The notes: generated by a model from the letters alone, not told the origin. Positions 1-64,000 are shown, counted from the stretch's first letter. The stretch is DNA of 64,000 nt from an uncultured Methanomassiliicoccales archaeon (GCA_963710685.1 CAVQBH010000010.1:15204-79203); one strand, 5' to 3'. Numbers and translations: made by a program.

Positions 1-1
1 G

Positions 2-550
2 AAGGGGAACAAGATCCCGTTCATCCTCTTTACGTGCAAAGAGCGGCAGGATGTCATCATCGAGGCGCTGAACAACGGAGTGAGCGGTTATCTGCAGAAG
101 GGCGGGAACGTGGTGCCCCAGTACAAGGAGCTGGAACATCTCATTCGGACGCTGGTCCGGCAAAGTCGGGACGAAGAGGCGCTGCGAGAGAGCGAGACAC
201 GCTTCCGGGATCTCGCCGAGATGATACCCACCGCGGTCTTCGAGATCGACCTGAGCGGTAAGCTAACTTTCTTGAACAAATTCGCCCTTGACCTGTTTGG
301 CTACACCCCCAAGGACTTCACCGACGGGATCGAGGCATTCGACGTTCTCATACCAGAGGACCGGGAACGGGCCCTGGGAAATATGCAGGAGATCCTGCAA
401 AAGAATGTCACCGGTTCCCACCCCTACTCTGCCCTGAAAAAGGACGGGACCAGTTTCCCAATCGTCATCACCGCGTCGATCATTCTCCGCCAAGGGCATC
501 CGGTGGGGTTAAGGGGGGTCATCAATCGATCCCAAGGCGTACGACCTTAG
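2..550 (+). CDS. Response-regulator receiver (C-terminal part) + PAS domain protein, 5' end cut by window edge
   Basis: Frame 2 is open from nt 2. Translation KGNKIPFILFTCKERQDVIIEALNNGVSGYLQKGG matches the end of a CheY-like receiver. It is paralogous to the receiver of the 56073..58082 kinase (TPFIIFTAQEREEVVIEALNNGADGYLKKGG). A PAS-like segment follows (FRDLAEMIPTAVFEIDLSGKLTFLN). Stop TAG at 548..550. Confidence 0.75.
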   Translation, partial: KGNKIPFILFTCKERQDVIIEALNNGVSGYLQKGGNVVPQYKELEHLIRTLVRQSRDEEALRESETRFRDLAEMIPTAVFEIDLSGKLTFLNKFALDLFGYTPKDFTDGIEAFDVLIPEDRERALGNMQEILQKNVTGSHPYSALKKDGTSFPIVITASIILRQGHPVGLRGVINRSQGVRP

Positions 551-722
551 CAACTCCGAATCGGTCAGATGACCCGCATCATACTAGAAGATGGTTGTAA
601 GCACGTCATTTTGCGAACTCCATGGAGAATTGAGATCCAGCTCCGTCCTCGATATCATGCATCTCCCTCGCTGGTGTCCATCCCGTGTGTCGATCCATTT
701 CCTTGTGACGGCCAATCACAGA

Positions 723-2135
723 CTAAGGGGCGGGCTTGATGTTCTGGTTCATGTGGAAGAAGTTTGTCGGATCATACTTCTTCTTCAATTCAGCTAGCTT
801 TCTGTACTTCTCTTCCCCGTAGGCAGCCCTTACCCGGTCCTGCCCTTCCTCTCCGAGGAAGTTCAGGTATGCCGCTCCGGTGCTGAACTTCTGCATGGCG
901 TTGAAGAGGTCCCGGCTCCAGCCGATGTTCTTCTCGTCCTCGGACGGATTTTCCCATCCGCAGACGATGTTCATGGCGTATTTCGCGTCCCGGTTGCTGT
1001 ACGCCGTGCTTCCTTCGTCGACCTTCTGGATCATGCCGCCTAGCTGGTGGATGTGGATGGCAGAAATGGGCGAAGTGATCTTTTCGGAGAACTCCAGGAA
1101 GGTATTGATCGTCCCATCATCCAGCTCCTTCAGGTAAGCGGTCTTCCAGTAGTTCCGTATGCCCACGGGGGCAGTGTCGTCCAAGGATGTTTGCAGGAGC
1201 ACATACGGTGTCGGCCCGATCAGGTCCGCCACGGGCCTACCGTACGCCTTGAGAGGCGCAAGAATCCGCGCACCCTCGTCCAAAGGGCCTGCGTAACAGG
1301 CCGCCACGCCCATCATATGGGTTCCGACCAGCTCGCTAGGTATGAACGGCAGGGGAGGGGCGGTCAGGAACGCCATCGCCATCGACAATTCGTCGGGAGC
1401 GTCCTTGGCGAAATCCCGGAAGAACTTCATCAGGCCTTTGGCCTCGCTCGACCGGTGGAAGATCAGGCCGCTCATCACCATCGGTCCCACGGGGTGCAGT
1501 CTGAACTCGAAGGAGCTGACAATGCCAAAGTTGCCCCCGCCTCCGCGCACCCCCCAGAAGAGGTCCTGGTTCTCCTCCATGCTCGCAGTGACCAGCTCTC
1601 CTTCGGCCGTGATCAGATCGACCGAGATCAGATTGTCCAGCGAAAGCCCGTACTTACGCACCAGCCAGCCTATTCCGCCGCCGAGCGTGAAACCGGCCAC
1701 GCCCGTCGAAGAGACAAGGCCGCCGGTGGTGGCCAGCCCGAACGTCTGGGCCTCCAGGTCGAATTCCCTCCAGGTGGCGCCTGGCTCGACGCGCGCCCTC
1801 CGATTGATCGGATCGATCCTCACGCTCCTCATCTTTGAAAGGTCGATCATCATGCCATGGTCGTTGACCGCGTTCCCAGCGACATTGTGGCCCCCTCCCT
1901 TGACCGAGACGACCAGTCCGTGCTGCCGGGCGAACCTCACAGCCTTGATCACGTCACTGGCGCCATGGCAACGTATGATGAGGGCAGGGTGCCTGTCGAT
2001 CATCCCGTTCCATATCTTTCTTGCCTCTTCGTAGCCGTTATCGCCCGGGAGTAGGACCTCACCCCGGGTGGAGCCTTTGAGGTCCTTGGCGATCGATTCT
2101 TCCAGCCCGTTCACTTCGCCGTTCGCATAGACCAT
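723..2135 (-). CDS. FAD-linked oxidase (PCMH-type FAD-binding domain with berberine-bridge-enzyme-like C-terminus)
   Basis: Long ORF 723..2153. FAD-binding motifs VVSVKGGGHNVAGNAV and TTGGLVSSTGVAGFTLGGGIGWL. BBE-like tail YGEEKYRKLAELKKKYDPTNFFHMNQNIKP. The track start is TTG 2153; the first ATG at 2135 (MVYANGE) is used here. Confidence 0.9.
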   Translation of the reverse strand: MVYANGEVNGLEESIAKDLKGSTRGEVLLPGDNGYEEARKIWNGMIDRHPALIIRCHGASDVIKAVRFARQHGLVVSVKGGGHNVAGNAVNDHGMMIDLSKMRSVRIDPINRRARVEPGATWREFDLEAQTFGLATTGGLVSSTGVAGFTLGGGIGWLVRKYGLSLDNLISVDLITAEGELVTASMEENQDLFWGVRGGGGNFGIVSSFEFRLHPVGPMVMSGLIFHRSSEAKGLMKFFRDFAKDAPDELSMAMAFLTAPPLPFIPSELVGTHMMGVAACYAGPLDEGARILAPLKAYGRPVADLIGPTPYVLLQTSLDDTAPVGIRNYWKTAYLKELDDGTINTFLEFSEKITSPISAIHIHQLGGMIQKVDEGSTAYSNRDAKYAMNIVCGWENPSEDEKNIGWSRDLFNAMQKFSTGAAYLNFLGEEGQDRVRAAYGEEKYRKLAELKKKYDPTNFFHMNQNIKPAP

Positions 2136-2330
2136 GGAATTGCACCACGTCAAATCAAGCCATCAGCCTCTATTTATTTCAATCAGAACGGTCAGCTCCG
2201 TTACGACATGATGTGGAGCACTTTCGTTTCCGCCTGAACCAAGAAGCGTCAGGTGCTCGATTTGATCATGTCCTCTCTCACGAGAAGGTCTGGGCGATTT
2301 GGTCCAGGTCGCTGGATGGCAGTAAATTGT

Positions 2331-3116
2331 TCACGACCAGGCCCACCACCGGTCGCCCCGATGGCAAAGACTGACAGGCACCTTGAAAAGTTGGGTGAGG
2401 TTGCTCTCGTTCAAAGCTTCCAGCCCATCGTCCAGGAAAATCCTTCCGTCCTTGACCATTATCACCCGGTCGATCTCCGGAATGATGTCTGAAGGGTCCT
2501 GCGTCACCAGCACCAGTGCCTTTCCTCGACCGACAAGGGCGCGCATCGCCTCCCTCACCAGGTGCTTCCCGGTCAGGTCCAGTCCGTTCATAGGTTCATC
2601 CAGGATCAGTGCTTCCGGCTGGTTCACCAGGGCGCGCGCCATGATCACCCTCCTGGCCTCGCCCATCGACATGACCGAAACGGACCTTCGCGCCAGCCGT
2701 TCCGAACCCACCGATGCCAACGCCTCCCTGGCCTTCCTGGTCATCTCCCTGGTGACGGTCTGGGACCGGTTCGTCCCCAGCGAACCGAAGAACCCGGAAA
2801 CGACCGCCTCGAGCCCGTCCATATCCCGTCTGAAATCGATCTGGACGTCACTGGACACCAATCCGAAGGCGCGGTGCACCTCATGAATGTCCCAGAACTC
2901 GGAGCCCATTATCTTGACGTAGGAGCTCTCATCGGTCGTATCGTGGCGGTACTCGCCAATGAAGGTCTTGATCAGGGATGATTTTCCAGAACCGTTCGGT
3001 CCGAGAATCACCAGTCTCTCTCCACGGTCGATGTGGAGGGTGATCTTCCTCAATATCTCCGAATCACCTTTGGTTATCGTGACCCTGTGCAATTCGATTA
3101 TCGGCTCCGGAGGCAT
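2331..3116 (-). CDS. ABC transporter ATP-binding protein (orphan, ModF/YlmA-like)
   Basis: Walker A GPNGSGKSS, signature-like MSMGEARRV, Walker B LILDEPMNGLD. No permease gene is adjacent. Confidence 0.85.
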   Translation of the reverse strand: MPPEPIIELHRVTITKGDSEILRKITLHIDRGERLVILGPNGSGKSSLIKTFIGEYRHDTTDESSYVKIMGSEFWDIHEVHRAFGLVSSDVQIDFRRDMDGLEAVVSGFFGSLGTNRSQTVTREMTRKAREALASVGSERLARRSVSVMSMGEARRVIMARALVNQPEALILDEPMNGLDLTGKHLVREAMRALVGRGKALVLVTQDPSDIIPEIDRVIMVKDGRIFLDDGLEALNESNLTQLFKVPVSLCHRGDRWWAWS

Positions 3117-3652
3117 ATTCCCTTCAATCCAGTAGGGATATTTCAGGGTGTTGAACGAATCACTTGGTCCTTGTCATGTGATCGTGGGTTCGCCGAGAGA
3201 TCCATGTGCTGAGCGAACCGATCCGCGCATCCGGAAATGGGGAGCAAGAACGTGACCGCACACCGCATCACGTGGGTTATCTTCCAGAAGGTAAAATATC
3301 CAGATCAACAACCTATTTTGCCGGGGCTTTGGGCCTTCCATGGACGCATCCAAGAACCCGTCCTCTGGATCCAAAAAGGATCTCCCTCGGCGTTGGAGGC
3401 ACTGGAATGACACATTTCCATCCCTTGTGAAAGCAGCATTCCGCACATTCGATGGTATCCATAGTAATACCATTAGGCTCTTGCGGCTTAAAACGGTTAT
3501 CTACGATACCAACCAACTATCGGTCCCAATAACGGAACGCGGGTCGATGCCGACATGCGTGACCCGATCATTGTTCTTTCCGAACTCCTGGGCAAATGTC
3601 TGAGGAAGGATCAGAAATGGAGGTCCTTTAGAAATTTTCACTATCCGTCCCC

Positions 3653-4244
3653 CTACAGAATGCCTTGGGCGTTGGTGTCCTTGAGAGTGAAGGTGATATC
3701 CGCCCCCGGACTGAAGCTGTGCGACAGGTAGACAACGTTGGTGTCCAGGCCGATGTATGTGTCGGATGGAGTGATCGAGCCACCATTAACATTTGATTTC
3801 TCAGGAGAGTGGTATTGATATACCCTCTTCTCCCCGAATGCCGTCTGGATTGTCTCGACCGTTGGCGTGGCATTGTTCTTGGATTCACCGAAGGCACAAC
3901 CGATGTGGGGCCAGTACGAGAAATCCCGAGAATCGTTTTCATAAGTGACCGTGCTGTTGTAGAAAATGGTCGATGTATGCATCTTGAAGGTACTGTCTCC
4001 TGACCCGGTGATGTTCCATACCCATATGGTATGCGTAACAGTCTCCGGGGCGTACACTACCTCCATGTCCCAGACAATGTAGTCATTGGCCTTGAGGTCC
4101 GCATGCGGCCCTCCATACGGGCTATTGGTCCCGAAGGAGAACTCGGCAAGGACCATAAATGAACGGTGAGGCGACCAGGGCCGCGACCAGCAGGGAGGGG
4201 ATGACCAATTTGGGCCGAAACCGCGGTCCACGTAATGGTGGCAC
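3653..4244 (-). CDS. Hypothetical exported protein; signal peptide and mature part lie in different frames (apparent frameshift)
   Basis: Track ORF 3653..4231 encodes a beta-rich, N-x-S/T-rich mature part (WNITGSGDSTFKMHTSTIFYNSTVTYENDS) with no signal peptide. A second frame starting at GTG 4244 reads MPPLRGPRFRPKLVIPSLLVAALVASPFIYG, a classic signal/anchor sequence. The two frames meet near 4150..4165. No family recognised. Confidence 0.5.
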
Positions 4245-4593
4245 AGTTACCTCTGTTAGTTGATGGTCGACCTCGGATCGAACCTCCATGACCTTCTCCC
4301 GTTATTACCATTATCAAATGGGTTTTCATAATATTTGTTAAAGTACAACCAAGAGACACGAGTCTTTGAGAATCGAAAGATGTCCACTCGATCAAAGTGG
4401 AAAGGAAGCCGAAAAAAGACATTTGTGACTCGGCCAATGGCAAATTGAAACAAAATGGAAACGACCGAATGAAGGTCCATTGGACCATCCCGGTCATATC
4501 CTTGGCCATGTATTGTCCGCCGCGCGTTTCGGGTGTTTGTCGGCGGACATGAGTGGTCCGGTTGGGATGATGTCCGTTATGAAGGATACGACA

Positions 4594-4962
4594 TCAGACC
4601 GACGCGTGCTGCTTGGTCATCTCCATGAATGCCGATATCTCGATGTCATAGGATGCATCTTGGGTGGTTCCGTCGATCATCTCGATCTTTGCCCTGATGT
4701 TGTTCCTCTCGAACACGATCTGTGCGTTCTTGACGTTCGATTTGTACACGCTGATCCGCTTTCCCGCCTGGGTAAGCTTCCTTTCCGGGCTGAACATAAG
4801 GCCGGACTCCTCGAGCAGCTTGATCTTCCGGTAACAGACTGCGATCGGGATTCCCAGCATCTTGCTGAGCTCATATACGTCCTTCGGTTTCCCCATGGTT
4901 GCCAGGAGTATCTTTCCGCAGTGTTCTTCCGTAAACAGTCTCGACTTTTCTAGTGCGTGCAT
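4594..4962 (-). CDS. Winged-helix (ArsR-like) transcriptional regulator
   Basis: 122-aa ORF with an HTH segment VYELSKMLGIPIAVCYRKIKLLEESGLM. It is divergent from the AcnX gene pair. Confidence 0.7.
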   Translation of the reverse strand: MHALEKSRLFTEEHCGKILLATMGKPKDVYELSKMLGIPIAVCYRKIKLLEESGLMFSPERKLTQAGKRISVYKSNVKNAQIVFERNNIRAKIEMIDGTTQDASYDIEISAFMEMTKQHASV

Positions 4963-5374
4963 TTCTTAACCACCCTTGAGCAAAAGCACGCCGATTTAGG
5001 GTATATAAATCAAATCAGGTTGTTATCAGTATTGATTTCAGTAATCATGCCTGACCAGACATGTTTATGCAAATCATTAGAATCGATTTGTGGAAAGTTT
5101 GCAGATGAGCAAGAGAACGGATATCGCGACCGAGAACCCATCCGTGCTCTCCTGTCATCGAATCACCTAGGTCCCGCATCCGTCATGCTTATCAGCTTAG
5201 ATTTCTGGACGTCGCTGCTTTGATTCATGTTGCTACCACACTGACTCTCTCGGTTGAAAATCCTCAGCAGGAAGGACGGGTCTAGGTCAAGCAGACACCG
5301 ACCGCATTTCATGATGAGCGGATGGTCGATGAATTCACAAACATTTTATCTTACCATACTCCTCGCCCATCATC

Positions 5375-6547
5375 ATGTTCCTGACCAGAGAGGAGGAGTC
5401 GATCCTTGCGGGCGAACAGGGCCGCGGAAGGCAAAGGGCCATGGAGCTCTTGGTCGCGGTCGGCAAGATCTACGGGGCCGAGAAGCTGGTCCCCATAACC
5501 TCGGCGCATCTCTCCGGTGTTTCCTACAAGACCATCGGCGAGGGCGGGATAGGCTTCCTCAAGGAGATGTCGCATGACTGCAAGGTCTCGGTCAAGACCA
5601 CCCTGAACCCGTCCGGAATGGACAGCGAGCGCTGGGAAGAGATGCACGTCCCAGAAGAGTTCGCCCGCAAGCAGCTGGAGATCATCGAGTGCTATGGAAG
5701 GCTGGGGGTGCAGACCACCTGCAGCTGCACGCCTTACCTTTCGGCGAACGTGCCGGAGAAGGGGGACACGATCGCCTGGGCAGAGTCGTCCGCACTTTCC
5801 TACGCCAACTCGGTCATCGGTGCGAGGACCAACCGGGAAGGGGGGCCGGGAGCTCTGGCCGCCTCGATCATCGGGAAGACCCCGCTCTACGGGCTGCATC
5901 TGGACATCAACCGCGTTCCGACCGTGATCATCGAGGCCGAGATGAAGGAGGACCTTCTGGACTACGCGCTCCTCGGCCATGCCATCGGCTCCCGGATCGG
6001 CGGCGCGGTACCGTTCATCAAAGGATTGCATCCGGACACTGACCAGCTCAAGATGATGGCCGCCGCCATGGCCGCCGCCGGTTCGGTGGCGCTGTTCCAT
6101 GTGGAAGGCGTCACGCCAGACAGCGGACTGCAGGACCTTAAGGGCCTGGAGGTCATCAAGGTGGACGCCAAGGAGCTACGTTCATTCAAGGACAAGATCA
6201 CTAGCGGTAGGGGCCCGGACCTAATTGCGCTCGGCTGCCCCCACCTGAGCGATAACGAGGTGAGGCATCTGGCCACGGTGGTCAAGGGCAAGAGGAAAGG
6301 GAAGGACACGGATGTCTGGTTCTGCACCTCCCGGGAGGTAAAGGCCCGATGCCCCAAGGAGGTCGGAGAGCTCGAACGGATCGGCAAGGTGGTCTGCGAC
6401 ACCTGCATGATCGTCACGCCGATCGAAGGGGTCTACAAGTGCACCGCCACCAACTCCTGCAAGGCCTGCAGTTACCTGCCCTCGCTGTGCTCCCAGAAGG
6501 TCGTCTGCGATTCGGCCGAAACACTGCTCGGTTCGGTGATGCAATGA
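5375..6547 (+). CDS. Aconitase-X (DUF521) large/catalytic subunit; in archaea typically phosphomevalonate dehydratase large subunit
   Basis: 390 aa. AcnX hallmarks: MFLTREEESILAGEQG, ITSAHLSGVSY, CSCTPYL, ESSALSYANSVIGARTN, GCPHLS. The stop overlaps the start of the small-subunit gene. Confidence 0.85.
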   Translation: MFLTREEESILAGEQGRGRQRAMELLVAVGKIYGAEKLVPITSAHLSGVSYKTIGEGGIGFLKEMSHDCKVSVKTTLNPSGMDSERWEEMHVPEEFARKQLEIIECYGRLGVQTTCSCTPYLSANVPEKGDTIAWAESSALSYANSVIGARTNREGGPGALAASIIGKTPLYGLHLDINRVPTVIIEAEMKEDLLDYALLGHAIGSRIGGAVPFIKGLHPDTDQLKMMAAAMAAAGSVALFHVEGVTPDSGLQDLKGLEVIKVDAKELRSFKDKITSGRGPDLIALGCPHLSDNEVRHLATVVKGKRKGKDTDVWFCTSREVKARCPKEVGELERIGKVVCDTCMIVTPIEGVYKCTATNSCKACSYLPSLCSQKVVCDSAETLLGSVMQ

Positions 6548-7320
6548 AGGGACGTTCCATTTCGGCGGGCGAGGGGGAGGGCAAGGCGGTCGTCCTCACC
6601 GAGGCATTCAGTTTCCTCGGCGGCGTGGACTCAAAGACCGGGGAGCTATCCGTGGCGACCGGAAAGGCAGGCACGTCGATCAAGAACAAGGTGTTAATAT
6701 TCCCCAAGGGAAGGGGCAGCACGGTCGGGTCGTACACCCTCCTGGACCTGAAGAAGCACGGGAACCAGCCGAGCGCCATCATCAACGGGAAGGCGGAGAC
6801 CATCGTCGCCACCGGGGCGGTCATGGCCGGCGTTCCGATGGTCGACTCGCTGGACATCTCCCTCTTCCGTGACGGGGACGACGTCTTCGTGGACGGCAAC
6901 ACCGGGTCGGTCAGCATCGCCGGGGTCAAGGAGAGCGAGGTCGTCACTAGCATCCTGCGGTGCAGGGAAAGGATACTCATCCTCAAGCGCAGCGACAAGG
7001 TGGGGACGAACCAGGGGAAATGGGCAGGGGTCAGCGGCTACGTCGAGGCCGGTGAAAGCCCGGAACAGACCGCACCCCGGGAAATAAGGGAAGAGCTTTC
7101 CATCGACAAATTCGTCCTGGTGGGAAGGGCGGGCCCGATCACCATACGGGAGACCGGGCACATCTGGACCGTCCATCCGTTCCTGTTCGAGACGGACAGC
7201 GAGCAGGTGACCACGGACTGGGAACACACCGAGCACAAATGGGTCTTGCCTTCGCAGGTCAAGGACTACGACACCGTCGCCGGGTTCCCGAAGCTGCTGG
7301 AAGACCTGAAACTGGTATGA
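6544..7320 (+). CDS. Aconitase-X small (swivel, DUF126) subunit fused to a C-terminal Nudix hydrolase domain
   Basis: ATG 6544 overlaps the upstream TGA (ATGA). The N-terminal ~130 aa are DUF126-like (GEGEGKAVVLTEAFSFLGGVDSKTGEL, FPKGRGSTVGSYTLLDLKKHG, INGKAETIVATGAVMAGVPMVD). The C-terminal ~120 aa carry a Nudix box GYVEAGESPEQTAPREIREELSI. The track ORF start at 6349 is an out-of-context upstream extension. Confidence 0.85.
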   Translation: MKGRSISAGEGEGKAVVLTEAFSFLGGVDSKTGELSVATGKAGTSIKNKVLIFPKGRGSTVGSYTLLDLKKHGNQPSAIINGKAETIVATGAVMAGVPMVDSLDISLFRDGDDVFVDGNTGSVSIAGVKESEVVTSILRCRERILILKRSDKVGTNQGKWAGVSGYVEAGESPEQTAPREIREELSIDKFVLVGRAGPITIRETGHIWTVHPFLFETDSEQVTTDWEHTEHKWVLPSQVKDYDTVAGFPKLLEDLKLV

Positions 7321-7437
7321 ACCTGTCCGAGGCCATATGGCTCAGGATGAGAATTTCGGGACTTCCGTCCCTTATCCTTATTGGCCGAATATTGTAAAAG
7401 AAGGATTCGGGGGCCGTTCGGCCCCCGTAAAGGATTC

Positions 7438-10400
7438 TCACAGCGCTATGTCGACCTCTTTCTCCAGGAGGTTCAACTCGTGCGGGTCCAGCGTGGACGG
7501 ATTAAGCGCCATGATCAGGATGGAGCGGTTGATGGCCACCTGGTCCCGGAGCGACTGGATGAACCGGAGGACGGTCAGGAAGTTGTTGTTGGTGATGAGG
7601 TATTCCAGCCCGTCCAGTAGTATCACCCCCGAGTTGTTCGCCAGGAACTGCTCGAGCGAGTAGCTCAGTTTCTCCAGGTCCTTCGGCCTCAGCGAGTTCT
7701 CCTTCCCGACGTTCGACAGCCAGAGTATCTGGGTGTCGCCCAGGTTGTACTTCGACTTGATCTTCAGGGGATAGTTCCGGGTGACGCAGAAGCCCTTGAG
7801 CCCCTGCGACAGCGCCTTCTCGAAGTAGGCGTAGGCCCGCTCCGATTTGTCCTCCTTGATCAGGTAGGCGAACGAGTGCTCCAGTTCACCCACCGGTTTG
7901 GGCTTGGCCTTATCGTCCTCCTCGTCGTCGACCAGGTCATCCCGGACCGCCGTTCCGCAGCTGGGACACTTGAGCTCATCGGGCATGATGTCGGCACCGC
8001 ATGACTGGCACTTGACCACCGCCTGGAAACCCCGGCCCTGCGCGTAGACCAGCAACCCATCGATGGTCCTGGCGCCCAGTCCGCTCACCTTCGTCAGGTC
8101 CTCCTTTCCGGCGGCCGTGATCTTCTCTATGCTGTCGAATCCGGCATCGTAGAGCATCTCCGCCTTGAGCTTGTTCATCCTGGGGACGCGCATGAGGTAG
8201 GGTATCATGCGTTCCTTCGATGTCCCCTTCCTCGTCTTGGGCCCGCAGGCAGGGCATTTGCCTTCGATATCCAGCGCCCCCCCGCAGGTATCGCACTTCC
8301 GCCCCTCCTCCTTCCGCATCAGGTGGTTGAATATGCGCTTGGCGTCGGACCGGGTCAGACCCTCCATGGCTCCGAGCTTGTCCTCGCCCAGGTTCTTCAG
8401 GTCGTCGACCGAGCAGACCCCCTTCTCCGCCAGGGACATGGCCATCTTCGGCGTCAGTCCGGGGATGCCGGCCAGCTTGGTGACCGCCTCCTTGATGTGG
8501 GTGGAGGCGAGGGCGATCTCCATCTTGTGCCCTTCGACCTCCCAGGTCACGTTGTACGTGCCGACGGGCTCGTCCACGAAGTCCAACTTCTTGGCCCGGG
8601 TCTCGGACATGATGTGCTCCTTCCAGATCTTGAAGTACTCGGTTATCTTGGTCGGGGCGGTCACTTCCACCTTGACGAACTCCTCGACGTCCAGCTTCAT
8701 GTCCTTACGCATCTGTTGGATGCGGCGGATGATCTCCCGGGCGAAGCCTTCCGCCTCGATCTCCGGGGTCACCTGGAAGTCCAGGTAGACCACGCCGCCG
8801 CTGAACTTGGCCTCGATGACCTCGTTAGGCATGGAGGAGGTGAACGAGACCATGTTCGGCTCGATCTTGACCAGCTGTCCCTCGATGCCCAGGGAGTACT
8901 CCCCCTTGTCGATGCTGTCCTTGATCTGCCTGGCCGGCCTGGATTTTAGCAGCACCGCGATCTTGGAGGACCATTGCCGGTAGACCTTGCCGATGGCGTG
9001 GGGGTTCGGGATGACGTTCAATATCGTCTCCTCCCATTCCTGGCCCGGTTTCACGTACTGCACCGATTTGGTGTTCGACTGGGACAGCAGGATGTCGTCC
9101 AGCGCCATGATGGAGTCCATCGCCTCCTGCGTGGACGCCTTGATGATGATGCGCTTCATCGGCCACCGCAGCTTGACGTTGCGGGTCTGCCTCTCCCGGG
9201 TGATTATCTCCACCAGTTCGGCGCATTCCTTCATCGACGTTTCGAGGCGCTCGTCGACCTTGGTGAGGTCGGCCGACGGCCAGTCCAGCATGTGGACCGA
9301 ACCTTTGGTCCCGTCCAGGTGCTGGTACACATCTTCGGTGATGTGGGGGCAGAACGGTGCCAGGAGCAGGTTCGTGGCCATTACCGAATCGAAGAGGACC
9401 TTGTAGGCGGCCAGCTTGTCCAGGTCGCCCTCCTCCTTCCACATCCGATCCCGGATCAGTCGGACGTACCAGCGGGACAGGTCGTCCAGGACGAACTCCT
9501 CGATGGCGCGGCAGGCTTTGTGCAGGTCATAGGTGTTGATGTTGCGGGTGACCTCGTGCTTCAGCTTCTCGGTCTTGGAGATCAGCCACAGGTCCTCGGA
9601 GCGCAGATGGCCCTTGAGCCGGTCGTAGTCCACCAGGTTGGGGTCGAACTTGTCTATGGCCATATACTGGGTGGCGAAGTTGACCACGTTCCAGAAGACG
9701 TTGAGCATCTTCCTGGCGTTCTTCACCCCCTCCGTCTGGAAAGCGATGTCCTCCCAGGGGGCGGACGAACGCAGCATGTAGAACCGGAGCGCGTCCGCGC
9801 CGTACTCGGCAATGACCTTGGCCGGCTCGATGACGTTGCCCTTGCTCTTGGACATCGGCTGTCCCGACGGGTCCAGCATCCATCCGTGCATGAGCACGCT
9901 CTCGTACGGTGCCCGTCCGAACGCGATGCATCCGGCGGCCAGCTGGGAATAGAACCAGCCCCTCGTCTGGTCCTGCGCCTCGGTGATCCAGCGGCCCGGC
10001 CACCAGCGGTCGAACTCGGTACGCTTGCTCGGGAACCCGAGCTGGGCCCAGGAGGCCACGGCGGAGTCGAACCAGACATCGAGAACGTCGGGCACCCGTT
10101 TCATGGTCTTTCCGCAGCGGGGGCATTCGCAGGTGACCGCATCGATCCACGGCCGGTGCAGCTCCATGTCCTTCCGGTAGCCGTCCAGTTTCTCCAGTTC
10201 GGCGATCGAACCGACGACCTTCATCTCGCCGCAGGAGGCGCAGGTCCACACCGGGATAGGTATCCCCCAGTATCTCTGACGCGAGATGCACCAGTCCCGG
10301 GCGTTGAGGACCCAGTCGTACATGCGCGAGGAACCGGCCCAATCGGGGGTCCAGCGTATCCTTTCCACCTCCTCGAGCATCACGTTCTTGATCGCGGTGA

Positions 10401-11658
10401 CTTTTAGGAACCATTGCTGGGTGTTCCGGAATATGACCGGCGTGTTGCACCTCCAGCAGTGCCCGAACCGGTGCTCGATGATGCCGCTCCAGAACAGGAT
10501 GCCCTTTTCCTTGAGGTCCTCGATCAGGAGGGGGTTCGCCTTCTTGATGTGCATTCCCTGATATTTCTCTCCGACGTCGGGGTTGAACTTCCCGTTGGGG
10601 TCCACTGGGCAGAAGGGATCGATGCCAAACTCCTTGCCCAGTTCGAAGTCCTCCGGGCCGTGTCCGGGCGCGATGTGCACCAGGCCGGTGTTTGATGGCT
10701 CCACGGTCTTGGATGGGATGACCTTGTGCACCCACTTCCCGTCGACCTCCCTTTGGAATGGCACTTCGTCCGCGAAGGGCGGTATGTATTCCGTCCCCAC
10801 CAGGTCGTCGCCCTCGATCGTCTCCAGGATGTCGTATTTCTCCCAGCCCCCGATCTCCCCGATCTGTTCCACCAGGTCTTTCAGGACGATGACCGTCTCG
10901 GTCTCCCCGATCCGGCGATAGCGGACCTTGGCATATTTGAAATCGGGATGCGCCGCCACGGCCATGTTCGCCGGCAGCGTCCATGGGGTGGTGGTCCAGA
11001 TCAGCAGCGAGACCTTCTCGTCGTTCCTCAGCGGGAACTTGACGTAGATGGAAGGGTCCTTTTCATTGGAGTACTCTATTTCCGCCTCCGCCAGGGCGGT
11101 CTCGCAGCGGGGACATCCGGGGAGCACCCGGTTCGCGGTGACCAGCAGGCCCTTGTCGTGGGCCCGTTTCAGCGTCCACCAGGCCGCCTCTATATAACTG
11201 GAGTTGATGGTGAGGTACGGGTTCTCCCAGTCCATCCACACCCCCAGTTCGGAGAACTGTTCGTTCATCTTCTTCTGGAAGCCCAGCGCGAACTCCTTGC
11301 AGGTCCCGACGAAACGGTCGATGCCGTACTCCTCGATCTCCTTCTTGTTCTTCACGCCGATGGACTGCTCCACCTTGACCTCGATGGGCAGACCGTGCAT
11401 GTCGTACCCGGGGGTGTCGGTGACGTTGAACCGTTGCATCCTCTTGAAACGGATGATGGTGTCCTTGATGGTCTTGTTCCACGCCGTTCCCAGGTGGATG
11501 TAACCGGTGGTGTAGGGAGGACCATCGACGAAGTAATAATCGGGACCGCTGGCCCGGAGCTCCTTCGTCTTCTTGTATGCTTCGGTCTTGGTCCAGAAAT
11601 CCCGGACCGCTTTCTCTAGTTTAGCTGGATTGTAACTGCCTTGGACTTGCTTTATCAT
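7438..11658 (-). CDS. ileS: Isoleucine--tRNA ligase with ~350-aa C-terminal extension (HhH motifs, two zinc ribbons, DUF835-like domain)
   Basis: One uninterrupted 1418-aa ORF. Class-I motifs PPYTTGYIHLGTAWNK (HIGH-type) and MSKSKGNV (KMSKS), plus an editing-domain region. Probable start is ATG 11658 (MIKQVQGSYNPAKLEKAVRDFW); the track start is 11694. The extension at 7441..8499 is described under findings. Confidence 0.95.
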   Translation of the reverse strand: MIKQVQGSYNPAKLEKAVRDFWTKTEAYKKTKELRASGPDYYFVDGPPYTTGYIHLGTAWNKTIKDTIIRFKRMQRFNVTDTPGYDMHGLPIEVKVEQSIGVKNKKEIEEYGIDRFVGTCKEFALGFQKKMNEQFSELGVWMDWENPYLTINSSYIEAAWWTLKRAHDKGLLVTANRVLPGCPRCETALAEAEIEYSNEKDPSIYVKFPLRNDEKVSLLIWTTTPWTLPANMAVAAHPDFKYAKVRYRRIGETETVIVLKDLVEQIGEIGGWEKYDILETIEGDDLVGTEYIPPFADEVPFQREVDGKWVHKVIPSKTVEPSNTGLVHIAPGHGPEDFELGKEFGIDPFCPVDPNGKFNPDVGEKYQGMHIKKANPLLIEDLKEKGILFWSGIIEHRFGHCWRCNTPVIFRNTQQWFLKVTAIKNVMLEEVERIRWTPDWAGSSRMYDWVLNARDWCISRQRYWGIPIPVWTCASCGEMKVVGSIAELEKLDGYRKDMELHRPWIDAVTCECPRCGKTMKRVPDVLDVWFDSAVASWAQLGFPSKRTEFDRWWPGRWITEAQDQTRGWFYSQLAAGCIAFGRAPYESVLMHGWMLDPSGQPMSKSKGNVIEPAKVIAEYGADALRFYMLRSSAPWEDIAFQTEGVKNARKMLNVFWNVVNFATQYMAIDKFDPNLVDYDRLKGHLRSEDLWLISKTEKLKHEVTRNINTYDLHKACRAIEEFVLDDLSRWYVRLIRDRMWKEEGDLDKLAAYKVLFDSVMATNLLLAPFCPHITEDVYQHLDGTKGSVHMLDWPSADLTKVDERLETSMKECAELVEIITRERQTRNVKLRWPMKRIIIKASTQEAMDSIMALDDILLSQSNTKSVQYVKPGQEWEETILNVIPNPHAIGKVYRQWSSKIAVLLKSRPARQIKDSIDKGEYSLGIEGQLVKIEPNMVSFTSSMPNEVIEAKFSGGVVYLDFQVTPEIEAEGFAREIIRRIQQMRKDMKLDVEEFVKVEVTAPTKITEYFKIWKEHIMSETRAKKLDFVDEPVGTYNVTWEVEGHKMEIALASTHIKEAVTKLAGIPGLTPKMAMSLAEKGVCSVDDLKNLGEDKLGAMEGLTRSDAKRIFNHLMRKEEGRKCDTCGGALDIEGKCPACGPKTRKGTSKERMIPYLMRVPRMNKLKAEMLYDAGFDSIEKITAAGKEDLTKVSGLGARTIDGLLVYAQGRGFQAVVKCQSCGADIMPDELKCPSCGTAVRDDLVDDEEDDKAKPKPVGELEHSFAYLIKEDKSERAYAYFEKALSQGLKGFCVTRNYPLKIKSKYNLGDTQILWLSNVGKENSLRPKDLEKLSYSLEQFLANNSGVILLDGLEYLITNNNFLTVLRFIQSLRDQVAINRSILIMALNPSTLDPHELNLLEKEVDIAL

Positions 11659-11858
11659 CGCTGTCCCTTCTGTCGCCCAGATGCCGCCAGACAATATAAA
11701 CTACATGGTCCAGAAGATATGATTCGATACATCGACACCCGGGAACGGCCCGATTGATTGTCATTTCATCGTATTAATGTTCCCGCCCAAGATCGGAAAA
11801 TGAGAATTCCATCGACCAATGTGCCCGTTCCTATGCGCGCGAATGAAGCCTCGCCCGC

Positions 11859-12884
11859 TCAGAACATGTCTAGACTGGCCTGGTTCTTGACCTCTTTCTT
11901 GAACGGCTTGGGGGTCATCTTGTCCAGTGCGGAATTGACCCGCTGCTCCGAGAAATCGTACTGCCCGACCAGCATCTCCACCACCTTCTGCCGGTCCGGG
12001 GCCTTCCATTCGAGGATGAAATTGTCCGTCTTCTCGAAGTCCAGGAACAGGTCCCTGACCCTTTCGTACTCGGGATACACCTTGTCGATGGAGGCCATCG
12101 CCCTCTCGAAGTTCCCGTGCTCCTTGACCAGTTTCAGTGCCCGCTTCGGCCCGATCCCGCTCACCCCTTCGTTGTAGTCGGTGCCCATCATGATGCAGAG
12201 GTCGATCAGCTGCTCCTTGGTCACCTCCAGTTCCCGCAGGGCCATCTCGGCATCGATCATCTCCATCTTCACGTCCCGGTACTCGTTACGTCCGGGCATC
12301 TTCCGCCTGCCGGCCAGGGTGAGGTTGCGAAGGAGCCTGGGGGCACCGAAGAGCAGCGAGTCGAAGTCCTGCGATGACGCCGCCCAGACCACCCCTGTCT
12401 GGGCCATGTAGGCCGCCTGGGCCTCTCCCTCTTCCGCCGCCTGGACCACCGGTATGCCCAGATGCGTCAGCAATATCCGCGAGGATTCCACTATCTCGTT
12501 CGTGATCCTCGAGGATTGGGTGGCCTTCGTGAAGGCCTTTTCCGTTTCCCCCTTCTCGATCGACTCCTGCCAATCCTGCTGTGCCTTGACCCTCCGCTCA
12601 TGCCGGTCCCGGATGGTCCCGTTCTTCATCTCTGAAGGGATGCCATCGAACACGTAGGCGGGACGGACCCCCATCTCCACCAGGTTGGCATTGCGGTTGA
12701 GCAGGCCGGCCAGGTGGGAAGTGATCCTCCCCTTGCCGTCCTTGAGCGGGGTTCCGTCGGGCTGCCGGATCACCGAAAGGAACTGGTAGATGGCGTTGTA
12801 AGCGTCGATGGCCACGGTCTTTCCCCGCAGCTCATCCGGTGTCACATCTCTCGCCTTGATGATATCGGCCAGGTTAACGCCCAT
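11859..12884 (-). CDS. fen: Flap endonuclease 1
   Basis: MGVNLADIIKARDVTPDELRGKTVAIDAYNAIYQFLSVIRQPDGTPLKD is a canonical archaeal FEN-1 N-terminus, and the H3TH region GIGPKRALKLVKEHG is present. ATG at 12884; the track ORF extends upstream to 13073 without homology. Confidence 0.95.
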   Translation of the reverse strand: MGVNLADIIKARDVTPDELRGKTVAIDAYNAIYQFLSVIRQPDGTPLKDGKGRITSHLAGLLNRNANLVEMGVRPAYVFDGIPSEMKNGTIRDRHERRVKAQQDWQESIEKGETEKAFTKATQSSRITNEIVESSRILLTHLGIPVVQAAEEGEAQAAYMAQTGVVWAASSQDFDSLLFGAPRLLRNLTLAGRRKMPGRNEYRDVKMEMIDAEMALRELEVTKEQLIDLCIMMGTDYNEGVSGIGPKRALKLVKEHGNFERAMASIDKVYPEYERVRDLFLDFEKTDNFILEWKAPDRQKVVEMLVGQYDFSEQRVNSALDKMTPKPFKKEVKNQASLDMF

Positions 12885-13209
12885 GTTCCATTCCTCCTTG
12901 TCCGGGATGGTCCTTGCTGTATGAATCGTCGATTCGGATGATAACCGTTTCGTGGTCTTGGCGGTGCAAGCACCGATATCCCTGCCAGCCCTCGCACGAA
13001 GGTTGATTGGATCTCCTGGACCAGTGGTTCCATTCCCCGCCTGCCGCATCCCGACCGGCCGCCTTCCATTCATGGGCGCTGCGGCCCATCTAGGGTTAGC
13101 ATATTTCGTTGCGATTCACGTTCACCATCTGGCCAGCCGTCATGCCGGAGCGTCCATGGCCCGGAAAAATGCAAACCATTAATACCGAATTCTTACGTTG
13201 TTAATCATC

Positions 13210-13419
13210 ATGGAGTACTCGGAAGTAAAGGAGAAGAAACCGGTGGAAGAAGGTCAGACCTACACCGTGACGATTTCTGACATCGGGTCGCAAGGCGACG
13301 GTGTCGGGAAGATCGAAGGATTCGTCATCATCGTACCGGACACCAAGATCGGCGAGACGGTGCAGGTCCGCATCAACCGGGTCAGTAAGAAGGTGGCCTT
13401 CGGTACCCTGGTAAAATGA
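13210..13419 (+). CDS. TRAM domain protein (small archaeal RNA-binding/chaperone-type)
   Basis: EGQTYTVTISDIGSQGDGVGKIEGFVIIVPDTKIGETVQVRINRVSKKVAFG is a typical stand-alone TRAM fold sequence. ATG 13210 is preferred over TTG 13198. Confidence 0.85.
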   Translation: MEYSEVKEKKPVEEGQTYTVTISDIGSQGDGVGKIEGFVIIVPDTKIGETVQVRINRVSKKVAFGTLVK

Positions 13420-13602
13420 TCATTCCTTGAATTGGGGCATGTAGATCATGACCATTGCGATCCCAATCCAGACCAGGATGGCCATGAAGATGCAGATACC
13501 AGAGTTGAAACCCATCGCCACTACCAGAAGGATCAATGGCAAAACTACCGTCAGCAGTATCAGCAGGTGTTTCTTCGTGAATTCCATGAGGCCACTCAGC
13601 AC
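13420..13602 (-). CDS. Small hypothetical membrane protein (two predicted TM helices)
   Basis: 60-aa ORF with hydrophobic stretches LLILLTVVLPLILLVVAM and ICIFMAILVWIGIAMVMIY. No homology recognised. It abuts the TRAM gene convergently. Confidence 0.4.
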   Translation of the reverse strand: MLSGLMEFTKKHLLILLTVVLPLILLVVAMGFNSGICIFMAILVWIGIAMVMIYMPQFKE

Positions 13603-13701
13603 GGAATGAGAGGGGGCGTTTATTTACCTTTCCCCTTCAAAATGCTTCCAGCATGCAGCGGTGTCGCCTCACCGGTACAGTCTGGCGTTCTTCTTGAGTG
13701 G

Positions 13702-14112
13702 TTAGTCTTTCTCTTTCGCCTTGTTGACGAACTTGAGCCCGGACCAGGTGTCGTCTATGGATGAGACCTTGACGTCGACCATTCCTTCGCTGGTGCCGAC
13801 CTCGCGCACCATGGCGCCGGTGAGGTCCGTTTTCATCTTTGACGAACCCTTGGGCCAGCAGACCCAGATTATTCCCTCGTGTTTTATCGCGGCCTGCAGC
13901 TTGGGGTAAGTGGTGTCCACTTCCTTCTTGCTCTTGCTGAACATCTGTACGAAATCAAGCTCCTCGGTGATGTCATCTACCACCACGACGTTCTTTGGCA
14001 GCCTGCCTAGGACTTCGTCGTAGCCCTGAGGTGAGTTGATGAACAGGAGTTTCATCCCATCCTTGATTCCAAGCTTAGTGACCAGCGACTTCTTAGATCC
14101 AATTCGAGCCAT
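13702..14112 (-). CDS. DUF3052-like conserved protein
   Basis: Pattern KLGIKDGMKLLFINSPQGYDEVL ... GIIWVCWPKGSSKMKTDL ... SSIDDTWSGLKFV matches the DUF3052 family layout as I remember it. Confidence 0.6.
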   Translation of the reverse strand: MARIGSKKSLVTKLGIKDGMKLLFINSPQGYDEVLGRLPKNVVVVDDITEELDFVQMFSKSKKEVDTTYPKLQAAIKHEGIIWVCWPKGSSKMKTDLTGAMVREVGTSEGMVDVKVSSIDDTWSGLKFVNKAKEKD

Positions 14113-14252
14113 GTGATTTCCTTTCGGGGAGCGGGTAGCGCCTTAAGTACTATTGACCTCAGGTGTACTGCGAGGTGATAGCGTTCATCGTTAATAAAAT
14201 GTCGATTCTTTTTACGACTCAAATTGTGCCTTTTTTGATGTATCTGGATACC

Positions 14253-14900
14253 TCAGAATTTGTGCCAGGCTCCAATCTCTGCCTTCATATCCTTGGAACC
14301 GAAGAGCGCACTGCCCGCGGCCAGCGCCGAAGCGCCTGCCTTTACGCACCGCAAACCGGTCGAAGCGTTGATTCCGCCATCGATCTCGATGTCGAATTCG
14401 AGGCCGTTGTCTTCCGCGTACTCCCTCGCCGAGGTTATCTTCGGGACGACATCCTCGATGAACGTTTGTCCTCCGAAACCGGGATGGACCGTCATCACCA
14501 GGAGCAGGTCGATCTGGTCCAGGTAAGGGAGGACCGCCTCGAAGGGGGTTTCCGGGTTGATCGAGATCCCCGCCCTCCTTCCCAGCGACCGGATCTTTGC
14601 CAGCGTTTCCGTTACCAGATCCGACGCCTCCACGTGGATGGTGATGAAATCGGCCCCGGACCGGGAGAAATCCTCGATGTATCTCTCCGGCTGGACTATC
14701 ATCAGGTGCACGTCGAAGGGCAGATCGGTGTGGGGCCGGATCTTCCTGATGACATCGGGTCCGATGGTTATGTTGGGGACGAACATCCCGTCCATGACGT
14801 CCACATGGACCCAGTCCGCGCCCGCCTCCCCCACCCGGCGCACCTCATTGGCGAGAGCGCCGAAATCTGCCGAAAGTATTGATGGAGCCACTTTTATCAT
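14253..14900 (-). CDS. rpe: Ribulose-phosphate 3-epimerase
   Basis: MIKVAPSILSADFGALANEV, HVDVMDGMFVPNITIG, DVHLMIV, MTVHPGFGGQTF and EIDGGIN are canonical Rpe motifs. Confidence 0.95.
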   Translation of the reverse strand: MIKVAPSILSADFGALANEVRRVGEAGADWVHVDVMDGMFVPNITIGPDVIRKIRPHTDLPFDVHLMIVQPERYIEDFSRSGADFITIHVEASDLVTETLAKIRSLGRRAGISINPETPFEAVLPYLDQIDLLLVMTVHPGFGGQTFIEDVVPKITSAREYAEDNGLEFDIEIDGGINASTGLRCVKAGASALAAGSALFGSKDMKAEIGAWHKF

Positions 14901-14911
14901 TCGACTTCCTC

Positions 14912-15331
14912 CTAAGGGACCACCATGACCGGCACCCTCGCGAACTGGACCACCCGGGTGGAAACACTTCCCATGAGGAACCGGGAAAGGCCGCTGATAC
15001 CCCGGGTGCCAACAACCACCAGGTCGTATCCGTCCTTAGCAAGGTCCAGAATCGCTTCTGCCGGATTGCCCAGCATGACCTTGAGGTCCGGTTTCAGCCC
15101 GGCCTCCTCGCATACTGTCCGGGCCCGATAGAGCTTCTCCTCACACTTGGCCTTTTCCGATTCCTCGGTGGTGGGCATGCCAGTGTAATATGCCGACTCA
15201 GCCGGCGGCAGCACGCAAAGCAGGGCGATATCGGAACGGAACAGGGAAGCCGTCTCCGCCGCTATCCGCGCCGCACGGAGCGAGTTGTCGGAGCCGTCCA
15301 CTCCGACCAATATCCTCTTGAACGCCGTCAT
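14912..15331 (-). CDS. Universal stress protein (UspA family)
   Basis: KRILVGVDGSDNSLRAARIA and VVGTRGISGLSRFLMGSVSTRVVQFARVPVMVV. Confidence 0.9.
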   Translation of the reverse strand: MTAFKRILVGVDGSDNSLRAARIAAETASLFRSDIALLCVLPPAESAYYTGMPTTEESEKAKCEEKLYRARTVCEEAGLKPDLKVMLGNPAEAILDLAKDGYDLVVVGTRGISGLSRFLMGSVSTRVVQFARVPVMVVP

Positions 15332-15434
15332 TCTGATCGTCCGGGCATTGCACCAGACGGTGATAATGTTGTCGATTGCGCGCCTCGATTATTTAGGCAA
15401 AACGTTAAAATCAAAGTGATGGAATGCCAGCCTT

Positions 15435-15648
15435 ATGGCAGAGACCCACCACGCGGTAGAGAAAGAAGAGCCTTGCGATGTCGCCGGTTGCGGAAAGCCG
15501 GCCGAGAGATCGATTTCCCAGAACAGCGCCCAGGAGGCGGAGCTTGAAGGTGGACGAGGACCTGAAGAGGGTCCACCTGTGCAAGGAACACTACAAGGCA
15601 TACAAGAAAGCAACCAAGACCGAGCGCAAGATCGGTTCCATGCGGTAG
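15435..15648 (+). pseudogene. Small CCCH zinc-finger protein, reading frame interrupted by an apparent 1-nt indel
   Basis: Frame 0 reads MAETHHAVEKEEPCDVAGCGKPAERSISQNSAQEAELE and then becomes non-protein-like. The +1 frame continues (K)VDEDLKRVHLCKEHYKAYKKATKTERKIGSMR with stop at 15646..15648. Together they form a CxxxxC...CxxH module. The frame switch lies near 15539..15551. Confidence 0.45.
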
Positions 15649-16012
15649 TCGGAAGAACCGGCAAAGGGATCAAATCCCGTCGAGGACTAGGATCTTTGGC
15701 AGGGCCACCGGCGCCCATTGTCCATCGGTTCTGCAGCGGGAAATTCCGGCTCCCAATCGTTTTCATGAACCAAGTCGACCGCTTCCGATCTAAGCACTGG
15801 TGCGGTTCGGTCCTATCTTCTCGATGCTGACCTTCCTTGGTTCACCTTGACTGCCAGTCGGATGATGCTTCCGAGCCATCTCACGATCGCCCGGTCTGGT
15901 CCGGTCTCAACAATCGAGTCGTCAAGTGATAGACGAGAACGAGGAAGAGGGCAGCGATGCCGGGCTGTGCAATTCGCAAAGAGCTTAATGCATCGTGAGG
16001 CGATGTGGTGTC

Positions 16013-16987
16013 GTGGAGATCGTCTTCCTCGGAACAGGCGGCAGCGTACCGACCAGGAACCGCAACACCAGCGCCACCGCCGTCCGCGTCGGTCCGGAGA
16101 TACTCCTGTTCGATTGCGGCGAGGGGACCCAGAGGCAGCTGATGGGTTCCACCGTATCGTTCATGAAGATCACCCGGATATTCATCACCCACCTGCACGG
16201 TGACCATTTCCTCGGCCTGCCCGGTCTGATACAATCGATGAACTTCGCCGGACGGCTGGAGCCGCTGGACATCTACGGTCCGGAGGGGACCTCCTCCACG
16301 GTCGATACCATTCTCAACCTGGGTTATTTTCAGGCCGGGTTCCAGGTGACTGGCCACGATGTCGCAGACCTGGATGTGGTGCAGGGCAAGGGCTACGGGG
16401 TCAAGGCGGTGCGCACAGACCACAGCATTCCTTCGTTCGGTTTCGTTCTGAGCGAGGAGACGCGGCCGGGCAGGTTCAACAAGGCCCGGGCCATGGAGTT
16501 GGGCGTCCCCGAAGGCCCTCTGTTCTCAAAGCTCCAGTCCGGCTCGAGGGTGACGGTGAACGGAAAGGAGGTATTGCCGGAGATGGTCATGGGCGACCCC
16601 CGGCCGGGACTCAAGATCGCATTCTCCGGAGACACCCGGCCGAGCGAGCACTTCCTCGAATCCATCCTCGGATGCGATCTGCTGGTGCATGAGGCCACCG
16701 CCGACGTCTCGCTCCAGGACAAGGCCAAGGAGTTCGGCCATTCCACCGCCCGGGACGCCGCCACCATCGCCGCCCTCGCGGGCGTCAAGGTGCTCTACCT
16801 CAACCATTTCAGCGGCAGATACGAGGACGTAGGGATGCTGGTCGACGAGGCCAGGGAGATCTTCCCCAACACCAGGGCCTCGGAGGACCTGATGGTCGTT
16901 CATGTCAACTACGACGGGACGATCATTTCAAAGCAGCTTCAGGACGTCCGAGCTGGTAATGATGCCGACGATCGACCCCTTTCTTGA
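16013..16987 (+). CDS. rnz: Ribonuclease Z (tRNA 3' endonuclease)
   Basis: EIVFLGTGGSVPTRNRNTSATAV, FDCGEGTQRQL and the HLHGDH metallo-beta-lactamase motif. GTG 16013 is preferred over GTG 15995. The 3' end overlaps the convergent gene by 60 nt. Confidence 0.9.
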   Translation: MEIVFLGTGGSVPTRNRNTSATAVRVGPEILLFDCGEGTQRQLMGSTVSFMKITRIFITHLHGDHFLGLPGLIQSMNFAGRLEPLDIYGPEGTSSTVDTILNLGYFQAGFQVTGHDVADLDVVQGKGYGVKAVRTDHSIPSFGFVLSEETRPGRFNKARAMELGVPEGPLFSKLQSGSRVTVNGKEVLPEMVMGDPRPGLKIAFSGDTRPSEHFLESILGCDLLVHEATADVSLQDKAKEFGHSTARDAATIAALAGVKVLYLNHFSGRYEDVGMLVDEAREIFPNTRASEDLMVVHVNYDGTIISKQLQDVRAGNDADDRPLS

Positions 16988-17491
16988 GACGAGGACCGCG
17001 TTGGACGCGGACAGCAATGACGTGACCACCTCGACGGCGGCCTCCTCGCTGACGATGGGGAACGAGTCCATCATGATGGAGCCGACCGTCAGTTCCCCCA
17101 GGTCCTCCATCTTCGAGCCGTCCCGGAGCAGGCTCAGTATCTTGAACTCGCTTATGCTGCCGACATGCTGGACCCCGTTGAAGACCGGGAGCTGCGAGTA
17201 GCCGCTCTCCCTCATGACCTCCGTGGCCCGCTTGATCTTCTCGCTGGATTGGATGCTGACGATGTTGGTGGAGGCGACGTCTTTGGCCCGCATGCCTTCC
17301 CGCCTCTTGCTCATCTCGTCCTGCAGTACCTCGAAGATCCTGACGACGGCCGCATAGCTGCCCTTGATGCTGCCCCTTTCCATCTTGGCGATGGTCGATT
17401 GGCTTACGCCGGAGAGTGAAGCTAGCTCCGATTGGGTGATGTCCAAGCTCTTCCTCAGTTTCTTGATTTCGATCTCATCAGGGAATTTCAT
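16928..17491 (-). CDS. XRE-type HTH transcriptional regulator with tandem CBS domains
   Basis: HTH LDITQSELASLSGVSQSTIAKMERG, followed by a CBS pair (VASTNIVSIQSSEKIKRATEVMRESGYSQLPVF ... MMDSFPIVSEEAAVEVVTSLLSASNAVLVSRKGSIVGIITSSDVLK). ATG at 17491. It is divergent from the SAM synthetase gene. Confidence 0.85.
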   Translation of the reverse strand: MKFPDEIEIKKLRKSLDITQSELASLSGVSQSTIAKMERGSIKGSYAAVVRIFEVLQDEMSKRREGMRAKDVASTNIVSIQSSEKIKRATEVMRESGYSQLPVFNGVQHVGSISEFKILSLLRDGSKMEDLGELTVGSIMMDSFPIVSEEAAVEVVTSLLSASNAVLVSRKGSIVGIITSSDVLKLL

Positions 17492-17643
17492 GGCAATAAC
17501 CACATGTTATTAGTCATATATGAATAATTGAGTCAATAGAGCTTATATGACCGAACCAAATACAACCGACCTAACTCGGTCCGTGGCCAGACCTTCCGAG
17601 GCGGGAGGCTGGGCACAGGACTGCGACTTACTCAGACAAATAG

Positions 17644-18936
17644 GTGACCATCATGGCATCCAAGCCGATTCGGAAGACTCAAGCAAAGAAGGCAGAGGCA
17701 AGGAAGATCGAGAAGAACATCATCGTCGAGAGCATGAACCTGTTGCCCATAGAGAAGCAGCGGGTCGAGCTGGTCGAACGAAAAGGCCTGGGCCATCCGG
17801 ACACGATCTCTGACGGGTTGGCGGAATCCGTCAGCCGCGCGCTGTGCCAGATGTATCTGGACCGGTTCGGGGAGGTCCTCCACCACAACACCGACCAGAA
17901 CGAGGTAGTGGGCGGCCAGAGCGCCCCCAAGTTCGGGGGCGGGAAGATGCTGGAGCCGATCTACATCGTGCTCATCGGAAGGGCGATCACCCAGGTGGAC
18001 GGCGAGAGGCTCCCGTACGCCACCACCGCCATCGGGGCGGCCAAGGACTACCTGAAGAACTTCCCCCACCTGGACGTCAACGAGGACGTCATCGTCGACT
18101 GCAAGATCGGCAAGGGAAGCATCGACCTGATCAAGAACTTCGAATCGCTCGCCGACAAGTGCAAGGTGAACGGCAACAAGAACAGCTGCATGCTGGCCAA
18201 CGACACCTCCTTCGGATGCAGTTTCGCTCCCCTTTCCCAGACCGAGACCGTGACGCTCGAGGTCGAGAGGTACATCAACGGGGCGATGAAGAAGAAGCTG
18301 AGGGAGACCGGGCAGGACGTCAAGGTCATGGCCGCCAGGAACAACGACAAGATCACCCTGACCATCGCCTGCGCCATGGTGGACAAGTTCGTTTCGGACG
18401 CTGACCACTACATCAACGTCGTCCAGGAGATGACCCAGCTGGTGTCCGATTACGCCACCAAGTTCACCAAGTACGACGTGAAGGTCGACGTGAACCACGC
18501 CGACGACTACAAGAACGGCAACTACTACCTGACCGTCACCGGGCTGAGCGCAGAGAACGGGGACGACGGCTCGGTCGGCCGCGGAAACCGGGTAAACGGA
18601 CTGATCACCCCCTACCGCTCCATGAGCATGGAGGCATCGGCCGGCAAGAACCCCATCACCCACGTGGGCAAGATGTACAACATCCTGGCCAACTGGATCG
18701 CCAGGGACATAGTCAAGGAGGCGGGCGGGGACGTGCTGGAGGCCCAGGTAAGGATACTGTCGCAGATCGGAAGGCCCATCAATGACCCACAGACCTGCAG
18801 CGTCCAGCTGATCCTGGAGCAGGGGGTTAACTTAGACAAGGCGCAGAAGAAGGCGCTCGCGGTGGCCGACAACTGGTTCGAGAACATCAACAAGGTCACG
18901 GAGAAAGTTGTAAAAGGCGAAGTGACGGTATTCTAA
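17644..18936 (+). CDS. metK: Archaeal-type S-adenosylmethionine synthetase
   Basis: NIIVESMNLLPIEKQRVELVERKGLGHPDTISDGLAES and HHNTDQNEVVGGQSAPKFGGG are hallmarks of the archaeal MAT family. There is a short basic N-terminal extension (ASKPIRKTQAKKAEARKIEK), so the start is uncertain (17644 or 17653). Confidence 0.95.
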   Translation: MTIMASKPIRKTQAKKAEARKIEKNIIVESMNLLPIEKQRVELVERKGLGHPDTISDGLAESVSRALCQMYLDRFGEVLHHNTDQNEVVGGQSAPKFGGGKMLEPIYIVLIGRAITQVDGERLPYATTAIGAAKDYLKNFPHLDVNEDVIVDCKIGKGSIDLIKNFESLADKCKVNGNKNSCMLANDTSFGCSFAPLSQTETVTLEVERYINGAMKKKLRETGQDVKVMAARNNDKITLTIACAMVDKFVSDADHYINVVQEMTQLVSDYATKFTKYDVKVDVNHADDYKNGNYYLTVTGLSAENGDDGSVGRGNRVNGLITPYRSMSMEASAGKNPITHVGKMYNILANWIARDIVKEAGGDVLEAQVRILSQIGRPINDPQTCSVQLILEQGVNLDKAQKKALAVADNWFENINKVTEKVVKGEVTVF

Positions 18937-18939
18937 GCG

Positions 18940-19524
18940 ATGAAACTCGTTGATTTGCCCAGATATGGTCCGGTGCACCGCTTCGCCGATTACCACGTCT
19001 TCAAAACCCTTTCCATCCTCTCCGATGGAAGACGCAAGGGGCGCAAGCAGCTTGCGGAAATGGTCGACATAGGCGAGGGCAGCATGCGGACGATCATCGA
19101 ATATCTCCGGGACCGCGAGATGATCGATGTCAAGCAGACCGGGGTCAAGATCGCAAGCAAGGGCCACGAGTTCCTGAGCAACCTCCCGATATACATGGAA
19201 AGGGTCGAGCCGACCGACAGCACCCTCGGTGAGCGGAGCGCCGCGGTGCTCGTCAAGGGCCTCAGCATGAAGATAAAGATGGGGGTCGAGCAGAGGGACA
19301 GCGCCATCAAGGCCGGTGCCGAAGGGGCCACCACCGTCATCGTTTCCGGGAGCCGTCTGATCGTTCCGCCGGACTATGATCTGGACAAGGAGAGGCCCGA
19401 GTTCGCCGACACGCTGCGGAGACTGCTGGCGGTGAGCGAGGGCGATGTCATCATCATCGGGACCGCCACCACCTACGATCGGGCCGAGGACGGCGCCCTG
19501 GCGGCGGCGTTCGAACTCATCTGA
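18940..19524 (+). CDS. Conserved archaeal winged-helix protein (DUF4443-like, tentative)
   Basis: 194 aa, beginning 3 nt after the metK stop. wHTH-like segment GRKQLAEMVDIGEGSMRTIIEYLRDREMIDV, then a conserved C-terminal domain. The DUF4443 assignment is from memory only. Confidence 0.55.
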   Translation: MKLVDLPRYGPVHRFADYHVFKTLSILSDGRRKGRKQLAEMVDIGEGSMRTIIEYLRDREMIDVKQTGVKIASKGHEFLSNLPIYMERVEPTDSTLGERSAAVLVKGLSMKIKMGVEQRDSAIKAGAEGATTVIVSGSRLIVPPDYDLDKERPEFADTLRRLLAVSEGDVIIIGTATTYDRAEDGALAAAFELI

Positions 19525-19777
19525 CCGGAAGATCGCCCTAAGATTTTTCCGGATAAAAGCAAATTGGTACATCCCAAGGATTCCAGACCCACGGCCGCAT
19601 CATTTTCGAGCCCCCGGGTTCTGGATTAGAAACCAGACATGACCCGGCTTAGGCAGATTCGGACCGTCGGCCAGACCACGGAAATCGCGTGGATGGAAGG
19701 GTCGATCCATTGCCATTCGATCGGACGAGGCTTGAAATATTGGATAATACATCCAATAATGACCTATTTCGGGTCAG

Positions 19778-21688
19778 GTGGAATGTAATTTGAAGTTGAG
19801 GGGAGCAATCGCTTGTCTATTGTTGGTGTCATTCATGCTGATAGCCGCCGCGCCAGTCTCAGTGGCTGCGGAAGGGACCACATGCGCGGTCCTGTTCGAT
19901 TTCGGCAATGGCGAGATATCCTGGGCGGACATCGCCTCCAACAGCACTCTGAACGCGTTCAACATGACCCAGATGGCCACCCAGAAGCTCGGTCTGGATT
20001 TTCAGTTCACCCATTATCCGTCGGGTAACTTCGTCACTAAGATAGGGGATGTGGATACCCCAGCCTCATTTGCCCAGTCCTGGTCCCTGTGGACCTGGAA
20101 CACGACCACGTCCCGGTGGGATTCCTCCATGGTCGGTCCGGACTCGATCCCCTCCACCAGCGTCCCGGCGATCGCCTACTCGTTCGGCGGGTATCCAACC
20201 CCGGCACCGCTGGCCACGCCCGAGCACCGGTACCCGTGGACCAGCTTCAGGCACGATGACCTGAACACCGGAAGCCAGCCGGTCTACGCCCCGAACAACC
20301 TCTCACTGGCCTGGAAGGTCGACCTGGGCAATGGGGCCATTGACGCTCCGATCGTTGCCTGGCAGGGATACACCGCGGTGGTGACCGGCGGAATCCTCAA
20401 CATGACGACCTACGCCTACGACACCAATTCCTCCGTCTACGTGCTGAACCAGACCGGTGCTGTGCTGTGGCACAAGGACATCGGTACAGGTTATCAGGTC
20501 GGATCTCCCCTGGTCTATGACGGAAAGCTCATCGTCCCGTCGGCGGACGGCAAGGTCTATGCCTTCAACGCGCTCACCGGGGACTCTCTCTGGACCTACG
20601 ACACCGGATCGGGGTCGCTGCACGGCGTGACCTCGTCCCCGATCGCCTACAACGGCAACTTCATCATCGCCACCGGTAACGGAAATTTCATTTCCCTGTG
20701 GCCCAACGGGACGAAGGACTGGAACATGACCATCGCACCCGGTATATACTCCTCCTCGCCGGCGGCCTCCAACGGGACGCTCTACATCGGGACCGAGGAT
20801 GGCAAGCTGGACGCCATCGCCGCGGATGGAAGCGCGGTCCAATGGTCCATCCAGATCGGGAGCAAGGTGCGCGGATCGCCGATCCTCCTGAAGGATGAGA
20901 TCGTGGTCAGTTACCTCAACTACACCGGGAACTCACCGGCCAGTGGCGGCCTGGCAGGGGTGAGCTATACCGGACAATTGCTGTGGCAGAGGTCGACCGA
21001 CGTGACACCCGGATCGCCGGTCCTCACCAAGGCCGGAATAGCCGCGGTCACGTACACCGGGATCGTGATGGTGAGTTCGGACGGCTCACTGGTCTTCAAC
21101 AGGTCGTTGGGAACCATCTTCGCCGGCGCGGCCCCGACGAGCGTGGGGGACAGCATATTCCTGGTCACGAACGAGGCGTCCAGCCGTCTGATCGCAATGA
21201 CCAACTCGGGTGAGATATACTTCCAGCGGGCCATCGTCCCGGCGCAGTACGCGTTGAGCGCCCCGACGGTCGCCGATGGTATCCTCTACATCAGCAGCGA
21301 CAACGGGAATGTCTACGCCTATCACATGAACTCTGTGGCACCGTCCGCCCATGACTACACGATGGTCCAGAACGGCCTGACGGTCAGCTTCCAGGCGAAG
21401 GTCGTGAACGGGACCCTGATCAACTACTCGTGGAACTTCGGGGACGGCAACACCAGCACCGGTCCGGCGGTCAACCACACCTATGCCCAGGCCGGAACCT
21501 ACAGCGTCGTGCTCACCGCCACCACTCCCGACGGTCAGATCCAGAACAGCACCGTGTCCGCCGTGGCCACCAACCCTAGCGCGTCAAGCGGCACGAACTC
21601 GGACATCACCGTGCTGGTCATCCTCCTGGTCGTCGTTATCCTGATCGTTGCCGTCGTCGGCTTCCTGGTGATGCGCAGGAGGAAGTAA
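19778..21688 (+). CDS. Cell-surface protein: signal peptide, DUF4430-like domain, PQQ-like beta-propeller repeats, PKD domain, C-terminal TM anchor
   Basis: Signal peptide KLRGAIACLLLVSFMLIAAAPVSVAAEG. DUF4430-like segment (FDFGNGEISWADI ... GNFVTKIGDV ... SWSLWTWNTTTSRWDSSMVG). Repeated propeller motifs (GKVYAFNALTGDSLW, GKLDAIAADGSAVQW, GNVYAYH). PKD segment (YSWNFGDGNTSTGPAVNHTYAQAGTYSVVLTATTPDG). Anchor VLVILLVVVILIVAVVGFLVMRRRK. Exact start is uncertain (GTG 19778 or TTG 19790). Confidence 0.8.
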   Translation: MECNLKLRGAIACLLLVSFMLIAAAPVSVAAEGTTCAVLFDFGNGEISWADIASNSTLNAFNMTQMATQKLGLDFQFTHYPSGNFVTKIGDVDTPASFAQSWSLWTWNTTTSRWDSSMVGPDSIPSTSVPAIAYSFGGYPTPAPLATPEHRYPWTSFRHDDLNTGSQPVYAPNNLSLAWKVDLGNGAIDAPIVAWQGYTAVVTGGILNMTTYAYDTNSSVYVLNQTGAVLWHKDIGTGYQVGSPLVYDGKLIVPSADGKVYAFNALTGDSLWTYDTGSGSLHGVTSSPIAYNGNFIIATGNGNFISLWPNGTKDWNMTIAPGIYSSSPAASNGTLYIGTEDGKLDAIAADGSAVQWSIQIGSKVRGSPILLKDEIVVSYLNYTGNSPASGGLAGVSYTGQLLWQRSTDVTPGSPVLTKAGIAAVTYTGIVMVSSDGSLVFNRSLGTIFAGAAPTSVGDSIFLVTNEASSRLIAMTNSGEIYFQRAIVPAQYALSAPTVADGILYISSDNGNVYAYHMNSVAPSAHDYTMVQNGLTVSFQAKVVNGTLINYSWNFGDGNTSTGPAVNHTYAQAGTYSVVLTATTPDGQIQNSTVSAVATNPSASSGTNSDITVLVILLVVVILIVAVVGFLVMRRRK

Positions 21689-21692
21689 GGGA

Positions 21693-22199
21693 ATGATGAA
21701 GCTCAGGCCAAGGGACCTGATCCTGATGGCCGTCGCGGTGGTCATCGTACTGGTGATCGCATTGTTCGGGTTTCCGAACACCGGCAGCACCGGGGTCACC
21801 GTCAGGGGCAACCTGACGATCGAACTGGCCGACGCCCCCTCCCCGATCAACCAGGGTATGAACACCACATGGACGCTGGTCGGCGGGAGCTGGACCAACA
21901 CCACGACCGTCAATTCGCTGGGACAGACGGTGTGGATCTTTGAGAACGTCACCAGCAATTCCAGCTGCTATGACCAGCTGTTGTCCGCCTCTCGGATCGC
22001 CGGATTCAGCATCGAATCTCAGAACCAGACGCTGGGGCTGATCGTCACGTCCATCGGCGGCGCCTCGAACCTGGAGTTCGAGGGCCGGGCCTGGCAGTAC
22101 TACGTGAACGGGGTGTACGCCAATCGGGCGTGCAACATCGTCACGGTGGCCAATGGTGACAACGTGGTGTGGAAATACCAACCGAACCAGATGGGGTGA
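21693..22199 (+). CDS. DUF4430 domain protein with N-terminal membrane anchor
   Basis: TM segment LILMAVAVVIVLVIALFG, then DUF4430 hallmarks CYDQLLSASRIAGFSIE ... GLIVTSIGGASN ... RAWQYYVNGVYANRACNIVTVANGDNVVWKY. Confidence 0.8.
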   Translation: MMKLRPRDLILMAVAVVIVLVIALFGFPNTGSTGVTVRGNLTIELADAPSPINQGMNTTWTLVGGSWTNTTTVNSLGQTVWIFENVTSNSSCYDQLLSASRIAGFSIESQNQTLGLIVTSIGGASNLEFEGRAWQYYVNGVYANRACNIVTVANGDNVVWKYQPNQMG

Positions 22200-23071
22200 G
22201 GGCACTGTTCTCCCCGTACCAGGACAAGGACTCCAGGATCCATCGGATGGACGCGAGGCCGAAAATGGTCTTCGTACTCTCGATATTCCTGCTCTCCATC
22301 CTGGTATCGGACATATTCTTTTTGACCGTCTTCTTCGTGTTCATCATGATCCTGGTGGCGGAGAGCAAGGTGCTGCGCTCCACCCTCGGACTCCTGAAGT
22401 ACACGGTGTACGTGGCCGCCTTCCTCTTCGCTTTCAGCATTCTGTTCTCGCAGGGAAGTCACGTCCTGGTGACGCTCGGCCCCCTCTCGATCAAGGAAGA
22501 GTCCTTGCTCTTCGCCACCAGCATGTGCATGAGATTGTTCCTGGCCATCAGCGCGTTCGCCGTTCTCACCTTCACCGTGCACCCGGACCAGTCCCTGCAG
22601 ATAATGTCCAAGTTCGGGATCAAGTCCATGACCGGGCTCTCGATCGCCACCCGCATGTACCCGACCATCGCCGCGGATTCGGCGAACATCGAGGACGCCA
22701 TGCGGGCCCGGGGGGTGGAGTTCGACGATGGCAACCTGATCCAGAAGGCCAGGGCCAAGGCGCCGGTCATGATGCCGCTGCTGCTGAACTCGATGGATCG
22801 TTCCATGGAGATCGCCGAGGCCATGGAGAGTCGAGGTTTCGGGGCGGGGTCGAGGACCCATTATTTTGACCGGCCCCTCCTCCTCAGGGACAAGGTCATG
22901 ATCGCCTCCTTTGTCGCCGCCCTGCCCTTCGGCATCATCATGTTCGTCCTGGGCTACGGCAACGTCAATTACATTTCTGGAGCGCCGTTGACCATAACCG
23001 CCATAGGAACGCTGGTGGCGTTCCTGGAGCTGATGTTCTACGTGCCAATCCTGGTGGGGGCCAAGGTATGA
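22196..23071 (+). CDS. ecfT: ECF transporter transmembrane (T) component, CbiQ/EcfT family
   Basis: Multi-TM protein with the EcfT coupling region EDAMRARGVEFDDGN ... LLLNSMDRSMEIAEAMESRGFG. GTG 22196 overlaps the upstream TGA (GTGA). The track start 22169 lies inside the previous gene. Confidence 0.85.
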   Translation: MRALFSPYQDKDSRIHRMDARPKMVFVLSIFLLSILVSDIFFLTVFFVFIMILVAESKVLRSTLGLLKYTVYVAAFLFAFSILFSQGSHVLVTLGPLSIKEESLLFATSMCMRLFLAISAFAVLTFTVHPDQSLQIMSKFGIKSMTGLSIATRMYPTIAADSANIEDAMRARGVEFDDGNLIQKARAKAPVMMPLLLNSMDRSMEIAEAMESRGFGAGSRTHYFDRPLLLRDKVMIASFVAALPFGIIMFVLGYGNVNYISGAPLTITAIGTLVAFLELMFYVPILVGAKV

Positions 23072-24528
23072 TCGACATCGAGAACTTCTCGTTCACGTAC
23101 AGCGCGGTGGGAAGGCCGGTGCTGAGGGACGTCAGCCTGAGGATCGGGGAGGGCGAGTTCGTCCTGATCGTGGGACATTCCGGATCGGGCAAATCCACCC
23201 TGTGCCGCTCCATGAACGGCCTGGTGCCGCACTTCTACGGCGGCAAGATAAACGGGCACGTCACCGTCGACGGAAGGGACACCAGGAAGACTCCGCCGAA
23301 CCAGCTGGCCGGCACGGTGGGAATGGTGTTCCAGGACCCGGAGAACCAGTTGGTGATGACCAACGTGGAGAACGAGATGGCCTTCGGCCTGGAGAACATG
23401 GCGCTGCCCCTGCCGGAGATGAGGGAACGCATCGCCCAGTATTCTGAATACTTTGACCTGGCCCGGTTCTTCAAACGGTTCATTCCGGAGCTTTCCGGGG
23501 GCGAGAAACAAAAGGTGGCGCTCGCTTCCGTCATCGCCATGAACCCGAAGTACATCGTGCTCGACGAACCGACCTCCCAGCTCGATGAGGAGACGGCCTC
23601 GCTCTTCCTCGATTTCCTGCAGAAGCTGAATCGGGAGCACAACATCGCCATCATACTGGTGGAGCACCGGTTGGAGAGGTGCCTGGGATACGCCGACCGG
23701 ATCGTTTACATGAAGGACGGGACGGTGGCGGCGGACGGCACGAAGGCGGAAATGCTGCCCCTGCTGAAGCAGGAGGGGCTGATCGCCGATTTCCACCGCT
23801 CCATCGGGTCCGTGGGTACCGGGGAGGTCGTCGTCTCCGCGGAGAACATAAGCTTCCGTTACAGCAAGGAGGACGTCCTTGACGGGCTGGACCTCCAGGT
23901 CCGCCGGCAGGAGGTCCTGGCCATCATAGGGCTGAACGGCTGCGGCAAGTCGACCCTGCTCAAGCATCTCAACGGCATCCTCAGGCCCAAGAACGGCATG
24001 GTGCAGGTCATGGGCCGGGACATCGCCAAGGCCACCACCGCCAGCCTCGCCCGGGACATCGGCTATCTGGGACAGAACCCGAACAATTACCTGTTCGAGG
24101 AGACGCTAGAGAAGGAGCTGGAGTTCACTCTCCGGAACCTTAAGATCGACCGGTCCGAATGGAAGGAAAGGATGGACTGGGCATTGGAAATGCTGAACCT
24201 GGAAAAATACCGCAACACGTTCCCCCGGGAGCTCAGCTGCGGTGAGCGGGAACGGGCGGCCCTGGCCTCGATCATCGTGGGCAGGCCGAAGATCCTGGTC
24301 CTGGACGAACCGACCCGGGGGCTGGACTACGCTAACAAACTGAAATTGGCGACCATCCTGGAATCGCTGAAGGCGGTGGGCATGACCACCATCATAGTGA
24401 CCCACGACTACCGTTTCGTGGCCGAGCACGCCACCCGGGTGATGTCGCTCCGGGGCGGGCGGCTGGTGCATACGCCGATCGAGGACGTCGTGGTCCTGGC
24501 CAAGGAGATCGGAGGGGTGGAGGTATGA
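23068..24528 (+). CDS. ecfA: ECF transporter fused double ATPase (EcfA1-EcfA2)
   Basis: Two ABC cassettes. First: GHSGSGKST / LSGGEKQKV / IVLDEPTSQLD. Second: GLNGCGKST / LSCGERERA / LVLDEPTRGLD. There are ATGA overlaps at both ends. Confidence 0.9.
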   Translation: MIDIENFSFTYSAVGRPVLRDVSLRIGEGEFVLIVGHSGSGKSTLCRSMNGLVPHFYGGKINGHVTVDGRDTRKTPPNQLAGTVGMVFQDPENQLVMTNVENEMAFGLENMALPLPEMRERIAQYSEYFDLARFFKRFIPELSGGEKQKVALASVIAMNPKYIVLDEPTSQLDEETASLFLDFLQKLNREHNIAIILVEHRLERCLGYADRIVYMKDGTVAADGTKAEMLPLLKQEGLIADFHRSIGSVGTGEVVVSAENISFRYSKEDVLDGLDLQVRRQEVLAIIGLNGCGKSTLLKHLNGILRPKNGMVQVMGRDIAKATTASLARDIGYLGQNPNNYLFEETLEKELEFTLRNLKIDRSEWKERMDWALEMLNLEKYRNTFPRELSCGERERAALASIIVGRPKILVLDEPTRGLDYANKLKLATILESLKAVGMTTIIVTHDYRFVAEHATRVMSLRGGRLVHTPIEDVVVLAKEIGGVEV

Positions 24529-25298
24529 AGGTCAAATGGAGCCTGGTCCTCACCATCCTAGCCATGGGCATGGTCGTCCTCATCCTCTACCTAGCGGTAT
24601 TCGCCAGTTCCAAATTGGCCGACTACACCGCATTCCTGTCCTTCATACTGCTGATCCTGATCATCGGCATCATGTTCGCGAAGTTCGAGGAGTCGGAGAT
24701 CAGCTCCAAGGAGGTGGCCCTGATAGGCATCCTGGGAGCGATAACCGCCGCCTCCAGGATACCGTTCGCGGCTCTCCCGAACATCAAGCCATGCACCTTC
24801 CTTATCATCGTATCGGGGCTGGTGTTCGGGGCGCTGGCCGGTGCGATGGTGGGAGCGATGACCGCCGGCGTCTCGAACCTGTTCTTCGGGCAGGGCCCGT
24901 GGACCGCCTGGGAAATGGTCGCTTGGGCGATGGTGGGCATGGTCGCCGGGTATCTGGGAAAGCGGATGAAGGGTATCACCGTAAGGGACATCATACTGCT
25001 CGGGATAATCCTGGGGATGGCCTACAACACGCTCATGGACTTCAGCAGCTGGATAACGTTCTACAAGAGCGACCCGAACCTGCTGGTGCCCACCTTCGTG
25101 GCGGGGCTGCCCTTCGGGGCTCTGCACGTCTTCGGCAACGTGGTCTTCGCAGTGATCCTGGGCAAGCCAGTGCTCACCATGTTCCAGCGCTTCCAGCGCC
25201 GGACCCGGATCTACTATGACAACCACGAGGAGGACACCGGTCCCCCTCCCCCGGGGAACGACCCTTCGCGATCGGCCAGGGATGAAGCGGCCATATGA
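24525..25298 (+). CDS. Putative ECF transporter substrate-specific (S) component
   Basis: Polytopic membrane protein (about 6 TM helices; [31 protein letters not shown] is typical of S components). It is translationally coupled to ecfA. Substrate is unknown. Confidence 0.65.
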
Positions 25299-27397
25299 TA
25301 GTTCGTCCTATTTCTTGAGGCCGAGCTGGTGCTCCATCTCATCCACTTCACTGGTCGGTTTGTGGCACGCTCCGCCGCTGCAGACATAGGCGGTTGGCTT
25401 TCCCTCCGCGGCATCTTGTCCCGGATGTGCGCCAACAACGGACATTCGGCCTTCTTCCCGTCACGGATCGGGTTGAGCATCATGATGGTGTAGGGCAGAT
25501 AGAGGGCGTTGGAGGCGTGGATCATCGCCCTGGTACGCACGTCCATGGGATCGCCGGAGATGACCAGTTCCTGGACGGGTTTCAACAGCATCCTGAGGCC
25601 GATCACGAAGAAGGACAGCGCGTCCGGCACCTGGCTGAGATAGAAGTTGTAGTACTTCGAGGAGGCCAGCGCCAGGTCCCTCATGGTCAGGTCATCGATC
25701 ATCGTGGAAAGCACGGCCAGATCGTAGACCATCACCGAATTGGCGGAAGGCATGGCCCCATCCGATATCTCCTTGCTGAGCATCACCAGATCGTCCTTGG
25801 CGATGGAGTTGTAGAAGCCTCCTTTCTCGTCCCCGAAGAGGTCGATCGTCCTCTTCATGTAATCCAACGCCCGGTTCAGGTAACGGTACTCGAACGTGGC
25901 CTGGTAAAGCTCCAGAAGCCCCCAGATATAGTAAGCGTGGTCGGATAGCAGGCCGTTCACCCGGGCCTCCCCCTCGCGGTACATGTGGCACAGGCCCCCC
26001 TCGGGCGAGGCCGAGTATCCCTCGATCGAATCCACCGCCCGCTTCGCCGCCTGCAGGTACCGTTCCTCCCCGAACGCCCTCCCTGCCTTGGCCAGGGCGG
26101 CGATCATGAGCCCGTTCCAATCGGTGAGGACCTTGTCGTCCCGGGCCGGCCGGATCCTCAGCTCCCGCACCCCCTTCAATCGCTCCGCGCACGTCTCCAG
26201 ATAATCGGTCAGTTCGGCCGGGCTCATGTCGAACTTGGTCGCGAGGGTGGCGATGTCCGCGGTGAGGTGGAGCAGGTTGCGGTCGGTGTCCCCTTCGATG
26301 CCCGAACCGATGGTCCCCTCGGCGTGCACGTCGAAGCACTCCATGAAGACCTCCGGCCTCATGTCCCCCAGCACCTCCAGCACATCCTCCTGGGTCCAGG
26401 TGTAGAACTTGCCCTCCACCCCTTCGCTGTCCGCATCCTCCGAGGCGCAGAACGCCCCGTGCTCGGAAATGAGGTCCTTGAGCACGTACTCGATGGTCCC
26501 CCGGGCCACCTTCCTGAAGTCGTCCCTGCCGGTGGCCTGGTAGGCCTCCGTGTACGCCATGCAGATCAGTGCCTGGTCATAGAGCATCTTTTCGAAATGC
26601 GGCAGTATCCACTGCCCGTCGGTGGAGTACCGGTGGAATCCTCCCCCTATGTGGTCGTGGATCCCTCCGAGCATCATGTTCGTGAGGGTCCAGTCCGCCA
26701 TCTTGAGGGCCTCGGGGTTGCCCGTATCGTACCAGTACCGGAGCAGGAGGATGGCCTTGTGCGGGATCGGGAACTTGGGCGATTTCTCGAATCCCCCGTA
26801 CTTCGGCTCGTAGGTCTTCCTCAGGCCTTGAAATGCCTCATCCAGGTACCTGATGTTCGGTTCGCCCGGCCGGACGATATCCATGGCGGCGATGTCCCTC
26901 AGGATGGTCGACGTGATGGCCTGGATCTCGCCCTGCTCCTCCTTCCATGCGGTGGAGATGGCGTTCAGGACGGTGATGATGTCCGACATGCCGAACTGCC
27001 CAGTTCGGGGGATGTAGGTGGCGGCAAAGAAAGGGATCTTCTCCGGGGTCATCACGATGGTCAGCGGCCAGCCCCCCCCGCCGGTCATGGCCTGACAGGC
27101 CTTCATGTAAAGCTCGTCGATGTCCGGCCTCTCTTCCCGGTCCACCTTGATGGAGATGAAACCCTCGTTCAGGACCCGGGCCACATCTTCGTCCTCGAAC
27201 GACTCCCTTTCCATCACATGGCACCAATGGCAGGCGGAATAGCCGATGGAAAGGAACACCGGCCTTCCGCTCCGCTTCGCCTCGGAGAAGGCGGTGTCGC
27301 TCCAAGGGTACCAATCGACCGGGTTGTGGGAATGCATGATGAGATACGGGCTCTTCTCATTCACAAGATGGTTGGAGAATTTCGGCTTGAGCTCCAT
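25214..27397 (-). CDS. Thioredoxin-domain protein, DUF255/YyaL family (N-acylglucosamine-epimerase-like fold); 3' end apparently frameshifted
   Basis: [61 protein letters not shown] is a canonical DUF255 N-terminus. The last ~65 codons as sequenced are non-homologous. A shifted frame gives the family-typical end [35 protein letters not shown], with TAG at 25308..25310. Confidence 0.9.
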
Positions 27398-28063
27398 GGA
27401 CGACCTCTGAATGGTACGGATTCGAGCCGTGAATAATTAAGCTATGCGTGCTGGATGAGAAATTTGGACATCGCCGATGATCGAATCTTAAAAAGGTAGA
27501 GGTCCGAATCGACCCCGTACCTCGGTTTGGAAGGCGTTTGGAGCTTGTTGGGCCGGTGGCTCACCGCTCCTCTGCGATCCTCTCCTCCTAAGAAAGTCCG
27601 CTTTCGATCCCTTGTATCCAGCTCTTGATGTTCAGGAGCTGACTGAAAGAGCCAATGCGTTTTGCGATATTAATGCTTTTCCAGTTTTCGGCCTCGGTTG
27701 GATGCATAATTGACTGCTCACAGCCTCTAAAATTAGCATTCTGGCCATGCATCGGCTGGATGGATAGACCATCCCGTCAATTAATAATATACAATAAATA
27801 TTATTAGCATGGACGACAGGTCAAGGAAAGAGAAGGACCGGAATCCTGCACTCTGAAGAATCCTAGTCTCCAAACCCGAGGACACCACCAAGACGTAACC
27901 GGAGCGGACAGGGATTTGCGTTGGAATTGAGATGATCAATCCAGCGGAGTTGTGGCTGTTCGATAGCCGCCGTTTGGAAAATCTAAATGATGTAGTATTG
28001 TCTTAACCACCAGACGCCATTGGGGGAAGAATAGCTAGTGCCGTTCAGATCGAGGTATTCACC

Positions 28064-28993
28064 ATGAACATCATCGAGGTCAGGGGCCTCTCCAAATCGT
28101 TCGAGGACCGCTGGGTCCTGAGCAACGTCAATTTCCAGGTCGAGGAGGGAGATATATTCGGATACCTCGGCCCCAATGGAGCGGGAAAGACCACCACCAT
28201 GCGGATCATGCTCGGACTTCTCAAGCCCACCCAAGGCGAGGCGCTGATCCGGGGCAGGGACATGGGGACCGACAACGAAATGAGGAAGCACGTCGGGGTG
28301 CTTCTGGAGAAGAACGGCGTCTACGACCGTCTGACCGCCCATGACAACCTGCAGTATTATGCACGGCTGTACGGGGTCAGTGACGTCGAAACGAGGATCG
28401 AGGAACAGCTGGAACTGGTGGGCCTGACGGACCGCCGGGACCAGAAGGCGGGCAAGTTCTCCAAGGGCATGAAGCAGCGGCTCGGGCTGGCCAGGGCGAT
28501 GATCCATGATCCCGAGATCATGTTCCTGGACGAACCATCCTCCGGACTTGACCCGGAGGCGCAGAAGCTGATGAGGGACATCATATTGGAGATGTCCGCG
28601 AAGAGGAAGATGACGGTGTTCTTGAACTCGCACAACCTGGACGAGGTGCAGCGGGTGTGCAACCGGATCGCCATCCTGCAGCACGGGACCATCCGGGCCT
28701 ATGATTCGGTGGAGAACATGCGCTCCAAGTACAGCATGCCGATGATGGAGTTCACCTTCGTTGACGACCTGGCCGCCGACAGGGCCCACCAGGTCCTGTC
28801 GGGTCTGGTGGGGGAACATGGGACCTTCCGCAAAGGCCTGACGATAGAGGTGGCGACCGACCTGATCACTCCGGACGAGTTGATCGAACGGCTGGTCAAG
28901 AGCGGCATCCGGCTGTCCGAGGCCAGACGGATGAAGAAATCGCTGGAAGACGTGTACATCGACATCATCAAACAGGCCGGGGGAGGACCATGA
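28064..28993 (+). CDS. ABC transporter ATP-binding protein (ABC-2/export type)
   Basis: GPNGAGKTT, FSKGMKQRLGLARA, MFLDEPSSGLD. The stop overlaps the permease start (ATGA). Confidence 0.9.
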   Translation: MNIIEVRGLSKSFEDRWVLSNVNFQVEEGDIFGYLGPNGAGKTTTMRIMLGLLKPTQGEALIRGRDMGTDNEMRKHVGVLLEKNGVYDRLTAHDNLQYYARLYGVSDVETRIEEQLELVGLTDRRDQKAGKFSKGMKQRLGLARAMIHDPEIMFLDEPSSGLDPEAQKLMRDIILEMSAKRKMTVFLNSHNLDEVQRVCNRIAILQHGTIRAYDSVENMRSKYSMPMMEFTFVDDLAADRAHQVLSGLVGEHGTFRKGLTIEVATDLITPDELIERLVKSGIRLSEARRMKKSLEDVYIDIIKQAGGGP

Positions 28994-29688
28994 ACTGGGG
29001 TCAGGTAAAGATCGTGGCGCTCAAGGAGATGCGGGAGATAACGTCCTCCAGGGGGACCATCATCTCCACGATCTTCTTTGCCCTGTGGTTCGGCCTGCTG
29101 AACGGTCAGTCCCCGGCGGGAATCACGTCCGATTCGCTGAGCAAGCAGCTCTTCTTCTTGGCGCCGATGCTGGGCGCATTGATGGGCTATCTCCTGACCG
29201 GGACGGTGTTCTCCAACGAGAAGAAGGACGGCGTGATCGAGACCCTGCTGTGCACCCCCCTGGACCTGCGCACCATATGGCTGGGTAAGCTGCTCGGGGT
29301 CTCGGTGGTGGCCTATCTGGCATCCCTGGTCTCGATAACCTTCGTGATCCTGCTCGCCAGCATGGCCGCCAACGCGCTCCTGCTCCCGTCATTGATCATC
29401 CTGCTGCACATCGCGGTGACCGTCCCGCTGTTCACCGCCGCGGTGGTAGGCCTGATCGGATACTCCCAGCTCCTCCTGGGCATGAAGGAGAACACGGTCA
29501 TCGGGATATTCACGTTCCTGGGACTGTTCATAGGCATCTCGGTGGCGGGGCAGCTGGTCAGCGGGTCCGGCACCATCACGGTGCTGATGCTGCTGATCAT
29601 GTTCCTGGTGGCGGCCTGCCTGCTGGCCTTCACTTTCTACCTGGCCCGGTTCCTCAGCAAGGAGAAGGTGATCACCACCATCCCGTAG
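28990..29688 (+). CDS. ABC-2 type transporter permease
   Basis: 232-aa polytopic membrane protein, translationally coupled to the preceding ATPase. Confidence 0.75.
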   Translation: MNWGQVKIVALKEMREITSSRGTIISTIFFALWFGLLNGQSPAGITSDSLSKQLFFLAPMLGALMGYLLTGTVFSNEKKDGVIETLLCTPLDLRTIWLGKLLGVSVVAYLASLVSITFVILLASMAANALLLPSLIILLHIAVTVPLFTAAVVGLIGYSQLLLGMKENTVIGIFTFLGLFIGISVAGQLVSGSGTITVLMLLIMFLVAACLLAFTFYLARFLSKEKVITTIP

Positions 29689-29717
29689 ACTAGGGAGGGG
29701 CCAGAGATGAAGGAGAC

Positions 29718-29727
29718 ATTTTAATAG
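29718..29727 (+). promoter_or_regulatory. TATA-like box upstream of the SPFH/zinc-ribbon operon
   Basis: attttaatag lies ~40-48 nt upstream of ATG 29766, in the only gap (77 nt) before five tightly packed genes. Confidence 0.35.
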
Positions 29728-29765
29728 ACTAGCCAACACTATGACCCAAACAAGGATGGTTCACC

Positions 29766-30299
29766 ATGCCAGACATCAGGCAGACGGTTGAGGAGGACCG
29801 GGGGCTGATCAAGAAGATCCAGCTCATGGTCCCGGGATATCGGGGATACAGGCTGAAGGAAGACCTGAGAAACTCAGACAAGATACTGAGGCTCGAGCTA
29901 GGAAAGAGGCTGGCGCTCCAGCGCACCGAGCTGGAGGAGTGTAGGCAAACGCTGGTCACCAACAACCCCCTGTCCAAGAATCTCACGGTTATCGGGGGCA
30001 TCATCAATGAGTACAAGAAGGTCGAAGGCCTCATCGCCCATGGTGAATCCGGGTACTCGGGCATACGGGCGGATATCCGAATTGATGTTCCAGAGCTGAA
30101 TCTGCTTTACGAGTATGACGCTGGAATGATTGACAGCATCAATTTCATCGATCAATCGGTAGGTTACCTTCGCAACGCCATCGACGATAATGACGATGCC
30201 AAGTGCGCGGACCAACTAAAGAACGTGAGAATGCGCATCACCGGTTTCGAGGAGAAGTTCGCCAAGCGCATCTCCACCATCCAGGGAATAGGGGTGTGA
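29766..30299 (+). CDS. Hypothetical helical protein, first gene of the SPFH/zinc-ribbon operon
   Basis: 177 aa, charged and heptad-rich (GYRGYRLKEDLRNSDKILRLELGKRLALQRTELEECRQ ... ADQLKNVRMRITGFEEKFAKRIS). No TM helix and no family recognised. Confidence 0.6.
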   Translation: MPDIRQTVEEDRGLIKKIQLMVPGYRGYRLKEDLRNSDKILRLELGKRLALQRTELEECRQTLVTNNPLSKNLTVIGGIINEYKKVEGLIAHGESGYSGIRADIRIDVPELNLLYEYDAGMIDSINFIDQSVGYLRNAIDDNDDAKCADQLKNVRMRITGFEEKFAKRISTIQGIGV

Positions 30300-30305
30300 T
30301 TATTT

Positions 30306-31427
30306 TTGAGCGCGATTGGAGCAGAGACATTCAAATGGGAGGACCAGGACAAGCGTCTAAACATCATGTTCCGAATGAACCGGAACATCAAGTACGGCGA
30401 CAATGTGGTGGTACGCGAGGATGAGATCGCCGCATTCTACCGGGACGGGAAGGTCCTGACATATATGGACAGACCAGACAGGTACGCCCTCACTGACCTC
30501 AACGCCCCCATCGTGGGCAAGCTGGTCAAGGCGCTGTCCGGGGCGCAGCAGCAGGCCGAACTGATCTACCTGCAGAAACGGGCCTTCGACGGCAAGTTCG
30601 GGTCCAAGCAACCGTTCCAGTTCAGGGACAAGGAGTTCGGGATGGTCAATCTCCGGGTCTTCGGCGAGTTCCGGTACAAGGTCTCCAACCCAGAGAACTT
30701 CGTGAACCAGTTCGTGGGCACTCTCAATTTTGCCACCAGTGCCGAGATCGAGGAGCGCATCAAGGAACAGGTGGTATTGCTTGTCTACTCCGCCATCGGT
30801 GACATGAAGAATCAGGGGATGGGCGTCGCCGACCTGGCAAGCAATCTACCGAACATCGAGCAGGTGGTGCTCTCGAAGTCCAACGACCAGTTTGCATTGT
30901 ATGGGGTCGGTATTGACAAGATATCCGGTCTTTATGTCTCCCTGCCCGACGAGGTCCAAAAAGCGGTCGACACCAGGGCATCGATGCAGATAACCGGGAC
31001 GAACTATGTCCAGTACCAAAGCGGCCAGGCGATGCGGGAAGCGGCGACCAACCCTTCCGGAGGTGCCGCCGGCGTAGGGGTCGGGCTGGGGGCCGGCATG
31101 GGCATGGGTTACACCATGATGGACTCGATGAGGGCCGGGGGCCAGCAACCGGCACCGGGGGCGGCGCCCCCCCAGCCACAACAGGTGGTGATATGCCCCA
31201 AGTGCGGCACTTCGAACAATGCCGGGGCAAAGTTCTGCCAGTCATGCGGGACAAAGCTGGTCGTGGAGACCATCCCCTGCCCCAAGTGCGGCAACCCGGT
31301 GAACGTCGATGCCAAGTTCTGCCCGGAGTGCGGCAATGACATGAAGGCGACGATAAAATGCCCCAAGTGCGGGAAGGTGTCGCCCGTAGGAACTAAGTTC
31401 TGCCCGGAGTGCGGCACGACGCTCTGA
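30306..31427 (+). CDS. SPFH-domain protein of the YdjI/COG4260 type with Gly/Met/Pro-rich linker and three C-terminal zinc ribbons
   Basis: N-terminal ~250 aa resemble COG4260 (stomatin/prohibitin family with C-terminal Zn ribbon): FKWEDQDKRLNIMFRMNRNIKYGDNVVVREDEIAAFYRDGKV. The tail has CPKCGTSNNAGAKFCQSCG, CPKCGNPVNVDAKFCPECG and CPKCGKVSPVGTKFCPECG. TTG start at 30306, 6 nt after the upstream stop. Confidence 0.8.
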   Translation: MSAIGAETFKWEDQDKRLNIMFRMNRNIKYGDNVVVREDEIAAFYRDGKVLTYMDRPDRYALTDLNAPIVGKLVKALSGAQQQAELIYLQKRAFDGKFGSKQPFQFRDKEFGMVNLRVFGEFRYKVSNPENFVNQFVGTLNFATSAEIEERIKEQVVLLVYSAIGDMKNQGMGVADLASNLPNIEQVVLSKSNDQFALYGVGIDKISGLYVSLPDEVQKAVDTRASMQITGTNYVQYQSGQAMREAATNPSGGAAGVGVGLGAGMGMGYTMMDSMRAGGQQPAPGAAPPQPQQVVICPKCGTSNNAGAKFCQSCGTKLVVETIPCPKCGNPVNVDAKFCPECGNDMKATIKCPKCGKVSPVGTKFCPECGTTL

Positions 31428-31437
31428 GGCGCATGCG

Positions 31438-32187
31438 ATGGCCAGCATCAAATGCCCCAAGTGCGCGGCACCGGTCGAGTTCGACCCTAAGGACCGGTTT
31501 GTCCAGTGCACGTACTGCAGTTCGCTGATCTTCATCGACCGGAGCGGGGCCGGGTTCTACTATGCGGTCCCGTTCATGATCGACCAGAACAACGCCGTGG
31601 GAACGTTCCGGCGATGGGCCAGCGGTCCCACCAAGGCGAAGGACCTGGACCGGTCAGCACAGGTGACCTCGGCGAAGAAGGAGTACTTCCCGGTCTATCT
31701 GTTCAAACGGGACGTCAACGGCGTCGAGCAGGTGCAGGTGGAGCCGGCCGGATCGACCACTTTGCCCGGACTGCACAGCCTGAAGGTCCTGGCCGGGGAC
31801 ATGAAGGTGTTCGACGGCAAGTTCGACACCGGAGGGGCGGAGCTGATCAGGCCCGACATCGAGATGGGCTCCTACCTCAGCACCCTTCCCGGCAAGCCGA
31901 AGGAACAGGCGCTGGTGTACTTTCCAATCTGGACCATCGATTACACGTTCGAGCAGAAGCGTTACAAGGTGGTGGTGAGCGCCACCTCGGGGGAGGTGTT
32001 CGCGGCGGAGTTCCCAGCCCGGAGCTCGGCCTCCTACCTGCTGGTGGCCATCGCCGGATTCGTAGCCTTCCTGGCGGAAGGGTATCTGGCCTCCCTTACG
32101 GGAATGTTCCCGTTATCGGTGGTGCTGATGCTGGTGACGGTCCTGGCGGTGTTCGGCATCGCCTACTACGTGGCAACGAGGATGTGA
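31438..32187 (+). CDS. Zinc-ribbon membrane protein, paralog 1 (N-terminal CPxC...CxxC, C-terminal double TM)
   Basis: MASIKCPKCAAPVEFDPKDRFVQCTYCSSLIFIDRSG; conserved strand motif ALVYFPIWTIDY; C-terminal TM helices YLLVAIAGFVAFLAEGYLASL and LSVVLMLVTVLAVFGIAYYVA. Confidence 0.7.
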   Translation: MASIKCPKCAAPVEFDPKDRFVQCTYCSSLIFIDRSGAGFYYAVPFMIDQNNAVGTFRRWASGPTKAKDLDRSAQVTSAKKEYFPVYLFKRDVNGVEQVQVEPAGSTTLPGLHSLKVLAGDMKVFDGKFDTGGAELIRPDIEMGSYLSTLPGKPKEQALVYFPIWTIDYTFEQKRYKVVVSATSGEVFAAEFPARSSASYLLVAIAGFVAFLAEGYLASLTGMFPLSVVLMLVTVLAVFGIAYYVATRM

Positions 32188-32189
32188 AC

Positions 32190-33200
32190 ATGGGCATCGA
32201 AGTGGGTTTGAACTGTCCGGCATGCGGCGGCGCCATCAAGGTCGTCGAGGGCGAGACCACCGTCAACTGCCAGTATTGCGGATCGATGCTCTTCATCGAA
32301 GGGGACGCGGGCGTTACCACCATCTCGTTCAGGAACATCATCACCAAGGAGACGGCGGTGACCGCCTCGGCCGGCTGGTGGAGGAAGGGGTTCAAGGCCC
32401 GTGACCTCAAACGGGTCGGCAAGGTGACCGAATGCTATCCCATCTACATCCCGTTCTGGAGCACGACCACCCGGGTCGCCGGATGGATATGCGGATACGA
32501 GGAGAGGACCCACAGCGATGGCAAACGCACCTACACGGAGAGGATACCGAAGGAGGAGCTGGTGCTGAGGGACTACCGATTCTCCGAGATCGCCTGCGAC
32601 CCGGGGGACCTGGGCATCAAGAAGCTGAAGAACATGGACGGCGAGACGGCACTGACCGATTTCGAAATGATCCCGACCTTCGAGTCGACCACCGGCAGGG
32701 ATGATGCCATCACCCATGCCAAGGCCAGTGCGATGTCCAACGCCCGGGCCGATGCCCACGTGCCCCACATTACGTTCGAGAGCGTGCACGTCTTCCCCCG
32801 CTCGATGTCGATGGTCTACTACCCGGTCTGGGTGGTCCGTTACGCGTACCGGGACCGGATGTACCTGAACACCGTCGACGGGGTCACCGGCTCGGTCCTT
32901 TCCGGACGGGCCCCGGGCGATCCGCTGTTCCAGAGCCTGGCGGTCACCGCCGGTACGTCCGTCGGAGGGCTGCTGGGGGCGGTGGGCATCCTCATCGCCA
33001 GCACGTCGGCGGAAGGGGCGGTCGGCTGTTTCATCGTGGGCTTGGTGGTCATGGTCGGGACCTACCTCTTCTTCCGGGGCGGCTCGGAGATCACCGAAGG
33101 GGAGTTCTCCGACCGGAGTTTCAAGCTGGGTGACCTGAAGGACGTGGCCACGCAGCTGACCCAGGGCCGGATCGGGGGCAACTACCGGGGTGGGAGCTGA
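32190..33200 (+). CDS. Zinc-ribbon membrane protein, paralog 2
   Basis: Starts MGIEVGLNCPACGGAIKVVEGETTVNCQYCGSMLFIEGDAG, 2 nt after the upstream stop. Motifs CYPIYIPFWST and SMVYYPVWVVRY. C-terminal TM helices. The first 228 codons of track ORF 31506..33200 are an out-of-frame overlap of the previous gene. Confidence 0.7.
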   Translation: MGIEVGLNCPACGGAIKVVEGETTVNCQYCGSMLFIEGDAGVTTISFRNIITKETAVTASAGWWRKGFKARDLKRVGKVTECYPIYIPFWSTTTRVAGWICGYEERTHSDGKRTYTERIPKEELVLRDYRFSEIACDPGDLGIKKLKNMDGETALTDFEMIPTFESTTGRDDAITHAKASAMSNARADAHVPHITFESVHVFPRSMSMVYYPVWVVRYAYRDRMYLNTVDGVTGSVLSGRAPGDPLFQSLAVTAGTSVGGLLGAVGILIASTSAEGAVGCFIVGLVVMVGTYLFFRGGSEITEGEFSDRSFKLGDLKDVATQLTQGRIGGNYRGGS

Positions 33201-33787
33201 TGCAGGTGATCCAGATCAAATGCCCGAAGTGCGGCAACCCCATCTATTCGAAACAGAAGGACACGGTGTTCTACTGCACCAACTGCAGCACCATGCACAT
33301 CCGGAACGGCGGGGTGGAGGTCCTGGACTTCGAGATAGGGGAATTCAACCGGAACGCGACGCAGGACCGGGTGTTCGTTCCCTTCTGGCGCATGTACTGC
33401 ACCGTGGTCATCAACAACATCCGTTCCGAAGGGGGCGGCTTCCGCAGGCTGGCCAGCTGGTTCAAGGATGAGGGCAATTCAGGGAACATCTTCATCTGGG
33501 TCCCAGCCTCGGACATGGACATAGACCGGTTCAAGGGCTTGGCCATGGATTTCACGCTCAACCCGCCGCCTTACAGCACCCGGATGGATTTCGGAACGGT
33601 GCCCAGGCTCCCCACGGTGATGAAGCGGTCCGAAGCCAGGGAGATGGCCGATTTCGTGGTGGTGACGATCGAGGCGGAGAAGCCCGGCGTCCTTCAGGCC
33701 CTGGACTACACACTGACCGTCCATGACGCAAAGCTGGTCTATATGCCGTTCGTGGCCACGCAGCGCGGATTGCTCCCGGCTTTCTGA
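33200..33787 (+). CDS. Zinc-ribbon protein, paralog 3 (soluble)
   Basis: MQVIQIKCPKCGNPIYSKQKDTVFYCTNCSTMHIRNGG. Motifs VFVPFWRMY and KLVYMPFVAT. No TM helix. The start overlaps the upstream stop by 1 nt (TGATG). Confidence 0.7.
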   Translation: MQVIQIKCPKCGNPIYSKQKDTVFYCTNCSTMHIRNGGVEVLDFEIGEFNRNATQDRVFVPFWRMYCTVVINNIRSEGGGFRRLASWFKDEGNSGNIFIWVPASDMDIDRFKGLAMDFTLNPPPYSTRMDFGTVPRLPTVMKRSEAREMADFVVVTIEAEKPGVLQALDYTLTVHDAKLVYMPFVATQRGLLPAF

Positions 33788-34226
33788 AACGCCGAATGCG
33801 GATTCCCCCGTTCTTTCCCGAGGAGATGATTGCTTTGACGGCCTCGCTGTCCGTCCAGTCGACAGCCTACATGTGCTGGCAGATGGTCACGGACGAATGG
33901 TCGAGCGCATCTCACGGCGGCCACGTTGACGGAGCGGCGGAACGACCATCTCGTTCCTCACCCGGGTGCGCCCGACAACTGCTTCCAGGGCATTCAGCTA
34001 TCATCCATTCCATCGGCCTTGCGCCGACCGACGTCTGCGTCAGCACCGGAGCGGAACCGAGGTCACTACCCGGCCGACCCCATCCGGTGAACGGGTTTCG
34101 AACCGGGGATGGCGGACGCTGTTCCGGGCGATCCACAGCCGTCAGGGTGTTGCCCCCTCTCCCGATATGGTAATTAACAAGATGCTCCAGTACCGTGTCC
34201 TGGTAGCACTAAATGGTGATAGATCA

Positions 34227-34964
34227 ATGAAATCATGGCAGATCCGTTTAGGGCTGATCCTGGTGGCCCTCTCCGCCCTCACCTATCTGGCCTATTACCT
34301 CATATTCGACAATCTCTACAACATGCTGATGTACGCCACGGGCGATCTGGCCTTCGTCTTCATCAATGTCCTGCTGGTCACTTTGATCATCCAGACGATC
34401 CTGGACCAGAGGGAGAAGGAGGCGATGATCGGAAAGATGAGCACGGTCATCGGTGCTTTCTTCAGCGAGCTTGGAACGCCGTTCATCCAATTTGTCACGT
34501 CCCGAGGTGGCCGCTTGCCCGATCTTGGACCGGATCTGCGCGTCAACGCCAAATGGACGGACAAGGACTACGACCGCACAGTGAGAATGATAGCCGAAAA
34601 GGAGATCGACATAAAACTGGATGCAGGTTCCCTGGCCGAGATCAAGGTCATGTTCACGGAGAAACGCGGTTTCCTGCTCAGCATGATGGAGAACCCAAAC
34701 CTGCTGGAGCATGAGAGGTTCACCGAATTGCTGTTGGCGCTGTTCCACGTTCAGGAGGAGATGATGAACCGGAAGGACGTGATCTCATCGCCCCCATCAG
34801 ACATTTCCCATCTGAACAAGGACGTAAACCGGGCCTTTTCGCTCATGGTCCGGGAGTGGACGATGCATATGCGCCACCTGCAACAGAACTATCCGTACCT
34901 GTTTTCCCTGGCGGTGCGGACCAATCCCTTCGACCCGGGAGCAGATTCGGTGGTCAAGGACTGA
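34227..34964 (+). CDS. Hypothetical membrane protein (two N-terminal TM helices plus soluble helical domain)
   Basis: MKSWQIRLGLILVALSALTYLAYYLIF ... LAFVFINVLLVTLIIQTIL. The track ORF starts at 33966, but the first 87 codons are Arg/Pro-rich and non-protein-like. Confidence 0.6.
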   Translation: MKSWQIRLGLILVALSALTYLAYYLIFDNLYNMLMYATGDLAFVFINVLLVTLIIQTILDQREKEAMIGKMSTVIGAFFSELGTPFIQFVTSRGGRLPDLGPDLRVNAKWTDKDYDRTVRMIAEKEIDIKLDAGSLAEIKVMFTEKRGFLLSMMENPNLLEHERFTELLLALFHVQEEMMNRKDVISSPPSDISHLNKDVNRAFSLMVREWTMHMRHLQQNYPYLFSLAVRTNPFDPGADSVVKD

Positions 34965-35071
34965 GGTCAGTACACTGGAACGAACGAAAAAAATCGGCAG
35001 TTGGGCGGGCGGTCCCTCTCGGCGCAGCAAACCATTAAAGAAGATGCACTCACAAACACGCCGGGACAGAA

Positions 35072-35879
35072 ATGGGAAGGCTCTCCAGAGGTTGGCAGCT
35101 CACCAAGCTCAGCTTCAACGTGATAGGAAAGGACCGGGGGATATTATTCTTCCCGATCATTTCCGGGATCGCGCTCTTTGATCATAGCACATCGTTCTTC
35201 GGGGTCTACTTCTTCGCATTCAGCCTGGAAAATCTCAACAAATATGTTCTGGCCGCGTTCTTCATCGCGTTCTACGTCATATCGGCGTTCATCGTCGTGT
35301 TCTTCAACGTGGCCCCGGTCTCCTGCGCCGTGCTTCGGTTGAACGGAGGCGAACCCATCTTCAGCAACGGCATCAAGATGGCCTGCGCCCGATGAAATAC
35401 ATTCTGGAATGGGGCCTGCTTCGGCAACCGTCGGACTTGTGTTGCAGATGATCAGCTCGAAGGCGGGGATCATCGGCAAGCTCGTGATCGGGATGGTGAG
35501 ATTCGTCTGGTCGGTGGCCACCTATTTCGTGGTGCCGATAATCGCGTTCGAACGGCTGAGCCCCTTCCAGGCGATCAAGAGAAGCAAGGACTTGCTGAAG
35601 AGCACCTGGGGAGAAGCGCTCATATCGAACCTGGGGATCGGTCTGATATTCATCCTCGTGGCCCTGACGGGGTTCATCCCCCTGATCATTGGGGTGGCCA
35701 TCGGAAGCACCCCGGCCATCATCGGCATCGCCATCGCGGTGATCTTCTGGATAGGCCTGGCGTTAGTGGCATCGGCGGTCTTCGGCGTGCCGTTGGCCGC
35801 GCTGTACCGTTACGGAACGACTGGCAAACTGTCCGAGTACTATCCCGAGCGGGTGCTGCAGAACCCTTGGAACCTGTGA
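35072..35879 (+). pseudogene. DUF6159-like membrane protein, split by two apparent 1-nt indels
   Basis: ORF 35072..35395 (MGRLSRGWQLTKLSFNVIGKDRGILFFPIISGI ... NGGEPIFSNGIKMACAR*) and ORF 35409..35879 (SATVGLVLQMISSKAGIIGKLVIGMVRFVWSVATYFVVPIIAFERLSPFQAIKRSKDLLKSTWGE) are the two halves of one family-typical protein. A third frame supplies the missing link MKYILEWGLL between them. Confidence 0.65.
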
Positions 35880-35889
35880 CCGGACAAGA

Positions 35890-36555
35890 ATGTCGCAGGG
35901 AGGGGGCGGTATCGCCAACGCTTCCGTTCCGCCTCCAGATGACGTCGGGCCGACAATTAGTTATCCGACCGTGCGCCATTGCTTTTCCGTGACATTGAAC
36001 GAATGCCCCTCCTGCGGAAGGGAGCTGGCCAAGGATATGATGTTCTGCCCCTACTGCGGGTCCAAGGTCCAGCCGTCCATGGCGGCATCCGAATCGATCG
36101 GACAGGAGCGGGTCGAGGGAGTGATCCCGTTGGCGGTCCGAAAGGACGGGGACGAGGAAGGGCGGATGTTCACCCTGGTCATCACTGGCTCGCTCATCAT
36201 CTTCGCCAGGACGACCGAGGCGGACCTGAACAAGATCGGCAAGGCTTCGGATTCGATCCTCATGGGGGGCGCGATCCTGGAACCGGAGCGTCACCGAAAA
36301 TCGCTGGGTTCCTATTCGCGGCGGTATCTGTCGATGGGACCGACATCCGTCCTTGAAGAGTCGGCGGAGAACATCTTCATGAGCACGGCCGATGTCACCG
36401 CCATCCGGATATCGTCCGAAGAGGATGCGGAGGGGAATCAGTTCTACCTGCTGGCCTTCGAGACGAAGGCCGGTCCGAGAAAATATCTGATACCTTCCGA
36501 CAAGGATTCCCGGGACCTGCTGATCTCCAGGTTCGGGCAGAAGGTCCACTGGTGA
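35890..36555 (+). CDS. Zinc-ribbon protein with C-terminal PH-like domain (tentative)
   Basis: CPSCGRELAKDMMFCPYCGSKV, followed by a ~140-aa beta-rich domain (RMFTLVITGSLIIFARTT ... NQFYLLAFETKAGPRKYLIP). Family not recognised. Confidence 0.55.
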   Translation: MSQGGGGIANASVPPPDDVGPTISYPTVRHCFSVTLNECPSCGRELAKDMMFCPYCGSKVQPSMAASESIGQERVEGVIPLAVRKDGDEEGRMFTLVITGSLIIFARTTEADLNKIGKASDSILMGGAILEPERHRKSLGSYSRRYLSMGPTSVLEESAENIFMSTADVTAIRISSEEDAEGNQFYLLAFETKAGPRKYLIPSDKDSRDLLISRFGQKVHW

Positions 36556-36610
36556 ACTCAGGACGCGGCCATTGTGCTATGTCCGGAACACGAGCCATGC
36601 TCGCCGGTCA

Positions 36611-36874
36611 TCAGCCGTAGGTGATGTCCAGCATCTCGTCCTTGATGATGCCCTTCATTTCCGTGACGGTCGGAACACGGCCCTCCAGGATCAGCTTGTT
36701 GTTGATCATCAGGGCCGGTATCCGGGTCACTCCTTTTTCCCGGATGTATAGGGCCTCGTGGATGTTCTTGATGTCCGCCTCGATATCCATCGCCCGGACG
36801 GCGGTCCGGACGACCACCTCCAGCATCTTGCATTTCCCGCATGTGGACGTGAGGACCTCGATCTTTAGAACCAT
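36611..36874 (-). CDS. Small thioredoxin-fold redox protein (MTH895/Thioredoxin_3-like, CxxC)
   Basis: MVLKIEVLTSTCGKCKMLE ... GVTRIPALMINNKLILEGRVPT. ATG at 36874. Paralog of 42032..42295. Confidence 0.8.
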   Translation of the reverse strand: MVLKIEVLTSTCGKCKMLEVVVRTAVRAMDIEADIKNIHEALYIREKGVTRIPALMINNKLILEGRVPTVTEMKGIIKDEMLDITYG

Positions 36875-36955
36875 TCTTTCATCCTCTGATGCAATGGAAG
36901 GGCCATCCCCGATATTTGAGGACACGCACTGATCGTTTCCTATCCTGGATATGGA

Positions 36956-37153
36956 TCAAGATTTGATCCTAGCAGCAGTATGATGACGATCGTCAACGTC
37001 CACTATGGATCGGATGATCTCTTCCACCTTTATCGGACGGAACTCGCGCATGTTCATCAGCAGCTGAAGCCTCACTCCGAGGTCGAACTTTCCTCCATAG
37101 CTTTCCTCAATCCTGACATCCGCGGTGGGCGTTAATAATATTAATCTGATCAT
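36956..37153 (-). CDS. Hypothetical small protein
   Basis: 65-aa ORF in a locally AT-richer stretch. No motif recognised. Confidence 0.25.
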   Translation of the reverse strand: MIRLILLTPTADVRIEESYGGKFDLGVRLQLLMNMREFRPIKVEEIIRSIVDVDDRHHTAARIKS

Positions 37154-37295
37154 AATTCTTGTGACCGGACATGTTCATTATATCGTCTCTGTCCTATCGC
37201 TAGACCATCGTTTTCAACCTAAGCATGAAGTATCCCCTTCCTTATCCCCAGTCGTTCCGATAGGAATCAAGGTCGTAAACTGGTAGTGTGCAAGT

Positions 37296-38552
37296 TTGTC
37301 GAGCGATATCAAACCTGAAAGACGCGGCATTTTCTTCGGCGTGCCCCACAGGGTCAGGTGGATCATCTACCTGAGCTGCTTCTCAGCGGTGGCCAATGGT
37401 TACCTTACAATGGTCATCTCCGCGTATCTGCCAGAGATCGGCATAAGCTCATCGGACATCGGCCTCCTGCTCGGCGTGAACGGGGCCGCCATGATCCTCA
37501 CCGCCATCCCCTTCGGCATGCTCGCCGATCGCATCGGCCGGAAAAGGATCCTGGTGGTGAGCCTGTCCCTGATTCCGCTGACACTGCTCATCTATGCGCT
37601 GACCAGGGACGTTCCGTTCCTGCTGATCGGTTCAGTGGTGGCCGGCGCCGCCGAAGGCGCGTTCCTGTCCGCGTGGAACGCGATGATCGCCGACATGACA
37701 TCGCCGGGGACCCGCACCAAGGCGTTCTCCATGTCGTTCATCTTCAACGGAGGGTTCACAAGCCTGGGCTTCACACTTCCGTTCATCATCCCTTTCCTGA
37801 TCCCGCTCACTGGGTGGAGCTCCTATGCCCTGCACTCGGGGTTCTTCCTCGTCCTGGCGGCCCTGGCGGTGATATCGCCGGTCATGCTCCACCGGTTGTT
37901 GAAGGATCTGAAAGAGAACGTTCGGCAGCGGGCTCCGGGGGAGAAGAGGTTGGCCCGCATCAAGGGCCCGTACATGCGCCGCATGCTCAAGTTCTCAATA
38001 TTCAACAGCCTGATCGGACTCGGGGCCGGCCTGGTGATCCCCCTGGTGCCGACGTGGCTCTATCTGAAATACGGGATCCCCGACTCCCTGACCGGGCCGC
38101 TGCTAGCAGTATGCAGCATCTCCATAGGTCTGGCCTCATTGTTCAGCGGAAGGATCGCCGAGAAGTATGGGCCGGTCAAAGCGATCGCCTTCACCCAAGG
38201 GACGTCAACGATCTTCATGCTGGCCATCCCTTTCATGCCAGGCGCGGCGCCGGCCGCGATCGTATATTTCATCCGGGCGGCGCTGATGAACATGGCCGGC
38301 CCGATCCTTGATTCCTACCTCATGGGCATCATCACGCCGCCGGAGAGGGGACTAGCCAGTGCCATCAATTCCATCATATGGAGGATCCCGAACAGCGTGA
38401 GCACCGTCATCGGGGGCCTGATGTTCGCCGCTGGCATGTTCGAGTTGCCGTTCATCATCGCCGCCATTCTCTACATCATCGCCATCTCGGCGTTCTTCAT
38501 CAATTTCCGGAACGTCAAGCCGTTGGACGAACAGATCATGCCCGCAACATAG
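37296..38552 (+). CDS. MFS transporter
   Basis: About 12 TM helices. MFS loop motif GMLADRIGRKRILV. TTG start at 37296. Confidence 0.85.
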   Translation: MSSDIKPERRGIFFGVPHRVRWIIYLSCFSAVANGYLTMVISAYLPEIGISSSDIGLLLGVNGAAMILTAIPFGMLADRIGRKRILVVSLSLIPLTLLIYALTRDVPFLLIGSVVAGAAEGAFLSAWNAMIADMTSPGTRTKAFSMSFIFNGGFTSLGFTLPFIIPFLIPLTGWSSYALHSGFFLVLAALAVISPVMLHRLLKDLKENVRQRAPGEKRLARIKGPYMRRMLKFSIFNSLIGLGAGLVIPLVPTWLYLKYGIPDSLTGPLLAVCSISIGLASLFSGRIAEKYGPVKAIAFTQGTSTIFMLAIPFMPGAAPAAIVYFIRAALMNMAGPILDSYLMGIITPPERGLASAINSIIWRIPNSVSTVIGGLMFAAGMFELPFIIAAILYIIAISAFFINFRNVKPLDEQIMPAT

Positions 38553-38649
38553 TAGGAGCGGATGGGACCTTGGTCCTGAGGGCTCTGTCAATTCGCTTTA
38601 CCGCAGGCATATCGAAAGCGTGATATCCACAACTTGAGTTGCCCAGCCG

Positions 38650-39021
38650 ATGGAAACTTGGACGGTGCTCGGCTTTTTGGCAGGAATGCTGACCACGGTC
38701 GGGTTTGTTCCCCAGATCGTCAAGGGATATCGCACCAAGCGCATGAACGACGTGTCCCTGACGATGCCCGTGCTGCTCAGCCTGGGCATGGCCCTGTGGT
38801 TCTTTTACGGAGTGATCCTGGATGACCTCCCGATCATGATGTGGAACATGATCGCCCTGGGACTGAACATTGCCGTCATATGCCTGATAATCAGCTACAG
38901 GCGGAAGCAGAACAGCTCGGAAAAAGATGGCCGGCCCGCCTGTTCTCGACCGCTCTCAATAATTGTGAGAAAGGGCGAGAAAATCTTGAACGGGGCACTC
39001 ATCCATCGAGGAAAAAAGTAG
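38650..39021 (+). CDS. SemiSWEET / PQ-loop family transporter (three TM helices) with C-terminal tail
   Basis: WTVLGFLAGMLTTVGFVPQIVKGYRTKRMNDVSLTMPVLLSLGMALWFFYGVIL carries the PQ motif and the typical 3-TM layout. Confidence 0.75.
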   Translation: METWTVLGFLAGMLTTVGFVPQIVKGYRTKRMNDVSLTMPVLLSLGMALWFFYGVILDDLPIMMWNMIALGLNIAVICLIISYRRKQNSSEKDGRPACSRPLSIIVRKGEKILNGALIHRGKK

Positions 39022-39361
39022 GGGTGTCAGAACACGGGGAAGACACAAGAGATTCATTTTTTGGGGGAGAATATTTCCGAGCCTGACGAATATTGCTTGA
39101 CAAAGTTCTGTATATGGTTATTGGCCCCGTCAGAGGCGGAATAGTGCCTTGATTATTGCGATTCCGGCGGGTTTTTTCAATTGCCCGGAAACCTTCGTTG
39201 ACCACACATATGGGAATCATCGGTTGCCCACCTTTCGACCACGCGGTCACGTGGACGAGGCGACTATCGATCAATGCCTGGATAAGGACCTCCTCTCCAA
39301 TTCTCAGTACCCAGGTTCAGGCAAACCAGGACATCGTCCGGATGGGGAGGGGCGTGCCCCT

Positions 39362-39844
39362 TCACATCTTGCAGGTCCGCATCCCGTGCTTCTCGAAATA
39401 TCTCTGGTGATACTCTTCCCCTTTCCAAAACTTTGTCGCGGGCACGATCTCGGTGACGATGGGACGACCGTATTTCCCGGATTTACCGAGCCTCTCCTTC
39501 GAATCTTCGGCAGCCTTTTTCTGCTCATCGTCAAAATAGAATATGACCGATCGGTACTGGCTTCCCTTGTCCGGGCCCTGCCGGTTCAATTGGGTGGGAT
39601 CGATCATGCCCCAGAATGCATCCAGAAGTTTCTCGTAGGTGACCACCGACGGATCGTAGGTGACCTCGACGGTCTCGGCATGACCGGTCTTGCCGTCATG
39701 GGTGTCTTCGTATCTCGGATTGGGGAAGTTCCCTCCCTCATAGCCGACGGCGGTATCGACCACACCTTTGATCGCCCGGAAATCGGCTTCGACGTGCCAG
39801 AAACAACCGCCGGCGAATGCTGCCTTGCGTAGATCGTTGACCAT
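39362..39844 (-). CDS. msrA: Peptide-methionine (S)-S-oxide reductase
   Basis: AAFAGGCFWHVEADFRAIKGVVDTAVGYEGG ... GHAETVEVTYDP ... DPTQLNRQGPDKGSQYRS. ATG at 39844; the track ORF extends to 39934. Confidence 0.95.
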   Translation of the reverse strand: MVNDLRKAAFAGGCFWHVEADFRAIKGVVDTAVGYEGGNFPNPRYEDTHDGKTGHAETVEVTYDPSVVTYEKLLDAFWGMIDPTQLNRQGPDKGSQYRSVIFYFDDEQKKAAEDSKERLGKSGKYGRPIVTEIVPATKFWKGEEYHQRYFEKHGMRTCKM

Positions 39845-40239
39845 CAGATCATCTCGTACTCTACTTGGAGCCCACAGTCCATATATTTTCGGGTGAGGGC
39901 CTGGTCCTGGAGTTGGCCATACATGCATTTCCAAGGGTCCATGTCAACATCGGCCACCGCGACAATCATCCGTTCCGAAAACGGAGTGTGGTACCGGGAA
40001 CGCCAGGGCGGTCCCTTTCACCCTAGGATACGGCACCGGGGGACCCGGTCCGATGAGCGCGGTCATCCTGGTCGGTGTCATCCATGAATGTTGACTCGGT
40101 CTATGTCAAAATCGGGGGGTGTTCGATCGTATTTCACCGTGCCCCGCCCGTAAGAGGTCATGGTCAAAGTTATAGGCTCGTCGAGCCCCATACCGCCGAT
40201 GATGCCGCACACTTTACCAGCCAGGCCTTCAGAACTTAT
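39844..40239 (-). pseudogene. Possible degraded or frameshifted gene translationally coupled to msrA
   Basis: Three minus-strand frames each hold a protein-like piece. Piece 1: GKVCGIIGGMGLDEPITLTMTSYGRGTVKYDRTPPDFDIDRVNIHG*. Piece 2: MTPTRMTALIGPGPPVPYPRVKGTALAFPVPHSVFGTDD. Piece 3: MIVAVADVDMDPWKCMYGQLQDQALTRKYMDCGLQVEYEMI*. The last stop overlaps the msrA ATG (TGATG). Family not recognised. Confidence 0.3.
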
Positions 40240-40341
40240 CTAGTGGAAACGCCAATAATCATCGGAAATCGATCGACCTCAGGACCAAGACGGCACGATA
40301 GGGGATAATTTATTATCAACGGGGGTCAAATATTATCGTTC

Positions 40342-40749
40342 ATGACAGAGAACGATGAAGAAGGCCGGCTAGAGCTGCACGGCGACGGCGAGGACATCAT
40401 GCGATTCTTGGCCGAGCTAAAGAAAAGGCATTCGAACATCACCAGGCTGTCCGGTAGTTACACCAGCAATGCATCGACCGGGGAGGGCGGGATCGAGGTG
40501 TCATTCACCTGCAGGACGGAAGAGGGCGACATCGAGGCGGTCTATCACGAGAAAACCCCCTCCTGTGCCTCGATCGAAGAGGCGGAGGAGATGAGGATCT
40601 TCAGGAGGATGACGATCAAGGTGCCTCAGGCAGTCTTCGACGAGGAAAAGCACGGTGACATAGTTGACATGGCCAGGAAATGGCTCGGAGACCTGGGGGT
40701 CGAGGTGGAATTACAGGTCACAAAGAAAGAGGAGACGGAAGAGGATTGA
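40342..40749 (+). CDS. Hypothetical acidic protein
   Basis: 135-aa ORF, Glu/Asp-rich, with no recognised motif. A TATA-like tttattat box lies upstream. Confidence 0.45.
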   Translation: MTENDEEGRLELHGDGEDIMRFLAELKKRHSNITRLSGSYTSNASTGEGGIEVSFTCRTEEGDIEAVYHEKTPSCASIEEAEEMRIFRRMTIKVPQAVFDEEKHGDIVDMARKWLGDLGVEVELQVTKKEETEED

Positions 40750-40769
40750 CCGTGTCAACGATCTCATGA

Positions 40770-41228
40770 TCACGGTTTCTTCTCCTTCATCCTTTCCACC
40801 GTTCTGGCAATCCGGGCCGTCCTGGTGTCGGACATCTTCGCACCCTCGACGTATTCTATGTGTTCCCGTTCGGTCCTCGCAGGCAGGGCGACGAACGCCT
40901 CGTAGGCCACCGGGTCAGACGTCAGCGCGTTCCTCAGGTCGTCCGGCACCTCGGGCGGGCCCGTTGACGACATCGCCTCCGCCCACACTACAAATTCGTC
41001 CCCCTCCTTCAGCCGTGCCTCATCCAGCATTTTCTGGTCCGGGTTCAGATAATAGGTGCCGTCACCGTTCGAGATGAATACCCCCTCGAATCCCACCCCG
41101 TTGATCGTTCCTGAGATCGTGATCTCCTCCTGCTCGCCGAGGGAGAGGCTCTGGTCTTTGGTGGTTTCGATGGATGGACCTTCACCGTGAACACCCGGTC
41201 CTAGGAGGCGTGTCTTGAAGATAACCAT
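40770..41228 (-). CDS. DUF1905 + YdeI/OmpD-associated family protein
   Basis: ITISGTINGVGFEGVFISNGDGTYYLNPDQKMLDEARLKEGDEFVVW (DUF1905-like) and PDDLRNALTSDPVAYEAFVALPARTEREHIEYVEGAKMSDTRTARIARTVERM (YdeI-like). ATG at 41228. Confidence 0.75.
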   Translation of the reverse strand: MVIFKTRLLGPGVHGEGPSIETTKDQSLSLGEQEEITISGTINGVGFEGVFISNGDGTYYLNPDQKMLDEARLKEGDEFVVWAEAMSSTGPPEVPDDLRNALTSDPVAYEAFVALPARTEREHIEYVEGAKMSDTRTARIARTVERMKEKKP

Positions 41229-41317
41229 AGATGATCGGTAATGGTTATTTCCAGTTAAATGTATAAAAATAGATTTGGAGGAGGGTCGTGCCGATGGGTA
41301 AAGTCCCTCCCCGAAGC

Positions 41318-41335
41318 GACCCTTTTCCAAGGGTC
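41318..41335 (-). terminator. Perfect 7-bp stem / 4-nt loop hairpin just downstream of the Lys/Ala-rich gene
   Basis: gaccctt-ttcc-aagggtc, 17 nt after the stop at 41352. A role as terminator or processing site is speculative, because archaeal termination usually relies on oligo-T. Confidence 0.25.
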
Positions 41336-41351
41336 GGCACTTAAGCTTGCC

Positions 41352-41834
41352 TCACTTCCATCTTGGCTGGGGCTGCTTCTCGTGCTCTTTGTGGCTGCTC
41401 GTTTTCGTCTTGGCCTTGGTGGCGGTCTTCTTCAATTCGCTGGCGGCCTCAGCTTTCCGCTCCTTCGCGTTAAGCTTCTTGACCACCGGGGTAACCTTGG
41501 TGGTGGCGGCCAGTTTCTTGGCCTCAATCTCCTCAACGCCCTTTCTATAATTTGCATCTGCCACTTTCTTGGTCTTGATCTTTTCAATGGCCTTTTTGGC
41601 CTTTGCGGTCGATTCCTTTTTGGCCTTGGCCTTGAGCGCGGCACTGGACTTCGTCGTCTCATCCTTCGCTACCTTGACCTTTGCAACAGTCTTCTTTGCC
41701 TCTGCTGCGGCCACTTTCTTGACCTGGGTGACGGCCTTTTTGCTCTTGGCGGAGTTCTTTGCCTCAACCTTAGCCGGTTTCTTGGTGTCTGCCTTAGCCG
41801 GTTTAGCTTCTGCCTTAGGCGTTTTCGGTGCCAT
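41352..41834 (-). CDS. Highly basic Lys/Ala/Thr-rich low-complexity protein (histone-H1-like composition)
   Basis: MAPKTPKAEAKPAKADTKKPAKVEAKNSAKSKKAVTQVKKVAAAEAKKTVAKVKVAKDE... 160 aa. A strong TATA-like box sits ~27-37 nt upstream. The overlapping plus-strand ORFs are low-complexity artefacts. Confidence 0.7.
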   Translation of the reverse strand: MAPKTPKAEAKPAKADTKKPAKVEAKNSAKSKKAVTQVKKVAAAEAKKTVAKVKVAKDETTKSSAALKAKAKKESTAKAKKAIEKIKTKKVADANYRKGVEEIEAKKLAATTKVTPVVKKLNAKERKAEAASELKKTATKAKTKTSSHKEHEKQPQPRWK

Positions 41835-41858
41835 ACGGATACTGTTGATGCTCTGGTC

Positions 41859-41871
41859 ATAAATATATATG
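41859..41871 (-). promoter_or_regulatory. TATA-like box for the Lys/Ala-rich protein gene
   Basis: The minus strand reads catatatatttatg ~25-37 nt upstream of ATG 41834. This suggests a strong promoter with a very short leader or none. Confidence 0.4.
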
Positions 41872-42031
41872 TCCCCAATGGAAACACGGCAATGGACTGA
41901 GCGTCGATGGTCCGGGGCCGCAGTTCACCAAATGTCAAAAGAATCGGCAGACACTAAATAAATGAAGGAAAGCTTCTAGAATGGAATGCCACGACGGTGA
42001 ATTGGCCGGTCGGAATCCAGGCAATCAGGCG

Positions 42032-42295
42032 TTACGCATAGGTTATATCGCTCATCGCGTCCCTGATCAGGTCCATCGCTTCTTTGATGAGGGGAACCCT
42101 CCCTTCCAGGACCAGTTTTCCGTTGACGAAGAAGGCTGGGACCTGGGTCACCCCCCGCTCCCTGATCTCTATGCCATCCTGGAGCTTCACGATATCGGCA
42201 TCGATCTTCATTTCATCGACCGCCTCGTGCACTACCTGTTCGAGCCTCTTGCATGTCCCGCAGGTTGATGTGTACACTTCGATTTTGACCGTCAT
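42032..42295 (-). CDS. Small thioredoxin-fold redox protein (MTH895/Thioredoxin_3-like, CxxC)
   Basis: MTVKIEVYTSTCGTCKRLE ... GVTQVPAFFVNGKLVLEGRVPL. Roughly half the residues are identical to 36611..36874 by eye. Confidence 0.8.
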   Translation of the reverse strand: MTVKIEVYTSTCGTCKRLEQVVHEAVDEMKIDADIVKLQDGIEIRERGVTQVPAFFVNGKLVLEGRVPLIKEAMDLIRDAMSDITYA

Positions 42296-42395
42296 ACGAT
42301 TCCTCCAATGTACATGGAATCCTCATGTTCATCTACCCTCGCATCAGAACTGCCGAATATTCGTATCGGCCAGACCCTTCGGAAGGGCGGTTCGG

Positions 42396-42728
42396 TCACT
42401 CGTTCTGCGATTCTTCTTTCCCGATCTCCAACGACTTGGAAAGCGAAGCCGCCACCCAGTCATACCTCCGGTCGATCACATCCCAGGCCAGCCAGGACAC
42501 GATGATCACCGCGACCACCACCTCGAAGGAGGAGATGGGCAATCCATGGAAATCGGGCAGCAGCGGGAACATGAGAAGGATGAGAAGAACTAAGCAGATG
42601 ACCGAGCCCATGTTCATGAAGAGACAGTAGGTGCGAAGCATTCCCGCGAGGCTGTGTTTGCCTTCAGACTTGGAGGACATCGCAAAGGTGATCGTGATCG
42701 CGCTGATCCGCTTGACCGGGTGGATCAT
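42396..42728 (-). CDS. Hypothetical membrane protein
   Basis: 110-aa ORF with TM stretches VICLVLLILLMFPLL and VVVAVIIVSWLAW. It lies downstream of the antiporter on the same strand. Confidence 0.4.
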   Translation of the reverse strand: MIHPVKRISAITITFAMSSKSEGKHSLAGMLRTYCLFMNMGSVICLVLLILLMFPLLPDFHGLPISSFEVVVAVIIVSWLAWDVIDRRYDWVAASLSKSLEIGKEESQNE

Positions 42729-42736
42729 GGCAGGAA

Positions 42737-42928
42737 CTAGATGCTCAGGGCTATCGCGAGCAGCACCAGGGAGGCGATCGATTCGCTGCCGGATGCGGAG
42801 TGAAGATAATCCTTGATGCTGGTGAGAAGGTCGATCACCAGAAGGGTGGCTATTATCAGAACGAAATCGACGAACATGATGTATATCTGTTTCCGCACGA
42901 TCAGATGGATGTCGGAGGAGCGAGCCAT
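42737..42928 (-). CDS. Hypothetical small membrane protein
   Basis: 63-aa ORF (IMFVDFVLIIATLLVIDLLTSIKDYL ... SLVLLAIALSI). It may start at the internal Met (42877), which would avoid overlap with the antiporter. It could be one gene with 42396..42728 if a frameshift is present, but this is unresolved. Confidence 0.35.
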   Translation of the reverse strand: MARSSDIHLIVRKQIYIMFVDFVLIIATLLVIDLLTSIKDYLHSASGSESIASLVLLAIALSI

Positions 42929-44097
42929 TCTTTCACTGGCCTCGAGGCGGGATCCTCCACCCGGGCCAGGCCCCGGATCGTCTTCTTGGGTATCTTTCCG
43001 ATGAACCAGTCAAAGGACCTGGGAGAGGACCGGGAGATGAACGGGAGCAGCACCATCGTGATGACCGCTGCGCCGATCACCGAGGAGTAGATGTCAGTGC
43101 CGTTCAATTTTCCATCCAAAGCGACCTTCGCCACCACGAAGGTGAACTCCCCCATGGCCACCATGGCGGTGGCGATCAGGAGGCTGGAGCGCGCCTTGAA
43201 GTTCGCCGCATAGCAGCCGATGACGACGCTGGTCAGCTTTCCAACAATGAAGATCGCCGCCACGGTTATGGCCAGAGGCAGGCCGGCCCACATCAGACCC
43301 GGATCGAGCTGCAGGCCGATGGAGATAAAGAAGATCGCGGTGAACATCTCCTTCATTGGCTCCACTTTCCTCTCCGCCACATTGCAGCAGGTGGATTGTG
43401 AGATCAGTATCCCGGCCAGGAAGGCCCCAATGGCGACGGAATGCCCGAGGGCGCTGGAGATCAGCGACAGACCGAACCCGATCCCCACCGCCACCAGGAA
43501 CAGTGTTTCCCCGGAATAATGCTGGTTGACCCAATCCATGAACCCTGGGAGCACCGCAGGTCCCAATACGAAGGTTATCCCGATGAAGGAAACGATCATG
43601 ACTATCGTTCCAAGCAAAGAAGGGGAGGTGGCCCCCCCGATGATGGGGGTCGCCATCGCCAGAATGATGATCAGTCCGATGTCCCCCATGACGAGGATAC
43701 CGGTGAAGGCCTTGGACAGATTGCCCTGCATGTGTGCGTCGTCCTTCATGACCCCCAGGACGACCGCGGTGCTGGCACACAAGATGGTCACGCCCAGGAA
43801 TATGGCTTGAGCGCTGCTCATTCCAAGCCCCAGACCGAGGGCGTAGCCGATCACGACCATCATGGTCATCTCGATGGCCACGATGATCATCGCGTAGGAC
43901 GCCACCTTCCTCAGGCCCCGGAGGTTCAGCTCCAGGCCGATGTAGAACATCGGCAACACGATGCCCATGCTGGCGAAGATGGAGACCGTTGATTCCTGGA
44001 TGACCACCTGGGGGAATATATAGGGGCCGAGGAGGAATCCAGCGATGAGATAACCGATGATCGTTGGCAGCCTTAGTTTCTTGAGACTATAGAGCAT
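42901..44097 (-). CDS. Cation:proton antiporter (CPA2 / Na+-H+ exchanger family membrane domain)
   Basis: LRLPTIIGYLIAGFLLGPYIF ... about 11-12 TM helices typical of KefB/NapA-type exchangers. There is no C-terminal RCK domain. Confidence 0.85.
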   Translation of the reverse strand: MLYSLKKLRLPTIIGYLIAGFLLGPYIFPQVVIQESTVSIFASMGIVLPMFYIGLELNLRGLRKVASYAMIIVAIEMTMMVVIGYALGLGLGMSSAQAIFLGVTILCASTAVVLGVMKDDAHMQGNLSKAFTGILVMGDIGLIIILAMATPIIGGATSPSLLGTIVMIVSFIGITFVLGPAVLPGFMDWVNQHYSGETLFLVAVGIGFGLSLISSALGHSVAIGAFLAGILISQSTCCNVAERKVEPMKEMFTAIFFISIGLQLDPGLMWAGLPLAITVAAIFIVGKLTSVVIGCYAANFKARSSLLIATAMVAMGEFTFVVAKVALDGKLNGTDIYSSVIGAAVITMVLLPFISRSSPRSFDWFIGKIPKKTIRGLARVEDPASRPVKEWLAPPTSI

Positions 44098-44395
44098 ATC
44101 CCTGCCACCATCAGCATCAAAGTGATGTGGAAAAGCAGTTCGGTCTCAGAATTCACTAGACGGTCCCCTTCTTTCCCGTGTTATTATTGGCAACATTGAT
44201 ATTTCTTTCCGGCCAAATAGCTGAACGGACCAATATCGCATCAGGTTTGGGGAGATGTCGGTAAGCTTCCCCAAACTGGGGATGCCGGTTGCCTTAGAAA
44301 TCGGATCTAGGTCAGATTATATGTCCGGAAGGTCTCGCCTCCCATCGGAGGCTGATGACCCGCCTGGAGAAGGCCAGGTCCAGAATTAGAACGCA

Positions 44396-44695
44396 TCATT
44401 TCCGATTCGCCGATCGGCTATCTCTCCTTTTCAATGAGATTAGGAAATTCAGCGTCCTCGAGATCTTGCCTTCCCGCTTCTTTTCTTTCTCCCTGCGCTT
44501 TTCTTCCGAGGCATGCTTTTCCACCTCACTGACAAGAAAGAGATGATCGGCGTGCCACTCGTCAGCAGCGTACTGCCTTAGCTCGGAATAACCGCCCCTG
44601 GGCCAGCCAGAGGGGGGAATGGGTCCATACATCATTGTCCCCCCTTGGTGGACTGCGCATGTTCTGCGTTCCGACGGTCCTCCGAACCGTTCCAT
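44396..44695 (-). CDS. Hypothetical protein
   Basis: 99-aa ORF with a Lys/Glu-rich tail (EKHASEEKRREKEKKREGK). The frame stays protein-like upstream of the ATG (GFYEIHYQNGGKTIAVRTG) back to an in-frame TAG, so the true start is unclear. Confidence 0.3.
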   Translation of the reverse strand: MERFGGPSERRTCAVHQGGTMMYGPIPPSGWPRGGYSELRQYAADEWHADHLFLVSEVEKHASEEKRREKEKKREGKISRTLNFLISLKRRDSRSANRK

Positions 44696-45013
44696 TCCTG
44701 TCCTGACCGCAATGGTCTTCCCCCCGTTTTGATAGTGGATCTCATAGAAACCCCTTCGAGTGAATATTGCCTAGACATGCACTTCAATCCGCGTTAACCC
44801 AGGTAGTTCAGAAAGATCCTATATCGATGCCATTAATTCCCGTTTGTATATGCTCTGTTTGAAAAATCAGAACCAGCTCCCTGACCTCATGGCCGCTGGC
44901 CTACCTGGCCAGAAAATGACCATCCCATGCCATCGTCAAATGGTTCGATCCCCTCCAATCAACTCATCCGACCCAATATGAATTGCTCGAACCCTTCTCG
45001 AACCGAACGAGGT

Positions 45014-46969
45014 TCAGACCGGGTCCCCGATTGCCCTGGCGCACACTTTGATCCAGTTCGAGCTGTGCTTGAGCATGACGGAATCCTTGCCCTCGCAGCT
45101 TTCGAAGGCCTCGACCATCACCTTCACGTCTTTTGCCCCCGCCATCGCCGCCCGATCCATCACGTAGGCGGAAGCCATCTGCTTGGCCCTTACCACCGCC
45201 TCCTCCTGATTGTCGAACTTCTCCGGATCGGTCAGGGACGAGAACACCCAATAGTGGCTTCCCCGGGGATACACCTGGAGCGTGATCGATTCGGAAACCT
45301 TGCTGCACACCGCGCCCACTGCATTTCCCACATCGGCATGGGGCGGTATGACCACCTTGACGTCCAAACGCTTCTCCAGTTCCGGGACGAATATGTGCGC
45401 TGGCGCCCCAATGCCTACGATCGGCCGGTCGAGCGCGGCGTGGATCGACATGGTGCGGAACCCGGCCGCCCCCAGACTGGCGCGTATCATGTAATCGAGA
45501 GAACGGGAGTTGGTGAGCTCGCCGGCTTCGTCGTAGATCAATTTCTTGATGATCTCGGCCCCGACCCTAGTCACCATCTCCTCCATGAAGGTCTCCACGA
45601 ACTGCTCGGAGGTCACTCCCAGCCGGTTCGCGAAGATCTCGATGCCTTCCCTCGAGGCGGCCACGTCCCCAGATACGTAGACGCCTTTGGCGTGCATAAT
45701 GTCGGTCGGCGTCAATCCGGTCTGGGAGATGAAACCCTTGGCCTTCAGCGATCTGATGTTCTCGACCACGTAGGTGCGGTCGTTGAGCGCATCGTGCAGT
45801 TCGTACAGGGTGCACAGGCCGAACGTCTTGATGTGTTCGTACACCAACGCATCCTCCTGACTAAGGCCGGCCGGATCCCTTTCATACCAGGTGTAGAATG
45901 TGGTCATCCTGGTGGTTTTTATCTTTTCCAGCACGTACGGATTGCGTTTCGAGGCGACAGCCAGGGGCGTCACCCGGTCCGGTCCTATCTCGATGCGCCC
46001 GTGACCGTCCATCTGCACGTCCGAATCCCCTCCCAGTCCGCTGGTCCAAATGTCGATGGCCCGCACCCGGGTCCTCCAGTTCCCGACCGTCGCCCCTTCC
46101 TTGGTTATGCGGGGGAAACCCTGGTCCAGGTAGGCGATGTCGGTGGAGGTGCCTCCAATGTCCAGCACGATGCAGTTGTCCAACCCCGATAACAGACGGC
46201 CGCCCATCAGGCTGGCGGCTGGGCCCGACAGTATGGTCTCGACCGGTCGTTCCCTGGCCACGGCGATGTTCATCATCGATCCGTCCCCTTTGAAGACCAT
46301 TATCTGGCCCGATATGTTCCTCTTCCGAAGTGAATCCTCGACACCGGTCAGGAACTCGCCGATTATGGGGATGAGCTTTGCGTTCAGGACCGCAGTGACG
46401 GTCCTCTCATTCACCCCCAGCTCCGAGGTCAGATCGTGGCCGGCGACCACCAGACGGTCTGACCTTTCCAGTATCATTTTCCGAGCGATCTCCTCGTGCT
46501 CGGGATTGTGGACACTGAAGATGCTGGAGACCACGATGGCGTCCACCTTTCCCAGCATCGAGCTGATGGCGTGTTCCATCTGGAACATGTTCAAGGGTGC
46601 GCGTTCCCGTCCGTTCACGGCATGCCCCCCTACCACGGCATGCACCATTTCGGCGCCCAGGTCGCATCTGGGGTTCGGGACCCATCCTATGCAGATCAAT
46701 CCGACCGACCCGCCTTTCCCGGTCAGGATGGAATTGGTGGCCAGGGTGGTGGAAAGTCCTACCAGTTTGATCTCATCGACGGAGAAGGTGCCGGACGATA
46801 GGACACCGTCCACCGCGCCCAGCATGCCGATTGAGAGGTCCGAGTAGGTGGTCGGCGATTTTGCGGTGGCCAGGACCTGCATTGAATCCATGTCTACGAT
46901 GGCCGCGTCGGTGAACGTTCCGCCGGTGTCGATCCCCAGGCCGAGGGTCCTGTGACTTGTGGCTGACAT
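45014..46969 (-). CDS. Hydantoinase/oxoprolinase (HyuA-like, actin-fold ATPase) family protein
   Basis: LGIDTGGTFTDAAIVD and VLDIGGTSTDIAYLD phosphate-binding motifs, plus overall length. ATG 46969 (MSATSHRTLGLGID) is preferred over GTG 47002. Confidence 0.85.
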   Translation of the reverse strand: MSATSHRTLGLGIDTGGTFTDAAIVDMDSMQVLATAKSPTTYSDLSIGMLGAVDGVLSSGTFSVDEIKLVGLSTTLATNSILTGKGGSVGLICIGWVPNPRCDLGAEMVHAVVGGHAVNGRERAPLNMFQMEHAISSMLGKVDAIVVSSIFSVHNPEHEEIARKMILERSDRLVVAGHDLTSELGVNERTVTAVLNAKLIPIIGEFLTGVEDSLRKRNISGQIMVFKGDGSMMNIAVARERPVETILSGPAASLMGGRLLSGLDNCIVLDIGGTSTDIAYLDQGFPRITKEGATVGNWRTRVRAIDIWTSGLGGDSDVQMDGHGRIEIGPDRVTPLAVASKRNPYVLEKIKTTRMTTFYTWYERDPAGLSQEDALVYEHIKTFGLCTLYELHDALNDRTYVVENIRSLKAKGFISQTGLTPTDIMHAKGVYVSGDVAASREGIEIFANRLGVTSEQFVETFMEEMVTRVGAEIIKKLIYDEAGELTNSRSLDYMIRASLGAAGFRTMSIHAALDRPIVGIGAPAHIFVPELEKRLDVKVVIPPHADVGNAVGAVCSKVSESITLQVYPRGSHYWVFSSLTDPEKFDNQEEAVVRAKQMASAYVMDRAAMAGAKDVKVMVEAFESCEGKDSVMLKHSSNWIKVCARAIGDPV

Positions 46970-47061
46970 CAATCTAACTCCAGTTGATGACCCACTGCAC
47001 ACAGGGATTCAATATACTTTCCAAAAGTCGTACGCGCATAGCCGGGGTTGTGCCGGAGGGG

Positions 47062-48261
47062 TCACTTGGCAAGGCGGAATCGCAGGTCGAAGATCGACCC
47101 GTTCGGCGTGTTGTCCCGGACCGAGACCGATCCGCCGTATCGCCTCATCACCTTCTGAACGATGTAAAGCCCGATGCCAGTTCCCCCGCTCTCGCCGTGG
47201 CTGAAGCCCTGCTCGAAGATCTTGGACTTCAGCTCATCCGGTATCCCTTTTCCCTGGTCAGCGATGCTCACCAGGCATTGGTCCCTGTCCTTGGCGATGG
47301 ACATCTCGATATGGTCCGCCCTGCCGTGCACGATGGCATTGCGCACCAGATTCTCCAGCACCGACGGTAAGGCTTCGTCCGCCAACACCTGACAGGCATC
47401 CCCCTCGATCCGATGGGGCAGATCGAAATTCTTCATGATCTGTTCCGTCGCCTGCCTGACATCATACTGCTTGAGCATATCCCCGGAGGCCGTAGTCCAT
47501 TCCAGTCCCTTCAGCTCCTCGATCAGTTTCTGACATCTTGCCAGTGATTTCTCCGCCATCAGAAGTGTGCGTTCCTCGCCCTTCATCCGATACAGCTCCA
47601 ATGCGCTCCTGGTGGTGTTCAGCCCGTTCTGGATGTCATGACGCATGGTCTTGTTAATCAGACGCATCATGTCGTTGAGGTCCATCAGGTTCTGTTCCAT
47701 CCGGAGCCTCTCGGTCATGTCCCGGAAGATGATGACCAGGCCAAAACGGCCGCCGAATTGGTCCACGATCGGAGAGATGCTCTGTTCGACCGGCCTGGCG
47801 ACCCCGTCCTTTCCCGAGAGAAAGCAATTCTGGGGAAGGGAGGTGACATTGCCGCTCTGCAATGATCCCCAGAAAGTGCTCTCTGTTCTCTGGCCATCCT
47901 TATCCAGAAGGAATGAGACTACTTCTCCCACCGGGCGCCCTTCCGCCTCGTCGATTTGCCATCCGGTAAGCTCCTGGGCCATGTGGTTCATGCGTGTGAT
48001 GCGCAGGAGATGGTCGGTGACCACCACTGCCTCACGGATGCTGGATATGGTGATCCGCTCCTTCTCCCTCTCCAACGTCAGTTCCTTGTTCCTTTTGGCC
48101 AGGTCCCGGCTCGTGTTGACGATCTCGTTGTTCAGCCTGGTCATCTCGTCCAGGACATTCTCGTCCTGGGGGATCGGCCAGCGGGCCTCGAGCAGCCTGT
48201 GCTTCAGATAATGGAGGTGGGGCGCCCATTCGTGATCCTTGTTGATCTCGCCGTCCTCCAT
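47062..48261 (-). CDS. PAS-domain sensor histidine kinase (archaeal H-box type)
   Basis: PAS (ISSIREAVVVTDHLLRITRMNHMAQELTGW), H-box MRHDIQNGLN, HATPase LVRNAIVHG ... GTGIGLYIVQKVMRRYGGSVSV. The frame remains open and protein-like for 25 codons upstream of the ATG. Confidence 0.85.
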   Translation of the reverse strand: MEDGEINKDHEWAPHLHYLKHRLLEARWPIPQDENVLDEMTRLNNEIVNTSRDLAKRNKELTLEREKERITISSIREAVVVTDHLLRITRMNHMAQELTGWQIDEAEGRPVGEVVSFLLDKDGQRTESTFWGSLQSGNVTSLPQNCFLSGKDGVARPVEQSISPIVDQFGGRFGLVIIFRDMTERLRMEQNLMDLNDMMRLINKTMRHDIQNGLNTTRSALELYRMKGEERTLLMAEKSLARCQKLIEELKGLEWTTASGDMLKQYDVRQATEQIMKNFDLPHRIEGDACQVLADEALPSVLENLVRNAIVHGRADHIEMSIAKDRDQCLVSIADQGKGIPDELKSKIFEQGFSHGESGGTGIGLYIVQKVMRRYGGSVSVRDNTPNGSIFDLRFRLAK

Positions 48262-48286
48262 GATGGCAATGAGATCATCGAAGGTC

Positions 48287-48580
48287 TTACCGGCGACCAG
48301 GATAGATACGATCTGCCGACTCTGCCCCGCAGAAAATCATGACCGTCGGTCCATGATTCAGATCGACGACCAGTTCGACGCCGGTGGTGACTCCCCCTCT
48401 CCGGAGGTTGAACATGAAATCGTCGAATCCCGCCCGGGATCCGGTTCCGATGATTTCCCCGAATTTGGTGCCCATCAGTCCTTTCACATCGGTCAGACTG
48501 CCGGCCGTGTATGTTACCAGACCGATCACGTTCATCCGTTCGTCGCACCGGGCCATGAACGAAGCCGGGCCCTGACCCAT
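48287..48580 (-). CDS. Hypothetical ~100-aa domain protein, possibly the frameshifted N-terminus of the downstream kinase
   Basis: MGQGPASFMARCDERMNVIGLVTYTAGSLTDVKGLMGTKFGEIIGTGSRAGFDDFMFNLRRGGVTTGVELVVDLNHGPTVMIFCGAE. Family not recognised. Probable start is ATG 48580, 7 nt after the upstream stop. Confidence 0.45.
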   Translation of the reverse strand: MGQGPASFMARCDERMNVIGLVTYTAGSLTDVKGLMGTKFGEIIGTGSRAGFDDFMFNLRRGGVTTGVELVVDLNHGPTVMIFCGAESADRIYPGRR

Positions 48581-48587
48581 CGGCCGA

Positions 48588-49622
48588 TCACTTGATGTAT
48601 CCATTGGCGATCACCACCGCTTCGGCGGCGTCCCTTGCATAGAGGTCGGCCCCGACCGACCTCCATAGATCGTCCACGGTGTTGAACGGATATCCTTCCA
48701 CCACGATCTTGATGTCATTGAGCGTGGGATCATTCCGGACCTGTTCCACCATCGATCGCACCTTGGTGACGTTGAAGCCCATGGTGGCGGAAATGAACAG
48801 CCCGGCAGCCTTGCCTTGTTTCAGCGCGGATATCACCGCGTCCGTGGGGGTGTTCGAGCCGAGATAGCGGACGTCCCATCCATCCATTTCCAGGAAGTCC
48901 GACACCATCCGTGCTCCCGTCTCATGGAGCTCGTTGTTGACGCAGGTGACGATGAGAACCCCCTTGACAGATCTCTTGGCGATGATGTTGAGATACATCT
49001 GTGACATCAGCTGCTGGGTGACCCCCGAGGCAAAGTGCTCCTGGGCGACGGAGATGATCCTGTGCTGCCAAAGGCGGCCTATCTCGTGCTGCACCGGTTG
49101 GAAGACATCGAGGTAGAGTTCCTTCAGTTCCATGCCGTTCTCCAGAGCTGTCTTTACGATGGCGTTGGCTTCCTGACGGTCATAGGCCAGCACCTTATCC
49201 AGATACTGGGCGGCCAGCCTTCCCGTTTTCAGACCGGTGTCGATGAAGGTAGGAACGCCCTCGGACATCGCATCGAACTCATCCAGGGCTGCCTGCATTA
49301 TATTGTCTGTCTTTTTCTGGAATTGACCTTCGAGCTCTTTCTGACATTCTTTCCTGATGTGCTCAAGATTCTCCCGGAAAATACTAGGCGGGATGTTTAT
49401 GTGGCTGAGGAGCACTTTTGCCCATGCCACATAGTTGATGAACAATTGTGGTGAATCGATGAGTACCGCGTCGAATAGAAAGTTGAGATGATATTTCGTG
49501 TCCCGTATGCAATGGTCACTTTTGCCCCGGTAGGCCGTGAAGACCTCGGGGCGCTCCCTCCCGTGCTCTTCGATCGCCTGAAGCGCCAGGCGGTCGATCG
49601 TTTCGTAAGGGTCGTTAATCAA
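48588..49622 (-). CDS. Cobalamin-binding protein with CarH-type light-sensing-module signature and unassigned helical N-terminal domain
   Basis: Four-helix-bundle motif LWQHRIISVAQEH (Wx9EH, nt 49035..49070). Rossmann B12 domain VLIVTCVNNELHETGARMVSDFLEMDGWDVRYLG (ExHxxG; His codon at 48924..48926). There is no DNA-binding domain; the first ~150 aa are helical and unassigned. Confidence 0.8.
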   Translation of the reverse strand: MINDPYETIDRLALQAIEEHGRERPEVFTAYRGKSDHCIRDTKYHLNFLFDAVLIDSPQLFINYVAWAKVLLSHINIPPSIFRENLEHIRKECQKELEGQFQKKTDNIMQAALDEFDAMSEGVPTFIDTGLKTGRLAAQYLDKVLAYDRQEANAIVKTALENGMELKELYLDVFQPVQHEIGRLWQHRIISVAQEHFASGVTQQLMSQMYLNIIAKRSVKGVLIVTCVNNELHETGARMVSDFLEMDGWDVRYLGSNTPTDAVISALKQGKAAGLFISATMGFNVTKVRSMVEQVRNDPTLNDIKIVVEGYPFNTVDDLWRSVGADLYARDAAEAVVIANGYIK

Positions 49623-49668
49623 AATTCCTGGTAAATTGTTACCTTGTGTGAGTATTTAACATTTTGAA

Positions 49669-49782
49669 TTTCAAGCTCTTCGATCTCAGTCGACGGACCA
49701 AATAACACGATTTTGTCACCGATCAGGTTTCAAGCTCTCGATCTCAGTCAACGGACCAAATAATACGATTTTGTCACCGATC
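49669..49782. repeat. Tandem direct repeat, 2 copies of ~56 bp, in the divergent promoter region
   Basis: Copy 1 is 49669..49724: tttcaagctcttcgatctcagtcgacggaccaaataacacgattttgtcaccgatc. Copy 2 is 49728..49782. They differ by one 1-nt indel and two substitutions, with a 3-nt spacer. Confidence 0.9.
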
Positions 49783-49833
49783 TTCGGTGCAATGCTGCCA
49801 GTCGACACCATTGTCCGGAAATGGCAAGATTGC

Positions 49834-49843
49834 CTATTTAAAG
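49834..49843 (+). promoter_or_regulatory. TATA-like box for the hybrid kinase gene
   Basis: ctatttaaag lies 31-40 nt upstream of ATG 49874. Confidence 0.35.
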
Positions 49844-49873
49844 GGACAAACCTGTCGTTGACACGGACCTGCC

Positions 49874-52792
49874 ATGAGATTGAGGACCAAGACTGTAATC
49901 ACATTGATCCCGCTGACCCTGTTGTTCGTGTTCCTTACGAATTCCCTGGGCGCGAGCATCATAGTCGGTCAGGCCTTGGACGAGGACAATTCCAGGTCCC
50001 AGGCGGCAGCCGCCGAGATCGATGTCGGGCTCCAGGACAAGATTTCGCAGATAGACAGGCTGTGCTCAGATTGGGGGGTCTGGGACGATGCTTGGTACTA
50101 TGTGCAATACCACAACACGACCTTCTCCGACCAGATCCTTGCTCCCGATTCGTTGTTGACGTACGATCTGGACGCCCTCCTCTTCCTGAACGTCACCGGG
50201 GAACTGGTGGGTGGCATCGCCCTGGACAAGGTCAACGGTACGGTGACCGCCATGCCCACGGACCTTTTGGCCATCATCCACAACGATACCTCCTTAAAAC
50301 TGCGAAGCAACATCACCGATCACCGGGAAGGGCTGTTGTCCCTGGAGAACGGCAGCGCCATGTTCTCATCGAGACCGGTCGTCAGGACCGACCTTTCAGG
50401 CGGGGTGATGGGAACGATCATCATGATCAGTTATGTGGACCAGGCCACCGCCTCCTCGATCTCCAGGCTCAATGGGGCATCGCTCTCGGTCGGTTCTGAT
50501 ATCAGTGACCCGCAGATGCTTAGGAATCTGGGGTCGGACAAATTGGTGACCAGTTATCAGAACGACTCCACCATGGCCTCATCCTGGCTGGTCCAGGATA
50601 TTTACGGCAAGCCTTCGCTGTCGCTGACCTTGGAGGTAAAACGGTCGGCCTACCTGAGTGTCAAGGATGCCACACTGTACATGACCGAAGCGGTGCTGGC
50701 CGCCGGAGTGGTCAACTTCATACTCATGGTCGTTTTCGTGGAACGGGGCATACTTTCGAGGCTGCACAAGATCATGGACGACATAAACAAGATCGGCACC
50801 GGTGAACGGAAGGAGCGCCGCGTCCGCCTGATGGGGGACGACGAGCTCAGGGACCTGGGGATACAGGTCAACACCATGCTGGAATCGCTTGACCGTTCGG
50901 ACAATGAGATAATCCTCAGGGAAAAGAAGTACCGGACCATCGTGGAAGCATCATCGAACGCCATCTTCATCGCCGGCAAGCAGGACCGCCGGCTGATCGA
51001 CGTCAACCCCGCGTTCCTTCGGATGACCGGCAATACCGTGGAAATGCTCGGCTCAATGAGCCTAGCCGACGTGCTGGTAGTCCCGGAGCACTGGTATGAA
51101 CAGGGGACCTCATGGCCCGGGTCGGCAGTGCTCGAAGGCTACGGGCAGCTCATTCACTCCGACTCCACCACATCGGAAGTGGAGGTGAGCAGATCCAACC
51201 TCCTCCTGGACGGGATGGATGTCGAATGCTATATCGCCAAGGACGTCACCGAGCGCAGAAAGGCGGAGCGGGAAAAAGAGACCATCCTGGAGCAGCTGAA
51301 GAGGGCCAACGAGAAGCTGGAGATCACGTTAAGGTCGATCGCTGACGGAGTGATCACCATCGACAGGCAGGGTATCATCATCCTCGGGAACCGGGCCGCC
51401 GAGGAGATGATTGGGCAGAAGATGGACACGATAACCGGCCGCAGCATCAAGGAGGTGCTGGACCTCCCGGACAAGCAATGGGACACCATCTCCTCGATCG
51501 CTTCCGGCGGCCCCCTAAGGAATGAGGCCAGGAACCCCAACGGATCGAACTGGCTCATGGAATACAGTTTCACCACCCTTCTGGGCAACCAGAACGAGGC
51601 GGTGGGAAAGGTGTTCGTGTTCCGGGACATATCGGAAAAGATAAGGGCCGAGATAGCCGAGGCGAACGCCGACCGGCTGGAATCGATCGGAACGCTGGCC
51701 GGCGGGATCGCCCATGACTTCAACAACCTCATGACCTCAGTGATGGGGGAGATGTTCCTCCTGCGTTCCGAGATCGACCAAAGTGAGAGCTCGATGAAGC
51801 GTTCCATTGGCCGACTCGACGACATGGAGACCGCCATGGACCGGGCCAAGTTCGTCGCACAGGAGCTGCTCTCCCTTTCCAAGGGCGGTTCCCCGATCCA
51901 GAAGCCCACCATGCTCAAGGTGATGTTGGAGGACACCGCAAGGCTCGCCTTCACCGGATCTAATTTGAACTGGACCCTGGAATGCCCTGACGACCTGTGG
52001 ACGGTGAACATCGATTCGGGTCAGATGAACAGGGCGTTCCTGAACATCCTGTTCAACGCCCAGGAAGCGAGTCCGGCGGCGAGCAAGGTGAGGATCATCG
52101 CAAGCAATTTCGAGGGAGTCCCGCCCGGACTTGCCAAGGGCCGGTATGTGGTTCTTGTGTTCATCGACCAGAGGGCGGGCATCCCACCGGAGGTGTTGCC
52201 CAGGATATTCGATCCCTATTTCACCACGAAGGAGACCGGTTCCGGTCTCGGAATGACCGTCACCTACAGCACGGTCAAACGTCATGGCGGTGTGATAGAC
52301 GTCACATCTGACGTCGGCAAGGGCACCAAGGTCACGATCTTCCTCCCGGCCGTGCAGTCCAACGTGGAACCTCGGCCGGCACAGCCCAAGGCTGTGACCG
52401 GTTCCGGGCGCATCCTGATCATGGACGACGAGGAGTTCATCCTCGAGGTGACCGGCGAGGTGCTGCGCGAGCTGGGATACGAAGTGGAAGTATCCACCGA
52501 TGGACTCGAGGCGCTGAAAGTGTACGAGGAGGCCATCGCCGCAGGCAAGAGGTTCGATGCGGTCATCATGGACCTCACGATCCCGGGGGGAATGGGCGGA
52601 AAGGAGGCGATCTCCCGCCTGCTGGAGATCGACCGGAACGCCAAGGCCATCGTCTCATCGGGGTATTCGAACGATCCGGTCATGGCCAACTTCCGCGACC
52701 ACGGATTCGTCGTAGTGGTTCCCAAGCCCTACAAGATCGAGGAGCTCTCGCACACGCTGAAGGAGGTCCTGACCAAGAAAACCGATGATTGA
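49874..52792 (+). CDS. Hybrid sensor histidine kinase: TM, extracytoplasmic sensor (CHASE4-like, tentative), HAMP, PAS x2, HisKA, HATPase, receiver
   Basis: N-terminal TM VITLIPLTLLFVFLTN and second TM AVLAAGVVNFILMVVFV. PAS segments present. H-box GTLAGGIAHDFNNLMT. HATPase GSGLGMTVTYSTVKRHGG. Receiver RILIMDDEEFI ... AVIMDLTIPGGMGG ... VVPKPYKIEEL. Confidence 0.9.
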   Translation: MRLRTKTVITLIPLTLLFVFLTNSLGASIIVGQALDEDNSRSQAAAAEIDVGLQDKISQIDRLCSDWGVWDDAWYYVQYHNTTFSDQILAPDSLLTYDLDALLFLNVTGELVGGIALDKVNGTVTAMPTDLLAIIHNDTSLKLRSNITDHREGLLSLENGSAMFSSRPVVRTDLSGGVMGTIIMISYVDQATASSISRLNGASLSVGSDISDPQMLRNLGSDKLVTSYQNDSTMASSWLVQDIYGKPSLSLTLEVKRSAYLSVKDATLYMTEAVLAAGVVNFILMVVFVERGILSRLHKIMDDINKIGTGERKERRVRLMGDDELRDLGIQVNTMLESLDRSDNEIILREKKYRTIVEASSNAIFIAGKQDRRLIDVNPAFLRMTGNTVEMLGSMSLADVLVVPEHWYEQGTSWPGSAVLEGYGQLIHSDSTTSEVEVSRSNLLLDGMDVECYIAKDVTERRKAEREKETILEQLKRANEKLEITLRSIADGVITIDRQGIIILGNRAAEEMIGQKMDTITGRSIKEVLDLPDKQWDTISSIASGGPLRNEARNPNGSNWLMEYSFTTLLGNQNEAVGKVFVFRDISEKIRAEIAEANADRLESIGTLAGGIAHDFNNLMTSVMGEMFLLRSEIDQSESSMKRSIGRLDDMETAMDRAKFVAQELLSLSKGGSPIQKPTMLKVMLEDTARLAFTGSNLNWTLECPDDLWTVNIDSGQMNRAFLNILFNAQEASPAASKVRIIASNFEGVPPGLAKGRYVVLVFIDQRAGIPPEVLPRIFDPYFTTKETGSGLGMTVTYSTVKRHGGVIDVTSDVGKGTKVTIFLPAVQSNVEPRPAQPKAVTGSGRILIMDDEEFILEVTGEVLRELGYEVEVSTDGLEALKVYEEAIAAGKRFDAVIMDLTIPGGMGGKEAISRLLEIDRNAKAIVSSGYSNDPVMANFRDHGFVVVVPKPYKIEELSHTLKEVLTKKTDD

Positions 52793-53172
52793 ACGGTTGC
52801 CCGGACGATTTTACGCGGGTCATGCCGCATCCGATGGACCGAGCCACCGCTAGCAACATCATCGGAGAAGTTTCGGGACAAAATATCAAATAGCTGAAGC
52901 ATACTTTTAACGAATTGCACAGCCAGTCACCCGGTATGAGTCCCCCAAGACCTTTCCGATTTTGGTGACTGACTGTGTCACCGAACTCTATCGGTTATCG
53001 ACAATGTAAATCTGCACATTTAGAAGTTCCGGATGGAAGGTCAATCCAGGGAATTGTTGATGAAAGTCCAATTTTTTTGAGATTTTGATGGATCGACCGT
53101 GGACATCTCTTATTATCGCGGCATCGAATTAACGTTTGTTAGCGTTTCATGTGCATTCGGTAATGATTTCGT

Positions 53173-53838
53173 TTGGAAGAGAATCAGATGCGGCTGATCG
53201 GTCAAGGGCAGTATTCAAATGTAATGGCGGCATACCCCGAGGCAAAGCGAGTTGAAGCGGTCTTGAGCGATCACACCACTGCAAATCCAGCCCCCTTAGG
53301 GCTGATGGGATTCGGAATGACGACCATACTACTGGGCCTGGCCGATGCTGGCTATTTTGCACCCGGGGCTGCGATATTCACCATGGGGCTGCTCTTCGGC
53401 GGGGTTGCGCAGATCATCGCGGGCCTGATGGAATACAAGAAAGGGAACACATTCGGGATGACCGTGTTCTGCAGCTTCGGGTTCTTCTGGATCGTGGTCA
53501 TAAGCACCATCCTGTTCCCAAGGTTGGGTCTGGCCGACCCCGAGACCTCTCAAACGCTCGCATGGCTCTATTTCCTGTGGGGAGTGTTTGCGTTGTATCT
53601 CACGATCGGGACATGGCGCACCAACCGGCTGATGCATATCACGTTCGCCAGTCTGACAATCGTGCTATTCCTGCTGTCGGCCTCCGAGGCTTTCAAGAAC
53701 GCTGACGTCAAGACCTTGGCCGGTTACCTAGCCATCTTGGCAGGTGCCGGTTCGGTTTATATGGCCGCCTCGCACATCCTCTTGGAATCGCTCGGAAGGA
53801 ACGTCCTTCCGTTGTTCCCGGTGAAAAGCCGGGACTGA
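53173..53838 (+). CDS. GPR1/FUN34/YaaH-family acetate/succinate channel (SatP/AceP-like)
   Basis: NPAPLGLMGFGMTT signature, FCSFGFFW, six TM helices. The start could be the internal ATG at 53224. Confidence 0.85.
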   Translation: MEENQMRLIGQGQYSNVMAAYPEAKRVEAVLSDHTTANPAPLGLMGFGMTTILLGLADAGYFAPGAAIFTMGLLFGGVAQIIAGLMEYKKGNTFGMTVFCSFGFFWIVVISTILFPRLGLADPETSQTLAWLYFLWGVFALYLTIGTWRTNRLMHITFASLTIVLFLLSASEAFKNADVKTLAGYLAILAGAGSVYMAASHILLESLGRNVLPLFPVKSRD

Positions 53839-54006
53839 ACGGAAACACCTTTTTCCTTCCATCCGGTCGTACGGGAATATCCGCGCCGGATGGAAGATAA
53901 TTTTCTCGATTTCAAACAGTATCCTCAAGGCACATCATTACGATCATTCGTAATAGAATTATATTACCTCATAATACTTTAATATTAACAGTCTCTTGAT
54001 TCGCCT

Positions 54007-54918
54007 ATGAAGGGAAAGAACGTTGATACGCCTTTGACACTCGGCCTGGCGGAAGGGGATGAACTGGCCATCAGAAAAGTGATTATCGATGAGATCAAAC
54101 GTTTCGTCCGGGAGAGCCCAGCCAACATTCTGTCCTTGGATGGCATGCCGATCTACGACGAACCATTGGTCGGCTTCGTCAGCGGTGAGGACCCTTTGTT
54201 CAAGGAACTGAAGACCGTGATCGGTGGCTTTCACCTGACACCGCCCGAGGCCATGAAGAAGTCGTCCATGCTGATGGGTTCCGAATCTCCCCCGGACGAT
54301 TCATTGGGGGTTATATCTTACGTGCTGCCCATGCACCGGCGGACGGTCACCGATAACGCAGCGATGAACGATCGGCCATCGAGAAGATGGGTCCACGGAC
54401 GCTTTTATGGTGAACCTTTCAGGAACCTGCTTTCCGATCACCTCATCTCGTTCCTGGGGCGGAGCGGTCTGGCGGCGGTATCTCCCGAGCATGAGCCAAG
54501 TTATTACACCAAGATGATCGACCCTAAGGTCGGATACACCTCCAACTGGTCCCAGAGGCATGTGGCATACGCCGCCGGTCTGGGCACGTTCGGTCTGAGC
54601 GATGGTCTCATCACGGAGGCAGGCATAGCGGAGGCGGTCGGCAGCGTTGTGGTCAACCTACCGTTCAGTTCTCCGGAACGGCAGCAGGACATACACGCCA
54701 ACTGCCTCTATCATCAAAAAGGAACCTGTAAGACATGCGTCAAGAGATGCCCGGTGGGTGCCATATCCGAATCAGGCCATGATAAGAACAAATGCGCCAA
54801 GTTCGCCTTCTCACAGACCCCATTGAACAAGGAACGCTACGGCCTCGATATCTATTCCTGCGGCCTGTGCTTGACCGGTGTGCCCTGTTCAGTAAGGAAC
54901 CCGATGAGGAAGACCTAA
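54007..54918 (+). CDS. Epoxyqueuosine-reductase/reductive-dehalogenase-like Fe-S protein
   Basis: Core WSQRHVAYAAGLGTFGLSDGLITEAG, plus ferredoxin-type cysteine motifs CLYHQKGTCKTCVKRCPVGAI and YSCGLCLTGVPC. Confidence 0.65.
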   Translation: MKGKNVDTPLTLGLAEGDELAIRKVIIDEIKRFVRESPANILSLDGMPIYDEPLVGFVSGEDPLFKELKTVIGGFHLTPPEAMKKSSMLMGSESPPDDSLGVISYVLPMHRRTVTDNAAMNDRPSRRWVHGRFYGEPFRNLLSDHLISFLGRSGLAAVSPEHEPSYYTKMIDPKVGYTSNWSQRHVAYAAGLGTFGLSDGLITEAGIAEAVGSVVVNLPFSSPERQQDIHANCLYHQKGTCKTCVKRCPVGAISESGHDKNKCAKFAFSQTPLNKERYGLDIYSCGLCLTGVPCSVRNPMRKT

Positions 54919-55000
54919 GAAAATAAACGGCGAACTTAGAAAAGAGAGATCCCGGACACGGCGACCCGGTGTTTCGAACGAAAAAGAAGTATGGTTTGGA

Positions 55001-55264
55001 TCATTCCTGCTTTTGGGCATAACCAGCGTCGGTCGCCATGGCCGTGGGCGCTATGAAGTAGACGGAATATTCCTTCTCTCCCGCGATCTTATTGGCCAGG
55101 ATCTCAACCTCCGACTGGGTCGATGCGATGGCGATCACCACCTGGTCCATGACCGCGATCCAATCCCGGGCATGTTCCTGCATGAGATCGATGTAATTGG
55201 TCTTGAACCATTCATCGTTCTTAATGTCATTTTCGCTCTCGTTCACCTCATCTTCATCGGGCAT
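55001..55264 (-). CDS. DUF5678-like small protein
   Basis: DEWFKTNYIDLMQEHARDWIAVMDQVVIAIASTQSEVEILANKIAGEKEYSVYFI fits the small archaeal DUF5678 pattern. ATG at 55264; the track ORF extends to 55486. Confidence 0.55.
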   Translation of the reverse strand: MPDEDEVNESENDIKNDEWFKTNYIDLMQEHARDWIAVMDQVVIAIASTQSEVEILANKIAGEKEYSVYFIAPTAMATDAGYAQKQE

Positions 55265-56072
55265 CTTCGATCCACCTTGCGGGTGTTCTATTATTGCTTC
55301 CGGAACTTTATTCTTTTCTTTGCTCCGACATCGAGCGTTTCCATTTTTAACGATATTTGTGATGGGTCTAGGAACGCAATATTCGATGATTCCTGGCCAA
55401 TGACCTTCGAAATCGTGAGCTTCACGCGCCCTCACCTGACATTCCAGCCTGTCCGGTTCTACCATCTTCGAGGGGTTAGGAGTCATGCCGCACTGTGAGC
55501 GGTACGGTATGAAGGCACTTGGGAAGAACTTGAACGAATGGAACCTTATCTGACCAAGAAAGATGAGGGAATTGGCTCGTGACCTACGGGCTTAACGAAT
55601 CTAGATATTCCGAGGTCTTACCTGCGGGACCTCCATTCGACGTAGATCCCGGTGGTTCGGTCTGGGCTGACCTTGCAGAGCTTCTTTCTGGCGGCGGAAC
55701 AGTTCCTGAAGAACAGGCAATTGCTGCAGGACTTCACCACCAACGGCTCAGATACCTCGTGGTGGCCCGCCCTTTTCATGTTTTTCTGCGATGCTTCCCT
55801 GTTCTCACCCTCTGCCTGTTCAAAAAGCTGCATTCCAGGTATATCCGGTCTTTTCGCAAAATATCAGGAACGATAATTGTCCTACCAGCCACACCAGGTC
55901 GTCCTCTGCGACCCTTTCTCTTGGATCGGCATGGTCGTTCTTTCTGTCAGATGACGATTCCAGCCCTGGGTTATTCCATGGATCGATACGGTCGCATCAG
56001 AGCGACTTGATGTCCGAGATGGAATGTACGGGAAGCATCATCTGGCCCGAATAGAAACAGATCGGTTCGGGA

Positions 56073-58082
56073 TCACTGTCCCCTTATTCCACCCGGGCCC
56101 GCGGTCATGACGAAACGTGACCCGTTCCCTGATGGTCCGCCTTCCTCCGAGATCCTGATGCCAGTGATGGACAGGATCTCGTGTGATAGGAACAGGCCGT
56201 ATCCGTGGTCCTTGCCGGTCCCCCGGGTGAATATCTTTTTCCTCATCGTCGGGGAGACCCCCGCCCCATCGTCCTCGCAAACGACCGACCGGACCCCCTC
56301 CCTCTCCTCGACCAGGAACCGGATCGTGGTCGTCGATACGCCATGCTTGACGGCGTTGTCCACCAGGTTGTAGAAGACCTTGATGATGAGCGGATCGGCG
56401 AGTATCTCGATCCCGGCAGGAACGTCGTTCTGCAATCTTATCTGTCCGAGCTGCACATCACCAACATTTTTCTCAATCAATGCCCGGACATTCTGCCATG
56501 CCGGCGCGTGCATCCCTATGTCCTCGTACTCCTTGGTGAAGTGTATCATGGAGGCGATGCGGTCCGCCGCCGTCTTGGCCTTGATGAGGCGTTGCTCGAA
56601 GGAAATGCTGACGTCCTCCCTCTCCATCAAAGCCAGATACCCGCTGAGGGCAACGAGCTGGTTGTTGATGTCGTGCCTGGTGATGCTGGAAAGGAGGTTG
56701 AGCTTTTGATTTGCCAGGTGCAATGCCATCTCGATGTTCTTCCTTTCCGTGATGTCGTGCGATAGTATCAGCACCCCGCTTTCACCGGGGGTTGGGCCGG
56801 ACACGTAGGCGAAGACCGACAGGAACCACAGTTCCTTCCCCGGTAGGGGGACCAGGTCCTCGTATTCCATGGGCTTTTCTGCGGTGACCGCTCTCTTGAT
56901 GCGATCCAGGTACCGATCGCCCGCCTCCTCCCCGAACAGGTCCCAGATATCCCTACCGGTGAAATCCTCCAGTTTGCCGTTCAGGTGCCCAGCGGCGATG
57001 GAGTTCATCAGGATCAGGCGCCCATCCAGGTCCCAATATGCCAAACCCACCCCGGCATTCTCCAGAATCGCACGGTGCATGACCCCGCTGTCCCTCAGGA
57101 TGCGTTCCGCAAGTGTGCGGTCCTCGATGTCGATCCCCATCCCCATGAAGAAGGAGGTGTCCTTGGTGTCGAACCGCTTCCCCGTCAGTAGATACTGGAC
57201 CTGGTGCCCGTCCTTCATGACCAGGGGGGCCTCGATGCTCCCCTGTCCGCTCCTCATGCAGCTGTCTATGGCGGCCAGGACCGAATCGGTATTCTCCGGG
57301 CGATGCCAGGATAGGACGTGCTTGCCGAACATCTCCTCAGGGGTGTAGCCGCTCAGTTCCTGGTGGTTCTTGTTCCACCTCACCAGGCGAAGCGAGTCGG
57401 CCTCGTACAGGTAGAATATTCCGGGCAGGCTGTCCATGAGCGATGCGGAGAAGGCCATCTCCTTTCCGAGTTCCTCCTGGCCTCTCACTATCTCATCCAG
57501 CTGGACGCGCAGCTCCCGTTCCGCCGCCCGGAGCTCCTCATTGACCTCATGAAGCCCTTCGTTGTGGCTCCTGAGCGATTCCTCCATCCTATGCCGCCTC
57601 ACCGCCGCACTGATGCGATGACGGAGCTCGGCGTTCACCGTTCTGGGGTTGCCCCCTTTCTTCAGGTAGCCGTCGGCGCCGTTGTTCAGCGCCTCGATCA
57701 CCACCTCCTCCCGTTCCTGGGCGGTGAATATGATGAATGGTGTCCGGTCGCCGTTTTCGCGCAGCGACCTGAGAAAATGGATCACTTCCTCGCCGTCCAT
57801 CTGATAATCGGAGACGATAGCATCGTAATGATCCGCAACGATGGCCGCCCTGGCCACCTGGACCGAGGGGCAGGCGCGCACTTCCATCTCCCCCGGGTGG
57901 TCCAGGTGTTCCTTCGTTAGTGCACTCACGTCAGATTCATGGTCGATGACCAATATCCTGATGGTTGGGGTGGCCAATGTCAATAAATGACCGAACGTAT
58001 GAGCCTGCCCCAAAAATGAAATCTGCTTAATTATAGTTCGGAACCTTAGAATCATTGTTAATCGATTGTTCGAGCCAGACAC
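56073..58082 (-). CDS. Response-regulator receiver + PAS x2 + histidine kinase (archaeal H-box type)
   Basis: Receiver IRILVIDHESD ... AIVSDYQMDG ... TPFIIFTAQ. PAS domains present. H-box ITRHDINNQLVAL. HATPase NLVDNAVKHG ... DHGYGLFLSHEIL. The true start is probably nearer the receiver (for example TTG 57983). Confidence 0.9.
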   Translation of the reverse strand: MSGSNNRLTMILRFRTIIKQISFLGQAHTFGHLLTLATPTIRILVIDHESDVSALTKEHLDHPGEMEVRACPSVQVARAAIVADHYDAIVSDYQMDGEEVIHFLRSLRENGDRTPFIIFTAQEREEVVIEALNNGADGYLKKGGNPRTVNAELRHRISAAVRRHRMEESLRSHNEGLHEVNEELRAAERELRVQLDEIVRGQEELGKEMAFSASLMDSLPGIFYLYEADSLRLVRWNKNHQELSGYTPEEMFGKHVLSWHRPENTDSVLAAIDSCMRSGQGSIEAPLVMKDGHQVQYLLTGKRFDTKDTSFFMGMGIDIEDRTLAERILRDSGVMHRAILENAGVGLAYWDLDGRLILMNSIAAGHLNGKLEDFTGRDIWDLFGEEAGDRYLDRIKRAVTAEKPMEYEDLVPLPGKELWFLSVFAYVSGPTPGESGVLILSHDITERKNIEMALHLANQKLNLLSSITRHDINNQLVALSGYLALMEREDVSISFEQRLIKAKTAADRIASMIHFTKEYEDIGMHAPAWQNVRALIEKNVGDVQLGQIRLQNDVPAGIEILADPLIIKVFYNLVDNAVKHGVSTTTIRFLVEEREGVRSVVCEDDGAGVSPTMRKKIFTRGTGKDHGYGLFLSHEILSITGIRISEEGGPSGNGSRFVMTAGPGGIRGQ

Positions 58083-58250
58083 TTCTTGTTAAAGAATCAA
58101 TAGTGCGAAATGTTTGGTTCAGCACTATAATTTATGATTACTGAGGCAGGTTCGAGATAGTATTTATTGGCTTGACAACCAAAATCGGGATTCAAGAACA
58201 AGGGGGCGCCCGGTGTTCAATACCCTTAACGACAGGATATGGAGGCAAGT

Positions 58251-60743
58251 TCATTGGCATGCCTTTTCCGTGATCTTCTTCTGCAGGTCAATGTCGTAGA
58301 AGGTTATGACAACCCCGTCGATGACGTTCTCGACGGTCCGGTAAGGGAGGATCTTGAGCTTGAACCAGTGGCCTTCCTTTGTTTGCACTTCCTTTTCCCG
58401 CGTGTTGAGGGAGTCGAGGACCGACCGGATATCGATCATGAGGTCCTCGTAGCGGATATTCATGGCGATGTCCGAAATCGACCGTCCCACATCCCCGGGA
58501 AGGAGGTTCATGATCTGGCCGATCTGGGGAGTGTACCTCCTTATCTTCAGGTCCATGTCCAGGAAGATGATCGCCTCGTCGACGCTGTTCAACAGGTTCC
58601 GCAGGTCGCTGTTGGTGGTCGACAGCTCCTGGTTCTTCCTTTCCAGCTCCGAGTTGACCGTCAGCAGTTCCTCGTTCAGCGAGTTCAGCTCCTCCTTTCC
58701 GGTCTCGGATTCCTCGACCACGCTCTGTAATTCCTCGTTGTTCGACTGGAGCTCCTCGTTGGTGGACATCAATTCCTCGTTGGTCGTCTCCAGCGCCTCG
58801 ATGGTGTTCTGGAGGCTGTCCTTGGTGAATTTCAGTTCCCCTTCAAGTTCGTCCATGCGGATCTCGCTGTTGGGGGTGATGAGCACCTCCTGGTTTCCTT
58901 TCAGGACCGATTGGGGTATGGTTTTCTCGTCAAAGACCACCAGGACATCGGACAGACGTCCGGGGCTCTCGACCAGCTTTATGGTGATCTCCAGGAAAGA
59001 AGCTTCCCCGTTCGGAAGTACCTGGATATCGTTCTTGACCACTTTCTTCCCGGTCCCTCGGGCTTCGTTTATCGCGGTGGACACCAGATATCTCAGGTCT
59101 TCCCGGATGATGTCCTTGATGCTGAAGCTTGCCTTCCCCTGCGGGTGTTCGAGATATCTGCTGTTCCGGCCGTGGAAGTAGATTATCTCGTTCTTTTCGT
59201 TGACGATCATACTTGGCGGAGTATGCTCCTTGAGCAGTATCCTTTCCACCGTCTCGCTTATCGTGGGGACCTTCAAGATCTCCGAATCCTTCCTTGTCCT
59301 CTCCCTGTTCTGGCGAGGGGCTGAGCCCAAGCGCGGCATTCCCTGATATGGCGTGGAAATGCCTCTTTGATAGATCTTCCATTTCGGGTCAATGGCCGTG
59401 AACCGGTCATGATAACCGTTGATGGTCTCCGACTCACCGAGGAACAGTATGCCGTTCGAGTTCAAGGCGGCGCCGAAGATCTCCAGCACCTTTCGCTGGA
59501 GGGTCGGTTCAAAATATATGAGCAAGTTCCGGCACGAAAGCAGGTCCAGGTGAAGGAAAGGCGGGTCCTGGATGACGTCGTGCGGGGCGAATATGACCAT
59601 CTCCCTGACCTCTTTCTTCAATTTGTAACTGTTCTCGAATTTGATGAAATATTTCTCTAAGCGCTTCGGATTGATGTCATCCGCGATCGCCAGCGGATAT
59701 TCCCCCGCCCTAGCCAGATTGATCGCGTCCTCATTGATGTCCGACCCGAATATCTGGACCTGAAGGTTCTTTCCGGTCTCTTCGATGACCTCGCGCAATA
59801 CTATGCCGATCGAGTATGCCTCCTCCCCGGTGGAACACGCCGTCACCCACACCCGCATCACGTCCCGGTCGGCCTTGGTCTCCATCACGTATTTCCTGAT
59901 CACCTCCTTTAGCGATTCGAAGGCCGGCTGGTTCCTGAAAAAGCTGGTGACCTCGATCAATAGTTCCTTGAACAGCAGCTTTGTCTCCTTCGGATTGGAG
60001 GAGAGGTAGGTCGCATATTGTTCCGTGTTATCCAGCTGGTGAACCGTCATCCTCCTTTCGACCCGTCTGTTGATGGTGCTCTTCTTGTAATAGGAGAAAT
60101 CGTGACCGGTCTCCCGCCTGACGGTGGATAATATCTTCTGGATGCTGTCGACCCCGCCGATCTGCTCATACTTCGCCGGTTTGGTCCGGTTTCCCAGGGC
60201 ATGGACATACTTCATGATCGTTCCCGGCATCTCGTCGGCGGGCACCACATAATCGACCAGTCCCGTCTCAATGGCGCTCCGGGGCATGCTGTCGTACTTT
60301 GCCGTGTCTGGTTTCTGGACCAGGACCAGGCCGAGATTTGCATTGACCGCTTTTATCCCGATCGAGCCATCGGAACCGTTTCCGGAAAGGATCACGGCGA
60401 CCGCATTGTCCTTCCTGTCCTCGGCCAATGAACGCAGGAAGTAGTCGATGGGCATGAACGGTTCATGCCCGATCTCCCGGCTGAATAGGTGGAGCTTTCC
60501 GTCCAGTATCATCATCCCCTTGCCGGGCGGGATGATGTATATCTTGTTCTTTTGAACGACCATTTCACTCTGGGCCTGCAGCGTCTCCATGGTTGTGCAC
60601 CTGGCAATGATCTCCACCAGTAGGCTCGGATGATGTGGCTCCAGGTGGGTTATGACCACATATGCCATCCCCGAGTCCGGAGGTGCGTTCTTGAAGAACG
60701 CCTCATTTGCTTCCAGACCACCAGCGGACGAGCCCAGCGCCAC
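58251..60743 (-). CDS. CheB methylesterase-CheR methyltransferase fusion with PAS domains and coiled coil
   Basis: CheB-like ALGSSAGGLEANEAFF ... IIPPGKGM. CheR-like FFRNQPAFESL ... RVWVTACSTGEEAYSIGI ... IFGSDINEDAI. Heptad region TNEELMSTNEELQSNNEELQS. Terminal PAS domain. GTG start at 60743. An ATG pair at 60787/60784 lies in another frame across a tttt run, so a start-region indel is possible. Confidence 0.85.
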   Translation of the reverse strand: MALGSSAGGLEANEAFFKNAPPDSGMAYVVITHLEPHHPSLLVEIIARCTTMETLQAQSEMVVQKNKIYIIPPGKGMMILDGKLHLFSREIGHEPFMPIDYFLRSLAEDRKDNAVAVILSGNGSDGSIGIKAVNANLGLVLVQKPDTAKYDSMPRSAIETGLVDYVVPADEMPGTIMKYVHALGNRTKPAKYEQIGGVDSIQKILSTVRRETGHDFSYYKKSTINRRVERRMTVHQLDNTEQYATYLSSNPKETKLLFKELLIEVTSFFRNQPAFESLKEVIRKYVMETKADRDVMRVWVTACSTGEEAYSIGIVLREVIEETGKNLQVQIFGSDINEDAINLARAGEYPLAIADDINPKRLEKYFIKFENSYKLKKEVREMVIFAPHDVIQDPPFLHLDLLSCRNLLIYFEPTLQRKVLEIFGAALNSNGILFLGESETINGYHDRFTAIDPKWKIYQRGISTPYQGMPRLGSAPRQNRERTRKDSEILKVPTISETVERILLKEHTPPSMIVNEKNEIIYFHGRNSRYLEHPQGKASFSIKDIIREDLRYLVSTAINEARGTGKKVVKNDIQVLPNGEASFLEITIKLVESPGRLSDVLVVFDEKTIPQSVLKGNQEVLITPNSEIRMDELEGELKFTKDSLQNTIEALETTNEELMSTNEELQSNNEELQSVVEESETGKEELNSLNEELLTVNSELERKNQELSTTNSDLRNLLNSVDEAIIFLDMDLKIRRYTPQIGQIMNLLPGDVGRSISDIAMNIRYEDLMIDIRSVLDSLNTREKEVQTKEGHWFKLKILPYRTVENVIDGVVITFYDIDLQKKITEKACQ

Positions 60744-61061
60744 GATCGGAAAAGTGGGAGTTTCCTGACCGTCCGCCTTTTCATCATCCCTGTTTCTTGA
60801 CCGCTCCCTTGACCATCCGACTCACACCATGCCCGGACCGACCTGCTCGGTAGGCCAAACCCTACTTGGTTCTCCGCCTTCAAGTACCTTGGCCATGCAC
60901 AAATTGTTTTGCGTTGCAATCATCAACATTGGAAACAAAAGTCCCGCCCCGCTTACATTGTCACTATCGTCTCCAAGGTTATTGGATTTTCTACGATCCT
61001 GTCCTTTTTCGTGGCTTGATACGATGTTATATCAGGATTGAAAGGGATGGTCCCGTAAAAT

Positions 61062-63161
61062 ATGGAAGATAATCTTGATGAGAATGGGATCAGGGAACTG
61101 GCCAAGAAACGATTGGAAGGCAGGCCAAATGACCTATCATTGTCCAGGGCCAAGGCCCTCGAACTGGTCGAGGAGCTGGGCATCCATCAGGAAGAGCTCT
61201 CGATCCAGAACGAGGAACTGAAAAGGATCCAGGTGGAACTGGAGGAATCACGGGCCAAGTATTTTGAGCTCTATGATCTGGCTCCGGTGGGATACATCAC
61301 TCTTGCCAAAGACCTGATCATAAGGGAGGCCAATCTGGCCGCCTCCTCCCTATTGGGACAGGACCGTTCTTTGCTGATCAACAAGGGGCTATCATCGTTC
61401 GTCTCCCCATCGTCACACGAACAACTATACCTCCATTTCAAGAAACTCGGCCAATGTCAGGGTAAACAGATCAATCAGATCGTCTTCGAAAGGAAGGACA
61501 GATTGGAGATACTGGTCCAGTTCGAGAGCAATCTGGTGGAAGGAGCGTTCGGGCTTGGTTTCAGGTCGATACTGACCGACATCACAGAACAAACGAAAAC
61601 AGAGAAGTTCGCCAAAGAATTGAATCTGATAAATTCGCGGATCAGCTCTTCCTTCGATTTCGAACAGATCATGGAACAGGTCGTGGTCAGTGCCTCCAAG
61701 GCCATGAACGATGCGGGAACCACCATCTCGATGAAGGAAGGGAACGACTGGACCATCAAGTACGAGCACAATCTGCCTCCCAAGATCACGAACCTTCCCG
61801 CGGGTGATAAACTGACAAGGTTGTCCAACCTGACGGTCGAGCAAAAGGACGTCTTTCCAGTTCAGGACGCGCAGAAGGACGCCAGGACCTCCGGCATGCC
61901 CGAGGTCGGCTATGGCCTGAGATCGGCGATCACCTCCCCTTTGATCATTGCAGGAGAGGTCATCGGAATCCTCGGTTTCACGTATTTCGATAGGGTCAGG
62001 AATTTCACTCAGACCGAGATCGATTTCACCAAGAAACTGGCCGCTTCGATCTCCCTCGCCCTGGCGAACGCCCGGCTCTATGAATCGATGAGCGAGAATG
62101 AGGTCAAGTACAGAGGATTGTTCGAAAATCTTAGCGAAGAGGTCAGCCTCCGCCGGTTGGTCTTCGATGAAAGCGGAGAGATCATCGACGCCGAGGTGAT
62201 CGACATGAACCCTGCCGGCCTGAAGGAGGTGGAGGGCCGCTCCATCGATGAGATAAGGGGCAAGAGGATCAGCCAGATATTCGACCCCGAGTCGTCCACC
62301 AACGCCCTTGAGAAGACCAGGGAGATGTGGGGCGGGGGAAAGCCCGTCACAGATGTGTTTCATTCCGATCTTAAGAATCGTTACTATCTCACGACCTACC
62401 TGCCGGTCGCCAAGGACCACATTATCGTCACAAGCGTCAACATCACCGTTCAGAAGGAATTAGAGGTGGAGCTGAAGAGGTCAAACACCGACCTGCAGCA
62501 GTTCGCCTACGTTGCCTCCCATGACCTCAAAGAGCCGTTGAGGATGGTGGCCAGCTACCTCTTCCTTCTGGATAAGGTGAACAAAGGGGCCTGGAACGAG
62601 GCATCGAAAGAGTACATGCATTTCGCCACCGACGGTGCCATAAGGATGCAGGCGATGATAGACGACCTGCTGGCCTACGCACGTGTGGCGACCGACCGCA
62701 AATCGTTGGCGCTGGTGGACATGAGGGAAGTGCTCGGGGTGGCCCTGAACGACCTGATGGTCAGCATAGAGGAGAGCGGTGCATCGATAACCCACGGCGA
62801 TCTACCATCATTGATGGCCGATCGATCGCAGATGGTAATACTGCTGGAGAACCTGGTAGGGAACGCCCTGAAATATCGCGGCCGCGCCGCTCCGAGGATC
62901 CGCGTGAGTGCGACCGAACAAGGGATCGAATGGATATTCTCCGTCCAAGACAACGGCATCGGCATCGATCCAAAGTACCAGGAGAGACTGTTCCAGATAT
63001 TCGCACGTCTGCACAGCCAGGAAGAATACAAAGGCACCGGCATCGGTCTTGCCATCGCCAAACGGATCGTGGAGCGCAACGGCGGAAGGATATGGTTTGA
63101 ATCGGAGGAGGGCAAAGGGGCCACTTTCTTCTTCACCATTCTCAAGGCAAATGAGAACTGA
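61062..63161 (+). CDS. PAS-GAF-PAS sensor histidine kinase (bacterial HisKA type)
   Basis: PAS segments present. GAF-like SAITSPLIIAGEVIGILGFTY. H-box FAYVASHDLKEPLRMV. HATPase LVGNALKY ... GTGIGLAIAKRIVERNGGRIWFESEEGKGATFFFTI. Confidence 0.9.
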   Translation: MEDNLDENGIRELAKKRLEGRPNDLSLSRAKALELVEELGIHQEELSIQNEELKRIQVELEESRAKYFELYDLAPVGYITLAKDLIIREANLAASSLLGQDRSLLINKGLSSFVSPSSHEQLYLHFKKLGQCQGKQINQIVFERKDRLEILVQFESNLVEGAFGLGFRSILTDITEQTKTEKFAKELNLINSRISSSFDFEQIMEQVVVSASKAMNDAGTTISMKEGNDWTIKYEHNLPPKITNLPAGDKLTRLSNLTVEQKDVFPVQDAQKDARTSGMPEVGYGLRSAITSPLIIAGEVIGILGFTYFDRVRNFTQTEIDFTKKLAASISLALANARLYESMSENEVKYRGLFENLSEEVSLRRLVFDESGEIIDAEVIDMNPAGLKEVEGRSIDEIRGKRISQIFDPESSTNALEKTREMWGGGKPVTDVFHSDLKNRYYLTTYLPVAKDHIIVTSVNITVQKELEVELKRSNTDLQQFAYVASHDLKEPLRMVASYLFLLDKVNKGAWNEASKEYMHFATDGAIRMQAMIDDLLAYARVATDRKSLALVDMREVLGVALNDLMVSIEESGASITHGDLPSLMADRSQMVILLENLVGNALKYRGRAAPRIRVSATEQGIEWIFSVQDNGIGIDPKYQERLFQIFARLHSQEEYKGTGIGLAIAKRIVERNGGRIWFESEEGKGATFFFTILKANEN

Positions 63162-63280
63162 GAGTATTTGGGGACGGGATGGGTGGTACGAAGGTCATTA
63201 TCCCGAAATGATGAAATCATCGGTTTCTGCCGAAGTATCGCGTCCGTCTCCACCCCCCAGTATATTTTCTTGGATTAGCA

Positions 63281-63290
63281 ATATTTATAT
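63281..63290 (+). promoter_or_regulatory. TATA-like box upstream of ftsZ
   Basis: atatttatat lies 36-45 nt upstream of ATG 63326. Confidence 0.35.
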
Positions 63291-63325
63291 CTGGAATGAC
63301 CATACCGGGTGTAGAGGGATGCACT

Positions 63326-64000
63326 ATGCCAAGTTCTTTTGTAAAGGAAGCGCTAGCTAACGCTGGAGTAAAACAACCAGCCGTAAGCACAGAAAACCAG
63401 CAAGCACAGCCAGCCTACCAGCCGCCCGCCCCGGTCTTGAGCGCCTCGGATGAGGAACTGCTCCGGATCGCAGCGTCGTTGGACGTCTGCATCAAGATCA
63501 TCGGATGCGGCGGTGGCGGAAGCAACACCATCAACCGGTGCGTCGACGCCGGGATTTCCGGAGGACAGCTCTGCGCCATCAACACCGACGCCAAGCACCT
63601 GCTGACCATCCGCGCTCCGAAGAAGATCCTGATCGGCAAGTCCAAGACCCGGGGTCTGGGGGCAGGGGCGAGACCGGAGGTCGGAGAGGAGTCCGCCCGC
63701 GAGAACGACAGCGAGATCAGGGACTTCCTGGCCGGGGCTAACATCGTCTTCGTCACGGCGGGCATGGGCGGCGGCACCGGAACCGGATCCGCGCACTACG
63801 TCGCCGGCATCGCCAAGGAGCAGATCCGGGCACTGACCCTGGGCATCGTCACGCTGCCGTTCAAGGCGGAAGGTACGATGCGCATGGAGAACGCGCTCTC
63901 CGGACTGAACAAGCTGAGGCAGGTCTGCGACACCACCATCGTGGTGCCGAACGACAAGCTCCTGGAGATGGTCCCGAAACTGCCGGTGGAAGCGGCGTTC
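63326..64000 (+). CDS. ftsZ: Cell division protein FtsZ (3' end beyond window)
   Basis: Not in the ORF track because it has no stop within the window. Frame is open from ATG 63326: MPSSFVKE ... [16 protein letters not shown] ... [10 protein letters not shown] ... [15 protein letters not shown] ... TLPFKAEG. These are canonical FtsZ/tubulin motifs. Confidence 0.95.

Follow-up and report, generated by a model that had tools for sequence, protein, structure and literature searches.

The locus considered here, in a 64,000-nucleotide stretch of DNA from an uncultured Methanomassiliicoccales archaeon (the window), raises the question of what its apparent transporter imports, and what part is played by the two anchored proteins encoded with it. 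Positions 19778-25298 contain five genes on the same strand, encoding in order the surface protein P1, the smaller protein P2, EcfT, a fused EcfA-EcfA' ATPase and an S component. The original prediction spoke of six same-strand genes but itself listed five; the genes are indeed co-directional, and the sixth neighbour on this strand, a wHTH-DUF4443 gene (18940-19524), lies outside the interval. The 4-nt overlaps reported for the last four genes are seen at all three junctions (GTGA 22196-22199, ATGA 23068-23071 and ATGA 24525-24528), and P1 and P2 are separated by a gap of 4 nt. Because the same five genes occur in unchanged order in 14 of the 14 related archaeal loci examined, from several families, the arrangement is not due to chance. 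Wetland metatranscriptome contigs match parts of P1, EcfT and the ATPase at 90-99% identity, which may be read as a weak sign of cassette expression.

Table 1. Features of the cassette and its upstream region, numbered from the first letter of the window.
Feature	Position	Strand	Description
Palindrome TTGGATAATACATCCAA	19740..19756	.	Candidate operator of a corrinoid regulon, over the likely core promoter
P1	19778..21688	+	Anchored surface protein (Pfam, hydrophobic ends, sequons, homologues)
P1 N-terminal domain	19874..20212	+	About residues 33-145; TC/IF/haptocorrin beta-domain fold
P1 propeller	20303..21325	+	PQQ_2/BamB-type beta-propeller
P1 PKD domain	21341..21556	+	PF00801, PF18911
P2	21693..22199	+	168 aa; N-terminal TM anchor, small beta-strand module, DUF4430 domain
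EcfT	22196..23071	+	CbiQ-family TM coupling subunit; GTG 22196 start overlaps P2 stop
Fused EcfA-EcfA' ATPase	23068..24528	+	486 aa, two ABC_tran domains
S component	24525..25298	+	CbrT family; ECF-ribofla_trS and DUF6580 matches

The predicted transporter core is borne out by family profiles for each of its subunits. EcfT matches PF02361 (E 6.1e-25) and has six hydrophobic segments; its score against TIGR02454 (69 bits) falls under the equivalog cut-off, and it is therefore classed as an EcfT in the broad sense, outside CbiQ itself. The fused ATPase exceeds the cut-offs of both TIGR04520 (399.7 bits against 315) and TIGR04521 (379.1 bits against 330), so that EcfT, two ECF-type ATPase domains and the S, T and A components are encoded in one operon, as in dedicated (group I) ECF transporters. 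The best solved relative of the S component, searched as a single sequence against the PDB, is CbrT (6FNP_A, E 1.1e-8), and the profile of its family matches the same chain over residues 4-180 of 182 with E 3.8e-32 and 115 bits; the next S component after CbrT is HmpT (4HZU, E 1e-4), and no match to a CbiM or queuosine-type S component was obtained in PDB searches with limits of E 10 and E 1. This comparison had been set beforehand as a refutation test, and the protein groups with CbrT and not with CbiM or the queuosine class. With 1192 cluster representatives as relatives at E < 1e-10, it is placed by these sequence matches in the CbrT family; it has in addition an N-terminal hydrophobic stretch of about 55 residues (two segments) and a Pro-rich tail.

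P1 is 636 aa long counted from GTG 19778, with TTG 19790 the more likely start. It is composed, in order, of a hydrophobic signal peptide, a transcobalamin-beta-like (SLBB) domain, a PQQ propeller of the 8-blade type, a PKD stalk and a C-terminal TM anchor followed by RRRK; 35 full-length homologues were found, and every named one is from Methanomassiliicoccales. The propeller matches PF13360 (PQQ_2) at residues 176-516 (E 1.8e-28), and PF13570 with E 1.3e-35 but under the Pfam cut-off. The PKD domain (residues 522-593; PF00801 E 1.3e-17, PF18911 E 2.1e-16) is likely to act as the stalk. Propeller, PKD domain and anchor are thus as predicted, but the DUF4430-like label of the N-terminal domain needs qualification, as this domain has no Pfam match, DUF4430 included, even at E 10. 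Its putative kinship to DUF4430 rests on fold and profile evidence: in Foldseek searches with the AF2 model (mean pLDDT 83.5, core >90) the 16 matches listed through rank 18 are all TC/IF/HC beta domains or the DUF4430 protein 3U7Z (E 4e-4 to 4e-3), VIA-align gives Z scores of 11.3-12.6 against these structures and 6.8 against the next fold, and hhalign against the P2 family gives a probability of 83% and E 9e-6.

P2 is the membrane-anchored DUF4430 protein that was predicted, with an N-terminal TM helix and a match to PF14478 at residues 93-163 (E 1.6e-12, 48.1 bits against a cut-off of 23.8); by the Pfam gathering score, DUF4430 membership belongs to P2 and not to the P1 N-terminal domain. 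In an alignment of homologues the beta-strand module is present in one to three copies. The AF2 model of P2 (mean pLDDT 84.9) gave a Foldseek result like that of P1, the 17 matches listed through rank 19 all being TC/IF/HC beta domains or 3U7Z, and the suggested structural comparison of the accessory domains with transcobalamin thus finds the transcobalamin beta-domain fold in both of these domains. N-x-S/T sequons number 17 in P1 and 6 in P2, and 0-2 in EcfT, the ATPase and the S component, a concentration that fits an extracellular position of P1 and P2. We propose that P1 is a glycoprotein-like anchored surface protein and candidate distal corrinoid catcher, and that P2 is a membrane-proximal corrinoid relay.

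Counterparts of the cassette are found in bacteria. Forty-two bacterial loci were chosen for an S-component relative at 31-43% identity, and in 23 of them a same-strand cobalamin riboswitch (RF00174) lies no more than 7 kb upstream; the only other riboswitch class upstream is a TPP element in one locus (L047), where it belongs to an interposed ThiT gene. Most of the loci have a P2-profile match about 2.6-3.2 kb upstream of the S gene. Scanning of the first two genes showed, at four of these loci, a surface-anchored DUF4430/toroid or PQQ-propeller protein and then a DUF4430 protein; downstream are ORFs whose sizes match EcfT and EcfAA, and then the S component; at a fifth scanned locus the second gene encodes a sortase. 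Prenyltrans/SQHop_cyclase (toroid) matches are present in several of the bacterial counterparts, and the linkage of a DUF4430 protein to EcfT-EcfAA-S extends over Bacillota, Actinomycetota and archaea.

For the archaeal cassette itself, positions 16000-28000 gave no Rfam hit with an E of 1 or less, in agreement with the original report that no cobalamin riboswitch is seen upstream. There is instead a 17-bp palindrome, TTGGAT-N5-ATCCAA, separated at its 3' end from the TTG 19790 start of P1 by 33 nt. Each of the 15 Methanomassiliicoccales loci examined (15/15) has a copy no more than 300 nt ahead of P1, and the consensus over the archaeal loci is aGTTGGAT-N5-ATCCAACt. The genome (2.84 Mb) has 11 strict sites where base composition predicts 0.09; some of them stand 34-38 nt ahead of the cbiM (in cbiMNQO), cobQ and btuF-like gene starts, and the palindrome also occurs in the divergent cbi / sirC-hemA region. 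Over this genome and its relatives it is found upstream of cbiMNQO, the cbi operon, cobQ, cobT-like and btuF-fecCD genes, the cobT-like genes together with chelatase genes joining the set in relatives. The same regulon recurs in other genera, even in genomes that have no cassette, and the enrichment is limited to the order Methanomassiliicoccales. A few sites adjoin genes with no obvious B12 link, encoding an amino-acid permease, a radical SAM protein and a PNPOx-like protein.

Cobalt uptake, corrin synthesis and BtuF-type uptake are what bacterial B12-riboswitch regulons classically contain, and Rodionov et al. in 2003 reportedly described, in some archaea, a 'CBL-box' as the site of a hypothetical B12 regulator. 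The cassette is probably controlled by a DNA-binding regulator at the palindrome and not by a riboswitch. We think it unlikely that the palindrome responds to cobalt or to metals generally, or is a promoter element free of ligand control: the presence of cbiMNQO and a chelatase subunit in the marked set, and of the few genes not obviously linked to B12, would suit such a role, but BtuF-FecCD, cobQ and cobT-like genes, which concern finished or late corrinoids, carry the palindrome in several genera, and the marked set is that of the classical riboswitch regulon. Were the palindrome not corrinoid-responsive, the cassette's role as a transporter would stand, and its regulation would be uninformative as to the substrate. 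The candidate order-specific B12 operator is a fresher result than the transporter.

The CbrT match, the folds, the bacterial riboswitches and the shared palindrome all support the original prediction of an archaeal extracellular corrinoid-scavenging device feeding an ECF importer, and we consider it likely that the cassette is a dedicated ECF importer of corrinoids (cobamides and/or cobinamide-type precursors). In the mechanism that we envisage, glycosylated P1, held out on its PKD stalk and C-terminal membrane anchor, would catch extracellular corrinoid with the transcobalamin-beta-like domain, and the propeller may provide a second face, as the alpha-toroid does in transcobalamin. P2, anchored N-terminally near the membrane, would take over the ligand by its DUF4430 domain and hand it to the CbrT-type S component, which would move it across; EcfT and the fused EcfA-EcfA' would drive this step. 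A corrinoid-sensing regulator bound at TTGGAT-N5-ATCCAA over the core promoter would repress the cassette; since the palindrome is common to genes of cobalt uptake, corrin synthesis, lower-ligand attachment and BtuF-type proteins, these routes of supply would all close at once under ample corrinoid.

With the query used, CbiC is not seen in 14 of 20 cassette-bearing genomes, which must therefore import corrin rings, and over 41 relatives the four cells of cassette against CbiC (6, 14, 8 and 13) show no clean anticorrelation. The genome studied here has CbiC, CbiD, CobS, a BtuF-like gene and three FecCD-type permeases, and for this reason does not obviously appear to need a further corrinoid route; Burroughs et al. 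raised the same caveat for archaea (PMC1796856). We note that two of the three permeases sit in a region that seems to have been assembled twice.

An alternative in which the ECF-CbrT core imports corrinoid alone, and P1 and P2 are not relays but serve in envelope tethering, in assembly, or in sequestering or storing corrinoid from competitors, seems to us quite improbable. It can draw on the activity of the Lactobacillus delbrueckii ECF-CbrT in proteoliposomes without any accessory protein (PMC5997447), on the usual role of PQQ/BamB-type propellers as scaffolds, and on the proposal by Burroughs et al. that extra domains provide surface tethering (PMC1796856); yet the DUF4430-to-transporter link is kept across two bacterial phyla and archaea, P1 and P2 both have the fold that contacts B12 in transcobalamin, and the bacterial operons lie under the B12 riboswitch as one unit. 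Import of another tetrapyrrole (heme, F430 or a precursor), or of 'a distinct metabolite' as Burroughs et al. put it for archaea, is very improbable. In its favour, the only such operon with genetic data, L. sakei lsa1836-1840, is linked to heme uptake and not B12, its deletion reportedly affecting heme uptake (bioRxiv 10.1101/864751), and the present genome probably makes the corrin ring itself. Against it, the family profile of the S component matches CbrT, hemin is no competitor of Cbl in ECF-CbrT (PMC5997447), cobalamin riboswitches precede more than half of the bacterial counterparts, and the palindrome marks a cobamide-specific set (cobalt uptake, cobQ, cobT-like, btuF).

The preferred reading is corrinoid import by the whole cassette. 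The transporter is of a type already known, and its archaeal form is new. The original statement that this combination of modules is not characterised does not survive, as SLBB-propeller fusions sharing an operon with a second SLBB paralogue and CbiO/CbiQ genes were predicted to be B12 scavengers by Burroughs, Balaji, Iyer and Aravind in 2007 (PMC1796856), and lsa1836-1840 has been studied. The operons of the 2007 prediction share with the cassette a secreted or anchored SLBB protein (the transcobalamin C-terminal domain), sometimes propeller-fused, the second paralogue and CbiO/CbiQ-like genes; there, however, the S component was not seen as CbrT-like, regulatory evidence was not given, and archaeal B12 scavenging was left undecided, a caveat to which the shared operator and the carriers lacking CbiC speak. 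The L. sakei operon likewise has five genes, for an S component, a fused A-A', EcfT and two exported transcobalamin-fold proteins (bioRxiv 10.1101/864751), but its second binder is an alpha/alpha-toroid (the TC alpha domain), whereas P1 fuses a PQQ propeller and a PKD domain to a beta-like domain.

The ECF-CbrT of L. delbrueckii (6FNP; Santos et al. 2018, PMC5997447), which transports cobalamin and cobinamide in proteoliposomes, has the same S family, an EcfT and two ATPase domains, and the same two substrates would be expected here. It differs in being a group II CbrT that borrows a shared ECF module, whereas the archaeal module is dedicated, with fused ATPases, the extra N-terminal residues of the S component and a candidate DNA palindrome for regulation; CbrT has no characterised extracellular partner, whereas two surface proteins are co-encoded here. 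With transcobalamin, intrinsic factor and haptocorrin (2BB5, 2PMV, 4KKI, 5NP4) the P1 N-terminal domain and P2 share the beta-domain fold (Z about 11-12.6) at 8-18% sequence identity, and the human TC beta domain alone has been crystallised with cyanocobalamin (5NP4). In transcobalamin the B12 pocket is completed by a toroid and the route is receptor endocytosis; P1 and P2, in contrast, have no Prenyltrans/SQHop_cyclase Pfam match to indicate an alpha6/alpha6 toroid, are membrane-anchored and would feed an ECF transporter, and the cassette resembles a split or variant transcobalamin and is not a member of that family.

The likeness to BtuG and BtuH of Bacteroides is one of idea, namely surface capture of B12 ahead of a transporter (PMC10404256, PMC8941943). 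BtuG is a propeller and PKD domains have been analysed alongside btuH, and the BtuH B12-binding domain is said to have 'no known structural homologs' (PMC8941943); the proposed use of BtuH as a comparator for DUF4430 is to that extent misplaced, BtuH not being a DUF4430 protein. For the proposed BtuG parallel, a PDB sequence search with the P1 propeller gave no link to BtuG; its matches were confined to designer propellers and propellers of the PQQ/BamB type, with BamB and 3HXJ among them. Both Bacteroides proteins are lipoproteins that work for the TonB-dependent BtuB. To our knowledge, archaea have no outer membrane. Finally, as in the bacterial RF00174 regulons, cobalt uptake, cbi/cob synthesis, BtuF-type uptake and the ECF cassette appear to be co-controlled; the bacterial regulons use an RNA element, whereas the archaeal cassette, with Rfam matches absent from the region searched, would be governed by a 17-bp DNA palindrome at its promoter.

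The five co-directional genes that occupy positions 19778-25298 are best explained as a corrinoid importer, a reading in which we place considerable though not complete confidence. They encode the anchored surface protein P1, the membrane-anchored DUF4430 protein P2, EcfT, a fused EcfA-EcfA' ATPase (EcfAA) and an S component. The original prediction spoke of six genes while itself listing five, and the cassette has only these five, although a sixth same-strand neighbour does exist, encoding a winged-helix (wHTH) DUF4443 protein. The 4-nt overlaps it described are seen at the P2/EcfT, EcfT/EcfAA and EcfAA/S junctions, provided that EcfT starts at GTG 22196. N-x-S/T sequons number 17 in P1 and six in P2, as against 0-2 in the three cytoplasmic or membrane subunits, a distribution that is compatible with P1 and P2 being extracellular glycoproteins. 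Coordinates of the features discussed here are collected in the table.

Features of the window, followed by candidate operator sites and CobS genes elsewhere in the source genome (G000; C-numbers are its contigs)
Feature	Position	Strand	Description
wHTH-DUF4443 protein	18940-19524	+	Full-length homologue of Pyrococcus PH0730 (PDB 2P8T), E 8e-15
Palindrome TTGGATAATACATCCAA	19740-19756		Upstream of P1
P1	GTG 19778	+	636 aa; N-terminal hydrophobic signal, ~110-residue region without Pfam match, PQQ_2-type propeller, PKD, C-terminal hydrophobic anchor ending RRRK
P2	21693-22199	+	168 aa; N-terminal helix, DUF4430 above Pfam cut-off
EcfT, then fused EcfA-EcfA', then S component	Downstream of P2	+	
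CarH-like protein	48588-49622	-	344 aa; B12-binding_2 and B12-binding domains, ~135-residue N-terminal region without domain assignment
Site	38 nt before cbiM		cbiMNQO operon
Two sites	Divergent region		Between cbi operon (CbiT-like methylase, tetrapyrrole methylases, CbiD, CbiC) and sirC-hemA
Site	34 nt before gene		cobQ-type amidotransferase gene
Site, one mismatch	36 nt before gene		BtuF-like binding protein gene, then FecCD
Site	Near cobS		
CobS	C3:5248-5976 and C4:97886-98614		

The source genome, which judging by source names belongs to a Methanomassiliicoccales archaeon, is 2.84 Mb in size and 94% complete. Freshwater, lake and bioanode metagenomes contain DNA nearly identical to the window, and a peat metagenome holds that of a close relative (90-99% identity); RNA evidence for the cassette is confined to short metatranscriptome contigs of 90-99% identity, for which DNA carry-over is possible. 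At the distal end of the cassette a DUF255/thioredoxin ORF on the minus strand (25214-25440) and the S-component gene converge and share 85 nt. An extra A follows position 25407 in contigs of all four sequencing runs compared, so that the 1-nt frame change there is probably peculiar to this assembly or an error in it.

The substrate class of the S component had been set in advance as the decisive point, and it favours cobalamin. Compared as a single protein with all PDB sequences, it has its best match in 6FNP chain A (E 1.1e-8). That entry is the L. delbrueckii vitamin B12 transporter ECF-CbrT (PMC5997447). An exhaustive search recovered 1192 cluster representatives at E < 1e-10, and a family profile built from 53 of these matches 6FNP_A over its full length at 3.8e-32, with the next S component, 4HZU, at 1e-4. 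ECF-CbrT moves both cobalamin and cobinamide, and hemin does not inhibit it (PMC5997447). Fusions are frequent among members of the S family, some with alpha/alpha-toroid domains, with or without SLH repeats, and others with the ATPases. The alpha/alpha-toroid is also how the alpha domain of transcobalamin is folded.

Scanning species-representative genomes for the pattern yielded 80 loci with a relative of the S component, mostly in Bacillota and Actinomycetota. For 42 bacterial loci the 7 kb upstream were compared with Rfam, and in 23 of them, a lower bound because several contigs end early, a cobalamin riboswitch lies there on the same strand as the genes. In example loci the riboswitch is followed by a large surface-anchored protein (in an SLH, CWB2 or sortase context) that contains DUF4430 with or without an alpha-toroid, and in one Actinomycetota locus this surface protein carries a PQQ propeller. 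The second gene encodes a DUF4430 protein in four of the five loci scanned and a sortase in the fifth; in the loci scanned, the first two genes are followed by ORFs whose sizes fit EcfT and EcfAA and by the S component, and most loci have a match to the P2 profile some 2.6-3.2 kb upstream of S. Only a single locus, L047, has a riboswitch of a non-cobalamin class (TPP), and it fails as a counter-example, a ThiT gene being inserted directly behind the switch, just ahead of the DUF4430-ECF genes.

The fold evidence for the two extracellular proteins points the same way. AF2 models of the N-terminal domain of P1 (P1-N; core pLDDT > 90) and of P2 (mean pLDDT 84.9) were searched with Foldseek, and all top rows are beta domains of transcobalamin, intrinsic factor or haptocorrin, or the DUF4430 protein 3U7Z. 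VIA-align gives P1-N a Z of 11.3-12.6 against those beta domains and 3U7Z, and 6.8 against the next match, a generic beta-grasp fold. The P1-N and P2 families match each other with 83% probability in a profile-profile comparison, and in the proteins of other organisms the P1-N profile matches regions also matched by the P2 (DUF4430) profile. P1-N and P2 are connected by fold and profile methods only: BLASTP of one against the other gave nothing meaningful, phmmer searches of the PDB with either returned no relevant match, and P1-N matches nothing in Pfam up to E 10. The description of this part of P1 as 'DUF4430-like' is therefore right by fold, but the domain is not a member of the Pfam family.

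Pfam detected no alpha-toroid in the cassette proteins. BtuG had been named as a precedent for surface beta-propellers that capture B12; the P1 propeller is of the PQQ/BamB type by sequence, and no link to BtuG was found. Neither BtuG nor BtuH is among the sequence and fold match lists, an absence that says nothing on relatedness, and BtuH has, by its authors' account, a different fold (PMC8941943). The propeller protein of the Actinomycetota locus L038 resembles P1 weakly, and the two propellers may have been recruited independently. In P2 a small beta-strand module (N-x-T-T-W-T...G-x-W) separates the TM helix from the DUF4430 domain; most homologues have one copy and two 285-aa homologues (P0043 and P0050) have three, and the module appears to behave like a variable-length spacer.

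To our knowledge archaea are without B12 riboswitches, and a search for a cobalamin riboswitch upstream of the cassette came back empty, no Rfam family matching around it at E up to 1. Each of the 15 archaeal loci has the palindrome TTGGAT-N5-ATCCAA, a candidate operator, no more than 300 nt upstream of P1, those with the cassette in a different neighbourhood included, and the consensus over these loci is aGTTGGAT-N5-ATCCAACt. The source genome has 11 strict sites, where 0.09 are expected from base composition, and a few of its sites adjoin genes without an evident link to B12. The pairing of sites with genes recurs in other genera, genomes lacking the cassette among them, with cobT-like and chelatase genes added. 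Enrichment is limited to the order: every same-order genome of a phylum-wide draw has three to five sites, the other orders of the class, represented by five genomes, have none, and elsewhere in the phylum counts are mostly 0-1; controls with the pattern reversed gave 0 sites. Another genome, G025, scanned separately from this draw, has no site. The spacing from site to start codon is constant at 33-38 nt, from which we infer that promoters with short leaders have the site across their TATA/BRE region, and which points to TTG 19790 as the likely start of P1.

Seemingly identical cobS/btuF-fecCD copies, with equal scores and the same palindrome, are found in the source genome at C3:3448 and C4:96086. 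They are probably one region assembled twice, and the site and gene counts there would thus be inflated by one. A palindrome with an atypical spacer (CGAGA/TCTCG) is conserved in two genomes of the genus (G000 C15:230252 and G006 C1:2120870), 460 nt from the next gene, which encodes a 454-aa protein without a Pfam match. An archaeal 'CBL-box' was reportedly proposed by Rodionov et al. in 2003; apart from possible overlap with it, the palindrome regulon is, as far as could be checked, new to the literature.

Several proteins come into question as regulators. The CarH-like protein, in which no DNA-binding domain was recognised, is a possible corrinoid sensor of the regulon. A 318-aa protein of genome G006 that carries two winged helices of AsnC/HTH_24 type (L127 274-1230) is encoded divergently from a palindrome-preceded cobT-like gene, and is a candidate factor of the regulon. 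The wHTH-DUF4443 protein, for which hhalign indicates no relation to DUF4430 (0.4%), is strongly conserved, with 61-95% identity among the 120 matches listed, all from Methanomassiliicoccales where named. Its gene comes immediately after that for the archaeal SAM synthetase, both in the window and in the nine related loci in which the pair was detected; next to the cassette it is missing from five of 14 related loci. It is a weak candidate for the regulator of the palindrome, and could regulate the SAM synthetase or, less likely, the adjoining cassette.

Searched by tblastn with the window's proteins, 14 of 14 loci from related genomes keep the gene order P1-P2-EcfT-EcfAA-S; they come from several genera and from no fewer than four families within the order, and the S component is present in about half of 41 relatives sampled. 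Positions 19740-25298 were compared with other loci. In the same-genus loci L019, L020, L023, L025 and L026, the flanking SAM synthetase, DUF4443 and DUF255 genes are 78-94% identical to those of the window, and the five cassette proteins only 35-60%. Cassettes of other genera (L014-L017, L027) are closer to the window's (43-81%) and in part lie in different neighbourhoods. It looks as if the whole cassette was replaced in place by recombination or transfer within the order.

The source genome has CbiC, two CbiD and CobS matches, a BtuF-like gene, and three FecCD permease matches, two of them in the seemingly doubly assembled region; the cassette would therefore be an additional salvage route. 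No CbiC, a corrin-ring marker, was found in 14 of 20 cassette-bearing genomes. Across the 41 relatives, which as kin are not independent, cassette and CbiC show no clean anticorrelation; two families with CbiC in all sampled genomes are without the cassette, and in one family that lacks CbiC each of the four sampled genomes carries the cassette, a pattern that is suggestive, if not clean. Methyl-reducing methanogens of this order rely on corrinoid proteins for every methyl transfer into methanogenesis, and with so many carriers lacking the ring marker, the source of corrinoid therefore bears on methane output from wetlands, peat, lakes and guts.

The corrinoid-import reading thus draws support from the CbrT-like S component, the transcobalamin beta-domain folds, the bacterial riboswitches and the shared palindrome; the relay role of P1 and P2 and an operator that responds to corrinoid are inferences. 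The balance is about even for a broader proposal, that the whole Methanomassiliicoccales corrinoid economy is under one protein-operated site, TTGGAT-N5-ATCCAA, with a putative corrinoid-sensing regulator, and that P1 represents a new B12-binding architecture, its transcobalamin-like beta domain being partnered by a PQQ-type propeller instead of an alpha-toroid. If true, the regulon would span cobalt uptake, ring synthesis, amidation, lower-ligand attachment, BtuF-type uptake and the ECF cassette, and would do in archaea what the B12 riboswitch regulon does in bacteria. The palindrome offers a direct handle, through DNA-affinity capture, on how archaea sense B12. The cassette is a concrete, testable uptake route, and P1 and P2 provide small, well-predicted domains fit for binding assays; we know of no biochemical demonstration of extracellular B12 capture outside Bacteroides.

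Burroughs et al. 2007 (PMC1796856) defined a transcobalamin-like SLBB clade. They described members fused to toroids, Ig-like domains and a beta-propeller, operons that hold a second SLBB paralogue, and a linkage with CbiO/CbiQ genes. They proposed B12 scavenging, with the caution that B12 synthesis is frequent among the archaeal carriers, which might use the proteins to scavenge something else (PMC1796856). On their question of whether the archaeal versions handle B12, the shared palindrome provides regulatory evidence. The combination of modules had been thought uncharacterised, which is true only in part: the layout was predicted in 2007 and an operon of L. sakei has been studied, but the archaeal propeller-PKD form is new. 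That operon, lsa1836-1840, is tied to heme uptake (bioRxiv 10.1101/864751) and follows the same logic as the cassette, although its beta-like and alpha-like proteins are separate. From its known relatives the cassette differs in being archaeal, in having a propeller and PKD where they have a toroid, and in its dedicated fused ECF module.
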